From: an uncultured virus (IMG/VR IMGVR_UViG_3300032138_000963)
Lineage: Duplodnaviria; Heunggongvirae; Uroviricota; Caudoviricetes
IMG/VR virus record: IMGVR_UViG_3300032138_000963
DNA: 44,186 bases
Strand: one strand, 5' to 3'
This document shows, one piece after another, positions 1 through 44,186 of the stretch. Made by a program: the position numbers and the translations under genes. A model generated the notes under the pieces. That model was not told the DNA's origin, made no database searches, and saw only the letters and a program-made list of their open reading frames with translations. Each line of letters starts with the position of its first letter. Position 1 is the first letter of the stretch.

Positions 1-717
1 GCGATTGCTTCCATAGCCGGGAAAGATGTCGATGAGAGCGACGTCGGCAGTGAGGGTTGGAACGATCTGGTGGGCGTCTCCGATAATGGTTTCGACGGTT
101 GTGCCATGAAGATCGAGTTTGGGCAAGATCCACTCGACGAGTTCTTCATCTTCCTCGACGAGGGTCACCTTCTTGACGTTGCGCTTCGCGCAAACCTGCT
201 CGAGCTGGTAACCCATACCAAGACCAGCGACCACAGTGTGACCTCGAGCCATCCGGATGCCGGGCCGGAGAGAGAAGAATTCCATGGGGGTGAAAGACAT
301 CCAGGGGTCGCTGCCCCAATACACGCCGCCCTCGCGCTGCTTGCCACGATGGAGCATTGGGATGAGGACTTCGGAATCGAAGCAGATCGCCCCCCGCTTG
401 TTGCCAGAGAAAATCGGAAGCGTTCCCCCGGCTTCGATGAGTCGCTCTCGATATCCCCACCTTCCGCTTGGGGATACGGCGAACTTTCGCTTCGATTTCC
501 TGTAGCAGGCGTTAGGATCTCGCTCCGACGCGCTGCTCGGCTTGACCTTGAAGAGGCTTGGCTGCTTGTAGGTCTCCCCCTGAATCTTCAGGCTCGGCTC
601 GAACTTCATGTTTGGATCCCACGGGACGGAATCTACTTCCTTCGCCTCGGCATGCCGCCGCTCTGCCAGATCGTCAGCATCGCGCTCTCGTTGTGTTCGC
701 GTATCGAAGAAAAACAC
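1..717 (-). CDS. Class I SAM-dependent methyltransferase / spermidine-synthase-fold protein, 3' end outside window
   Basis: Manual translation from GTG at 717 (GGAGG upstream), open to base 1: WMSFTPME...HTVVAGLGMG...VTLVEED...IIGDA...VALIDIF, i.e. SAM-binding Rossmann motifs. Not in the ORF track. Confidence 0.75.
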   Translation of the reverse strand, partial: MFFFDTRTQRERDADDLAERRHAEAKEVDSVPWDPNMKFEPSLKIQGETYKQPSLFKVKPSSASERDPNACYRKSKRKFAVSPSGRWGYRERLIEAGGTLPIFSGNKRGAICFDSEVLIPMLHRGKQREGGVYWGSDPWMSFTPMEFFSLRPGIRMARGHTVVAGLGMGYQLEQVCAKRNVKKVTLVEEDEELVEWILPKLDLHGTTVETIIGDAHQIVPTLTADVALIDIFPGYGSNR

Positions 718-720
718 CTT

Positions 721-813
721 TCACTCCTCCTTCTTGGGCATGAACTTGTCCATGTTGACGGTGATGAAGAGCATCGCCGAAGCGATGACTCCGGCGAGTA
801 TCTCTCCCCACAT
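721..813 (-). CDS. 30-aa membrane peptide MWGEILAGVIASAMLFITVNMDKFMPKKEE
   Basis: Fills the gap exactly; hydrophobic helix; similar to 43550-43639. Confidence 0.65.
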   Translation of the reverse strand: MWGEILAGVIASAMLFITVNMDKFMPKKEE

Positions 814-814
814 T

Positions 815-1258
815 CTAGTAGTCCTCTAGATTGCCCTGGGAATCCATGTTGCAGATCTGCGATCCCGTTGCGAGAAGCAGTGCCCAGAACAACAGCCGAA
901 AATCTTCGAGGCCCTCCCCAAGCTTGACCCGGCTTGGCGGGACGTAGCCTCGTTCGAGTAGCCAGAGTAGATCCCCGAGTGGTACGCACCCCTGCTTTTC
1001 TCCCTCATCCTCGGTCGAGTAGGGCAAGAAAACATCGAGCACGACGGTGCGTGCGGCCATGCCTCGCGGCGTGACGAAGATGGGTCGGCGCTCGTCGACG
1101 ATGCAGTGCGGCGGGCACTGGTCGAGGTCTCCGGAGATGAATGCGTCGACTTCGTCATTCGACTCGACGAAGATGATCTCCTTGGTAGCCTTCTTCTGGT
1201 AATAAAAAAGGCCATCACTTGGATGGCCCAGATACTGGCAGACGTTTCGCTCAGACAT
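815..1258 (-). CDS. hypothetical protein
   Basis: ORF tiling, TGATG coupling. Confidence 0.7.
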   Translation of the reverse strand: MSERNVCQYLGHPSDGLFYYQKKATKEIIFVESNDEVDAFISGDLDQCPPHCIVDERRPIFVTPRGMAARTVVLDVFLPYSTEDEGEKQGCVPLGDLLWLLERGYVPPSRVKLGEGLEDFRLLFWALLLATGSQICNMDSQGNLEDY

Positions 1259-1560
1259 CAGTAATACCGTTTCGTTATCCCCATCCTGATGGCGAAGTCC
1301 AAAAGCGCCTTAGCGTCGTGCTCGTTGTCCATGCTCATCTTCTCCATGAAGTAACCAACGCCAAGGCTCTCGGTGGTCACATCGATGAAGAGAAACGAGA
1401 CGCCTCCAACATCCTGCTTTTTGAGCCAGGTCAACAGCTTTCCGCTGCCCGTGTTCGTCAGGGCGATGTAGTACCTGGCCCCGTTTCCAGGCTGCCAATC
1501 GAAGAGTCCTGCGGGCCCTTCGGCAAGGTGGGGCTCTCTTTTCTTTTGCGCTTCGCTCAT
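1258..1560 (-). CDS. hypothetical protein (start MSEAQKK)
   Basis: ATGA overlap with upstream stop; AAGGA RBS. Confidence 0.7.
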   Translation of the reverse strand: MSEAQKKREPHLAEGPAGLFDWQPGNGARYYIALTNTGSGKLLTWLKKQDVGGVSFLFIDVTTESLGVGYFMEKMSMDNEHDAKALLDFAIRMGITKRYY

Positions 1561-1760
1561 GATTGTCCTTTCCAGATTTTGAAGCACTCGCTCACGGCTT
1601 CGGAAAGCGTTTCGCCCCATCCGGTCGCGTCCTGTGACCCGCGAGTAGGCGCCTGAACAGTGACGCCTTCTCCGTCCGAAGCATCGATGTAGACGGACGA
1701 GGTGTAGTCCTTGGAGAACTCCACCATTTCCTCGAGCTTCTTGTACCAGGGCTGCGCCAT
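1557..1760 (-). CDS. small protein, possible HicB-like N-terminal fold
   Basis: ATGWGETLSEAV resembles the HicB G-x-T-x-E-E-A motif. Confidence 0.45.
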   Translation of the reverse strand: MAQPWYKKLEEMVEFSKDYTSSVYIDASDGEGVTVQAPTRGSQDATGWGETLSEAVSECFKIWKGQS

Positions 1761-2011
1761 TATGCCGGCCCCATCCAGATGAGGTTTTCGTCGGCAAACT
1801 CGTAGACTTCCGCGAGGTATCCGTCAGCTTCTTGCTGGAGGTCGTACGGTTCCAGGTCGAGGATCTCGGTCAGGTATTCGGCGTAGAGCGTGTCGTCGAA
1901 TGCTGGACACTTGGAGATTTCCTCAGCGATCTTCTCGACGACTTCACGGGTAGTGAGATCGTCGTTGTCGAGGTGTTGCTTGATGTCGCAGGTTGTCTTC
2001 CAGTTAGCCAT
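1760..2011 (-). CDS. small highly acidic protein
   Basis: ORF tiling; D/E-rich. Confidence 0.75.
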   Translation of the reverse strand: MANWKTTCDIKQHLDNDDLTTREVVEKIAEEISKCPAFDDTLYAEYLTEILDLEPYDLQQEADGYLAEVYEFADENLIWMGPA

Positions 2012-2336
2012 GGAGTTCTCGATCCCAGATCAGAGCGCCCCCGCGGCTGTGCTCGATTCGGATGATGTGCGAGTCAGCGAGCGGGAACCCTCCGCTTGAG
2101 CGACGATTGTGAATTAGGAGTGGAATCTTCATTCCTCCGCCCGGCGACTTCGGGTTTCCCATACTCCGTCCGATGTACCCGGTGTCGAAATTTCTGGCAC
2201 TTCTGCCCCAATCTCCATCGTAGATGATCTTGACTCGAACTCGATCGCGTCGCAGCCGGTCCAGTTGGACCATCAGAGATTCGCTCTCCGTGCGATAAAT
2301 CGTTCCGTCGCTGGATACCGGCATCGCCACCCTCAC
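2004..2336 (-). CDS. phage hypothetical protein
   Basis: ORF tiling; GYIGRSMG...KIPLLIHNRRSSGG motif. Confidence 0.7.
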   Translation of the reverse strand: MRVAMPVSSDGTIYRTESESLMVQLDRLRRDRVRVKIIYDGDWGRSARNFDTGYIGRSMGNPKSPGGGMKIPLLIHNRRSSGGFPLADSHIIRIEHSRGGALIWDRELHG

Positions 2337-2767
2337 TACCCGAAAACGACTTTACCCATCACGCAGCACTGGATGAAGACATCGGCCGTGATCGCGTCGT
2401 CGTTCTGGATCCGAAAATCGTTCCAGTGCCGCTTGTACTTCGTCGACATGACCTCGACGCCTCGCTTGATGGCTTCGAGGTCCAGCACGTATTCCTCGTC
2501 CTCGTCCTCGTTGTCGTAGAGCGTCACCTTCCCACCCTCGACGAAGGGAGCGATGTAGAGCTTTCGGACTTCCTTCCACTGGTCGGGGTCGCGCAGCCAG
2601 GGGATCTTCTCGACGTCGAAGTCGGGCGGATATTCCACATCGGCTCGACCAGCCCAGTAGTTGGTCGCGCCACCATCGAAGGCGTTGATGAGTAGGCTCA
2701 TCAGATCGTTCGCGTCGACTTCGTCGGTCACAGTGAAGGTGAAGGATTTCTTTTCTGGTTCGGTCAT
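2336..2767 (-). CDS. phage hypothetical protein
   Basis: GGATNYWA...DAITADVFIQ...VVFG C-terminus. Confidence 0.75.
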   Translation of the reverse strand: MTEPEKKSFTFTVTDEVDANDLMSLLINAFDGGATNYWAGRADVEYPPDFDVEKIPWLRDPDQWKEVRKLYIAPFVEGGKVTLYDNEDEDEEYVLDLEAIKRGVEVMSTKYKRHWNDFRIQNDDAITADVFIQCCVMGKVVFG

Positions 2768-3009
2768 CGTCCTATCTCATGTCTGTACTGCCACATGCCG
2801 GCGCCGTAGGACTGGCGCAGAAACGAAGCGTGGTCCTCGAGTGCTTTCGAGGTGAGTTCCTTCGCAATGTCTTTTCCGGTCTTCCTGGGATAGATGCGAC
2901 GCCCAGCTTTCTTGAGCGCCTTCGCGTCGTCGTAACCCATTTGGTACGCCTGGCTCATGGCGCGCTTGAGGCTGCGCCCGCCTGGATCGGAGACGAGATT
3001 CAGGCGCAC
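2764..3009 (-). CDS. hypothetical protein
   Basis: ORF tiling. Confidence 0.6.
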   Translation of the reverse strand: MRLNLVSDPGGRSLKRAMSQAYQMGYDDAKALKKAGRRIYPRKTGKDIAKELTSKALEDHASFLRQSYGAGMWQYRHEIGR

Positions 3010-3275
3010 TTTTCCGCCTCAGTTTTGCAGAGGTCGTACGCCTTAGAGTACGCGTCGTAGTCCTCCGAGTGAGCGAGGGACCCGATCTTGCTCGCGTAGA
3101 GAACGCAGATCGGGTGCGTGTTCACCCAGTCGGTCCCCTCTTCGATCGCTCGAGCTTCAACCCAGATCCTCTTCACCACCTCAGCAAAGGAGATGGCGAT
3201 GCCGCTGAGGTTGCAGGCGTCCTGAGCGAAAATGGCGCCCTGGTAATCCTTGGGAGAAAGTCCTTCGTCACTCAT
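3000..3275 (-). CDS. hypothetical protein (start MSDEGL)
   Basis: Coupled start; QDACNLSG motif. Confidence 0.7.
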   Translation of the reverse strand: MSDEGLSPKDYQGAIFAQDACNLSGIAISFAEVVKRIWVEARAIEEGTDWVNTHPICVLYASKIGSLAHSEDYDAYSKAYDLCKTEAEKCA

Positions 3276-3741
3276 CGTCTTCGTCTTCCTCGCCAACCGC
3301 CTCGATGTAGTACTGCTCACCCATCGGCGAATCGTGGTGCCAGCATGTAATCGAAAAGGTCTTGCTTTCGTCGTCGATGTAGAGCTTGAAAGTCTTGTCG
3401 GTGTCGGGCAGAAACTTCCACAGGAACGCCTGGGCCTTGGTCTCGCTGACGACCATGGTCCCGCTGCGATTTTGCCAGCCTAGATTCTCCCCTCGGATGA
3501 ACCAGCTTTTCCCGTCGGGGTTGTACTCGTCCATCTTCTGCTGGAGGTCCTCGAGTAACTGCTCCCACTCGAAGGTGAAAATGTCGGGATCCTGAGACGC
3601 CTTCTCCCATGCGTCAGCCTCGGATAGTTCGAGGTCTTCCTCCCGCAGGAAGTCTGCCTGCCCCTGAGTGATGTCGCAGGTGTCCCAGCTGAGCCACAGC
3701 TTGGGCTCATCCATCTTTTCGACTGCCGACATCTCGTTCAT
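3268..3741 (-). CDS. acidic phage hypothetical protein
   Basis: GENLGWQNRSG...HHDSPMGE motif; ATGA overlap. Confidence 0.75.
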   Translation of the reverse strand: MNEMSAVEKMDEPKLWLSWDTCDITQGQADFLREEDLELSEADAWEKASQDPDIFTFEWEQLLEDLQQKMDEYNPDGKSWFIRGENLGWQNRSGTMVVSETKAQAFLWKFLPDTDKTFKLYIDDESKTFSITCWHHDSPMGEQYYIEAVGEEDEDDE

Positions 3742-4157
3742 CGCCCCACGTTTGGTGGAATCTGGCACTCGGGCAGAACCTGCTGCGCAAGTGCTAGTCC
3801 AGGCTTCCAGTCGCTGCGCTCACCGTCGGAACTCACCTCCGTACCCGTGTGATGCGCGAGCAGGCACAGGGTCGCCGTGACGACGACATCGTACGGCTTC
3901 ATCGCCGTCTTGCAGAACTGAAACCCGGAATCTCCCGGTGCAAGGACGAAGGTTTCATGGCCATCATCGTCCTTGCCGTTGAGATGGATCATCTCGGCGC
4001 TGAACTCCGGGGCTCGATCTACCTCGTCGCATTCGTACGCGACTTCGGCAATCCCCTGCTTCTTGGCGATGGATGCGACCTTCGAGGCCTGCGTGGCCAG
4101 CGTGGCGAAGGTGTCAGGCTCGATGTTCTTTGCTTCCCAGTAGTGCGTGTATCCCAT
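3738..4157 (-). CDS. phage hypothetical protein (MGYTHYW family)
   Basis: MGYTHYW...HETF...FCKTAMKPYD...VSSDG. Confidence 0.8.
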   Translation of the reverse strand: MGYTHYWEAKNIEPDTFATLATQASKVASIAKKQGIAEVAYECDEVDRAPEFSAEMIHLNGKDDDGHETFVLAPGDSGFQFCKTAMKPYDVVVTATLCLLAHHTGTEVSSDGERSDWKPGLALAQQVLPECQIPPNVGR

Positions 4158-4161
4158 ATCT

Positions 4162-4290
4162 CTACTTCTTCCTTTTGTTGGTCCTCTTGTTCCAGATGTG
4201 TTCTCCGAACAAAATTGTCAGTCCGCCGCCGCAGACGCTCCACAGCAGCAAGAGTAATTCGCCGACCCCACCACAGACACAGCTGATCAT
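4162..4290 (-). CDS. 42-aa membrane peptide MISCVCGGVGELLLLLWSVCGGGLTILFGEHIWNKRTNKRKK
   Basis: TGATG coupling; fills gap; hydrophobic segment plus basic tail. Confidence 0.6.
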   Translation of the reverse strand: MISCVCGGVGELLLLLWSVCGGGLTILFGEHIWNKRTNKRKK

Positions 4291-4568
4291 CAGTCCGCCT
4301 TGCCGAACAGCGATACCACGTCGACCTCAACCCAGAGCTGACGATCGCTCGATGTGTTGTCGATATCGTAGTCGGGATGATCTGGATTCGTGTGACTGAA
4401 GTCGCCCCAGACCTCGGAGTCTCTCTCTCGTTGGGCGGCAACCTCAGCGCCTTCCGGGGTGCTGTGCACTGAGATGATGGCGGTCCATTCTCCGTCGCAG
4501 GTTTGAGGCACGCCATCTGGCGAGATGTGGACGACGTAGACTTTTCCTTTTTGTACTTCTTGCATCAC
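4290..4568 (-). CDS. hypothetical protein
   Basis: ORF after terminator, GAGG RBS. Confidence 0.7.
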   Translation of the reverse strand: MMQEVQKGKVYVVHISPDGVPQTCDGEWTAIISVHSTPEGAEVAAQRERDSEVWGDFSHTNPDHPDYDIDNTSSDRQLWVEVDVVSLFGKAD

Positions 4569-4589
4569 ACCCTCGCTGAAATCGCGGGT

Positions 4590-4629
4590 AAAAAATGCGG
4601 GAGGCGAACGTGACCGGCTCGCCTCCCGC
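4590..4629 (-). terminator. intrinsic terminator
   Basis: 11-bp stem gcgggaggcga/tcgcctcccgc followed by a T-tract on the minus strand. Confidence 0.75.
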
Positions 4630-4652
4630 GACAGGAGAAAGAAATTGCAGTG

Positions 4653-4856
4653 CTAGCCAAATCGACGGACGATTTCATCGACTTCTCCTTCGAGTGATTT
4701 TGGCCATTCATGTGGGGTGCCATCCTCGTTGAGGATGATGATGTATTTCACGCCGAGCTGGTCACCCTTCAGGACGAGGACGATCTTTCCCGCCCACACG
4801 AGTGCTCGGTCTGGGATCTTCGAGCGGCTCAGTTTTGTGTAGGTCTTATCCGTCAC
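4653..4856 (-). CDS. hypothetical protein
   Basis: ORF tiling, GTG start. Confidence 0.6.
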   Translation of the reverse strand: MTDKTYTKLSRSKIPDRALVWAGKIVLVLKGDQLGVKYIIILNEDGTPHEWPKSLEGEVDEIVRRFG

Positions 4857-5454
4857 TCGTCTTGACCCGGCCCTCACGGACGGCTCGGCTGTAGTTGTCG
4901 GTGGGGATAAACACCTTCATGCCGTTGGCGATCAGTGTTTCGTAGATCGGCGCCACCGCGAACCCGAGTTCGGAGTAGGGCATGTTCGCAACCCAAAGCG
5001 CCTGATCACGGGTGATCTTGTCGAAGGGGGTGTCTGTGACCTTCTCGAAAAGCGACGAAGAGCACATGACTTCCTTGAGATTGCACGCGTCGCCCTCCGC
5101 CGATGGGCAGGGCGTTCGAAGCAGGGATCGTAGACCGTTTCCGCCTTCGTCGTAGTCGCCTCCATTTTCCCCGACGTAGATGTAGGGCTCGACGTTCTCG
5201 AAGCTCCAACGCGTCGGGTCAACGATTCGGCCGTCGTCGAGCAGAGTCCAACCGTGCCGCTGTAATCCGAGGGCGCAGACGCTCCAGAATCCATCCGGAT
5301 CGACGTCGCCGAGGAAGTGGCCATAGGCATAGTGCCCGTGACCAAGGACGCTGATGGCGGCATGGGCAAGCTGTGAGCACTTGCCGTGCCATTTATCTGC
5401 GGGCTCTCCCCAGGCCTCCTCGAGCATTTCGATGGTGAGTTCTTCAGGTTCCAT
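4846..5454 (-). CDS. putative transglutaminase-like (Cys-His-Asp) protein
   Basis: GKCSQLA...HGWTLLDDGRIVDPT. Confidence 0.55.
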   Translation of the reverse strand: MEPEELTIEMLEEAWGEPADKWHGKCSQLAHAAISVLGHGHYAYGHFLGDVDPDGFWSVCALGLQRHGWTLLDDGRIVDPTRWSFENVEPYIYVGENGGDYDEGGNGLRSLLRTPCPSAEGDACNLKEVMCSSSLFEKVTDTPFDKITRDQALWVANMPYSELGFAVAPIYETLIANGMKVFIPTDNYSRAVREGRVKTSDG

Positions 5455-5671
5455 TTTCGCCCTCCTCCTGGCTCAGCAAGATAACGAGATCGAAGCTCAG
5501 CGACTGAGAGATTTTCGCCATCTCGAATCGGACATTGCGAGAATCATCCTCGAACGTCTCGCTCGGAATCTCCCCGCTTTGCAACCCGCGATGCCTGCTG
5601 AACGCGGTCTCGAGGTCGCGGAACTTTTTCTCAGCGAGGTCCATGAGGGCTCGTTGCTGTTTCGATCGCAT
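5444..5671 (-). CDS. hypothetical protein
   Basis: ORF tiling. Confidence 0.6.
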   Translation of the reverse strand: MRSKQQRALMDLAEKKFRDLETAFSRHRGLQSGEIPSETFEDDSRNVRFEMAKISQSLSFDLVILLSQEEGENGT

Positions 5672-5682
5672 GAGTTCTTTCT

Positions 5683-5952
5683 TTAGCGCAGTCGGCCGTT
5701 GTTGAGGGCCTGCTGAATCTTGATTGGGGTGGTGGTGTAGTAAATGCGCGCGCGCTCACTGCCGTCTGTGTCTTCGCGTACGAGAGTGAGGAAGCCTTCC
5801 TCTATGAGGCGACGTACGCTATTCGTGCGTCGCCTGTTGTAGGCGTGGACCGGAGGAAAGTCCCTCCTCTCAGGCTCCGCCTTCAGGCTGCGCCGAAGGT
5901 GACAGAGGAGCCACCAAGTATCGTGCCCGTACCGCTTGGGTTCGGTCTTCAT
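5683..5952 (-). CDS. possible winged-helix DNA-binding protein
   Basis: SVRRLIEEGFLTLVRE...RIYYTTT; AAGGAG RBS. Confidence 0.55.
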   Translation of the reverse strand: MKTEPKRYGHDTWWLLCHLRRSLKAEPERRDFPPVHAYNRRRTNSVRRLIEEGFLTLVREDTDGSERARIYYTTTPIKIQQALNNGRLR

Positions 5953-5959
5953 TGCGCTT

Positions 5960-6165
5960 GCTCCTTATTGCAGAAAGGGCGATCCAACAATGGAGGGGTC
6001 GTTGGCGGGATCGAGCAGCCCATCGCCACCGCGTAAAGCGGGCGCACAGCGGAATCGTCCCGCGCTCCATTGAGGGTTCCTACTTTGCCAGGCCTCTAGA
6101 AGCCGAGCGTTTCGCCGCCAACGCCGTGGCGGGGTTTCCTTCCCGGTTTTCACCCCGGGTCGGAG
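5960..6165 (-). ncRNA. candidate structured intergenic RNA
   Basis: About 210-nt gap with nested stems (5988-5995/6065-6072, 6005-6010/6058-6063) and hairpins at 6091-6104, 6115-6132 and 6142-6159. Confidence 0.35.
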
Positions 6166-6169
6166 AAAA

Positions 6170-7144
6170 TTAGGAGGCCTTTTCAGTCTTCCGACGAATC
6201 TCCTTGAGGTGAAACCGGCACCGAAACCCCTCGAGTCCGCCCATGTACTGACGGTGGTCGTTGATGAGATTCTCTCCGCCGTAGGTACCGTTGCCGCACA
6301 TGGGAAGCAGGTCCTTGTGCGCGCTACGCAGCGCGCCGATATCCTCGGCGATGTGGTACAGGCCCCACCAGGCTCGCAGGGCATCCTCGGAAAACTCGAG
6401 CGCCTCCTCAGTCTTTTCGTGGACGAGAAGAGTGAGGTAGCGTGTCAGGACGCTGGCGAATTCCGCGGCCATTTGCTCATCTTGAACAGGGGTCGTCGGT
6501 TCGAGTTCGGCCAGGAATGCTGCGCAGTATGGGAGGATGCGTTCGGCCCACCTGGCGTAGTGCTCAGCTTCGATGTTTCGCCAGTCGCCTCGAGTGGTTT
6601 CCATGTAGGACTCGCGGATCGACGCCATGTATTCCTCGAAGTTCCGATCATCCATGCGGTGCGAGCTGAAGTTTTCCTCTTGCAAGTCGTACCCCATGCC
6701 CTCGGCGAACTCCTCGAACGTCTTGCCCTGCCACGATGGCTCGTATGGGACGACATACGAAAAGCTCTCCTCGTAGTCGCGCGCTGCCGCTCGCTTGAAG
6801 AGTTTCTCGGGGTGGCGCGTCTCGTCATTGAACACGGCCCACCCCATTCCGACGATGTGGTTGCAGAAGTCGGACAGACCGTCGTCGCTCAGGTAGTAGC
6901 TGTCGCGCGTTGTCGAGCGAGTCATATTTTCGTCGAGGCGCCTCTCTTCGCGCTCGACGATATTGTAGACCTCGGAGACCTTCGCCTCCATGAGCTTGCG
7001 GAACGAGGTTCCGAACTCAGGCGTCCAGGCTCGAAGGATATCCGCCTTGGTGAGCGTCGTGCTTTTGACCGGCCAGCCGATCTCAGCGACGCAGTCCCAA
7101 AATACACCTTCAGTGCACTCGCCTTCTCGTTTCGTAATTCCCAT
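6170..7144 (-). CDS. protein with DUF4240-like N-terminal domain
   Basis: FWDCVAEIGW...LSDDGLSDFCNHIVGMG resembles the DUF4240 FW...SDDGF...I.xG pattern. Confidence 0.6.
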   Translation of the reverse strand: MGITKREGECTEGVFWDCVAEIGWPVKSTTLTKADILRAWTPEFGTSFRKLMEAKVSEVYNIVEREERRLDENMTRSTTRDSYYLSDDGLSDFCNHIVGMGWAVFNDETRHPEKLFKRAAARDYEESFSYVVPYEPSWQGKTFEEFAEGMGYDLQEENFSSHRMDDRNFEEYMASIRESYMETTRGDWRNIEAEHYARWAERILPYCAAFLAELEPTTPVQDEQMAAEFASVLTRYLTLLVHEKTEEALEFSEDALRAWWGLYHIAEDIGALRSAHKDLLPMCGNGTYGGENLINDHRQYMGGLEGFRCRFHLKEIRRKTEKAS

Positions 7145-7153
7145 TTCTTCCTC

Positions 7154-7456
7154 CTAGAAAATGACCTTGTCGTTGTCGAATACGGCCCAGTTCAGATCTT
7201 CCGCGTCGTTGTACCAGACGAAGGTGAGGCCATCGCGGACGACGACGGTAACGACATCAACGTCCTTGTGCTCCCACTTTCCGGTTCCTGGATCCCAACC
7301 CCACCTGAGGTGTTCGCTGGTCGGCTTTCCGGACCAGATGGAATCTCGGAAGTCGTATACGTCGAGTGGGAGGTAGGTCGTCTCCTCACTCGAGAGGTAG
7401 CCCCACAGCGCGAGCTTGGCTTTTTGGAATTGGTCGACGAGTTCTTTTGCGTTCAT
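7154..7456 (-). CDS. hypothetical protein (start MNAKEL)
   Basis: GAGGA RBS. Confidence 0.7.
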   Translation of the reverse strand: MNAKELVDQFQKAKLALWGYLSSEETTYLPLDVYDFRDSIWSGKPTSEHLRWGWDPGTGKWEHKDVDVVTVVVRDGLTFVWYNDAEDLNWAVFDNDKVIF

Positions 7457-7464
7457 GGTGTTCC

Positions 7465-7749
7465 TCAGTCGCAGTTCCAAACGGAGTGATACTGCGAGAC
7501 AGTGCCCTCCCATTTGAAGATCGGTTTTTCCTTGGGGTAGCTGATTACGACGACGCTATCGGCATCTTCGTCATGCGCCTGGAGCCGTCCGAAGTAGGCA
7601 GGCATCCCGCCCTGACCCTTCTCCTTGCTCTTGACGCAGCAGCCAGGCGTGCGAAACGCTTCGTCCATACTCGAGGCGTTGGGGGTGCCCATCGGAAGGT
7701 CGAGCCAAAGCTCGTGGTACTCGTCGTCGGTGAGTTCTTGAATTTCCAT
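7465..7749 (-). CDS. hypothetical protein
   Basis: ORF tiling. Confidence 0.7.
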   Translation of the reverse strand: MEIQELTDDEYHELWLDLPMGTPNASSMDEAFRTPGCCVKSKEKGQGGMPAYFGRLQAHDEDADSVVVISYPKEKPIFKWEGTVSQYHSVWNCD

Positions 7750-7770
7750 TTCACATCGCCAGCAGCGCGG

Positions 7771-8232
7771 TCATCGCTGAGGCCCCAGCTTGTCGTCGAT
7801 GAGCTTGCGAAGCTCGAAGAGGGTTTCATCGCTCGAGTTCTTGACGATGTATTCCGCGCTCGGAATCTTCAGCGTCTCCTCGATCATCGGTTCGTAGATG
7901 TACTCGTTTTGCTCGGTGTAGTAGGAGAGCTTGAGTTCTCGGTCCCACACATAGACTGAGAAGCCTTCAGTGATCAGGCTGATGTACGCCTGTGCAGCAT
8001 CCATCGGCGATGCTGCCCCGCATTCATTTTCCAGATCGAACCCGTAGCCGCCCGGCATGAAGCAGACTACGAACCGACTTCTCTTCTCGACCTGGTCAAA
8101 TCCGAAGACAGCCTTCATGAACTCGTCGAGCGTCGGGCACGGGCTTCCGGACGAGTTGATCTCGAGCATGTCCCATTTGAGCTGTTCATCCTCGATGGCG
8201 AAGACGCCGCCTGCTTTCTTTTGTTCTGTCAT
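7771..8232 (-). CDS. hypothetical protein
   Basis: ATGA coupling. Confidence 0.7.
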   Translation of the reverse strand: MTEQKKAGGVFAIEDEQLKWDMLEINSSGSPCPTLDEFMKAVFGFDQVEKRSRFVVCFMPGGYGFDLENECGAASPMDAAQAYISLITEGFSVYVWDRELKLSYYTEQNEYIYEPMIEETLKIPSAEYIVKNSSDETLFELRKLIDDKLGPQR

Positions 8233-8414
8233 CGCGCCTCTTTTGCGTTGAGAAACCTGATCATCATGGGAAGGCCGGCGACGGTTTCGCCGAACTCCAT
8301 CCCCTCGACTTCATCCACGGCATTGTCGCGCGAGTCATATTCGCCGTGAGACTCGAGCCAGCGCTCGAGGTCGGCGTCGTCGATTTCGATTTCGACTTCA
8401 GCCTTGATTATCAT
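8229..8414 (-). CDS. small acidic protein (start MIIKAE)
   Basis: ATGA coupling. Confidence 0.65.
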   Translation of the reverse strand: MIIKAEVEIEIDDADLERWLESHGEYDSRDNAVDEVEGMEFGETVAGLPMMIRFLNAKEAR

Positions 8415-8614
8415 GTGCGCTCTCCTTCCGGCTCGTCGATCACCTGCCACCCGCTCTCTTTCGCGGTTGCTCTGGCATTGTGAAATGCGGCCTCTTCCGA
8501 TGGGGCATGGACCCGTTTTTGGCATTCCTCGGGATCGTCAGCAAAGAAGATGCCAACACCCCACTGCCCTTCGTCCCGATCATCAAGCCGAAGGAATACG
8601 GTCTTGGCAGTCAA
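8411..8614 (-). CDS. hypothetical protein
   Basis: TTGA overlap, tiling. Confidence 0.65.
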   Translation of the reverse strand: MTAKTVFLRLDDRDEGQWGVGIFFADDPEECQKRVHAPSEEAAFHNARATAKESGWQVIDEPEGERT

Positions 8615-9225
8615 GCCGTCTGCTCCTGAACGGGCTCGAATTTGGTCTGCAAGTCCGGATTGCTTGCCCAGTTGACGTAGCCCTGCAGTCCATCGATCTC
8701 ACCGGGCTTCGGCGGCTTGGCGGTTTTCTTGAGGTGGATCCCCGTCATCTCCGCGATGACTTCGCGTGCACGCTTGTGCGTGACCGTGCGATGGTAGAAA
8801 CCTGACGGCATGTAGAGCGCCTGAAAGGCGCAGAGCAGTCGGACGGAATCGACCTGGCCGAGCTGGAGCGGTCGCATTTCCATGGCGACGAGTTCGCCCT
8901 TTTCGTCGAGCTGCCAGTATGTGTCGGGGATCGGTACGAGCCCCTCATCGGTCATCTGCATGACCGGCTGCCCGACGGCCCCTTTGTTGCGCTCGAGCTT
9001 GCGTCGCCGCTTCTCTGCGTATGCCGCCTGTCGCCCGGTCGGCCCCTCGGGTTTCTCGATGGAGATCTGGCTGAGGGGAAACGCTTTCGTCCGCGTTTTG
9101 CCACTGCCTGTGGTGTAGGTGACGTGTAATCGCGTTCGTCCGAGCTTCGCCACTTCTGCCTCGTACCAGCTCCCGAAGGAGTAGCAGAATACGGATTGTC
9201 CGACGGTGAATTCCTTGATGTCCAT
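8611..9225 (-). CDS. protein with N-terminal SH3/Tudor-like domain (start MDIKEF)
   Basis: FTVGQSVF...WYEAEVAKLG...LHVTY. Confidence 0.6.
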   Translation of the reverse strand: MDIKEFTVGQSVFCYSFGSWYEAEVAKLGRTRLHVTYTTGSGKTRTKAFPLSQISIEKPEGPTGRQAAYAEKRRRKLERNKGAVGQPVMQMTDEGLVPIPDTYWQLDEKGELVAMEMRPLQLGQVDSVRLLCAFQALYMPSGFYHRTVTHKRAREVIAEMTGIHLKKTAKPPKPGEIDGLQGYVNWASNPDLQTKFEPVQEQTA

Positions 9226-9230
9226 GGTGC

Positions 9231-9695
9231 CTATTCCTCGAGGATTGGTGCGTACTGTCCTGCGTAGTAGTGGTTCGCCTTGGACCTCTTCTCGAACTCT
9301 CGACGCACGTAGGTATCTTCGGCGAGCGCTCGCATGGCCTGAAGGCTGATGTCTTCCCAACCGTATTCCGAGTCGGTGAGGGAGTACAGATTGTACTCCT
9401 CGTGCACCTTGCCGTTCCATTCGAGTGGTCCAGCGTCTTCAGGGATGAATTTTCCGTCGTCGGCGTAGTCACCGGTGATGACGATCCGGTCTCCGGCCCA
9501 AGATCCGATGATAGGATTGTTGGAGCGAAGATCTCCGCCGCCGCGGTTATTTCCGTCGGCAAGTAAAATGGCGAGGCAGCTCATGATGCTCATCTGGCTC
9601 AGTCCGAACTCCATGAGCTTGGCCCCGTTGCCGCAGGCGTGCGGGCTGAGAAACTGCTTCTTGTCGAGATTGACGATTTTGTAGTATTGACCCAT
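9231..9695 (-). CDS. phage hypothetical protein (MGQYY family)
   Basis: MGQYYKIVNLDKKQ...GSWAGDRIVITGDY. Confidence 0.8.
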   Translation of the reverse strand: MGQYYKIVNLDKKQFLSPHACGNGAKLMEFGLSQMSIMSCLAILLADGNNRGGGDLRSNNPIIGSWAGDRIVITGDYADDGKFIPEDAGPLEWNGKVHEEYNLYSLTDSEYGWEDISLQAMRALAEDTYVRREFEKRSKANHYYAGQYAPILEE

Positions 9696-9714
9696 CTTCC
9701 TCTTTTCCTCTCTC

Positions 9715-10125
9715 CTAGAGTCTTCCCTTCGAAAGACGCATGTATAGCTTCAGGACGGGCTCGAGATTCTTGTCGACATCGACCATGTCGGCTTGAGCGT
9801 AGCCCTCGTCGAGCATCCACAAAAACTCCCTGACGGAGACGCCGCATCGAGACCCATCATCCTTTCCGTAGCGTTCGGCCATGACCGGAACGGCGATGTG
9901 GACTCCGTTACTGCAAATGTTGCTTGCCCCGATCTGGATCCTCTTGCCAGACAAGAAGCGCAGCGGCCCATCGTCCGCTTGGCCAGGATGGTCGCCGCTG
10001 TTGTCGCAGATGTAGAGGTCGGCAACGTCGTCGTCGCGCAGAAAGAACCTCTGTCCCTTGCCGCGCGGTTCAGGGCACCCGACCATCTTCCAGGTCGGCA
10101 GATCTTGTTCGTCTCGTTCGCTCAT
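9715..10125 (-). CDS. hypothetical protein
   Basis: ORF tiling. Confidence 0.7.
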   Translation of the reverse strand: MSERDEQDLPTWKMVGCPEPRGKGQRFFLRDDDVADLYICDNSGDHPGQADDGPLRFLSGKRIQIGASNICSNGVHIAVPVMAERYGKDDGSRCGVSVREFLWMLDEGYAQADMVDVDKNLEPVLKLYMRLSKGRL

Positions 10126-10127
10126 GA

Positions 10128-10598
10128 CTACATCTTCCTTTCGTAGGCTCGGAGGAAATCCAGCATTCGCTGATAGACCTCGTCTGCCAGATCTCTGATG
10201 TACTGATGGTCCACCATCGTCTTGATCTCGTTCGGATCACAGCCCTGAACCTCGGCCGCGCACTCGAGGTCGCCCCACTCGAAGGGGAGGTCAAAAAACT
10301 GCCACACGCTCCACTCGACGGCCCAGGTCCGCGTTTCTTCGGCCAGCGCGAGCGCGGTTGCGCGCCCGCTGAAGAAACCTTTGCGTCCTCTGCTGAGCAC
10401 CTCTCCGACAGATTTGGACGTGTGAGCGTTCCACTCGAGCCCAAGCGATGCCGCGTGGCACATCTCGTGAATGAGATGCTCGAGTGCACCATCGACTTTG
10501 TCGCCCATGATGGTTTCGTCCAGCTCGATCAATTGCCAGTCCTCGCAGACATGGACGGCAACCTGAGCGAGAGCGTCAGTCTGCGCTCGGCTCTGCAC
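10128..10598 (-). CDS. putative zincin metallopeptidase
   Basis: LIHEMCH (HEXXH) with a downstream EE third-ligand helix. Confidence 0.6.
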   Translation of the reverse strand: MQSRAQTDALAQVAVHVCEDWQLIELDETIMGDKVDGALEHLIHEMCHAASLGLEWNAHTSKSVGEVLSRGRKGFFSGRATALALAEETRTWAVEWSVWQFFDLPFEWGDLECAAEVQGCDPNEIKTMVDHQYIRDLADEVYQRMLDFLRAYERKM

Positions 10599-10878
10599 GA
10601 AGCTTCGCCTCCTCGACGAGATCGTCCCATCGAGACGTGTCGTCTCCAGAGATGCTCGGCGCCTTTTTCAGCTCGCGGATCATCTCCGCGATGGAAACGC
10701 GCGGAGGATTGATTTCCTCGACATGGACCGTCTGGTCCATCATCTGCTTCCACTCGTCCTCGGTGCAGAGGGCCTCCGGGACAACGAAGCTGTTTCCGAT
10801 GACCAGATCAGAGTCGTCGCTCGACCAGGTTTGCGAATCCTCGAAGAGGACGATGAATTCGGTTTGCTTCTCCGGCAT
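10576..10878 (-). CDS. acidic hypothetical protein
   Basis: TGATG coupling. Confidence 0.7.
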   Translation of the reverse strand: MPEKQTEFIVLFEDSQTWSSDDSDLVIGNSFVVPEALCTEDEWKQMMDQTVHVEEINPPRVSIAEMIRELKKAPSISGDDTSRWDDLVEEAKLRAEPSAD

Positions 10879-11093
10879 CAGGACAGCCCGAGGAGCTTGA
10901 GGAGCTTCTTTTGTTTTGTCTTCGTCGTTCCCTCTTCGATGTCGACCGAGTAGTTCCCGACGTAGGGTCCGGAGTAGATCGACACGCGCACGCCGACGGA
11001 TTTGGCGAGGCTCTTGATTTCCTTTTGCGAATAGCCGCCCTCGGAATGTTTGAGCACGCTGGCGAAACTCTCGTATCGAATTGCTTCAGGCAT
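10878..11093 (-). CDS. hypothetical protein
   Basis: ORF tiling. Confidence 0.65.
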   Translation of the reverse strand: MPEAIRYESFASVLKHSEGGYSQKEIKSLAKSVGVRVSIYSGPYVGNYSVDIEEGTTKTKQKKLLKLLGLS

Positions 11094-11286
11094 TTTCTTT
11101 CTCCACGAGCTGGCCTACGCTCACGCGTTCACGCAGCTCGGCGCATTCACAATGGGCGCACGACCGGTCGCCGTGCGTGAAGTGATTATTCGGCGGGTGG
11201 CCGCACTCGCAGTGGATGACGCCCCACTGGACCGCCTGCTTCCGCGTCAGCTGAATGACAATCTTCTCACCGAGAACCTTGGGCAT
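11086..11286 (-). CDS. small Cys/His Zn-finger protein
   Basis: CECGHPPNNH...CAHCEC; GGAGG RBS. Confidence 0.6.
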   Translation of the reverse strand: MPKVLGEKIVIQLTRKQAVQWGVIHCECGHPPNNHFTHGDRSCAHCECAELRERVSVGQLVEKENA

Positions 11287-12004
11287 TTTTAGCCTCCTGT
11301 TGGGCAAGGAAAACCGGGTGACAGAACTTGCGGTCCAGAGCCTTCACATCGACCTCTTCAACGGGTACGATTTTGAGTCGCTCAGAAGAGGGCTCCAGGA
11401 TCACTTCGCTTTGAGTCCTCGCGTTGAAGTGAAACTGGTCTGCGAAGGGGGCGATGTGCGGATGCTGCAGCGCAGCCTGGACGAGGGGGATGGACATCCC
11501 GCCCTGCATCCGGCAGGCCTGCCACTTGTGGTGCCACAGGACGGTCGAGGAGGGCCTCTCGAGGCGGACGACGTATCCGCGGACATTCGGATGCAGCTCC
11601 GCCACGAATCCGCTCACGGCGGCCTCAGGCGTCGCAAACCACTGGGCACACCCGAGGTCTTCGGAGTGGCTGACGAACCGCATGGTGTCGATGGCGTGAG
11701 CCACGCACCCATCGTCCCCGATCACTGATTCAGGCTCGCCGTCGCGCCGGCCGGGGTTCATCACGATGCCGGCAATCTCGCCAGCCTCGAAAAAAGCGTG
11801 ATTCGAAACGGGTCGACCGTTGTCGATGAGCAACCCTCGAAAGAGGGGGTTCTCTTTGATTGGGACGAGCTTTCGTTGCCGCTTCGCATGGCGCCGAACC
11901 GCTGCACCACTCTCGCGCATTACGGCGTCGGCTTGGGCCATCTGACCAGTGACGGCGTACAGCACGAAGCTGATCCAGCAGTTTGCGTCGCTTCGATGGC
12001 TCAC
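11267..12004 (-). CDS. hypothetical protein
   Basis: 245-aa ORF, GTGA overlap. Confidence 0.6.
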   Translation of the reverse strand: MSHRSDANCWISFVLYAVTGQMAQADAVMRESGAAVRRHAKRQRKLVPIKENPLFRGLLIDNGRPVSNHAFFEAGEIAGIVMNPGRRDGEPESVIGDDGCVAHAIDTMRFVSHSEDLGCAQWFATPEAAVSGFVAELHPNVRGYVVRLERPSSTVLWHHKWQACRMQGGMSIPLVQAALQHPHIAPFADQFHFNARTQSEVILEPSSERLKIVPVEEVDVKALDRKFCHPVFLAQQEAKNAQGSR

Positions 12005-12264
12005 AGGTTCTCGATCTTTTCGAAGTTGAGGAACTCTGGACCGAGCTGCTTTTTAGCCACAGCCTTGCATTCGTCGCAGAGCGACATTGATCCGCACTGC
12101 CCGTCGTCACCTGGCTTTCGCTCCGTTGCGACGACGGTCGGGATCTGGCGGCATCGGACGAGGTATCCGTTTCGTGGGTCCCCTATCTCCCCTCCCATGA
12201 TGAATGGCCCACCGCTTGGCTTTTCAGCCTGGCACCGCTCGAGATCAGGAGGCGTCAGCGCCAC
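12001..12264 (-). CDS. Cys-containing hypothetical protein
   Basis: RCQAE...RC...GSMSLCDEC. Confidence 0.7.
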   Translation of the reverse strand: MALTPPDLERCQAEKPSGGPFIMGGEIGDPRNGYLVRCRQIPTVVATERKPGDDGQCGSMSLCDECKAVAKKQLGPEFLNFEKIENL

Positions 12265-12541
12265 TGGGAAGTCTTTCGGGTACAGATTCGGCAGGGTCGA
12301 GATCGAGGAATATGGCCCTCTTCACTTTTTCGGTACGATCGTTGGCGACCGCGTATTCGTCGATCTTCTCGACGACGTCGCCCCGGTCCCACCGGTCCCT
12401 GAACTCGACCGGTGGCAGATCTCTCAGATCATCATCGGCTTGGATGACGAAAACCGAAATGAAGAAGGTGTTGAGCGGTCGGTCGAGGCCGACAGTGATC
12501 TCGTGCTCAGGGTTCTTCGGATGTAGTTTGACTTGGCTCAT
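12245..12541 (-). CDS. hypothetical protein
   Basis: VGLDRPLNTFFISV motif. Confidence 0.7.
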   Translation of the reverse strand: MSQVKLHPKNPEHEITVGLDRPLNTFFISVFVIQADDDLRDLPPVEFRDRWDRGDVVEKIDEYAVANDRTEKVKRAIFLDLDPAESVPERLPSGADAS

Positions 12542-12750
12542 TTGGAAACTGCCTTTGCTTTTTTCAGTTGTTCGATGCAGGAGTCAAGATCCTCAACCCT
12601 CTTTGGCATATTCGGGTCATCTTCGCACCACTCTTCCAGATGGTTGCAGAAGTCCTCCAGTGCCGCGCGGTTATCCTCGAGCTGCTCGAGCGTGAACTCA
12701 ACGATGAAAACGCATTCAGTCTTGTTCGATGAGGTATTGGATGATGCCAT
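12538..12750 (-). CDS. small hypothetical protein
   Basis: Fills gap; start uncertain. Confidence 0.55.
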   Translation of the reverse strand: MASSNTSSNKTECVFIVEFTLEQLEDNRAALEDFCNHLEEWCEDDPNMPKRVEDLDSCIEQLKKAKAVSK

Positions 12751-13315
12751 TGAAGTCCTTCTCCCATTGCCCCTTGTACTGAGCCACGTCGGCATAGTCG
12801 TCGTCGACCGACGCGTCTGCCATCACCTCCTCCGAAGAGCATCCATAGTCGCCGCTCAGCACTTCGATACGAAATCGTGATGCGACCTCGTAGATCTTCT
12901 TTCCGGCAGGGAGCCTGTCGACGCCGATCTGGCGCATCAGGTGCAACATCTGCTTGTGGAGAGGAATGTCGACATCGGCGTCTGCACACGGGCCTCCTGA
13001 GAATCCGTTATCCCAGTACCCCATGTGTCCGTTGCACAAAACCTGCTGGTTGTATTTTCCGAGCAAGATGCAAAGCTTGGCGAATGGGCCAAACTCGAGC
13101 CCGACCCATTCGACCATGTCGTCGTAGGACCAGTCGTGACTGTCTGGCAGAGATTGCCACTTTCCATATCCGATATTCAGGATAGCCTGCCAGACCTCAC
13201 CATCTTTGAAGTCCTTGTCGTTGCGCCTGAGAAGCTCAGCTTTGAGCCGGGACAGATCCCCGGTCTCGAGTTCCACTTGAGCCATCATCGCCTTGGGAAT
13301 CTTCTTCGCAGCCAT
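12716..13315 (-). CDS. DMP19/DUF4375-like protein (start MAAKKI)
   Basis: YNQQVLCNGHMGYWDNG resembles the (E/Q)V.NGG..QY..N motif. Confidence 0.45.
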   Translation of the reverse strand: MAAKKIPKAMMAQVELETGDLSRLKAELLRRNDKDFKDGEVWQAILNIGYGKWQSLPDSHDWSYDDMVEWVGLEFGPFAKLCILLGKYNQQVLCNGHMGYWDNGFSGGPCADADVDIPLHKQMLHLMRQIGVDRLPAGKKIYEVASRFRIEVLSGDYGCSSEEVMADASVDDDYADVAQYKGQWEKDFNGIIQYLIEQD

Positions 13316-13497
13316 CAGTCTTCTACCTTTTCGACAGTCCACACATCAGGATCGAGCGTGTGGCTGTATTCGACATCGATCTCGTCGTCTTCGAGGTCGT
13401 CGTCGGCAGCCTTCTTGAGCGCTTGCTCCTCGCTGTCCGCGATAACGACCACGGTGTTGACGTGAACTTCTCGGATTCCTACGTGGTACCTGGGCAT
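13315..13497 (-). CDS. small acidic DpnD/PcfM-like protein
   Basis: YHVGIREVH...VVIADSEEQALKKA. Confidence 0.55.
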   Translation of the reverse strand: MPRYHVGIREVHVNTVVVIADSEEQALKKAADDDLEDDEIDVEYSHTLDPDVWTVEKVED

Positions 13498-13500
13498 GAT

Positions 13501-13731
13501 TCAGTCCTCCGGGAGAGTCCATTCTCCCGCGACAGTCTTGCTTTCGGTGGCAGAGTTCCAGCCTGCGATGGCGCTCTGGTGGCGTTCCCTCCGGCTGATA
13601 TCGTCGTTTGCCACCGTTGGACCACGACCGCCACAGTCCGCACACTCGACCTGCGCTTCGCGGTCGAAGTCGTAGACGTGGACGGTCGTGCTCTTGCAAA
13701 AAGGGCACGCGAGCATGTTGCTGCCCGCCAT
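13501..13731 (-). CDS. Lar-family restriction-alleviation-like Zn-ribbon protein
   Basis: LACPFCKS...VECADCGGRGP...AIAGWN. Confidence 0.75.
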   Translation of the reverse strand: MAGSNMLACPFCKSTTVHVYDFDREAQVECADCGGRGPTVANDDISRRERHQSAIAGWNSATESKTVAGEWTLPED

Positions 13732-14051
13732 CAGTCCATCCACTCCGGCTTTTCGAACATGTGCCAGACGAGTAGCCCTCCGCGCATCTGAAATGTTCCG
13801 ATGTGCTGAAGGTCATTCGGAAGGGGTTCATCAATCGGAAGCCTGGGCAGCTCATGCCCTGTTCCGAAGATTAGGAACTTCCGTCGATGCTTCTTTGCTG
13901 TCGACTCGACCATCGCCCACAGGAAGGGGCTCGGCAGAGCTGTCTGCCTTTCGTCGCCCTGAGTTCCGACGTGCAGGATGCGAGCACCGATCGGCATCTC
14001 GATTTCGACCTCATCGTCGATCTTGAATTGGAATTTCCAGATGGTGCGCAT
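13731..14051 (-). CDS. phage hypothetical protein
   Basis: TIWKF...MPIGARILHV...LWAMV...FGTGH...IGTFQ...VWHMFE, a motif set typical of a common phage family. Confidence 0.75.
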   Translation of the reverse strand: MRTIWKFQFKIDDEVEIEMPIGARILHVGTQGDERQTALPSPFLWAMVESTAKKHRRKFLIFGTGHELPRLPIDEPLPNDLQHIGTFQMRGGLLVWHMFEKPEWMD

Positions 14052-14947
14052 CAGTCGAGCGCCTTTCCGTCCACGAAATCCTGGGCCGAAACCTCCTTGG
14101 TTTCTGCGCCGTCCATGGAGACTTTCGAGACGATCACCCCTGTCGCTCCGGCTTTGCGCATCTCGTCGGATTGGCGCGATGCCTCTTTGAGCGCGCGCTC
14201 CATCGCCGCCGCGACATCCTCCCCATCAGTATTGCCCTGCTCGATGACGCGCTTGGCGAGGATGATTCCCTCTCCGTCGCAGCGTTCAGCCTCCTCCTTG
14301 TGCAGCCACAGAGAAAACTCGATATCGAACTGCCCCTTGCCTTCGAGGTGGAAAAGCCAACGCTCGAACCCGGCCTCGTTCATCAGGTCGGCGATGACTT
14401 GCGGATTCGCATTCTGCCCTCCGTACCAGCCGTTCTCGAACCTATCGGCCACCATGACGTACCCGTTTTCTTCCGGGTCGAACATCTGGTTGATCTGCCG
14501 AGGCTCGCCCTCGATGCTGGCCAGATATTCCTCCTGGTCGATGCAGTCGAAGCAGAGCAGCGATCCATCCTCGATATGGTAGTGCGGGCTCCAGCTGTAG
14601 GAATTGGGGGACGTTCGGACGAGGCGGCAACAGTCGTGGCAGTCGCTCCATTCGTCGCTCCACTCGAGTTCGCATCCAAGCTTTTCGAGGACGCGCGCGA
14701 GTCGACAGATCGTGTTATCGATCGTCTTGTGCGTCCTGGTTTCCTCCTCGAACTTGGAGATGTCGTTCCAGTTGCCGCAGACGATCGCCGCTCCTTCAGG
14801 GTCGGTGTACCCAGGCTCTGCGTAGCCAGCGGAATGCCATTGGACATCCTCGATACGCCAAAGCATCTGCCTGTTTTCCGTCGATGCCTTCGCAGCCTCC
14901 ACGGCCCATTCGATGCGTCGATACACATTGACTTCGTTGTTTTCCAT
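14051..14947 (-). CDS. phage hypothetical protein with Zn ribbon
   Basis: GYAEPGY...GNWN...EWSDEWSDCHDC...CFDC. Confidence 0.8.
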   Translation of the reverse strand: MENNEVNVYRRIEWAVEAAKASTENRQMLWRIEDVQWHSAGYAEPGYTDPEGAAIVCGNWNDISKFEEETRTHKTIDNTICRLARVLEKLGCELEWSDEWSDCHDCCRLVRTSPNSYSWSPHYHIEDGSLLCFDCIDQEEYLASIEGEPRQINQMFDPEENGYVMVADRFENGWYGGQNANPQVIADLMNEAGFERWLFHLEGKGQFDIEFSLWLHKEEAERCDGEGIILAKRVIEQGNTDGEDVAAAMERALKEASRQSDEMRKAGATGVIVSKVSMDGAETKEVSAQDFVDGKALD

Positions 14948-14950
14948 CGA

Positions 14951-15283
14951 TCAACCCTCCTCTTCCTCCTGGAAAATGCGCTCCCCCGCAGCCTCTCGTC
15001 GCTCGAAGTCTGCGAAGCAAGCGCTTCGAATATCAGGGAATGCCGTGATCGGGACCTCCCTGTGGGAAAAGTGGACGACAGCGGAGAAGTGCTTCGCAAT
15101 CGCGGTGGCCCAACCAACCTTGTTGACCAGAGGTGACTCACTCTCGCCGAAGCGAATCACCTTGACGTCGACGATGTTGACGACGTTCTTGCGACAGTGC
15201 TCGACGAGCGAGTTCATCGTGGTCGCGTCGATGGCCACGAGTTGTGGTAGGACGTTTTCTTCGTTTCGAAAATCGAGTTCCAT
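14951..15283 (-). CDS. hypothetical protein
   Basis: ORF tiling, GAGGA RBS. Confidence 0.7.
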   Translation of the reverse strand: MELDFRNEENVLPQLVAIDATTMNSLVEHCRKNVVNIVDVKVIRFGESESPLVNKVGWATAIAKHFSAVVHFSHREVPITAFPDIRSACFADFERREAAGERIFQEEEEG

Positions 15284-15287
15284 GGTT

Positions 15288-15704
15288 CTAGTCCTCTGGT
15301 TCTTCCCAGGAGATCGTAGCGTCGATCTCCTTCATCTGTCCGTTGTCGAACGTCCACCGCCACAGCTCCCCGTCTTCCCCGGCCATCTGGACGTAACTCT
15401 TGTCTTCGACCCATGGCGCGAGCGCGTCGAAGAGTTGAGCGTCGTCGCCGAGCTTTTCTCCTTCGAAGTTGATGCCGCAGACCTTTCCGTCTTCGGCGAA
15501 ATCGAGGTCCCATCGGCACGCCCTCATAGCATCCCCGAGGGTCGTTGCCTCGCCGAGCTGTCTCATGTCGACCCATGCCCACGTCGTATTTCGGTTGTCA
15601 GGGTTGCCTTTTCCGGCAACCTCCTTCAGTCCTCGCAAGGCTTCCGAAAGGTTCTCTTTCCGAATGTGGAAGTCGGCGTCTTGCAGGTGCATGCAGTATC
15701 CCAT
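15288..15704 (-). CDS. phage hypothetical protein
   Basis: MGY...GEKLGDD...LAPWV...GEDGELWRW; AGGAGG RBS. Confidence 0.8.
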   Translation of the reverse strand: MGYCMHLQDADFHIRKENLSEALRGLKEVAGKGNPDNRNTTWAWVDMRQLGEATTLGDAMRACRWDLDFAEDGKVCGINFEGEKLGDDAQLFDALAPWVEDKSYVQMAGEDGELWRWTFDNGQMKEIDATISWEEPED

Positions 15705-15712
15705 CGTTCCTC

Positions 15713-15967
15713 CTATTCAATCTGGTTTGAGCAAGTCTCAACCGCGGTCTCAATACCCTCGAGATACGCAGGGGTAGCGATGTCGATTCCAGCGCAGGCG
15801 TGCGCGAGTATCAGGCTCTCTATTGCGTTTACGGAATCTTCCCACTGGAGCTTTGCACGATCCTCTTCTTTGAGCGTATCGAGATCGTGCAAATCCGAGC
15901 GTATAGATCCGCCGCCCTCACTCACCCTGACTACGATTCCAAAGCACCCGATATCAAAAATCTTCAC
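15713..15967 (-). CDS. hypothetical protein (GTG start VKIFDI)
   Basis: GTGA overlap; AIESLILAHACAGIDI motif. Confidence 0.7.
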   Translation of the reverse strand: MKIFDIGCFGIVVRVSEGGGSIRSDLHDLDTLKEEDRAKLQWEDSVNAIESLILAHACAGIDIATPAYLEGIETAVETCSNQIE

Positions 15968-16476
15968 GTCGTCACCTCCACCTTTGCATCGAGCAGCCTG
16001 CGCTTCAGTTTGAAGAGCGATCCCCGCGCGCTCCCGCGAAGCGGACGGAGACTTGTGATGCGAACCTGCGTTACCACGCAACCCTTTACGAGGCTCCAGA
16101 CTTCTCCAACTTTCGGCCTTTTGCTCGAGCGTTCGGCTGCGAGTCGTCGGCACTCTGCACGCCATTCGATGGCGTACTGACTGGTTGCTGGGTCCGCTTC
16201 GTCCAGGTACGAGACCGGGCATTCCTTTTGGACCGGGCCCATAGATTCGTCGATGTCTTTGTAGCCCCATCCGTAACCCTGGTCGCGTTGCAGGAGGTAG
16301 ACGCAGATCCACTTCTTCATCTCGCCAGTCTTCCCGCTCTCGTGCAACGCGTACATCGTGTTGCCGCGAAAACATTTGCGGAGCGTTCTGAACTCGCGCC
16401 CGTCCTCAACCCGTTCTTGGGTGAGATGGTCGATGATCTCAGCTCGCGTTGCGTCCTGGGTGAATAGCCATCCCAT
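15964..16476 (-). CDS. DUF6927-like protein
   Basis: MGWLF...WGYKDIDESMGP...CPVSYLD...EWR. Confidence 0.7.
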   Translation of the reverse strand: MGWLFTQDATRAEIIDHLTQERVEDGREFRTLRKCFRGNTMYALHESGKTGEMKKWICVYLLQRDQGYGWGYKDIDESMGPVQKECPVSYLDEADPATSQYAIEWRAECRRLAAERSSKRPKVGEVWSLVKGCVVTQVRITSLRPLRGSARGSLFKLKRRLLDAKVEVTT

Positions 16477-16836
16477 TCAATCCTCCGCTCCGTCCTCGAG
16501 CTTCAAGGTCTCGAAACTGTAGAATCCACCGCACTGCCCACCGAGATCCTCGTTTTCCATGAGCGCGTAAAGTTCGCCCGTGTCGACCTCGACAGCCTTT
16601 CGAACCTCAGCCTCGATTTCGTCGAAGCTCATCTGTTCCAGATCTTCCTGGGAAACGTGGGAGATCAGCAGCTTTCGGAAATCATCCGCGGCGACATTCT
16701 CCATGACCCAGGTGATGTCGAGATTGATGACGAACGCGCGGCACTTGTCCTCATCTAGGAAGGCTTGACCGCGCGGCTCCCAGCGCCCGTACTCGTCTTG
16801 CTCCTCCACGTAGTGGATAAAAGTCCCCTTTTTCAT
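16477..16836 (-). CDS. acidic hypothetical protein
   Basis: ORF tiling. Confidence 0.7.
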   Translation of the reverse strand: MKKGTFIHYVEEQDEYGRWEPRGQAFLDEDKCRAFVINLDITWVMENVAADDFRKLLISHVSQEDLEQMSFDEIEAEVRKAVEVDTGELYALMENEDLGGQCGGFYSFETLKLEDGAED

Positions 16837-16839
16837 TGC

Positions 16840-17349
16840 TCAAATCTCCTCCCTCTTCCACTCTGCAAGCTTCCCCTCCCTGTATTCGGTCAGGTCGGGA
16901 TCTGTGCCTCGCGCCAGGATCTTTCCTGTCTCGAGGTCGACAATCGCATCGTCTTTTCGAAACGGATTCGTGCTCTTGAAGCTGTTGGTGTTCTGGATGC
17001 ATATCGGCCAGCCGTTGCCGCGCATGTTGGAGCACCAGGCAGATCGCTCACCATCCATCTCAACTGCTTCTTCGTAGCGGATCAACCGGCCGCCGAGGTA
17101 GTACCGACCCTCTCGGCTGACCTCCTTCGAGGCTACCTCCATCTTGCCGCCCTCACCGTCGTCGATTGGTTCAGAGACGAGCTTGGTTACGATGTCGAAT
17201 CCGTACGGGGTAGCGCTGTATCGCTCAGAGATCTCCTTGGAGCTTGCCACCGCCTCCTCCACCGTGCCCTCGGCCAGCTCTCGCATCGAGGTCTCGGCGA
17301 ATAGCGTTCCTGGGCTGAAAAACTGGGCAAACACTTTTCGTTCTGGCAT
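16840..17349 (-). CDS. phage hypothetical protein
   Basis: FFSPGTLFAET motif; GAGGA RBS. Confidence 0.75.
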   Translation of the reverse strand: MPERKVFAQFFSPGTLFAETSMRELAEGTVEEAVASSKEISERYSATPYGFDIVTKLVSEPIDDGEGGKMEVASKEVSREGRYYLGGRLIRYEEAVEMDGERSAWCSNMRGNGWPICIQNTNSFKSTNPFRKDDAIVDLETGKILARGTDPDLTEYREGKLAEWKREEI

Positions 17350-17364
17350 CGTCTTCCTCTTTTG

Positions 17365-17492
17365 AAATGGTGCCGGTTACTCTCCACCGGCAAGTCCCCC
17401 ATGTCTCGATCTGCAGGGCGGCACGAGTGCTTATCGGGGCCTGCAGCTTCACCTACGTTCGTTTTGGCGGTTCGACTCCGCACCGTAGGCCG
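17365..17492 (-). ncRNA. candidate structured intergenic RNA (three hairpins, possible pseudoknots)
   Basis: Stems 17371-17377/17386-17392, 17411-17417/17440-17446, 17452-17457/17484-17489. Confidence 0.45.
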
Positions 17493-17496
17493 ACAA

Positions 17497-17640
17497 CTAT
17501 TTGACCGGAAGCCCTGGAAGGTCCGGTCGGAATCGAATCGTCGCTTTTCCGTAGCGACCTTTGGTTGCCTGGAATTCGTGCTCTCCCGTCTTCTCGAGAA
17601 CTCCGCGTGTGACGAGTTCCTCGCAATGGGCCTCAGTCAT
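17497..17640 (-). CDS. small hypothetical protein (start MTEAHC)
   Basis: Start overlaps upstream stop. Confidence 0.55.
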   Translation of the reverse strand: MTEAHCEELVTRGVLEKTGEHEFQATKGRYGKATIRFRPDLPGLPVK

Positions 17641-18067
17641 CGTCGCTGGATTTGGTATCGGTCTCGTTGCTTTCGTCACTGAGTTTTTCGATCCACTTCC
17701 AGATGTCCGGCATGCTTTGGTGAGATGCCTCGCGCTCTGATTGGTTCATGACGTGGCCGCTCTCCGCGAGAGCCATGCCGACGAAGATGCCGTAGGAGAG
17801 AATCGCTGACAAGCCGGATCTCGCTTGAACGTCCACATCCTCTGATGGGCAGGACATCGAGGCGGCGCTGTACAGCTGCACGCAGCGCCCGCGAACAGTG
17901 CGGGGCATCTCGTGGGTGATTGTTTCCCACCCGGCCTCGCCAGACGTTCTTCGTGCGTGCGCGGCCATGAGACCGTCGGCGATCTGTGCCGCCACGCGCT
18001 CATCTGCGCCTCGTCGCAGGCAGATTGCGTAGTACTCGTCTCGAGTTGGAAGGTCGTGCTTAGGCAT
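17633..18067 (-). CDS. hypothetical protein (start MPKHDL)
   Basis: GGAG RBS, coupled. Confidence 0.6.
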   Translation of the reverse strand: MPKHDLPTRDEYYAICLRRGADERVAAQIADGLMAAHARRTSGEAGWETITHEMPRTVRGRCVQLYSAASMSCPSEDVDVQARSGLSAILSYGIFVGMALAESGHVMNQSEREASHQSMPDIWKWIEKLSDESNETDTKSSDDD

Positions 18068-18260
18068 GGATCTCCGTGCCCTGCAGCCACTTGAGGAATC
18101 GCTTGCCGTACACGAGGCTGCCGGATCCCTCCGTAGCACTCGCCACGGCGTCCTCGACCCGCTCGCGCGCATGGGCTGGCAGCTTGAAGTTGTGGAAGTT
18201 GGAGAATGCTGGTGGCGCCTCGCGGATGATTCCTGTTTGCGCTTCGAAGTAGAACATCAT
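18060..18260 (-). CDS. hypothetical protein
   Basis: ATGA coupling. Confidence 0.6.
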   Translation of the reverse strand: MMFYFEAQTGIIREAPPAFSNFHNFKLPAHARERVEDAVASATEGSGSLVYGKRFLKWLQGTEIHA

Positions 18261-18841
18261 GCAGCCTTCTTCTTTCTGGAAGTCTTCTTCTTGGTCGCCT
18301 TCTTCTTCGTTTTCTTCGCGCCTCGTTGCGTGTTTTTCGTCAGCTCTTTGAGCTGCTCGAACTCGAAGCTGAAAATCTCCGGGGCGCGTACGCAGATGAA
18401 TTCGTCGTCGCAGCCTACAGATCTGGTCACCTGTTTTCCGTCAGCGAAAAGCAGCTTGACCTTGTGCGAGATGTAATTCGCCTCCACCATCTTGGGTGCC
18501 CCGGGCCTGCGAGTGTCCATCAAACGCTCCAGTCTTTCGCGGTAGTGCTCCTTGTGCTGCGGCAGTGGTTTGTTGGCTCTGTGATGGCGGAGTCTTATTT
18601 GCTGCTTCTTCTCTTCAGCCCTTGGAGAGCTTCCACTCTCGAGTTCCGGCATCTCCGTCCAGACGCGCTCAACCTTCTCCACCCGACACCACTGCTGACT
18701 CACGAGATCGATGACGAAGTCCCCGAGTCCAAGTTTGTATGCGTTCGCCACTTTCCTTTTCTCCTTCTTTCTGCGAGCGTTCGCAGATTGGGCCATCATG
18801 ATCCAAAGAATCGGGATGCCGCCTATTGTTCCGCTGAACAT
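18257..18841 (-). CDS. basic protein with Lys-rich H1-like C-terminal tail
   Basis: C-terminus AKKTKKKATKKKTSRKKKAA. Confidence 0.6.
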   Translation of the reverse strand: MFSGTIGGIPILWIMMAQSANARRKKEKRKVANAYKLGLGDFVIDLVSQQWCRVEKVERVWTEMPELESGSSPRAEEKKQQIRLRHHRANKPLPQHKEHYRERLERLMDTRRPGAPKMVEANYISHKVKLLFADGKQVTRSVGCDDEFICVRAPEIFSFEFEQLKELTKNTQRGAKKTKKKATKKKTSRKKKAA

Positions 18842-19078
18842 TCAGTCCTCGTTCTCGTCCCACTCGAAGTGGTGGAGCCAGACGTAGGCGACAAAATCCC
18901 GGGCGCGCTCGTCGAGCGACGCGAGTGCATCTTCCCTCGCTTTGCGCAGGAGAAGCTCCTCGACGTCTTCGCAGGTGTCGGCCTCACCGTTGCTGAGTTG
19001 CACTGAGAGGGGGACCGTTACCCAGGTTCCACCTGGCTCGCCCAGGGCGATTCCGATCTCTACATTGTAGCTGTCCAT
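18842..19078 (-). CDS. acidic hypothetical protein
   Basis: ORF tiling. Confidence 0.7.
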   Translation of the reverse strand: MDSYNVEIGIALGEPGGTWVTVPLSVQLSNGEADTCEDVEELLLRKAREDALASLDERARDFVAYVWLHHFEWDENED

Positions 19079-19080
19079 CG

Positions 19081-19233
19081 CTATTCCTGAACGGTATTGA
19101 CTGTGACGTACCGAAGGAACTCCTCCTGCACGAACTGCTGGAGGAGCGGCATTACCGATTCTAGATCAGTCGCCTCCATGTCGAATTCGATCTGCGCCGC
19201 CTCGTCGCGGCCAATCTCGATGTGAAATAGCAT
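19081..19233 (-). CDS. small hypothetical protein (start MLFHIE)
   Basis: TGATG coupling. Confidence 0.6.
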   Translation of the reverse strand: MLFHIEIGRDEAAQIEFDMEATDLESVMPLLQQFVQEEFLRYVTVNTVQE

Positions 19234-19700
19234 CAGTGCACCTTGGCTGGCGGTCGGACGCCCATCGTTTCCTCGAGGAACTTGTTCCAGTTGTGGAAGT
19301 TGCTTTCGAGCCGATGACCGAACTTGCGGACCCATTCGCCGAAGTTCATCTCTCCCTTGGTGGGGAACTCGCGCACGATCTCTGGAGAGAGGGTGACGGA
19401 TCCATCTGGAAGCATCGGGAGTGTGTTTTTCTTGTGGTAGTAGAGGGGCCATTCAGCCTTGCGGCTGTCCGTAATCGGCTTCTCATCGCCGCCGGGTCCA
19501 CAGGCCTCGTTGTCGAGGAGGAAGATCCCCTTGGAAGTTTCGATGTAGGCCCACTGCATTCCGTGCGGCTCGATGCTGTCGATCCCCTCAGGCCACTTTT
19601 CAGCCTCTTTGAGTTGAGCCTCGAGGTCGGCCATGACCTTTTCCACGTCGATGACCGTGACTACGATATTGCTTCGTCGATCTCGTGATGTAACTACCAT
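19233..19700 (-). CDS. hypothetical protein
   Basis: AAGGA RBS. Confidence 0.7.
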   Translation of the reverse strand: MVVTSRDRRSNIVVTVIDVEKVMADLEAQLKEAEKWPEGIDSIEPHGMQWAYIETSKGIFLLDNEACGPGGDEKPITDSRKAEWPLYYHKKNTLPMLPDGSVTLSPEIVREFPTKGEMNFGEWVRKFGHRLESNFHNWNKFLEETMGVRPPAKVH

Positions 19701-19721
19701 GCTTCTTCCTTTTCAGATTCT

Positions 19722-19958
19722 CTAGTCTGGATCAGGAGCCGCCTCCACGTCCTTTTTCTCGGGAGGCTCCCTCCACGTCCGCTTGTGACCTTCCCACAGC
19801 GTACGCATTGCGCCCATACCAAGGCTGGCCAGGAGCACTTCGTCTGCGGTCAGACCAAGCGACCAGTACTTGTTTGCGAAGTACGCGACAACGACAACTA
19901 CGATCCCTAGTGGGTCGACGACCTTGTCCGCGCGGACGAGAATGCTTTTTGGATTCAT
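19722..19958 (-). CDS. small two-TM membrane protein, holin-like topology
   Basis: Two hydrophobic segments and a charged C-terminal tail. Confidence 0.5.
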   Translation of the reverse strand: MNPKSILVRADKVVDPLGIVVVVVAYFANKYWSLGLTADEVLLASLGMGAMRTLWEGHKRTWREPPEKKDVEAAPDPD

Positions 19959-19985
19959 CCGGGCATTATAGCCCGGCTCACCATC

Positions 19986-20699
19986 TTACGGGCAGTGCCC
20001 GATTCCGTCGTATCCGTCGAGGTAGTCGGACAGATCCGCCTGCCACACATCGACGACGCATTCCTGACCACCACAATCTTGCCCGAAATAGCAAAGCTCG
20101 ATGCAACACGCTGGCCCAGCGCATGTGTTCGCTGGAAAGTGGCCCTCTGAGCGGCACCAAAATCCGGTCGTACACTGCTCGTACGGAGCGATGTGACATT
20201 GCGACGCGTACATGCCATCGCCCCAGTCCATATTCAGCTCGGTGCATTGAAAGTACACCTCGGGCTGATTCTGGTCGTCGAAGCGTAGGTTTTGTTGGCA
20301 CTCGAAATCGCCGCCGTTGTCGAGGCACTCATCGACGAATGGATCGCAGTCATCTCCAGGGAAGATCGGGTCAGGCTCCTCGACCCCCATGTCCTCGGCT
20401 CCGCCCAGGTCCATCTTCTCTTCGGGCAGGTCTGCGGCGCCGCCGTCGCCATCGCCATCGCCATCGCCGTCCCCCGTGTCGGTACTTGTCTCACCTCCGG
20501 TCTCCGAGCCGGTTTCGCTCCCTGTATCGGTTCCGGTCGGGCCGTCCGTCGTCCCCGAGGTCGACCCAGTGCCCGTCTCCGCGCCGCCAGTGCCCGTCCC
20601 GATTCCCGTCCCCGTTCCCTCACCAGACCCGTCAAAGGGGCTGTCGGAGGCGCACGCGAGCGGCAGGAGGGCCAGGATGATGCAGAGCTTTTCCTTCAT
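19986..20699 (-). CDS. myxobacterial-type Cys-rich lipoprotein (paralogue 1)
   Basis: MKEKLCIILALLPLA-C lipobox, T/G/S/E linker, TGDGDGDGDGD, CDP...CC...C domain. Confidence 0.75.
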   Translation of the reverse strand: MKEKLCIILALLPLACASDSPFDGSGEGTGTGIGTGTGGAETGTGSTSGTTDGPTGTDTGSETGSETGGETSTDTGDGDGDGDGDGGAADLPEEKMDLGGAEDMGVEEPDPIFPGDDCDPFVDECLDNGGDFECQQNLRFDDQNQPEVYFQCTELNMDWGDGMYASQCHIAPYEQCTTGFWCRSEGHFPANTCAGPACCIELCYFGQDCGGQECVVDVWQADLSDYLDGYDGIGHCP

Positions 20700-20725
20700 G
20701 AATCTTCTTCCTTGAATCGAGGCTA

Positions 20726-22135
20726 TCACAGCCGTCCGAGCGGCAGCCAGTACTCGAGCTTCTTGGCGGCGCGAGTCGCAGCGGTGTAGCGCCATCGCGC
20801 TGGATCCCACCCTCGAGCAATCTGCTCTATGACAGCAACGCTGTCCCACTCCGAGCCCTGAGACTTGTGGACGGTGAGGCAGTATCCGAAATCGAAAAGC
20901 CCGATTCCCTTGGGCGAGTACTCGATTTTCTTTTCTTCGGAAAACTGGTCCGGGATCATCTGGATATCGAAGTACTCGTTCCCGGCATCGTCGACCAGGT
21001 CGTAGCGCGGCAGCTCGTAGCTTTTGCGCTCAGCGATCACCGTGACCAAAAGTCCGTTGTAGATGCCGAGGTCCGAATCGTTTTGGAGGCAGATGAGGCG
21101 CTCGCCAACCTGCGGCAGTGGTCCAATGTATCCCAGGAAGCCTCTGATGGCGGCATTGACCGACTTGCGCGTCTTGTTGTAGCCGCACAGCACAATGTCG
21201 TACCGGGCCAGCACGCGGGGTATGAGCTTGGAGATTCCCACCACGCGCGCGTCACCGAACTCGCCTTGCCAGTTGTTGGGGCTCGAGCCGCGGCGCATGT
21301 GGTGCGCCAGCTGAATGATTCCGGACTGTGCAGCCTGACGGTGAATCTTCTCGAGACGAATGTCGGGTTCCCGCATGATGCGGGGGTCTTTTCCAATTGG
21401 CTCGAGCTGCCCGTGGTCCCCGACGTACAAAATCTTTCCGGTCAGCGCCTCGATATCCTCAACCATCGATTGGTTGAGCATCGAAGACTCGTCGACGATG
21501 ACGAGATCGGCTTCGATGAGGGGAACCCGAACCCACCGGATTTTGATCGACGTCGTCTTACAGTCGGGGCAGCGAATCTTCCTGTCGAAGCCCTTGATGG
21601 CGTTCACCGCTTTGAAGCAGCGGCTGCAGGCGGTCTCAGGCGCGTAGACGAGCTTGTGCAGCGTGGTCGCGGAGACGCCTTTGTGCCTGAGTACCGAGGC
21701 AGCCTTCCCCGTCGGCGCACAGACTCTCACGATATATTTGAGAGAAAGACGGCCCAAAATCTCGGCGATGATCGTCGTCTTCCCCGTCCCCGCAAAGCCT
21801 GCGAGCGAGATTCGCTTTTCGGTTGTCTTGTGAAACCATTCGAGGATTTCCTCGACGGCTTTGGCCTGGTCTGGACTGAGTTCCAACGCGGTCGAATCCC
21901 GAGGTGGGGGCGGGTACGAGCCCGCCGGCTCTTGCTTTGCCAGCGTCCCCTCGCCTTCGCACACCGGGCACTTGGGTCGCGGAGACGTGTACCCGACGCC
22001 AGGCATCATCCGAGCGATACTCGGGTGCTCGTCGTCGGGATCGAACGGGGGTAGCTCGTCGAAGTCGGGCGCAAGCTCGATGATCTTTCGACTGCCCTTG
22101 CATCGAGGGCAAGCGGGCGGATAGCTGCGCTGCAT
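20726..22135 (-). CDS. RecD2/Dda-like SF1B ATP-dependent DNA helicase with Zn-finger additions
   Basis: GFAGTGKT, APTGKAA, TLHKL, VDESSM, VGDHGQLEPI, IHRQA, TVHKSQGSEW, YTAATRA. Confidence 0.9.
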   Translation of the reverse strand: MQRSYPPACPRCKGSRKIIELAPDFDELPPFDPDDEHPSIARMMPGVGYTSPRPKCPVCEGEGTLAKQEPAGSYPPPPRDSTALELSPDQAKAVEEILEWFHKTTEKRISLAGFAGTGKTTIIAEILGRLSLKYIVRVCAPTGKAASVLRHKGVSATTLHKLVYAPETACSRCFKAVNAIKGFDRKIRCPDCKTTSIKIRWVRVPLIEADLVIVDESSMLNQSMVEDIEALTGKILYVGDHGQLEPIGKDPRIMREPDIRLEKIHRQAAQSGIIQLAHHMRRGSSPNNWQGEFGDARVVGISKLIPRVLARYDIVLCGYNKTRKSVNAAIRGFLGYIGPLPQVGERLICLQNDSDLGIYNGLLVTVIAERKSYELPRYDLVDDAGNEYFDIQMIPDQFSEEKKIEYSPKGIGLFDFGYCLTVHKSQGSEWDSVAVIEQIARGWDPARWRYTAATRAAKKLEYWLPLGRL

Positions 22136-22146
22136 GGGAAGGCATT

Positions 22147-22338
22147 CTACTCGAAACTCTTCTCGGTAGTCTCGACTGGGGAAAGCAGTTGCTTGCCGAC
22201 ACGGACGTACTCCCAATCCGCGAAGCAGCTATCGCCGTCATAAGTCAGGTGTCGCATCGCCTCTGCGATCGCGTCGCAGGCATCTGACTCATCGTTCGTC
22301 TTGACGAGGATATGCACGGTGGCGATATAGTGCTTCAT
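22147..22338 (-). CDS. small hypothetical protein (start MKHYIA)
   Basis: ATGA coupling. Confidence 0.65.
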   Translation of the reverse strand: MKHYIATVHILVKTNDESDACDAIAEAMRHLTYDGDSCFADWEYVRVGKQLLSPVETTEKSFE

Positions 22339-22463
22339 TTCGTTTTCCCTGGGCGTTTCCAAATCCGCTTCGTCGGCTTCGTTTTCTTCTGGTCCGAGTT
22401 CTCCGGGGTGGAGTCCTCTTGGACAGCGGGAGCGATGATTCGGACACGCTTCTTCTTAGGCAT
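22335..22463 (-). CDS. 42-aa basic peptide MPKKKRVRIIAPAVQEDS...
   Basis: Fills gap exactly between coupled stop and start. Confidence 0.5.
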   Translation of the reverse strand: MPKKKRVRIIAPAVQEDSTPENSDQKKTKPTKRIWKRPGKTK

Positions 22464-22856
22464 TCAGGGTTCCTTCCTTCGGATGACTGGAGGTGTCGAG
22501 TTGTCTCCGCTCTCCGCTCCGTAGATAGCGAGGCTCAATGCCTGTCCGGGAAACGCCTGTTTGGCGTATTCCGCCGGCGGTAAAACGAGGTGCGGGTACC
22601 AGGCGTCGTGAACCTTCCCGTCGATGACGGGAACCATGTGGTATCTCCACTGGTCATCTGGAAGTAGAATCACTCCTCGCTCAGCCTCGATGTGCAGGAT
22701 AGAAACCCGCTCTTCGCCGAGCCAGTGAATGATGCCGTCAGCAAGCTCTCCGCACATCCCGTAGTAGTCCTCAGGTTCCTCGAACTGCTGAGCCAAGAAC
22801 TCGAGCGCGAGGTTATGCTGTGGGTCGCTCGTCGAAGTAGTGGGTGATTTTTCCAT
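22464..22856 (-). CDS. putative transglutaminase-like (Cys-His-Asp) protein
   Basis: GMCGELA...WRYHMVPVIDGKVHDAW. Confidence 0.55.
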   Translation of the reverse strand: MEKSPTTSTSDPQHNLALEFLAQQFEEPEDYYGMCGELADGIIHWLGEERVSILHIEAERGVILLPDDQWRYHMVPVIDGKVHDAWYPHLVLPPAEYAKQAFPGQALSLAIYGAESGDNSTPPVIRRKEP

Positions 22857-23193
22857 CAGCGTCGATCACCTTGAATGCGGGAGGGGGATCTCCGTAGAAC
22901 TCCTCGGCGTCCGCAAGCTCGGCGCGAAACGTCTCGAGCGTGGGGCAGACTACGACGGTGACATCGCCCTCGGCGTAGGTGACGGTCAGTCGCTTCTCGA
23001 CGTGGACCCACACGCCGAAGTACCAGGCGTCTTGGCTCGTGTCGTACTGCTTCCATCCCTCGGCGGGTGTGCAGATCTCGAAGTCGAAGTCATATCGCTC
23101 GCCGCTGCCGATGTGCAGGCGGTAGACCTTGTTGCCGCGCTCGTTTTCGTCGGGCTCGACTTTGTCGATCATTTTCTGAATCAGATTCGCCAT
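22813..23193 (-). CDS. mobile-element hypothetical protein (start MANLIQ)
   Basis: ERYDFDF...GWKQYDTSQDAWYFGVWV...TYAEGD. Confidence 0.75.
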   Translation of the reverse strand: MANLIQKMIDKVEPDENERGNKVYRLHIGSGERYDFDFEICTPAEGWKQYDTSQDAWYFGVWVHVEKRLTVTYAEGDVTVVVCPTLETFRAELADAEEFYGDPPPAFKVIDADGKITHYFDERPTA

Positions 23194-23195
23194 CG

Positions 23196-23624
23196 CTATT
23201 CCTTGTATCCAATCGACCCGAGCCACTCTCGAGCCCACCTTCGTTTTTGAGCTTTGCAATCCTCTTTCGAGAGGTCCGAGATGATCTTGCAGGCGGCATC
23301 GAAAGCGCCATCGGGCCTCTCCTGCCAATCCTGCCCCTCCTCGTCCTCGGCCTCCTCGCGCTCGGCCTGGCGCTCGAGAATCTCCTCCCCCTCATCATCG
23401 GCGGCGACGAAGCGAAAACCATCCTGGTCATTCCCTTCGATCTTGATGTGTTTTTGGCACACGCCGAGAACAGTCTCGCATGGATGGTACGGGAGGACCC
23501 CCATGCAGCCCTCCACGTCCTTGCTGTCGTAGACGAGGTGGAGAATGTGCTCGAGCCCGTTTCCGTAGACCATCGGCCCCCGCTGCTCCGGTGTGACTTC
23601 TTGTTCTTTCGCTTCGTCAGTCAT
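23196..23624 (-). CDS. hypothetical protein
   Basis: ORF tiling. Confidence 0.7.
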   Translation of the reverse strand: MTDEAKEQEVTPEQRGPMVYGNGLEHILHLVYDSKDVEGCMGVLPYHPCETVLGVCQKHIKIEGNDQDGFRFVAADDEGEEILERQAEREEAEDEEGQDWQERPDGAFDAACKIISDLSKEDCKAQKRRWAREWLGSIGYKE

Positions 23625-23907
23625 CTTTCAGATCCTCTCCGTCCTTGTTCGATTCCTCGGCGTCTTTTTTGTCGCGCTCTTCGAGCCATTTGCGCTCCAT
23701 CTCACGATAGTCGTGATAGGCCTTTCGCCCTTTCTCGACGACCTCTTCCAGCTCCTTGAGTGTCGTCATCACCTTGCCCGCCACGTCGCCGTCTTTGTAT
23801 TGGTAGATGATCGTTATCCCGTCGATGGGATCTACGATGAAGGAGACGCCACCGTCTGACCGTGGGGGAACGGCGAAGCGCTGATTGAAATGGACTTCAA
23901 GGGGCAT
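23617..23907 (-). CDS. hypothetical protein
   Basis: ORF tiling. Confidence 0.7.
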   Translation of the reverse strand: MPLEVHFNQRFAVPPRSDGGVSFIVDPIDGITIIYQYKDGDVAGKVMTTLKELEEVVEKGRKAYHDYREMERKWLEERDKKDAEESNKDGEDLKDD

Positions 23908-24160
23908 CTTCCAGGCCCTCGTCTTCGGTCAGCTCCTCTCCGTCTTCTGTCAGGCTGAAAAACTCAGAGTCCGATCGCATCTCCCCCAGCAGCCTTGCGG
24001 CCGTCGGCGCATCGATATCCTCGTGGTCGGTCTTGTAATCCAAGACGCAACAGCCGACGTCGCCCTCGCGGACAATCGTCGCAAGGTCATTGGGGAGATG
24101 CTCCTCGCTGACCGCCGTCACGGTGATGGTGTACTTGTGGAATTTTCGCTTGCTCGGCAT
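23897..24160 (-). CDS. hypothetical protein (start MPSKRK)
   Basis: ORF tiling. Confidence 0.7.
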   Translation of the reverse strand: MPSKRKFHKYTITVTAVSEEHLPNDLATIVREGDVGCCVLDYKTDHEDIDAPTAARLLGEMRSDSEFFSLTEDGEELTEDEGLEDAP

Positions 24161-24174
24161 AGCTGTCTCGCGTT

Positions 24175-24471
24175 CTAGGCTCCTGGGGGCTGCTCGGTGC
24201 CCCATCGCTTCGCTCGAGTGAAGCCCCAGCCCATGATCTTCAGGCGCTCATGGATGTATTCGTAGGCGCTCTCTAGCGCATCTTCGGCGTGATCGAAGCA
24301 CGAAGCGTTCCCGCGTTCGAGTTCCTCTCTGTGCGGAATGAACCCGTCATCGGCGTCGTACCACATCAGCTCTTCGTCACCGATTTTTACGCCTACCTCG
24401 GTGCCGATATGTCCGGCACCTTCGTAGACCTCACCGCCGGAGGGCTCCAAATGAATCTCTATCTTCACCAT
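24175..24471 (-). CDS. hypothetical protein
   Basis: GAGGT RBS. Confidence 0.7.
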   Translation of the reverse strand: MVKIEIHLEPSGGEVYEGAGHIGTEVGVKIGDEELMWYDADDGFIPHREELERGNASCFDHAEDALESAYEYIHERLKIMGWGFTRAKRWGTEQPPGA

Positions 24472-24479
24472 CTGTCACC

Positions 24480-25031
24480 TCAGCAATACGGAGCGTAGTT
24501 GCTCCAATCCTCCGGAATCGACTCAGCCACGCGCCAGCGGTAGTCCTCACCCCGAGGCCGCATCGACGACCGATAGCTGGTGCCGAATTCGTAGCCCTCC
24601 TGCCACTCGGCCGCCAGGGCGCGCAGGAACTTGACCTCTCCGTCGGCAATCCACGCTGAGCCATCTGGTTTGTAGCAGACACGGACAGCCTCGTAGGCCA
24701 CCACGGTCCCCGAGTCGTACCACCAGCCACCCTCTTCGGGGCCTCCGTAGCTTCGGTCAATCTCGTCGATGGCCAGGTAGAGCGTCGCCCGAGGCGGACA
24801 GGAGCCGTCTGGATGCCGAATCTGGTATCGAGCCGTCTGCGGGTTGTCGTCGTAGTCACGCGAGATCTCCACGTCAGGGTGGTGATCTTGAAGCTGCTCG
24901 AGCCGACCCTCGCTGTATTCACTCACGTCGACGGTCCTGAACGGGCCATCTTTCGCCGCTCGCATCAGCGCTTCGCTGAGCGCGTCGAAGAGAGCTTCGA
25001 CATCCTGGGTTTCATCTTCTGCTGCGCTCAT
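24480..25031 (-). CDS. phage hypothetical protein
   Basis: DRSYGGPEEGGWWYDSG motif. Confidence 0.75.
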   Translation of the reverse strand: MSAAEDETQDVEALFDALSEALMRAAKDGPFRTVDVSEYSEGRLEQLQDHHPDVEISRDYDDNPQTARYQIRHPDGSCPPRATLYLAIDEIDRSYGGPEEGGWWYDSGTVVAYEAVRVCYKPDGSAWIADGEVKFLRALAAEWQEGYEFGTSYRSSMRPRGEDYRWRVAESIPEDWSNYAPYC

Positions 25032-25447
25032 GATCTAAACAGCCTTTCCAGATCCTTCAGATCTATGCCTGGCGTTCCGTATTCCGAATTGGAATGCTTC
25101 GGCCGAAAAGTCCATGCGATCCAGTCGAAGACGCTGACATTCATGTAGGACGAGTCCACTCGCAGCCCCTCATCGTCCGGAAAATCTGGCTTCTCGTCAA
25201 CGCACGCAAAGCTATCATCCCGCGAAGACTCCTTGTGCTCATCCATCCACCCTTCGAACCAATCGCCCCACTCGAAGGCTTCAACCTGATCGAAGTATTC
25301 GATGGCTGCCGTCGAATCATCCTTCTCCCGAAGGCTTTTCGCCCATTCGAGCCTGGTGAACATCCGCTCGACATCTTCATCGCTGCACTCGACTACGACG
25401 ACAACGGTGTCGTCATCACCAGACGCTTCAAATACGATGTATTTCAT
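25028..25447 (-). CDS. acidic hypothetical protein (start MKYIVF)
   Basis: AAGGAG RBS, ATGA overlap. Confidence 0.7.
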   Translation of the reverse strand: MKYIVFEASGDDDTVVVVVECSDEDVERMFTRLEWAKSLREKDDSTAAIEYFDQVEAFEWGDWFEGWMDEHKESSRDDSFACVDEKPDFPDDEGLRVDSSYMNVSVFDWIAWTFRPKHSNSEYGTPGIDLKDLERLFRS

Positions 25448-25776
25448 TGGTCCGACTCCTTCCTGCCCCTCGCTCGCGCCAATAGCTCCCACAGCATCCC
25501 CACCGTGCCAAGGGTCGAGTGCGAGCAGAAGATCGACGACTTGACGCTCTCTCCCGGCTCAAGCGCTCTGTACTTCTCGACGTAGTACTCTTCGACCGAC
25601 ATCGGTCGCCGGCTTTTTGAGCACTCATGCAAGCGGCGCAAGCTCTCTCGCTCGGTCAGCAGCTCTGATGCGACAACTTCGGTAGATCCATCCGCGAGCG
25701 TGTCGAGCATGTAGACGCGATGCGTGAGCTTCGTATCGTCGAACATCTCGAGGAATCGTTTGGTCGATTCGTCCAT
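25444..25776 (-). CDS. hypothetical protein
   Basis: TGATG coupling. Confidence 0.65.
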   Translation of the reverse strand: MDESTKRFLEMFDDTKLTHRVYMLDTLADGSTEVVASELLTERESLRRLHECSKSRRPMSVEEYYVEKYRALEPGESVKSSIFCSHSTLGTVGMLWELLARARGRKESDQ

Positions 25777-26210
25777 CAGAAAAGAGGGTTCTCATTCCAG
25801 GCGTCGTGCACCTCGTCGAAGACATTGTCGTAGCCGTAGCCCTCCGACCAAGGGTCCAGGTCTGCGCTCTCCATGAAGACCTTTTTCCGATGCTCATCTT
25901 CGATTCTGTCGATGACGTGGCAGTGGTAGTAGCCGCTGTTTTCCTGTCCCTGCGCGTAGAACTCATGCTCGATGGTTTCGTAGAGTACGTCTGGAAGCTC
26001 CGCCTTCGGATCTTCCGTCTCAATGTCGAATCCTACCCATCGCAGCCAATAGCTCGGTGTGACTTCGCAGCAGTGTGTGACCTGGTTTTCGTCGAACAGA
26101 TAGTGAGCGTAGATCGCCTTGACCTGCGACTTTATTTCGTCGGACCAGTGCTGCGTCTCGTCGAGGCGCACGGCCATGAACTTGGGTTTGATTTCCTTTT
26201 CGTCTGTCAT
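25776..26210 (-). CDS. acidic hypothetical protein
   Basis: THCCEVTPSY motif. Confidence 0.75.
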   Translation of the reverse strand: MTDEKEIKPKFMAVRLDETQHWSDEIKSQVKAIYAHYLFDENQVTHCCEVTPSYWLRWVGFDIETEDPKAELPDVLYETIEHEFYAQGQENSGYYHCHVIDRIEDEHRKKVFMESADLDPWSEGYGYDNVFDEVHDAWNENPLF

Positions 26211-26407
26211 GCGATTCGCACCATTCCAACGGTGTTCCCGTTGATGTCCATGAGTGCGCGGGAAAACTCTGCATCAGGAGCGTATCCGAGGTGGCGATCG
26301 AGCTTCCCACTCGCGTATTTCAGTATCCGCCCAAGTTCCCCTGGATCATCTTCGAACGCCGCATTGTCCAGGTCGATTTCGATCGTCACCTTCATCACTT
26401 GCACCAC
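26207..26407 (-). CDS. small phage hypothetical protein
   Basis: IDLDNAAF...ELGRIL...DINGNTVG. Confidence 0.75.
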   Translation of the reverse strand: MVQVMKVTIEIDLDNAAFEDDPGELGRILKYASGKLDRHLGYAPDAEFSRALMDINGNTVGMVRIA

Positions 26408-27153
26408 TTCTCGAATGCGATAATCGATTCGATTTTCCAGTCCGGATTAATGATTGAGCCGACGATATCTTCGACGTCCGGCTCACTCCCAGACTCGATC
26501 ACGATCTCGTGGTACGAGCCAGACTCTCCAAGCTTCACTCGCACCACCCACCAGGCCATCGCCACATCGCGCGGGTACGAGCCCTCGACAGCCTCGTCGT
26601 ACTGCCGCTTCTTTCGCATCTCCATCAGCTCAGTCAGCTCGCGGCCCTTCGGCCAATGATAGTCGTCGTCTGAGTCGACTATCGCCATTCCGCGAGCCTT
26701 CATCACGTCCGCTCGCCACCTTGCGAGGTATTCGGAGCCGTCGCTTTGGCCTGCCAGGACGGCTAACACGGCGCGAGGGAACCCCGAGTTGTCGACGGGA
26801 ATACCATTAGGAAGGATGGCTGTGCACTGCCCTCCCCACGGCCTCTCAGGCGAGTGAAGTCCGGAGATCTCCCGCGAGTGATTGAGCGCTAGCAGGGCAT
26901 TCTCCGCCGTGAAGTCCTCGAGCGTCAGCGACTCGAACTTGTGCACCAACAGGCGAACTATGATGCCCTCATACGCGGAGTGATCTCCGCCGGCCGTCTG
27001 CCTTGTCCAATCTCGTAAACTCCGCTCGGTCAGCGCAGCGATATCGTAGTCGCCAAGCTCACCATCGTGTATCGCCTCGACCTTGATGTCAGTTCGAGGG
27101 AGCCCTAGATTTTCGAGCCATCTCAGTCGTTCTGGATCAACTTTGAGTTCCAT
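26395..27153 (-). CDS. hypothetical protein (start MELKVD)
   Basis: Starts directly after upstream stop. Confidence 0.65.
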   Translation of the reverse strand: MELKVDPERLRWLENLGLPRTDIKVEAIHDGELGDYDIAALTERSLRDWTRQTAGGDHSAYEGIIVRLLVHKFESLTLEDFTAENALLALNHSREISGLHSPERPWGGQCTAILPNGIPVDNSGFPRAVLAVLAGQSDGSEYLARWRADVMKARGMAIVDSDDDYHWPKGRELTELMEMRKKRQYDEAVEGSYPRDVAMAWWVVRVKLGESGSYHEIVIESGSEPDVEDIVGSIINPDWKIESIIAFEKWCK

Positions 27154-27154
27154 C

Positions 27155-27493
27155 TCAGGTCTCCGGTTCCACTGTGAGAATGTATTCGTTTCCGTCGAGT
27201 TCGAATTCCCACTCGCCCCACGGTCTATCTTCAACCTCAGAACAAGAGATCTCGTAAAGGTCACCGGTGTCACCGGTCTCAAAGAGAACCGCCTGGCACC
27301 AGCACGGGTGCTCGTCTGGTTCGCTGTCGGCGCAGACCTGTACGGTGATCACCATTCCATCTGGGAATTTGACATCCCAGTCGTAAACGGTTGAGTCTCG
27401 ATCGACCTCGTCACGGCCAGGAGGTTTTACGCAGATCTCTGTGACGCGCTCGACCGTTGGTCTCTCGATGACGATCGTCTTCTCGTACTTCAT
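27155..27493 (-). CDS. hypothetical protein
   Basis: ATGA coupling. Confidence 0.7.
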   Translation of the reverse strand: MKYEKTIVIERPTVERVTEICVKPPGRDEVDRDSTVYDWDVKFPDGMVITVQVCADSEPDEHPCWCQAVLFETGDTGDLYEISCSEVEDRPWGEWEFELDGNEYILTVEPET

Positions 27494-28281
27494 GCTCCCA
27501 TTGCCCTTTCAGCGCATGACTCTTGGATGCTGTCCCATTGATCCTGTTCGTAGCTCTCGATTTCCTCGTTGAGCCACTCGGGAAATTGCGGGATCGCTTC
27601 AACCCTTTTCCCGTGGCAGGTTGGACACGTAACATCGTATCGGCCGGAGAAGTACGCTTCCTCGAAGTCGGGGTCATCGTAGAAGTCCTCCTGCGAAAGT
27701 CCGCCGCAGTCGATCTCTGGTCGGACTACCTTCCCTGAGCCTGAGCACTGCGAGCAGACCTCGAACTTGCTCCGCACGCGCATGCAGCAAGGGAACTCTT
27801 CTCCGTCTTTGCGACGGAACATCTCAAACCCCATCTCCTTGAGAATGTTCTCGGGCGGGTTTTCCGATTTGGCCCGCTCGTAGAGCTTCTCGAACTCGTC
27901 GTTGGCGGGGGATTTCGCGTTCTGAGCATCCTGAAAGAGCGCATTCAGACGCATCTTCTCGTCCGACGGGACCTTCCAAAAGGTATTGTCGTGCTCATCG
28001 AGCGTCGCCTTTCTGGCGATGTCGTGAATATCCATCACCTCTTGAGCTGCCGCACGCAAATCTCTGTAGGCCTGCGTGAAATCCTCTTCGTCCTCGACCC
28101 ACTTACGCGCGAGTTCTTCGACCTTGTCCCAGACAAGGTGTTCGAAGACCCACTCATCGTCGAATGAGACGACCGACGAATCAGATTCCTGGTGGACGAT
28201 TTCCCAGCAGCTCGAGAACATCGCAGCCTGGACCCGGGAGTCGTGCCAGTAGTTGTAGTTTTCCATCCTCGGATCACCCAT
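27490..28281 (-). CDS. protein with C-terminal DnaJ-type CxxCxG Zn finger
   Basis: VCSQCSGSG...YDVTCPTCHGKRV...AERAMGA. Confidence 0.7.
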   Translation of the reverse strand: MGDPRMENYNYWHDSRVQAAMFSSCWEIVHQESDSSVVSFDDEWVFEHLVWDKVEELARKWVEDEEDFTQAYRDLRAAAQEVMDIHDIARKATLDEHDNTFWKVPSDEKMRLNALFQDAQNAKSPANDEFEKLYERAKSENPPENILKEMGFEMFRRKDGEEFPCCMRVRSKFEVCSQCSGSGKVVRPEIDCGGLSQEDFYDDPDFEEAYFSGRYDVTCPTCHGKRVEAIPQFPEWLNEEIESYEQDQWDSIQESCAERAMGA

Positions 28282-28292
28282 CGTTCTTCTCC

Positions 28293-28547
28293 TTACCAGT
28301 CGTAGGTCTGCAAACCGTCGAATGTCGACGCGTCTTGATCGAACAGCACCAGCACGCACTTGTGCTTTCTGGCCTCAGCCAAAATCGGCTTGAGCCACTC
28401 CGCACCCTCCTCGGTTGCGTCTGTGACCCAGACGATCCACCCGAACTCATGACTCTCCACGCGCACATCGCCAAAATCCGGACTCGGATTCGGAACATGA
28501 GCCGTCGACAAGTCGAGGAGGGTGCGGAAATTGATCTCGTTACCCAT
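28293..28547 (-). CDS. hypothetical protein
   Basis: LDLSTAHV...FGWIVWV...FDQDA motif. Confidence 0.75.
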   Translation of the reverse strand: MGNEINFRTLLDLSTAHVPNPSPDFGDVRVESHEFGWIVWVTDATEEGAEWLKPILAEARKHKCVLVLFDQDASTFDGLQTYDW

Positions 28548-28548
28548 C

Positions 28549-29085
28549 TCAGCCTTCCCCGACGGGCTCCTGGGATTCTTTGTCCTGCTTGTTCTTGTGC
28601 ATCAGCTCGACGCCGCCCATCATCTCCCCATCCTGAATGCCGCCAGACGGAGCCCATCCTCCTCGGCAAACGGTGAGCCATTCCTCGTAGCTCGCCGTGA
28701 AGCTGCCGAAAGACGACGCTCCATTGTCGGCGAGCCAGCGGGCCAACTCTTCCGGAGTCTCGAACGCTGGGGAGATCGGAGTCCCCTCGGAGGTGTTCTC
28801 GTACATCATCAGATGCGTCCGCTCCTCCTTGGGCCAGTCCGGCATGTAATACTCCGGATTATCAGGTCGCTCGCCGTGCCACTCCTCGAAGGAGTACTTT
28901 TCGTAGTGCTCGTCCTTCGCGTATGGGTCTTCCCGATCGTCCCACTTCCGCTTGTCCTCGTCCCACTCGGCACACGCCGCCTGGAAGGATTCGTTGAACA
29001 TTGGCCGAGCTTCCTCGCCGCGATACTCGTTGATGTACGTGGGGTGCTCCCAGTCCTTCGGAACCATTCTGACTTCTCGACCCAT
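28549..29085 (-). CDS. phage hypothetical protein (start MGREVR)
   Basis: MGREVRMVP...MYENTSEGTPISPAF. Confidence 0.8.
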   Translation of the reverse strand: MGREVRMVPKDWEHPTYINEYRGEEARPMFNESFQAACAEWDEDKRKWDDREDPYAKDEHYEKYSFEEWHGERPDNPEYYMPDWPKEERTHLMMYENTSEGTPISPAFETPEELARWLADNGASSFGSFTASYEEWLTVCRGGWAPSGGIQDGEMMGGVELMHKNKQDKESQEPVGEG

Positions 29086-29090
29086 AATCC

Positions 29091-29633
29091 TCAGTTCTCC
29101 TCGATTGGAGCGATCGCATTGTCGCTCAGGCATTCGTAGACGTGGTAACAGCAGACCTCTTGGATCTGATCCCCCTCGTCGTAGATGTATTCGCACTGCG
29201 GCTCGTGAGCGCCGATGTACGGTCCCCACTTGTGCCAGCGCCAGCCGCCGGATTCGGATTGCTCAGCCTTCACCACCCTCGAGAAGCTGACCACGTACTT
29301 CTTTTCGGAAGCAAGGATCCACTTGCCGATGTCGTGCTCGAAAAACTGCTCAGGCGAATCGCAGACGCCGAAGCAGTCGAACTCGTACATCTTGAAGGTT
29401 TCCGATTCGAGCGTGATGCGACCAAGCTCGGGGTACCGGAGCCAGTATCCGAACTCCTCTCCCACCTCTCGCGGGAATGAGAGAACGTGTTGGAGACAAT
29501 GGTCGAAGCTGAAGTGATTGATCTCGTATGCTCCGCGGCGCAGTCGCTTGGGCGTAGGGTCTCCGCCACCGATCGCGGCAAGCAATCCGCCCAGGCCGCC
29601 TCCGTCGTTGATGTGCAACGGGTCAGCGAGCAT
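29091..29633 (-). CDS. phage hypothetical protein
   Basis: GVCDSPEQ...GGWRWHKWGPYIG. Confidence 0.8.
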   Translation of the reverse strand: MLADPLHINDGGGLGGLLAAIGGGDPTPKRLRRGAYEINHFSFDHCLQHVLSFPREVGEEFGYWLRYPELGRITLESETFKMYEFDCFGVCDSPEQFFEHDIGKWILASEKKYVVSFSRVVKAEQSESGGWRWHKWGPYIGAHEPQCEYIYDEGDQIQEVCCYHVYECLSDNAIAPIEEN

Positions 29634-29803
29634 CAGCCTTCCACATCCTCAACGCTCACCTCGTTCTCGTCGCAGACCGCGCTCTCCCCGTAGCTCTCCA
29701 GGTCCCGGACCAGGGCTTCGCCGGCCGCCTGGGCAAGATCCAGTATCAGCGACGGGTCGGCGTCGGACTTGATGGGGATTGTGATTTTGAGCTTGGTCGT
29801 CAT
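29633..29803 (-). CDS. small hypothetical protein (start MTTKLK)
   Basis: ATGA coupling. Confidence 0.6.
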   Translation of the reverse strand: MTTKLKITIPIKSDADPSLILDLAQAAGEALVRDLESYGESAVCDENEVSVEDVEG

Positions 29804-30258
29804 TTCTTCTTCCTCTTGTTCCAGGCGTCGGCCTTCTTCTGCAGCCACTCGTAGGTGCTGAGGATTTCGATCCTCTCGGCCGTGACGAATGCTGCCCCTC
29901 CGCCGAACTCTCCGGGACGTGCCTTGCTGCAGGTTTCGGCCCATGCAATGCACCAGCTCGCATCGGGGTGACGCTCTCGGAATAGGTCCTGCACCAGCTT
30001 GGCTGCGTGATACCAGTTCCCGTATTCCTCGGCGTAGAAGATGACCTCGCGCTCGGCGAACTGAACCTCGATATCGAGGCCGGACATCTGATCGATGTCG
30101 TCCAGATCGTACTCGCCGCACTCCGAGAGAAACTCCTCCCACTCCTCACCGTCTGGGTCGGGAGGAGTTTCGAAGTAATCAATCTTGTCCTTGATCCACT
30201 GACGGTCAGCATCGTCTACCTGCAAGCCCTCGCTGAATTGAACATAGTTGTCAGCCAT
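29800..30258 (-). CDS. phage hypothetical protein
   Basis: MADNYVQFS...WAETCSKARPGEFGGGA; GGAGG RBS. Confidence 0.8.
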   Translation of the reverse strand: MADNYVQFSEGLQVDDADRQWIKDKIDYFETPPDPDGEEWEEFLSECGEYDLDDIDQMSGLDIEVQFAEREVIFYAEEYGNWYHAAKLVQDLFRERHPDASWCIAWAETCSKARPGEFGGGAAFVTAERIEILSTYEWLQKKADAWNKRKKK

Positions 30259-30535
30259 TCGTTTCCTCCCAATCGATCTCGCTGAACGATGCGTGCAGCA
30301 CGTTGCCAGACGAAATCCGCTTCAGGAATTCGCCCTCACCGATGTCGACTTTCTCCCTGTCGACCTCCGTGCCGTCTTTCTTGACGAACTGAAGGCTGGC
30401 GTCGTGACCGTCCAGCTCCATCATCGCAGCGTCGAGCGCATCGTCGGGCGTGTCGATTCCGTCGTCGACGGTCACCCGGATGCTCACCGAGCAGCAGTAG
30501 GGAACGGTCACATAGTAGGATTTTGGATCTGCCAT
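30251..30535 (-). CDS. hypothetical protein (start MADPKS)
   Basis: ORF tiling. Confidence 0.7.
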   Translation of the reverse strand: MADPKSYYVTVPYCCSVSIRVTVDDGIDTPDDALDAAMMELDGHDASLQFVKKDGTEVDREKVDIGEGEFLKRISSGNVLHASFSEIDWEETNG

Positions 30536-30537
30536 AT

Positions 30538-31146
30538 TCAACCTTCCGGAACCAGATCCCACAGCTCACTCGTCTCGCACCAGGGCGTTTCGTAGTCGCC
30601 CATGGAATCGATTCCGAAGCCGAGGAAGTTCCCGGCAACGACGCCTCCGTAGTCGTAGACATCGTCCGGCTTTTCGCTCTCAACGACCTTCTCGATGGTC
30701 GTGTCGTTGAGCTTCTCGAACTTCTCGAGGAGATTCCTCGCGTGTTCGACAGCCTGAGGCGGCGTCGTCGGAGCCAGGTGGGTGACCTCGCCGCGCGGAG
30801 GGTCGCCACGCTCCTCCATCACATCGGCCCAGGCCGAGGCCCACAGGTACCGGGCCATCGCGTTGATGATGGTCGTGCGAATCTCAGACTCGCCCAGGAC
30901 AGCCTTCATCGCCGCAACAATCTCCAGAACCTCTTGCTGATGCTCCTCATGGGCCTCATGCCCGATTGCCCCCTCCATGTTTGCGAGGGCTCGACGAAAG
31001 GTGCTCTCGTACACCATCTCGCCCGCAATCGTGCATGAGGAGATCGAGTAGATAGGGTCGTACATCGACGAGTGCCAGTCGGTTAGGCGCATGCCCAGAT
31101 CCGCAGGCACCCTTATTTTCCTGTCGCTGTCTTCTTCCATTACCAT
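30538..31146 (-). CDS. hypothetical protein
   Basis: ORF tiling, GGAGG RBS. Confidence 0.7.
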   Translation of the reverse strand: MVMEEDSDRKIRVPADLGMRLTDWHSSMYDPIYSISSCTIAGEMVYESTFRRALANMEGAIGHEAHEEHQQEVLEIVAAMKAVLGESEIRTTIINAMARYLWASAWADVMEERGDPPRGEVTHLAPTTPPQAVEHARNLLEKFEKLNDTTIEKVVESEKPDDVYDYGGVVAGNFLGFGIDSMGDYETPWCETSELWDLVPEG

Positions 31147-31334
31147 TCCTCCGGAATGTCTCGGAATTCTTCCTTCAGTTCGAGCGCAAGGGGCTCGTCA
31201 CCCTCGAGCGTTCCTCGGACTCGATTCAGCGTTCGCTCATCTCCGTATCCGACAGCAACGTCGTCGACGAAGATCGCGTGGGTGAAAACCTGAGGTCTTC
31301 GCCCTTCCCGATTCCTGATCTTGATCTGCGTCAC
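31140..31334 (-). CDS. small hypothetical protein
   Basis: GTGA overlap. Confidence 0.6.
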   Translation of the reverse strand: MTQIKIRNREGRRPQVFTHAIFVDDVAVGYGDERTLNRVRGTLEGDEPLALELKEEFRDIPEEW

Positions 31335-31702
31335 CTGAAGATCTCGATGTACTTCTCGATGGCCGCGGAAATAGGCCTCGTGTCTTCCGGCGCTTCCTGG
31401 TGCCAGTCCCACTTGACATAGGAAATTACCTGGATCCCGTTGAGCGGCATTTTTTCAGATGGTATGACCAAATAGTCGGACCATCTGAAAAACTTCGAGT
31501 CGATCACGCCGTCGTTCTTGTTGAGGATCTTGACCGAAAAGCCGACATAGTGGCATTGGGTAGGAATCCGTCCCGGGCCGCGAATGCTCAGCGTGATCTT
31601 CGCGCGACGCTCATTATCGATGGGTGCATACCCGGTCAGATCGAACCAGGCAATATCGATCTCCCACTTGAACGTGCGGCAAAACTCTTCCTTGCTGTTC
31701 AT
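31331..31702 (-). CDS. hypothetical protein (start MNSKEE)
   Basis: GAGGA RBS, ATGA overlap. Confidence 0.7.
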   Translation of the reverse strand: MNSKEEFCRTFKWEIDIAWFDLTGYAPIDNERRAKITLSIRGPGRIPTQCHYVGFSVKILNKNDGVIDSKFFRWSDYLVIPSEKMPLNGIQVISYVKWDWHQEAPEDTRPISAAIEKYIEIFR

Positions 31703-32106
31703 CGCGTCCTCGCATTCAGGGCTTCGCAAAGTCCGGCGGAGATCACCTTCTCATACCACCATGGGGGGTATCCCCCAGGACCGGTGCCGACCTTCTTCAC
31801 CTTGTCGCAGATCGCATTCCACTCCTCGTCGGTTTTAGCCGCTTTCAAAAGCGGCACTACGACGTCTGCGTCTGTGTAGTCCGTGCGATCCGGTTCGGTC
31901 ATCGGCACTTTTCTCAACTCACTCTCTTCGTATTCGTAGCCATCATCAGGGCACACCGCGTCCTCGAGCACCACCCCGTAGATGACCTTACCGAAATGCG
32001 GCGGATCAATTCGGACAACCACCCCCTCTTGAGGGTTGTCATCCTCGTCCAGCACGACGACATTGTCGCCGATCTGGAACCCACTACTCTTGGTGACGCT
32101 GGTCAT
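31699..32106 (-). CDS. protein with N-terminal SH3-like barrel (start MTSVTK)
   Basis: FQIGDNVVV...EGVVVRI...YGVVL...YEESELRKV; GGAG RBS. Confidence 0.65.
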   Translation of the reverse strand: MTSVTKSSGFQIGDNVVVLDEDDNPQEGVVVRIDPPHFGKVIYGVVLEDAVCPDDGYEYEESELRKVPMTEPDRTDYTDADVVVPLLKAAKTDEEWNAICDKVKKVGTGPGGYPPWWYEKVISAGLCEALNARTR

Positions 32107-32129
32107 TTTTACGCTCTCCGAAAAAAAAA

Positions 32130-32244
32130 GGCACCCCGGGCAAGGATTCGAACCTGCATAGCCATCTCGCTGCGTACGGGACTCGTTGGGCAGGCAACTG
32201 CCACCTACTTGAGTCACTGACGAGTTGCCAGCGAGTACCGGGGT
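32130..32244 (-). ncRNA. tRNA-like RNA with canonical acceptor stem and T-arm but non-canonical core
   Basis: ACCCCGG/CCGGGGT 7-bp stem, U8-A9, GCAGG-TTCGAAT-CCTTGC T-arm, 3' GCC then T9; internal rod CTCGCTG/CAGCGAG, ACTCGT/ACGAGT, GGCAG/CTGCC. Confidence 0.6.
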
Positions 32245-32251
32245 ATATGGG

Positions 32252-32620
32252 TCAGTTTAGGTCTCGAAAGTTCTCGTGATTGGGCCAGTAAATGCCCTTT
32301 TCGGCCATCGTCGTCAAGACCGCGGGCGCGACGGCGAGAATCTTGGAGGAGTACCACATCTCGTCCAGCTCGTCCTCTGACGCGTCGCGCATCGTGTCGG
32401 CAGCAGAGTCCCAGACCGTAGCGAACTCCTTGAGCGACATCGTCGTGTTGCCGATGCCGTAAGTGAACGTCAGGTCGCGCCACTGCGCCTGGAGGTAGAC
32501 CTTCCCGAAATCGTCGACGCCGGCGTAGATCTGATCAGCCGTGTACCCGAGCTGCCGAAAGAACTGCCAGGCACACAGCGCCTCGCGTACGACTCCTGAG
32601 AGATCTGCGAGCTTAGTCAC
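32252..32620 (-). CDS. hypothetical protein
   Basis: ORF tiling. Confidence 0.7.
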   Translation of the reverse strand: MTKLADLSGVVREALCAWQFFRQLGYTADQIYAGVDDFGKVYLQAQWRDLTFTYGIGNTTMSLKEFATVWDSAADTMRDASEDELDEMWYSSKILAVAPAVLTTMAEKGIYWPNHENFRDLN

Positions 32621-33839
32621 CGTTTTCCATCCGCTCGATGGCCTCGGGATCGATCTCGTTTCCGGTCACGTTCCAGGTTTCTGCCGGCGGGAAGAATCGG
32701 TCGCCGCGTTGGTTGTACCAAAACTCCGGAAGCTTCCCATCAGCCACCGTGATCAGGTGTAGCCAGTTGTGCTCGACGTAGTGAGCGATCACCGTCGCCA
32801 TTCCGATCTCTGGACGCGTTATTTTCACCCGGTCGCCCGGCATCGGGACAGGTGTCGGTCCCGACCAGTACACATCCTCCGGCTTGGCCAACGTCTTCCC
32901 GTTTCCGTTTTCATGGCCGGGATGCGCCGACCTGGGCAGCACCGCCTCGGGGTCGACGGCATGGTGTGTCGGATAGGCGATCAGGTAGATGTAGCCGTAC
33001 GAGCTATTCGTATTCCCCTTGATCGTGACAAATGCGTCGGAGAAGAGCGTGAAAGTCTTCGCCTCCCGATCTTCCATCCTCCACGTCTGATATCCGACTA
33101 TTTTCGAGAACGCTTCACGAATCGGGGTCGATGGCGGCTTGTCCTCCTCGTCCTCGAGGTCTTCGATGTAGTGGTGATGGCCGCACGAATCGCAGACCCA
33201 CGCATCGAAATCCATGTAGCAGCCCTCCCATTTTCCGCGAACCTTTTTGAACTCCTGGTCGCAGTCCTCGCCCTCCTCCTCGTCCTCGTCGTATTCGTTC
33301 TCGCAGTAACTTGGAGGATCCGGCGGAGGATCTTCCTCGCCTTCCAGCTGCTTTCGCTCCCACTCCTTGTCGTAGGCCTCTTGTCGTTTCGTCTCCCGCT
33401 CGAGCGCTCCGTAGAGCCAGCGTGGATCTGTATCCACCGGATTTTCCGGCACACCGTAGGCTTCCGGCGCGCTGAACCCACTGCCGATGGCACCCCACGA
33501 CGCGAACAGCTCCGGCTCCTCCCGCTTCCGTCGGTACCAGTAGTCTCGAAGCTGCGCCTCTGACAAATCCTTGTACGGATACCAGCCGTCACGCAAACGC
33601 TTGGCCTCTTCAATGGCGCGAGGGAGTGCCCCATCGAGCGCCTTCTTGAAAGCCGCGCGCAGCTCCTTCGGACCCGCCCAAGTTTGCCGATCCGGCAACA
33701 GGCTGAAGCCGCACCCTTGGTCGGCGATAGCTCGCGCTCCCCATGCAACCGGCGCATCTTCAGGGCATTCGTTCCACAGGCCAAACGACCAGGACTTATC
33801 CAGGTCGTCGTGTATCTTCTTTGCGGCACTCATATTCAC
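32613..33839 (-). CDS. multidomain hypothetical protein (acidic tract, Zn ribbon, C-terminal SH3-like)
   Basis: 408-aa ORF; WVCDSCGH; PMPGDRVKI...IGMATV. Confidence 0.7.
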   Translation of the reverse strand: MNMSAAKKIHDDLDKSWSFGLWNECPEDAPVAWGARAIADQGCGFSLLPDRQTWAGPKELRAAFKKALDGALPRAIEEAKRLRDGWYPYKDLSEAQLRDYWYRRKREEPELFASWGAIGSGFSAPEAYGVPENPVDTDPRWLYGALERETKRQEAYDKEWERKQLEGEEDPPPDPPSYCENEYDEDEEEGEDCDQEFKKVRGKWEGCYMDFDAWVCDSCGHHHYIEDLEDEEDKPPSTPIREAFSKIVGYQTWRMEDREAKTFTLFSDAFVTIKGNTNSSYGYIYLIAYPTHHAVDPEAVLPRSAHPGHENGNGKTLAKPEDVYWSGPTPVPMPGDRVKITRPEIGMATVIAHYVEHNWLHLITVADGKLPEFWYNQRGDRFFPPAETWNVTGNEIDPEAIERMENGD

Positions 33840-34447
33840 ACTCCTAGGAAACCTGACTGTCGGAACAGCTGCAGCAGCGCGATGCTGTTGCGTAAATCAT
33901 CCACGGCCCGATGGGCCACTTCTATCTCTGGTATCTCCAGCTGAGGGGACCAACGGCGGGCGCACTCACGGATACCGCTCACGTCGATATTCCGATAGTG
34001 GAGCACGTCGATCACCTTCAGCATGTGACGCCGGATGAAACGGCGGTCGAAGTGGATGCTCGACCCACACATAGGCGCACGCTTTTCCATTCCCTCGTAC
34101 ACGCCGTGCTTGTTGAGGAACTTGACGATGCCGTCCTCCACGACGCCCACCGTTGGATCGATGTTCTCCGCGCGGTGGAACTCTTCTTTGAGCTGATCAA
34201 TCAGCCCGCTGTCGAAATGCTGCTCCCAACAAGGAATGTCCGAGTGTTTTGTTCGGGGCTGACCCGCACGAATCAAGCTGTCAGGATGGCAGTCAATGAT
34301 GAAGCTCGAGAGCATTCCAAGCTCGTTGAGGTCGTTGTCGGTCACGATGACCGCGATCTCGAGCATGATGTCGTAGTCCTCGACCCCCGTCGTTTCGATA
34401 TCGATCCACACGAGGCGATCGCTGACTTTCTTTTTTTCTTCGCTCAT
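33836..34447 (-). CDS. orn: oligoribonuclease (DEDDh exonuclease)
   Basis: LVWIDIETTG, EIAVIVTDNDLN, CGSSIHFDRRF, HYRNIDVS, HRAVDDLRNS. Confidence 0.92.
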   Translation of the reverse strand: MSEEKKKVSDRLVWIDIETTGVEDYDIMLEIAVIVTDNDLNELGMLSSFIIDCHPDSLIRAGQPRTKHSDIPCWEQHFDSGLIDQLKEEFHRAENIDPTVGVVEDGIVKFLNKHGVYEGMEKRAPMCGSSIHFDRRFIRRHMLKVIDVLHYRNIDVSGIRECARRWSPQLEIPEIEVAHRAVDDLRNSIALLQLFRQSGFLGV

Positions 34448-34863
34448 CCAGCTTCCTTGAACTTCGTGATGCGGAAATCGTACAACCGCTCCGTGATCCC
34501 TTCCAGATCATCGACCGGGTACTTGTGCTGCTCGCCGTCCAAGTCCTTCAGCAGCCCCATCAGGGAACCGGCGTCGTTCAGCCTATCGGTCAACTCGTCC
34601 TTGACGCGCTCGAGAAACTCTGCGTCGAATGGAATCTCTTCAGCCGGCTCTTTCGAGCCCGACCACATGACCGTTCCGAAGCAATCGTCGATCTTCAAGT
34701 CCTTCGCCCCCTCAGGGAGCCTGATGATCTTGAACTCGCGCAGACTAGAACCCTGGCGCAGGCAGTTCGTAAACGACTTTATCGCCGTATTTCCCTGACC
34801 CCACGAATAGGCTCCACGGGTAACGTAGATTGGATCGGGCTTTCGCTCTTCTTTTTCGTCCAT
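34444..34863 (-). CDS. hypothetical protein
   Basis: ORF tiling. Confidence 0.7.
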   Translation of the reverse strand: MDEKEERKPDPIYVTRGAYSWGQGNTAIKSFTNCLRQGSSLREFKIIRLPEGAKDLKIDDCFGTVMWSGSKEPAEEIPFDAEFLERVKDELTDRLNDAGSLMGLLKDLDGEQHKYPVDDLEGITERLYDFRITKFKEAG

Positions 34864-34866
34864 ATC

Positions 34867-35097
34867 TCAGTCTTCCTTTTCGAGTGTGACGATCTCGTAT
34901 TCGGGAACGTGGCAGATTTCGATGAACTCATCGTCACGATCCGCCTCGGTGCCCGCGCCCTCCCATTCCCCTCCCTCGTTGATGACTTCGATGACGAAGT
35001 CTTCGGTCAGCTCGACCCCTTTCGCCACGCGAAAAAGCATCAAATCCTGACCGTGACGGTGATGGTACGCCACAATGTAGAGGTCGAACTCTCCCAT
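34867..35097 (-). CDS. small acidic protein
   Basis: YHHRHGQD motif; tiling. Confidence 0.7.
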   Translation of the reverse strand: MGEFDLYIVAYHHRHGQDLMLFRVAKGVELTEDFVIEVINEGGEWEGAGTEADRDDEFIEICHVPEYEIVTLEKED

Positions 35098-35098
35098 C

Positions 35099-35509
35099 TC
35101 AGATCTCGTGATGCTGAATCTCGTTCAGCAGTTGGTCGGTATCAAACAGGGCCAACCACCGCGAGGCGAGGATGGCGTTGTTCTTCACGATGAGCAAAGT
35201 CCCATCCCCTCGCGTCACCAGCTCGAAATACCAGGTGTCGTGGTCGGGCAGCAGCATGTGCTCGTTGACCCAAGTGACGACGTCGGGTCGCGCCTTGACG
35301 TGGAGGGAGTGCTCGAGTTCGGTGCTGGAACACGAGCAGAAATCGCTCACGCCGCGCACGGTCGGATACTTCTTGCTCAGCCCCTCGTGAAAACGGTGCC
35401 ACTTCCACTCTGAGAACAGCTCTCGGAACTCTGTGCACTCGGGGAACGCGAGAGGTTTCGAGCACGGCCAATCTTCGCCCATGTTTTGCTTGTATTCGAG
35501 TTCTGGCAT
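35099..35509 (-). CDS. hypothetical protein
   Basis: ORF tiling. Confidence 0.7.
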   Translation of the reverse strand: MPELEYKQNMGEDWPCSKPLAFPECTEFRELFSEWKWHRFHEGLSKKYPTVRGVSDFCSCSSTELEHSLHVKARPDVVTWVNEHMLLPDHDTWYFELVTRGDGTLLIVKNNAILASRWLALFDTDQLLNEIQHHEI

Positions 35510-35510
35510 T

Positions 35511-35801
35511 CTAGATCTCCACCTCGTAGGTGTCCCTCAGAAACCGCTTGGCTTCTTCCTCTGTTTTGTAGACTGCCCAGTCAGTGCAGTCCAGGTATCC
35601 AGGCGCTGAAAGTCGGGCTCCCCATCCAGACAAAAGCTTGTGCTCGATGTAGTCGCCCTCGATGTGGTCGTCGAGATTTTCTGGAGTAGGGTTTTCCCCG
35701 GCCACGTCTCTGGGGACGAAGAATATCCCGTCCGTCGAGGAGACCTCGCACCAGTCTCCGTAAACCAACTGCGGCTGCATGAATTCAGTCTTGCTGCTCA
35801 T
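35511..35801 (-). CDS. phage hypothetical protein
   Basis: GWGARLSAPGYLDCTDW motif. Confidence 0.75.
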   Translation of the reverse strand: MSSKTEFMQPQLVYGDWCEVSSTDGIFFVPRDVAGENPTPENLDDHIEGDYIEHKLLSGWGARLSAPGYLDCTDWAVYKTEEEAKRFLRDTYEVEI

Positions 35802-35970
35802 CCCCACTTTTCCCTCCTTCGACCGGGTCCAGCTCATCCAGTTCCAGCTGAGCCTTAACCCACTCCCAGTAGCCTAAAGTCGTGTCACTGTTAGCCACTT
35901 CGTATTTCCAATCTTCGCGCGGAAACTGAGGATGCGAACCCCAGTGGCCGTATTCATCTTGCAACCCCAT
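35785..35970 (-). CDS. small hypothetical protein
   Basis: WGSHPQFPREDWKYEVANSDTTLGYWEWV; GGAGG RBS. Confidence 0.75.
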   Translation of the reverse strand: MGLQDEYGHWGSHPQFPREDWKYEVANSDTTLGYWEWVKAQLELDELDPVEGGKSGDEQQD

Positions 35971-35973
35971 AGA

Positions 35974-36531
35974 TCACTTCCTCCCCCTTCTCCGACGCTT
36001 CCTTCGCTCAACCGGCTTCGTCCCTGGCGGAGGCTTCAGCTGAACCTTGCACCGCCTGCAACGGTAGGTCACGCCTGCCGCCATTCTTCCAGCCACGTAT
36101 GGTGTGACATCGATGGTTTGGCAGCCGCAGCTCACGTTGATCCGCTTCCGCTTCGAGAGCCCCTTATTGTCGACGCTATGCGTCCGCTCGGGCTGCACGC
36201 CGCACCGAAGCATCAGCGCCTGCCACTCTGGACCATGCGGCTGAATCTTCTCCCCCTGCTCCCACGCGATCTGGTACGCGACGATGTGGCAGACCTCGTG
36301 AACCGTTGTCTCACGGCGCTCTTTTGGAGTTGCACGAGGCCAAAGCGGCATCGAAAATCGAACAGACATCTCACGGGCCAATGCCTTGATCCGTGCTGAC
36401 CCCATCTTACTCGTGAACCGAGGGTTCCACTCGACCTTCAGGTCATCGAGAATGTCTAGGCGGTCGAGAGTTGTGAGAGTCTGCCCGATCCACACGCTTA
36501 CCGCGTGCTTCATGGAATCGGTGACGATCAT
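35974..36531 (-). CDS. SprT-like zinc metalloprotease
   Basis: WNPRFTSKMG, TVHEVCH, HGPEWQ, C-terminal CGC...YRCRRC. Confidence 0.88.
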   Translation of the reverse strand: MIVTDSMKHAVSVWIGQTLTTLDRLDILDDLKVEWNPRFTSKMGSARIKALAREMSVRFSMPLWPRATPKERRETTVHEVCHIVAYQIAWEQGEKIQPHGPEWQALMLRCGVQPERTHSVDNKGLSKRKRINVSCGCQTIDVTPYVAGRMAAGVTYRCRRCKVQLKPPPGTKPVERRKRRRRGRK

Positions 36532-37178
36532 TCTCTAATACAGGTTCCGTACTGGCCCGTCACATAGAGTTCCGGGTTCATCGGCTCGAGGAACAGATTG
36601 CACACCATCTGCGATGGGCACCCTGGATTGTCGGCGCTGCAAATCGCAGTGCAGCAGGTTCCGCCGTTCCCGGCACCGGGACAGATTCCGTCCGGAAAAT
36701 TATCCAGCCCGAAGTTGTTCATCGGCGCGAATCCAGTCCGACATTCACCCCATCCACCAACCTGGTCGCCAAATCCCCCGCCATCAGGCTCGCCGATGTA
36801 CTCCAGGCAGACAAATTCGAAGTAGTTCCCCACCCCATCCCACTCGTAGAGCGAGCAGGTGTAGTCGTCGACGCAGGGGTCGCCGGGATCCAGGGGGTCG
36901 CAGGGTTCCCCCTCAGGGCTCGGCTCAGTAGGCAGGTCCGTCGGAACGTCGCCGTCTCCGTCGCCGTCGCCGTCGCCCGTGGAGCCTGTGTCGCCCGTCT
37001 CTGAGCCTGTCTCCGTCTCCATGCCCTCAGTCTCCGTCTCGCCCCCTGTGGGACCCTCAGAGCCGCCCTCAGTCTCCGTCTCGCCCTCGTGGCCAGTCGT
37101 CCCTGGATCCGTGAAGCATCCAGCAATTGTAAGGCCCAGAAGAAGCCAAAACGAACCGTGAAAAAGATGCCTTTTCAT
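36528..37178 (-). CDS. myxobacterial-type Cys-rich lipoprotein (paralogue 2)
   Basis: MKRHLFHGSFWLLLGLTIAG-C lipobox, ET/TG linker, TGDGDGDGDGD, CDP...CC...C. Confidence 0.75.
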   Translation of the reverse strand: MKRHLFHGSFWLLLGLTIAGCFTDPGTTGHEGETETEGGSEGPTGGETETEGMETETGSETGDTGSTGDGDGDGDGDVPTDLPTEPSPEGEPCDPLDPGDPCVDDYTCSLYEWDGVGNYFEFVCLEYIGEPDGGGFGDQVGGWGECRTGFAPMNNFGLDNFPDGICPGAGNGGTCCTAICSADNPGCPSQMVCNLFLEPMNPELYVTGQYGTCIRE

Positions 37179-37510
37179 GACGCCATCTCGATCCTGTGGA
37201 GTGCTCCCACCCCACGCGCTGTGAGCCAAAGCTGGTCACCCTCGGGATAGATCGATTCTGGGCCAGTGCACCGAATGTCCGGACCTTCGTGAATCAACCC
37301 CTTTTCGATGAGCCGGTCGACGACTCGCTTCGGCGTAGCGTGGTCGATGCGAAGCTGCTCTCGGTCGCAGTCGGTGTAACGCGGCCGACAGTCGAGCCAG
37401 TCCAAAACCTCACGCTCGAGGAGTCCAATGCGAACGACTTTCTCACCATCGCCTGGGCCTCGAAGTGCAACGCGTAGCAGGTCATCCACAGTTGTCTTTT
37501 GAGCGCTCAT
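37175..37510 (-). CDS. possible winged-helix protein
   Basis: VVDRLIEKGLI...LWLTARG. Confidence 0.55.
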   Translation of the reverse strand: MSAQKTTVDDLLRVALRGPGDGEKVVRIGLLEREVLDWLDCRPRYTDCDREQLRIDHATPKRVVDRLIEKGLIHEGPDIRCTGPESIYPEGDQLWLTARGVGALHRIEMAS

Positions 37511-38004
37511 CGCCGTCTCCGCTTCTTCTTGTCGTCCTCTTTTTTCACAGGTGGCGGCGTTTGTCGAAGCTCCGAAGCCAAGACCATCTCACCATCGCTG
37601 TCAGCGTACTCGTTGTCGAACATGACCAACACCTTGCCATCGTCGAGAATCGAACCGTACAACATCCCGAATCCAAGCAGCCGATGGGCAACGGGAGTCC
37701 CGGGGGCGCACGCGGGCGTCACCGCTTTACCCCTGTCCATCGCCTTGCGGATCTTGCTCCGTCGAATGTGCTCCTCCCGCGTGAAGGTGAGGGAGCGATG
37801 GTTGAGGTTGCGGTGCTGACCGTCGCAGTAGAAGTAGACGTTGACGTAGCGCCGGTACGAAGAGGTGACATGGCCGATACCGTGCGTATCGTGCGAGACC
37901 ATCATTCCGGCGCCGAACTGCTGCACGAATCCGGAAGACTCACGCTTGCCGGGGGGCTTCTTCCTGCGCCGACGCCTGCTTTCCTGTTGCTCTTGAACTT
38001 CCAT
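37507..38004 (-). CDS. basic protein with two PcrA/UvrD-CTD-like Tudor repeats (start MEVQEQ)
   Basis: GMMVSHDTHGIGHV...VNVYF and GTPVAHRLLGFGML...VLVMFD. Confidence 0.55.
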   Translation of the reverse strand: MEVQEQQESRRRRRKKPPGKRESSGFVQQFGAGMMVSHDTHGIGHVTSSYRRYVNVYFYCDGQHRNLNHRSLTFTREEHIRRSKIRKAMDRGKAVTPACAPGTPVAHRLLGFGMLYGSILDDGKVLVMFDNEYADSDGEMVLASELRQTPPPVKKEDDKKKRRRR

Positions 38005-38408
38005 TAGTCCTGATCCCTTTCGTACACGCGCACGCAATCTCGAAGCGCGCAGCCTGTGAGGTCTGGCATGCGAATCTGTGTGAACGTCCTGGACGGGAAC
38101 TCGCGCTCGATCTTGTCGAAGTCCCTCCGACTGACCACGATGCCACTCTTGCTGATACCGGAGATCCCCGAGTGAAAGTAGGCGAGCGGTTGGATGTCGA
38201 ATTTCCTGGGAAATAACTCTGGCCGGCAACACTGAGACGCGTACCAGTCATCGTCGCCATTCAAGACGACGGCATTTGGGTGCTTTGCGAATATCTCTTC
38301 CAAGGTGGCCTGGAATTTATCCTGAGACGCACCTCCGATGTAGTTCACAAACCCAGACGTGCTGGTGTGCTTCCCGCCTGAAGCGAGGTATGTGTGCAGC
38401 TTGCTCAT
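38004..38408 (-). CDS. hypothetical protein
   Basis: TAATG coupling to next gene. Confidence 0.65.
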   Translation of the reverse strand: MSKLHTYLASGGKHTSTSGFVNYIGGASQDKFQATLEEIFAKHPNAVVLNGDDDWYASQCCRPELFPRKFDIQPLAYFHSGISGISKSGIVVSRRDFDKIEREFPSRTFTQIRMPDLTGCALRDCVRVYERDQD

Positions 38409-38435
38409 CAGTCTTGCCCTTTCAGCTCGTCCACT

Positions 38436-38840
38436 TCAGCCGACCTCCGCGAATAAATCGATCGACCTCAGTGTCGAGATGAGGCCGTCGAGGTCGTCCC
38501 CCATCAGCTCCTCAGCTTCTAGGCGAAGCGATTTTCGCGTGGCCACGTCTTCTGGATCCTCGACCGGACCATCATCCGACAACCGATCAGTCTCGGCAGC
38601 ATTCGAGGCGCAGGCGCAGCACTCGAGAATGCAGACGATGGTTCGACCGAAAACCCAGCCCCTGGCTTTGAGGTCGTCGCGCAGCATCGGAGGGATGCTC
38701 GTCTTCGGCCCTTCGAGGAACTTCTTGATCAGCAGATGACTGGAAGAGTCGTCCACCCCGTCCCACGTCTCCCACACCTCGTCTTGAAGCATGTGGTGGT
38801 GTTCCCAGGGCTCTTGGCAGGTTGCGCAGGTGATATCCAT
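38436..38840 (-). CDS. Cys-containing hypothetical protein
   Basis: MDITCATCQEPW...CCAC...LMGDDLDG. Confidence 0.75.
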   Translation of the reverse strand: MDITCATCQEPWEHHHMLQDEVWETWDGVDDSSSHLLIKKFLEGPKTSIPPMLRDDLKARGWVFGRTIVCILECCACASNAAETDRLSDDGPVEDPEDVATRKSLRLEAEELMGDDLDGLISTLRSIDLFAEVG

Positions 38841-39140
38841 TTACCTCTCCAGTTCGATGATGAGGACTCGCAAGCGGCGAAGCTCGTCCTCCGCGTTTTC
38901 GAATAGGTCACGACGGTCATGGTGGGCCGTCGAAAACTTTGCGGCACCAAGCGCCTCAACCGCTTGGAGAAGCTCCATCATGGTTGCCGGTCGCTCCGGA
39001 TCCATGGTGCGCTGAACCTTTCGCTCGGCCATCTCCAGCGCAAGATTCGGTACCCCGATATTCTTGCACCGTTCCAGGCGGTTGCGCTGGTACTGCTCGA
39101 ACTCGTATCCTCTTGGGTCACTCATAGCTTGAAACCTCAT
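38841..39140 (-). CDS. hypothetical protein
   Basis: ORF tiling. Confidence 0.65.
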   Translation of the reverse strand: MRFQAMSDPRGYEFEQYQRNRLERCKNIGVPNLALEMAERKVQRTMDPERPATMMELLQAVEALGAAKFSTAHHDRRDLFENAEDELRRLRVLIIELER

Positions 39141-39427
39141 TCCGGGTCAGGCTCGGGGTCGATGTCCTCGATGGGTAGATCGTCGCGCATTCGCTGCTCC
39201 CACTCCGCGTCTCGCGGATCTTCAGGGATCGGCTCTGCGTCCTGGAACAATGCCCAAGCTCCCGCGATAGACTCTTCGTCTTCGTCGTCCTTGGGGTAGA
39301 TGTCCACTGCCACACCTTCGTCCGTCTTCTTGATATAGACAGACAGGTTTCCGACTGTGACCCAGGCGTGGTCGTCACCCTCGAGTTCGTACTCGAGAGT
39401 TTCCTTGTTGATTTCCCTGATGGGCAC
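39137..39427 (-). CDS. acidic hypothetical protein
   Basis: AWVTVGNLSVYIKKTDEGVAVDIY. Confidence 0.7.
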   Translation of the reverse strand: MPIREINKETLEYELEGDDHAWVTVGNLSVYIKKTDEGVAVDIYPKDDEDEESIAGAWALFQDAEPIPEDPRDAEWEQRMRDDLPIEDIDPEPDPE

Positions 39428-39429
39428 GC

Positions 39430-39639
39430 CTAGGCCTCGATTACGCGACCTTCACGGCGCGCGATTCTCTTGGCCTTGGCTCGGTTGTGTTTGCAGCGGA
39501 TCTGCTGGAGCGCGGTCAGTTCGCCGAGCGCACGTTTGCTCTCGGCCTCGGCAGCTTCGAGCCTCCCAGCCTTCGCCTTCAGCTCCTCGTACTCGCTCTT
39601 GTTGATCTCGATTTTCTCGTTCTTCTCTTCTTCGCTCAT
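39430..39639 (-). CDS. small coiled-coil protein
   Basis: GAGGA RBS. Confidence 0.65.
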   Translation of the reverse strand: MSEEEKNEKIEINKSEYEELKAKAGRLEAAEAESKRALGELTALQQIRCKHNRAKAKRIARREGRVIEA

Positions 39640-39651
39640 GGGATCGTCCTC

Positions 39652-39987
39652 TCAGATCGTTGGTAGGTGTCGAATGTTGGAAGGAATGTTCTCGACGAAA
39701 GCGCGGCCAAGCATCACGCTGGCGGCGTTGCGATCATCGTACAGGTCGTGAACGTCTTGGCCAAGGTGGTGCAGCCACGCTGCACACAGCCGCGTGAAGT
39801 TCTGCTGCAGCGTTCGATGCTCGCGGGACATCTCGTCGACGAATTCCCTAGTCCTCGAGTCGCTGAAACTGTTGACGTAGCTCGACATGATACGAGCTAC
39901 GCCTTGAGCTGTCGTGCGCTCCTCATTCATCTCTTGGATCTGAGCGCGGAGCTTTCGAATCGTCTCGTGTGGGTTCTCTTCAGCCAT
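39652..39987 (-). CDS. phage hypothetical protein
   Basis: EHRTLQQNF...DDRNAAS...LPTI. Confidence 0.75.
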   Translation of the reverse strand: MAEENPHETIRKLRAQIQEMNEERTTAQGVARIMSSYVNSFSDSRTREFVDEMSREHRTLQQNFTRLCAAWLHHLGQDVHDLYDDRNAASVMLGRAFVENIPSNIRHLPTI

Positions 39988-39988
39988 C

Positions 39989-40090
39989 TCAGCGTCTCCC
40001 TACCACGTCATCTGCGTAGCCCGAAAAAACCATCGAAATGAGGCAGGCGATGATGATGCCCAAAATGGTGAATGCTGTTCCGGAACTCAT
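39989..40090 (-). CDS. 33-aa membrane peptide MSSGTAFTILGIIIACLISMVFSGYADDVVGRR
   Basis: Fills gap exactly; single TM helix. Confidence 0.65.
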   Translation of the reverse strand: MSSGTAFTILGIIIACLISMVFSGYADDVVGRR

Positions 40091-40091
40091 A

Positions 40092-40385
40092 TCAGCCCTC
40101 GTATACCGCTGCGACAGCGCTGTTGATGTGCTCGCAAAAGTGCCCGTCGATCAGCTCCGACACTCGGCACCAGGCCTCGATGGCTGGAACCTCGCACGGC
40201 GAAGGCAGTGGGATGCACTCCGAATGAATCACGACCGCCGAGTGCGGCGCCCACTGCCCGGAATCATCCTCGGGAAGGTGGGTGTGTCGCTCGATCAGCC
40301 TCTTGGCCTCCTCCGGGTCGTCGCTGATCAATTTTCCGAAGACCTTGAAAAGGGCCTCGCGCGTTTGTTCGAGTGTCTCGTTCAC
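40092..40385 (-). CDS. hypothetical protein (GTG start)
   Basis: GGAGG RBS, GTGA overlap. Confidence 0.65.
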   Translation of the reverse strand: MNETLEQTREALFKVFGKLISDDPEEAKRLIERHTHLPEDDSGQWAPHSAVVIHSECIPLPSPCEVPAIEAWCRVSELIDGHFCEHINSAVAAVYEG

Positions 40386-40648
40386 TTCCGTTCCTCCGGG
40401 TCGTGGCAAAATATGCAGGAATCCCTGCAAGGATCTTCGAAGAAGTCGTAGACGCATTTTCCAACCGGGCTTTTCTCGCAGTCCCATGTTCCAGGGACGA
40501 CGGTATTTGATGGGTTGACCGCGTGCTCTCTGAGCACTTCACCGTAGGTGTCGAGCAGTTCGTAGCTCGCGGCGGCTTCGTCCCGCTTTGCAGCAGCGTG
40601 TTTCTTCTGAGCCGCTAGGACTCGTGGATCTATTGGTGCGTCCCCCAT
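40382..40648 (-). CDS. protein with C-terminal Cys Zn-binding motif
   Basis: WDCEKSPVGKCVYD...DSCIFCHDPEERK. Confidence 0.7.
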   Translation of the reverse strand: MGDAPIDPRVLAAQKKHAAAKRDEAAASYELLDTYGEVLREHAVNPSNTVVPGTWDCEKSPVGKCVYDFFEDPCRDSCIFCHDPEERK

Positions 40649-40659
40649 CTCAACTCAGC

Positions 40660-40685
40660 AAAAAACGGGAGCCCGAAGGCTCCCG
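40660..40685 (-). terminator. intrinsic terminator, possibly conditional (attenuator)
   Basis: CGGGAGCC-TTCG-GGCTCCCG then TTTTTT. Confidence 0.8.
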
Positions 40686-40706
40686 CTGGTGTTTCAGCTG
40701 AGTTGA

Positions 40707-40728
40707 TTAGCGCTTCATCAGAGCCTCC
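40707..40728 (-). promoter_or_regulatory. RBS plus minigene ATG AAG CGC TAA (Met-Lys-Arg), putative leader
   Basis: GGAGG-CTCTG-ATGAAGCGCTAA; the RBS segment is complementary to the terminator 5' arm. Confidence 0.4.
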
Positions 40729-40730
40729 GT

Positions 40731-40772
40731 TCAACCAACGCGAAAACGGGAGGAACCCAAAGGCTCCTCCCG
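40731..40772 (-). repeat. 42-bp direct repeat copy 1 (terminator-like hairpin)
   Basis: tcaaccaacgcgaaaacgggaggaacccaaaggctcctcccg; 41/42 identical to 41357-41398. Confidence 0.9.
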
Positions 40773-40788
40773 TGGCAGTCGAATCGGA

Positions 40789-41346
40789 TCAGCCGGCAAG
40801 CATCGCGCGCGACTTCCAGTACTGGAAGCTATCGCGCATCGCCGTCTCGAACTCATCCGGACTCATCTTGGTATCGGTGCCGCCGTCGGATCCGAAGTGG
40901 TTGTGCATCAGGGTCGCAGGCTCCATCGGCTCGTCGCCTTCGTGCGTGCGCGCCTGAATCATCGCGCAGTCGTAATCTGCGCCCGTCGAAGGATCACCGC
41001 CCTCTTCCAGGACCGCGCGGCTGTAGAGAATGATTGAGCAGGCTACGGCCGGAGTCTTTTTGCCGCCCTCGACGCCGATGCTCGAGCGTGGATCCTCACC
41101 GGGACGCCGAGCTTTGTGCTCGCCGACCAGCTTATCCCCTTCGGCCAGCTCGCACACGGGCGAGAAGAAGCCGGATGGATCGACCGGAACGAGAAGAATG
41201 CCCTCCCGGTACCCGGGACTCGCCTCAGCGAAGTTGCGGGCAACTCGCGCCAGAAGCTCCTCTTCGGAACCGTCGAAGTGAGAGAAGGGAAGCTCCGCAG
41301 CCATGCGGCCGCGAAGGAACTCGGAAATTGCGATAGTCGGTGCCAT
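40789..41346 (-). CDS. DUF3228-like protein
   Basis: PGYREG...ARRPGEDP...IILYSR...EPMEPATLMHN...GGT...SFQYW. Confidence 0.7.
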   Translation of the reverse strand: MAPTIAISEFLRGRMAAELPFSHFDGSEEELLARVARNFAEASPGYREGILLVPVDPSGFFSPVCELAEGDKLVGEHKARRPGEDPRSSIGVEGGKKTPAVACSIILYSRAVLEEGGDPSTGADYDCAMIQARTHEGDEPMEPATLMHNHFGSDGGTDTKMSPDEFETAMRDSFQYWKSRAMLAG

Positions 41347-41356
41347 GTGGTGGTCC

Positions 41357-41398
41357 TCAACCAACGCGAAAACGGGAGGAACCCGAAGGCTCCTCCCG
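41357..41398 (-). repeat. 42-bp direct repeat copy 2 (terminator-like hairpin)
   Basis: tcaaccaacgcgaaaacgggaggaacccgaaggctcctcccg. Confidence 0.9.
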
Positions 41399-41415
41399 CT
41401 CGCTCATCTCGCCGC

Positions 41416-41490
41416 TCACTTGCTCAGAATCTGGCCGGCACCGCTGAATGCAGCGGCAACGAACAGGAATACTAGAATTCCAGCTGCCAT
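41416..41490 (-). CDS. 24-aa membrane peptide MAAGILVFLFVAAAFSGAGQILSK
   Basis: Strong AAGGAGG RBS; hydrophobic; followed by terminator hairpin. Confidence 0.65.
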   Translation of the reverse strand: MAAGILVFLFVAAAFSGAGQILSK

Positions 41491-41500
41491 GACGTCCTCC

Positions 41501-41854
41501 TTAGAATGGGGCCGGGGTATCCCCGGGCTCGGGTTGATGTTGCTCCGTCCTCAAGTCCATTTCAAACTGTCGCTGAACCCTCGATTCCACGAGCATTTCC
41601 AGCATCTTGTCTCGAATAGCGATCGCTTCGCGCATGCCGTCCACCTTCAGGAACAGCCCTTGCGTGTTCCTTGGGAAGCTTTTCCGGAATGCCCTCGACG
41701 CGCCAGGCACTGGCCGCGCCAGTATGTACCATCCTGTCTCGAGCGAATCCGTGACCGTTGCGGTCTTGATCGATCCGTCGTGGAAAAGTCGGTAACCGTC
41801 ACTGATTTTCCGCTGCTTACCCAGCAGCTCTCTTAGCTCCTCGTGTAGATCCAT
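41501..41854 (-). CDS. hypothetical protein
   Basis: GGAG RBS. Confidence 0.65.
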   Translation of the reverse strand: MDLHEELRELLGKQRKISDGYRLFHDGSIKTATVTDSLETGWYILARPVPGASRAFRKSFPRNTQGLFLKVDGMREAIAIRDKMLEMLVESRVQRQFEMDLRTEQHQPEPGDTPAPF

Positions 41855-41872
41855 TGTTTTCGCTCCGCATCT

Positions 41873-42160
41873 TCAACCCTTGAAGAAGTCCCTGATCGAA
41901 GACTCGACGACAACCTCGAACGGGCCATCGTGCTCCTTCTCAGGATGCTCTTCGACATACTCATGCCACAGGTAGTCGGCCGAGTAATCCATGTCCTCGA
42001 TCTCCATCGCTGCAGCTTTGCCCATTTTCAAGATCTGGTCGGTCACGTCGAACTCGATGATGACGCGGCTCCCATCCTCGTTGAATACAGGAACGACCCT
42101 TTTACCCTCGTTGGTCTGAGGCAGGAATTTCGCAACAATCCTCTTCATCTCCATCTCCAT
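41873..42160 (-). CDS. hypothetical protein
   Basis: EHDGPFEV motif; tiling. Confidence 0.7.
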   Translation of the reverse strand: MEMEMKRIVAKFLPQTNEGKRVVPVFNEDGSRVIIEFDVTDQILKMGKAAAMEIEDMDYSADYLWHEYVEEHPEKEHDGPFEVVVESSIRDFFKG

Positions 42161-42164
42161 CTCG

Positions 42165-42616
42165 CTAGAAAAACCCCTTCGGCCAAGGCGACCGGTCCAT
42201 CTCCCCGAGAACCGCAGCCATGAAAAGCTCGGCCTCTTCGTCGCTTGCACCGACCTCACGCTGTGCGTGGATCAGTGAGAGAGTCATCTTGTCGCCGCCT
42301 GGCGAGTTTCGAATCAAGGCTCGCGTGAAGGCCAAGAGGAGTTCGATGCTGACCCCTTGGCGCGGAGTCTCACCAGCATCTCCCTCCGGTCGCTGTTCAG
42401 CGTCGAGCAGCAGCCCTCGCCGATGTACAAGTTCGCCTTTAGCCACTCTTTTCTCTCTTCGTCAGCCTTCAAGACCTCGCCGCACCAATATCGCTCGTCT
42501 TCGAAAACGAGAGATGGGCACGGCCCCGGCATCACTCCGTGGGCCTGCATTCCGATCACGCAGAGCGCCTGCTTACAGCAGTGACCACTCCCGATGCACG
42601 GAGCATGGTGCGCCAT
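42165..42616 (-). CDS. Cys-cluster (YkgJ/CxxCxxCC-like) protein, apparently split by a -1 frameshift near 42355
   Basis: PCIGSGHCC...C...CPSL...YWCG...GEGCC in frame 1 (ORF 42314-42616); an overlapping second frame continues to 42165. Confidence 0.55.
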
Positions 42617-42620
42617 TCAT

Positions 42621-43223
42621 TCAGGCCTTTCCGTCTTTCAGAATCGTGCGACCCTTGCGGGTGATGTAGTACAGCTGCGTCGATTTGCCGCCGCTTCCAC
42701 CGCTTCCACCGATGTCGACCAGCCCCTTGCGATGCAAGTCGTACATAGCACTCGACTGTGGAATCGATCCTTCTCCGCGCACTTCGCTGAAGCTCCCGGT
42801 GCCGTCACGATCCTGGGCCGCTTCTTTGAGCATGTCCACCTCGACTTCGGACAGATCTTCGATCCGAATCTTGTACGAATCGATTGCCTCTTGCCATTCC
42901 TCTGGCGTCAGCGTCGTCGGTTGAACTCCGAAATGCTGAGCCGCGAGCAACGCGTGGGGAGAGAGCTGGCGGTAGCGATCGTCACCACAGCGAGTTGGCT
43001 CGCTCCATCGAAGCTCGCCAGTGCAGTGTGTGTTGAACAGGTCCACGAAAGTGCCGTCCTCGAGCTTCCAGGCAGAGCGTTCGCCGCCTTTCACCAGAAC
43101 GTAGCCCTGATTCCCTTCGCTGACGAAAATGCTGCTCGTCGTGCGACCAGAGAGCCAGTACTCTCGGCCGGCCTTCGTCACGCCAACCAGACCACCCTCG
43201 CCATCCCCTTCGTAGATCTTCAT
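42621..43223 (-). CDS. protein with C-terminal winged-helix domain (start MKIYEG)
   Basis: AMYDLHRKGLVD...YYITRKGRTIL. Confidence 0.6.
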   Translation of the reverse strand: MKIYEGDGEGGLVGVTKAGREYWLSGRTTSSIFVSEGNQGYVLVKGGERSAWKLEDGTFVDLFNTHCTGELRWSEPTRCGDDRYRQLSPHALLAAQHFGVQPTTLTPEEWQEAIDSYKIRIEDLSEVEVDMLKEAAQDRDGTGSFSEVRGEGSIPQSSAMYDLHRKGLVDIGGSGGSGGKSTQLYYITRKGRTILKDGKA

Positions 43224-43438
43224 GCTGATTTCTTTTCCTTCTCTTCTTCGCCCCACACCTCTTCGACGGTGAAGAACCCAACTTCGGCGCGTGCCCTTCG
43301 CCTCTCTTTTCGGCGAGCTTCTTCTTGCAAGGCCGCACGCCTCACCGTCCAATCCCAGACGATGGAAAGGAAGGCGAATCGCAGGCGGAATACGAAATAG
43401 GCCGCTGCGCCGAAAACGATCAATGCTGCAGGTGTCAT
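43220..43438 (-). CDS. small membrane protein
   Basis: N-terminal TM helix, charged tail. Confidence 0.65.
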   Translation of the reverse strand: MTPAALIVFGAAAYFVFRLRFAFLSIVWDWTVRRAALQEEARRKERRRARAEVGFFTVEEVWGEEEKEKKSA

Positions 43439-43548
43439 CGGTAGTACTCCACGAGATGCGAGATTACCTCGATGATGAGATCGAGGACAGAGAGAAGGGC
43501 GTATCCCAATGCGCCCAAAATGACGATGCCGAAGATGAGTCCAAACAT
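43435..43548 (-). CDS. 37-aa membrane peptide MFGLIFGIVILGALGYALLSVLDLIIEVISHLVEYYR
   Basis: Starts one base after upstream stop; ATGA overlap downstream. Confidence 0.65.
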   Translation of the reverse strand: MFGLIFGIVILGALGYALLSVLDLIIEVISHLVEYYR

Positions 43549-43549
43549 C

Positions 43550-43639
43550 TCAGTCCATCCACCTGGCCAACAAGTCCATGTGGACCGTTGCCCAAAGCAT
43601 CGCGCAGGCGATGATGAGGGATGCGGTTGCGCCGACCAT
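43550..43639 (-). CDS. 29-aa membrane peptide MVGATASLIIACAMLWATVHMDLLARWMD
   Basis: Fills gap exactly; similar to 721-813. Confidence 0.65.
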   Translation of the reverse strand: MVGATASLIIACAMLWATVHMDLLARWMD

Positions 43640-43640
43640 T

Positions 43641-44030
43641 TCAGGCCGCCCGACTCTGGTAGGACCGCATCCAGATTCGATATCGCTCGACCTCGATGGC
43701 GGCGATATCGATTTGCGGGTAGCGGTCGAGAAGATTGACGATCTGCCGCCCGATCTCGTAGGCGTCCGCCTGCGTCACGAACGCGTAGCAGTGCACGCCA
43801 TGATCGGCGGGCAAAGCGAGCCTGAGACCATCGATGCCGCCGACGACTCGATGCAGTGTTCGATGCCAGAGCAAGCTGCCACACTTTTGCATCGTAATCT
43901 CGCCGTCCTCCCAGATCTGGAAAACGTGGTCGCATTCGACCTTGGCGAGTTCTGGATTGTGAGCCAACTTGATCAGCTCATGAATCGAAGCGAGGTCGGC
44001 CTCGAAGCTCTCGACGTTTGAAGTCTTCAT
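43641..44030 (-). CDS. hypothetical protein (start MKTSNV)
   Basis: ORF tiling; GEITMQKCGSLLW. Confidence 0.7.
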   Translation of the reverse strand: MKTSNVESFEADLASIHELIKLAHNPELAKVECDHVFQIWEDGEITMQKCGSLLWHRTLHRVVGGIDGLRLALPADHGVHCYAFVTQADAYEIGRQIVNLLDRYPQIDIAAIEVERYRIWMRSYQSRAA

Positions 44031-44097
44031 TGTTTTCTCTCGGAATCGAAAGGAGTTGAAAAGGAAAAGCGGAGGCGCACGCGAGCGGCGGGCGGTT

Positions 44098-44186
44098 CTA
44101 TGCTGCTGAAAGGAGCGAGCACAAGGCCTCTCGGGCGTCGTACTCGATTTTGCCGGCGTCGCTGCGAACCTTCGCACCGTCGGCGT
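44098..44186 (-). CDS. 3' end of a gene entering from the right edge (...GKIEYDAREALCSLLSAA*)
   Basis: Open frame ending in TAG at 44098-44100. Confidence 0.45.
   Translation of the reverse strand, partial: ADGAKVRSDAGKIEYDAREALCSLLSAA

Follow-up and report, generated by a model that had tools for sequence, protein, structure and literature searches.

Several small RNAs that do not decode are cut by the enzymes that process tRNAs, among them species 1 and 2 from the tRNA cluster of phage T4 and the mammalian mascRNA. The usual determinants for bacterial RNase P are a uridine at position -1, a 7-bp helix, and a G73-C74-C75 sequence through which the RCC pairing is made. Integrative elements and broken tRNA genes, for their part, leave displaced or duplicated tRNA 3′ fragments behind (PMC9897764). 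Plant mitochondria contain so-called t-elements, tRNA-like folds of non-canonical shape in which the GGTTCRANYCC motif is retained. They direct cleavage by RNase P and RNase Z, which has been shown or argued for them, and the cuts make mRNA ends (PMC1920247; Forner et al., 2007). Described here is a 115-nt element at positions 32130-32244, on the minus strand, of a 44,186-nt stretch of DNA from an uncultured marine phage (hereafter the window). In sequence and position it has what characterizes a t-element, namely the exact motif, an acceptor-like stem, and a start on the coding strand 7 nt past the stop codon of the upstream open reading frame (ORF). It is a real tRNA-like element, one unable to act as a decoding tRNA.

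The source is a large uncultured phage. The window forms part of a 168,626-bp contig from a marine metagenome. It has ~58% G+C and strings small orphan ORFs together in a one-directional array; its genes possess Shine-Dalgarno sites, and their starts and stops overlap. Of the Pfam matches among the 85 minus-strand ORFs, only those to a DUF3228 protein, a SprT-like protein, a Dda-like helicase and an RNase T-type exonuclease exceed the cut-off, and PHROGs agree on the helicase and the exonuclease; a TMEM106_N match falls below Pfam's own score cut-off. Two minus-strand ORFs leave a gap of 145 nt, which the element occupies (Table 1). The upstream ORF has no Pfam or PHROG match and belongs to a family of 110 representatives at E≤1e-3, the closest of which is 84% identical. 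For the protein of the downstream ORF, whose start codon follows 15 nt after the U9 end of the element, no homologue was found. Positions 31500-33000 yielded no promoter-like sites, and none of the genes near the element was recognized as a partner with a known tRNA function.

Table 1. Features of the tRNA-like element and its flanks in the window, with further acceptor-plus-T-arm elements from metagenome loci (prefix L)
Feature	Position	Strand	Remarks
Upstream ORF, 122 aa	32252-32620	minus	TGA stop at 32252-32254
Acceptor-stem 5′ strand, ACCCCGG	32238-32244	minus	Element positions 1-7; pairs with 32133-32139, at a probability of 0.89-1.00 with 150 nt of flank
T8-A9 linker	32236-32237	minus	Also in bacterial tRNA-Arg genes with matching ends, which start GCCCCGGTAGCTCAG
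Body, 70 nt	32166-32235	minus	Element positions 10-79; outer 7-bp helix CTCGCTG/CAGCGAG; inner pairing ambiguous
Truncated first variable loop, T arm and start of acceptor 3′ strand	32187-32208	minus	Element positions 37-58
Second T arm, GCAGG-TTCGAAT-CCTTGC	32140-32157	minus	Element positions 88-105; loop intact; 3′ strand with one additional T
Acceptor-stem 3′ strand, CCGGGGT	32133-32139	minus	Element positions 106-112
G73-C74-C75	32130-32132	minus	Position 76 is T, not A
T9 tract, putative termination site	32121-32129	minus	3 nt past the acceptor stem
Downstream ORF, 135 aa	31699-32119	minus	ATG at 32106; Shine-Dalgarno GGAGAG at 32114-32119, right after T9
Acceptor-plus-T-arm element, uncalled	L003:5812-5923		
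Acceptor-plus-T-arm element, uncalled	L018/L020:10718-10867		
Acceptor-plus-T-arm element, uncalled	L068:3601-3700		

The tRNA-like character of the element resides in its top half. A preliminary description of the locus, whose letters and segmentation for the minus strand agree exactly with the sequence, had called this half perfect. For the acceptor stem, ACCCCGG/CCGGGGT, the word is apt: all 7 bp are Watson-Crick, and they form with a probability of 0.84-1.00 with or without flanks of up to 150 nt. For the T arm it is an overstatement. Because GCAGG faces CCTTGC, the T stem can close only with one bulged U or with an 8-nt loop and a G-U pair. Measured against the tRNA standard (stem of 5 bp, TTCRANY loop of 7 nt), the loop is exact and the 3′ strand is 6 nt long. 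The outer three pairs of the T stem have probabilities of 0.66-0.87, again with or without flank up to 150 nt, and the two loop-proximal pairs are divided between two registers. The 8/4 and 9/3 acceptor/T-stem registers of the allo-tRNA type (PMC5389517) were inspected by hand and rejected, as they find no pairing in the element. T8 is tRNA-like as described, with T8-A9 present, and the tRNA combination of a 7-bp acceptor stem, U8 and a discriminator (here G73) is complete. The T-loop motif GGTTCGAATCC has a single exact copy in the 44-kb window; with up to two mismatches, 23 matches compare with 19.0 expected, such that the exact copy alone stands out. Another sequence close to the T-loop motif, at 35930-35940, falls within an ORF. 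On the 3′ side, GCC is followed by T9 as had been noted, the only run of eight or more T among the 44,186 bases. A scan for the acceptor-plus-T-arm arrangement returned 1 match in a reversed-sequence control of 496 kb; the top half is therefore not a chance match.

Below the top half, the resemblance to established classes of tRNA-like RNA breaks down. As predicted in the preliminary description, which had anticipated a pseudogene call or none, ARAGORN reported neither tRNA nor tmRNA in the window and Rfam gave no match. Lowering the ARAGORN thresholds, with the intron option and the tmRNA mode included, still produced 0 genes, and Rfam 15 had no match at gathering thresholds and, on 501 nt, no tRNA-clan match at E≤10. 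A canonical tRNA is rejected by the missing D and anticodon arms and by the lack of any covariance-model score. In the place of a D stem, CTCG faces CTCG. The sequence C-T-C-A-A-G-T does occupy raw positions 32-38, the basis on which a CAA anticodon had been remarked upon, and an anticodon stem is impossible, as had also been recognized, with positions 27-31 not pairing with 39-43. An intron-containing tRNA is ruled out as well: ARAGORN makes no call with its -i option, and deleting one stretch of 1-55 nt restores a tRNA in none of 3,615 variants. When the extra T of the T stem was also removed in silico, 123 of 3,069 deletion variants were called, none of them as Arg. Membership of a known Rfam family and an intron-containing tRNA were the two identities named beforehand as speaking against a novel RNA; both were looked for and neither was found.

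Two further classes of tRNA-like RNA were likewise rejected. A G3-U70 pair defines alanine charging. In the element the 3-70 pair is C-G, not G-U, and no tag reading frame is present, so that the tmRNA hallmarks are missing as originally stated; the tmRNA mode of ARAGORN and Rfam are equally silent. A Y RNA of the YrlA type, already doubted in the preliminary description, is incompatible with the location of the element's ends, which sit in the acceptor stem rather than in a long stem across from the tRNA-like module, and again Rfam has no match. One related phage contig does carry a true tmRNA (L011:5456-5805, 131 bits). This tmRNA and its adjoining ORFs were considered as relatives of the element or of the 122-aa protein and set aside as unrelated to either. 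A 17-nt match in the same contig, at L011:7434, is coding.

The ends of the element point to a specific parent. One genome per prokaryotic species was scanned with a pattern that joins the T arm to the acceptor 3′ strand and leaves one or two positions unspecified where the extra T falls. It matched 115 loci, every one in a bacterial genome and in the canonical one-base form, many of them in Planctomycetota, Saccharibacteria and Solirubrobacterales; once the additional T is taken out, the 3′ 24 nt of the element have identical counterparts in the tRNA genes of these 115 genomes. ARAGORN called 107 of the loci, 94 as tRNA-Arg(TCT), 9 as Arg(CCT), 1 as Arg(TCG) and 3 as others, giving a tRNA-Arg share of 104/107, with 94 reading as UCU. 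The matching genes start GCCCCGGTAGCTCAGCTGG and the element starts ACCCCGGTA-CTC-GCTGG; the GCC tail is common to 14 of the 115 genes with the same 3′ end (GCCA in 10, GCCT in 4). Both ends of the element are therefore of the tRNA-Arg(UCU) type.

The interior carries a second imprint of the same gene. Positions 37-58 (GTAGGTGGCAGTTGCCTGCCC) align with GTAGGTCGCAGGTTCGAATCCTGCCC, which in tRNA-Arg genes represents the variable loop, T arm and first acceptor 3′-strand bases; 20 positions match, 1 differs and 5 nucleotides are deleted. Tested over positions 36-86, this interior alignment scores 23 against a null of 14.0 ± 2.2, a value reached by 0/300 dinucleotide shuffles; under a second scoring scheme, 7/300 shuffles reached it. 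Other results point the opposite way. Comparison of the whole interior with tRNA is marginal (6/300, 10/300 and 15/300 shuffles score as high), and the D/anticodon part is not significantly tRNA-like (288/300 and 264/300). Aligned to each other, the two halves of the element show no significant similarity (1973/2000 and 1016/2000 shuffles as high), and repeats of the interior were found neither elsewhere in the window nor in 74 metagenome loci. From the 37-58 alignment it follows that the hairpin at the tip of the rod-like body is a truncated first T arm, and that the tRNA 3′ part occurs twice in the element, in copies 29 nt apart. Together, the tRNA-identical 3′ end and the duplicated interior argue for a rearranged tRNA-Arg-type gene rather than a mimic built de novo. 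Judged by its sequence, the element probably originates from a rearranged tRNA gene of the tRNA-Arg(UCU) type.

Identity to the 3′ part of a tRNA gene is also one mark of an attachment site. The element might accordingly be a recombination scar or att-type site, at which an integrase exchanges, or once exchanged, DNA with a tRNA-Arg(UCU) gene of the host. Its 3′ 24 nt, the extra T aside, do match tRNA-Arg of Planctomycetota, Saccharibacteria, Solirubrobacterales and others, and the tRNA 3′ part is there twice, so that the 3′-fragment identity expected of an attP is present. Three features make this origin quite unlikely. The 97 ORFs of the 44-kb window (of a 168.6-kb contig) contain no integrase or recombinase domain by Pfam, and hence no nearby integrase; the element sits within a one-directional array of phage early-type ORFs; and an attP would have no need of a matching 5′ acceptor strand and T8-A9.

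In place of the D and anticodon arms, the preliminary description had drawn a long branched rod of perfectly paired stems. This picture holds in part. The outer helix, CTCGCTG/CAGCGAG, and the tip hairpin, GGCAG-TTGC-CTGCC, are predicted with ensemble probabilities of ~0.7 and ~0.44, respectively, but the middle helix is disfavored, leaving the rod only partly defined. The proposed middle helix, ACTCGT/ACGAGT, has a probability of ~0.01 because its GAGUC favors GACUC at positions 30-34; the preferred 5-bp helix GACUC(30-34)/GAGUC(61-65) has a probability of ~0.7. This pairing buries the supposed CAA anticodon, with CUCAA paired in the predicted fold. Overall, the structure first drawn has a free energy of -36.9 kcal/mol, which is 6.3 kcal/mol above the minimum free energy (MFE) of -43.2. 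The folding energy of the whole element is unexceptional, with an MFE z-score of -1.48, and that of the body alone (z-score -1.72) is as low in 60/1000 shuffles. Counted post hoc, Watson-Crick pairs within helices of at least 5 bp number 17, the mean being 3.6, and 3/1000 shuffles attain this number. The perfect pairing of the replacement stems had been taken as a reason to see a novel noncoding RNA rather than decay. That argument fails: one of the three stems is not thermodynamically preferred and the tip hairpin is a copy of a tRNA arm. One or two template-switch or duplication events could yield perfect helices without selection.

What such a rearranged gene might do is suggested by its position and by the parts that it keeps. 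Our favored model, which we hold tentatively and at somewhat less than even chances, is that the element acts in cis as a tRNA-like processing and termination signal. It would be transcribed as the tail of the upstream operon, where its folded top half would serve as tRNA-like punctuation at the operon end. The GC-rich acceptor helix followed by GCC-U9 may cause pausing or partial termination of transcription. RNase P would cut 5′ of A1, thereby setting the 3′ end of the upstream mRNA, and a ~115-nt RNA would be released, its 3′ end trimmed and completed to CCA. The released RNA would be neither aminoacylated nor used in decoding. Kept in the element are a U at position -1 (a T at 32245), the 7-bp acceptor stem, U8, the canonical T-loop and G73-C74-C75. 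As for a terminator, the element offers a helix with six G-C pairs of seven, then GCC, then U9. By comparison, only 2 of the 115 bacterial tRNA genes whose 3′ end is the same have a run of five or more T within 16 nt. A simple terminator scan leaves the T9 site uncalled, which is explained by its loop limit of 8 nt; elsewhere in the phage, a canonical hairpin-plus-T-run terminator lies at 40687-40664. Reading the T run in the manner of an archaeal or eukaryotic virus was rejected, given the Shine-Dalgarno sites, this bacterial-type terminator, and the bacterial origin of 115/115 genome matches.

Several observations weigh against the processing and termination signal. RNase P gauges a 12-bp stack of acceptor and T stems, and the extra nucleotide in the T stem may upset it. 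The U9 tract begins 3 nt past a helix that closes a domain of 98-112 nt, an atypical arrangement for an intrinsic terminator. The Shine-Dalgarno sequence of the next gene comes right after U9 with no promoter between them, so an efficient terminator would silence the downstream genes; lacking a promoter for the next gene, termination can therefore only be partial. The perfect helices could stem from one inverted duplication and not from selection. Finally, no homologue of the element was found, its whole-element z-score is unremarkable, its D/anticodon region is not significantly tRNA-like, and its two T-arm copies lack significant similarity when aligned with one another.

In the principal alternative, one phage tRNA-Arg(UCU) gene, or two in tandem, suffered a recent wreck by partial duplication or template switching together with a 1-nt insertion, and what is left is unselected, the T9 tract being the terminator of the old gene or incidental. 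Such a plain recent relic is nearly as likely as the cis signal. It accounts for the truncated second copy of the tRNA 3′ part in the interior, for the extra T in the T stem, for missing D and anticodon stems and the silence of every detector, for a singleton that has no relatives in the collections searched, and for weak folding z-scores. It also suits the stems themselves: 18/18 pairs are Watson-Crick and none is G-U, a pattern that fits templated duplication better than slow compensation, and a single inverted duplication templating the helices would explain all 18. Set against the relic are the speed with which phage genomes shed useless DNA and the uneven distribution of damage, with 36 end-processing nucleotides intact and the body scrambled by at least 5 indels relative to tRNA-Arg. 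Moreover, most of the bacterial genes that match carry G1, whereas the element has A1, by which Watson-Crick pairing with U72 is restored, and a T9 tract adjoining the 3′ end is of a kind rarely seen at tRNA genes with that end, as counted above.

An action in trans was the leading idea of the preliminary description, and we consider it unlikely. The released RNA would then be a tRNA mimic, a decoy or sponge for host factors that read the acceptor/T-arm half, its candidate targets being tRNA-targeting defense nucleases, the CCA-adding enzyme, and EF-Tu-like binders. The intact top half and GCC tail suit such a role, and there is precedent in phage-borne tRNAs reported to counter tRNA-cleaving defenses (PMC10264068). 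However, the known anticodon nucleases read an anticodon loop, which is absent here, and the CUCAA that might stand in for one is paired; nor does the element have a promoter of its own, conservation, or a nearby partner gene of known tRNA function. It is exceedingly improbable that the region is simply coding, with the downstream protein beginning at GTG 32217, in the frame of ATG 32106, and thereby gaining a longer N terminus. That frame is indeed open from 32217 to 31699 (172 aa), but a 37-codon open run is expected by chance about 1 time in 6, and GTG 32217 has no Shine-Dalgarno sequence whereas a good GGAGAG precedes ATG 32106 by 7 nt. A coding role would moreover leave the tRNA-identical ends and the T9 tract unexplained.

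Relatives of the element were sought in several collections. In INPHARED, megablast with 1 kb and blastn with 4 kb of sequence uncovered no homologue of the element, and blastn with the 130-nt element at E≤10 gave only 25-40-nt T-arm matches to phage tRNAs, in 36 records. IMG/VR returned 0 loci for an exact 25-mer, for the 122-aa protein and for a neighboring 408-aa protein, and a search with 12 aligned sequences from the 122-aa family likewise gave 0 loci. The sequencing runs listed as containing the window comprise one of DNA, a marine metagenome and probably its source, and none of RNA; no sequence variants turned up among the contigs of that run. The 408-aa neighbor has 21 relatives, and a 17-sequence alignment led to the 74 metagenome loci (452 kb). 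Across these loci, tblastn detected no homologue of the 122-aa or the 135-aa neighbor, the exonuclease has a homologue in L002 alone, and the gene order around the 408-aa gene is variable; synteny is not kept. The element is a singleton, with no homologue in the collections searched and no evidence of selection.

The 452 kb of metagenome loci did contain three further acceptor-plus-T-arm elements with odd bodies that neither ARAGORN nor Rfam calls (Table 1). Their bodies are unlike that of the present element; they are a recurring theme, not homology. A link between the 408-aa gene and tRNA-like RNA was considered and dropped, as only L003 among the 14 closest loci has an adjoining element. 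A keyword search of open-access text found no description of a phage element of this kind. One may frame a broader and rather doubtful proposition, that large uncultured phages rebuild their tRNA genes into anticodon-less mimics, here a tRNA-Arg top half on a rod, selected for recruitment of RNase P and the CCA machinery and for termination of transcription at a set point of an early operon. If it were true, the elements of L003, L018/L020 and L068 would be members of an uncharted class of phage t-elements, and the ~115-nt RNA might also sequester a host factor that recognizes the acceptor/T-arm half.

The element is of use under either of the two leading interpretations. If it is selected, it would represent a phage counterpart of the organellar t-elements, in which a tRNA gene has been recycled into a processing and termination signal, and would add to the scattered signs that large uncultured phages harbor non-decoding tRNA look-alikes missed by tRNA finders. 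Should it be a relic, annotators would still gain a clear illustration of how a phage tRNA gene breaks: a duplicated 3′ part, indels, and an intact top half form a pattern that helps to tell tRNA fragments from genes. In addition, because its ends are identical to those of tRNA-Arg(UCU) genes in Planctomycetota and some other phyla, the element provides a weak clue to the host of this otherwise orphan phage.

Placed beside known systems, the element is nearest in sequence to its presumed parent. It has the acceptor stem, T8-A9, T-loop, T-stem sequence and G73-C74-C75 of bacterial and phage tRNA-Arg(UCU) genes (RF00005). Unlike these, it is devoid of a D stem, an anticodon stem-loop and A76, is 36-40 nt longer, contains an extra T-stem nucleotide, and falls below every ARAGORN and Rfam threshold. 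With the displaced tRNA 3′ fragments it has in common a doubled tRNA 3′ part identical to bacterial tRNA genes; it departs from them in that both copies belong to one hairpin-rich unit under a perfect acceptor helix, with no integrase in the window. The tRNA-like domain of tmRNA (RF00023 and relatives, including forms without the coding part) likewise combines an acceptor stem and a T arm, and, as in the element, a long helix takes the place of the anticodon arm. However, tmRNA runs to ~350 nt and has pseudoknots and a tag, whereas the element, at 115 nt, has neither. Species 1 and 2 of phage T4 and the mammalian mascRNA, tRNA-like RNAs excised from longer transcripts, are mentioned as a lead only. 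The plant-mitochondrial t-elements, after which the proposed mode of action is modeled, differ in being organellar, ~70-75 nt long and cloverleaf-like, set against a phage element of 115 nt with a rod-like body and an adjoining U9 tract. What unites the two is a retained T-loop motif, an acceptor-like stem, and a neighborhood at the end of an mRNA (PMC1920247).

Loci that encode relatives of the 408-aa phage protein carry three further tRNA-like elements. One of them, present in identical sequence on two metagenome contigs of 65.6 and 123.5 kb (L018 and L020), combines a 7-bp acceptor helix and a perfect T arm (GTGAG-TTCGATT-CTCAC) with three internal hairpins. It receives no call from the tools at their default settings; only when introns are allowed and thresholds lowered does ARAGORN report it, as a 'Tyr' tRNA with a 61-nt intron. 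The same relaxed settings are required for an ARAGORN call of the tRNA-like gene on a third contig (L068). In this gene the D arm is of class-II type and the long extra arm comprises 6 bp, while a 5-nt loop closed by a 4-bp stem occupies the position expected for the anticodon arm.

The remaining element, on contig L003, consists of an acceptor plus T arm and is called by neither ARAGORN nor Rfam. It is flanked by a 195-aa ORF, whose stop lies at 5806, and by a small ORF situated just upstream of the 409-aa homologue. The 5′ strand of its acceptor stem, GGTCCGGT, is found again as GGTCCCGGT immediately 5′ of the T arm, so that this element, like the phage element (the non-decoding tRNA-like element of the window), likely contains a partial internal duplication. 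On another related phage contig (L011), the strand that encodes the 408-aa homologue also carries a full-length tmRNA, 1.5 kb 3′ of that gene.

Features at the related loci and in the window
Feature	Location	Strand	Description
tRNA-like element	L018:10718-10867 and L020:10718-10867	+	150 nt
Acceptor-plus-T-arm element	L003:5812-5928	+	112 nt, ends in ACCA
tRNA-like gene	L068:3601-3706	+	100 nt, encoded ACCA
tmRNA, full-length	L011:5456-5805	+	Rfam 131 bits; tag AVNDNVYGSAAVAA
408-aa protein	window 32613-33839	-	21 relatives, 37-63% identity
122-aa protein	window 32252-32620	-	family of 110 representatives at 50% clustering
135-aa ORF	window 31699-32106	-	3′ of phage element
Intrinsic terminator	window 40664-40687	-	10-bp stem (7 G-C pairs), TTCG loop, then T run

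The 408-aa protein matches no family in Pfam or PHROG. A TNASHGY motif is among its conserved features, as are the cysteines C23, C177, C191, C214 and C217, and the neighbours of its gene differ from contig to contig. The 122-aa protein, likewise without a Pfam family, ends in a conserved GIYWPxH motif. For the 135-aa ORF, a collection of 5.8 billion proteins yielded no homologue; the ORF itself was also absent from the matches, and the source annotation may not include it as a gene. Within the scanned half of the window, there is a single clear canonical intrinsic terminator, which sits within a 301-nt gap.

Bacterial tRNA-Arg genes that share the 3′ end of the phage element (L075 onward) mostly have G1 facing T72, a G-U pair at 1-72. 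The phage element has A1-T72, a combination also present in one Kiritimatiellae gene (L105).
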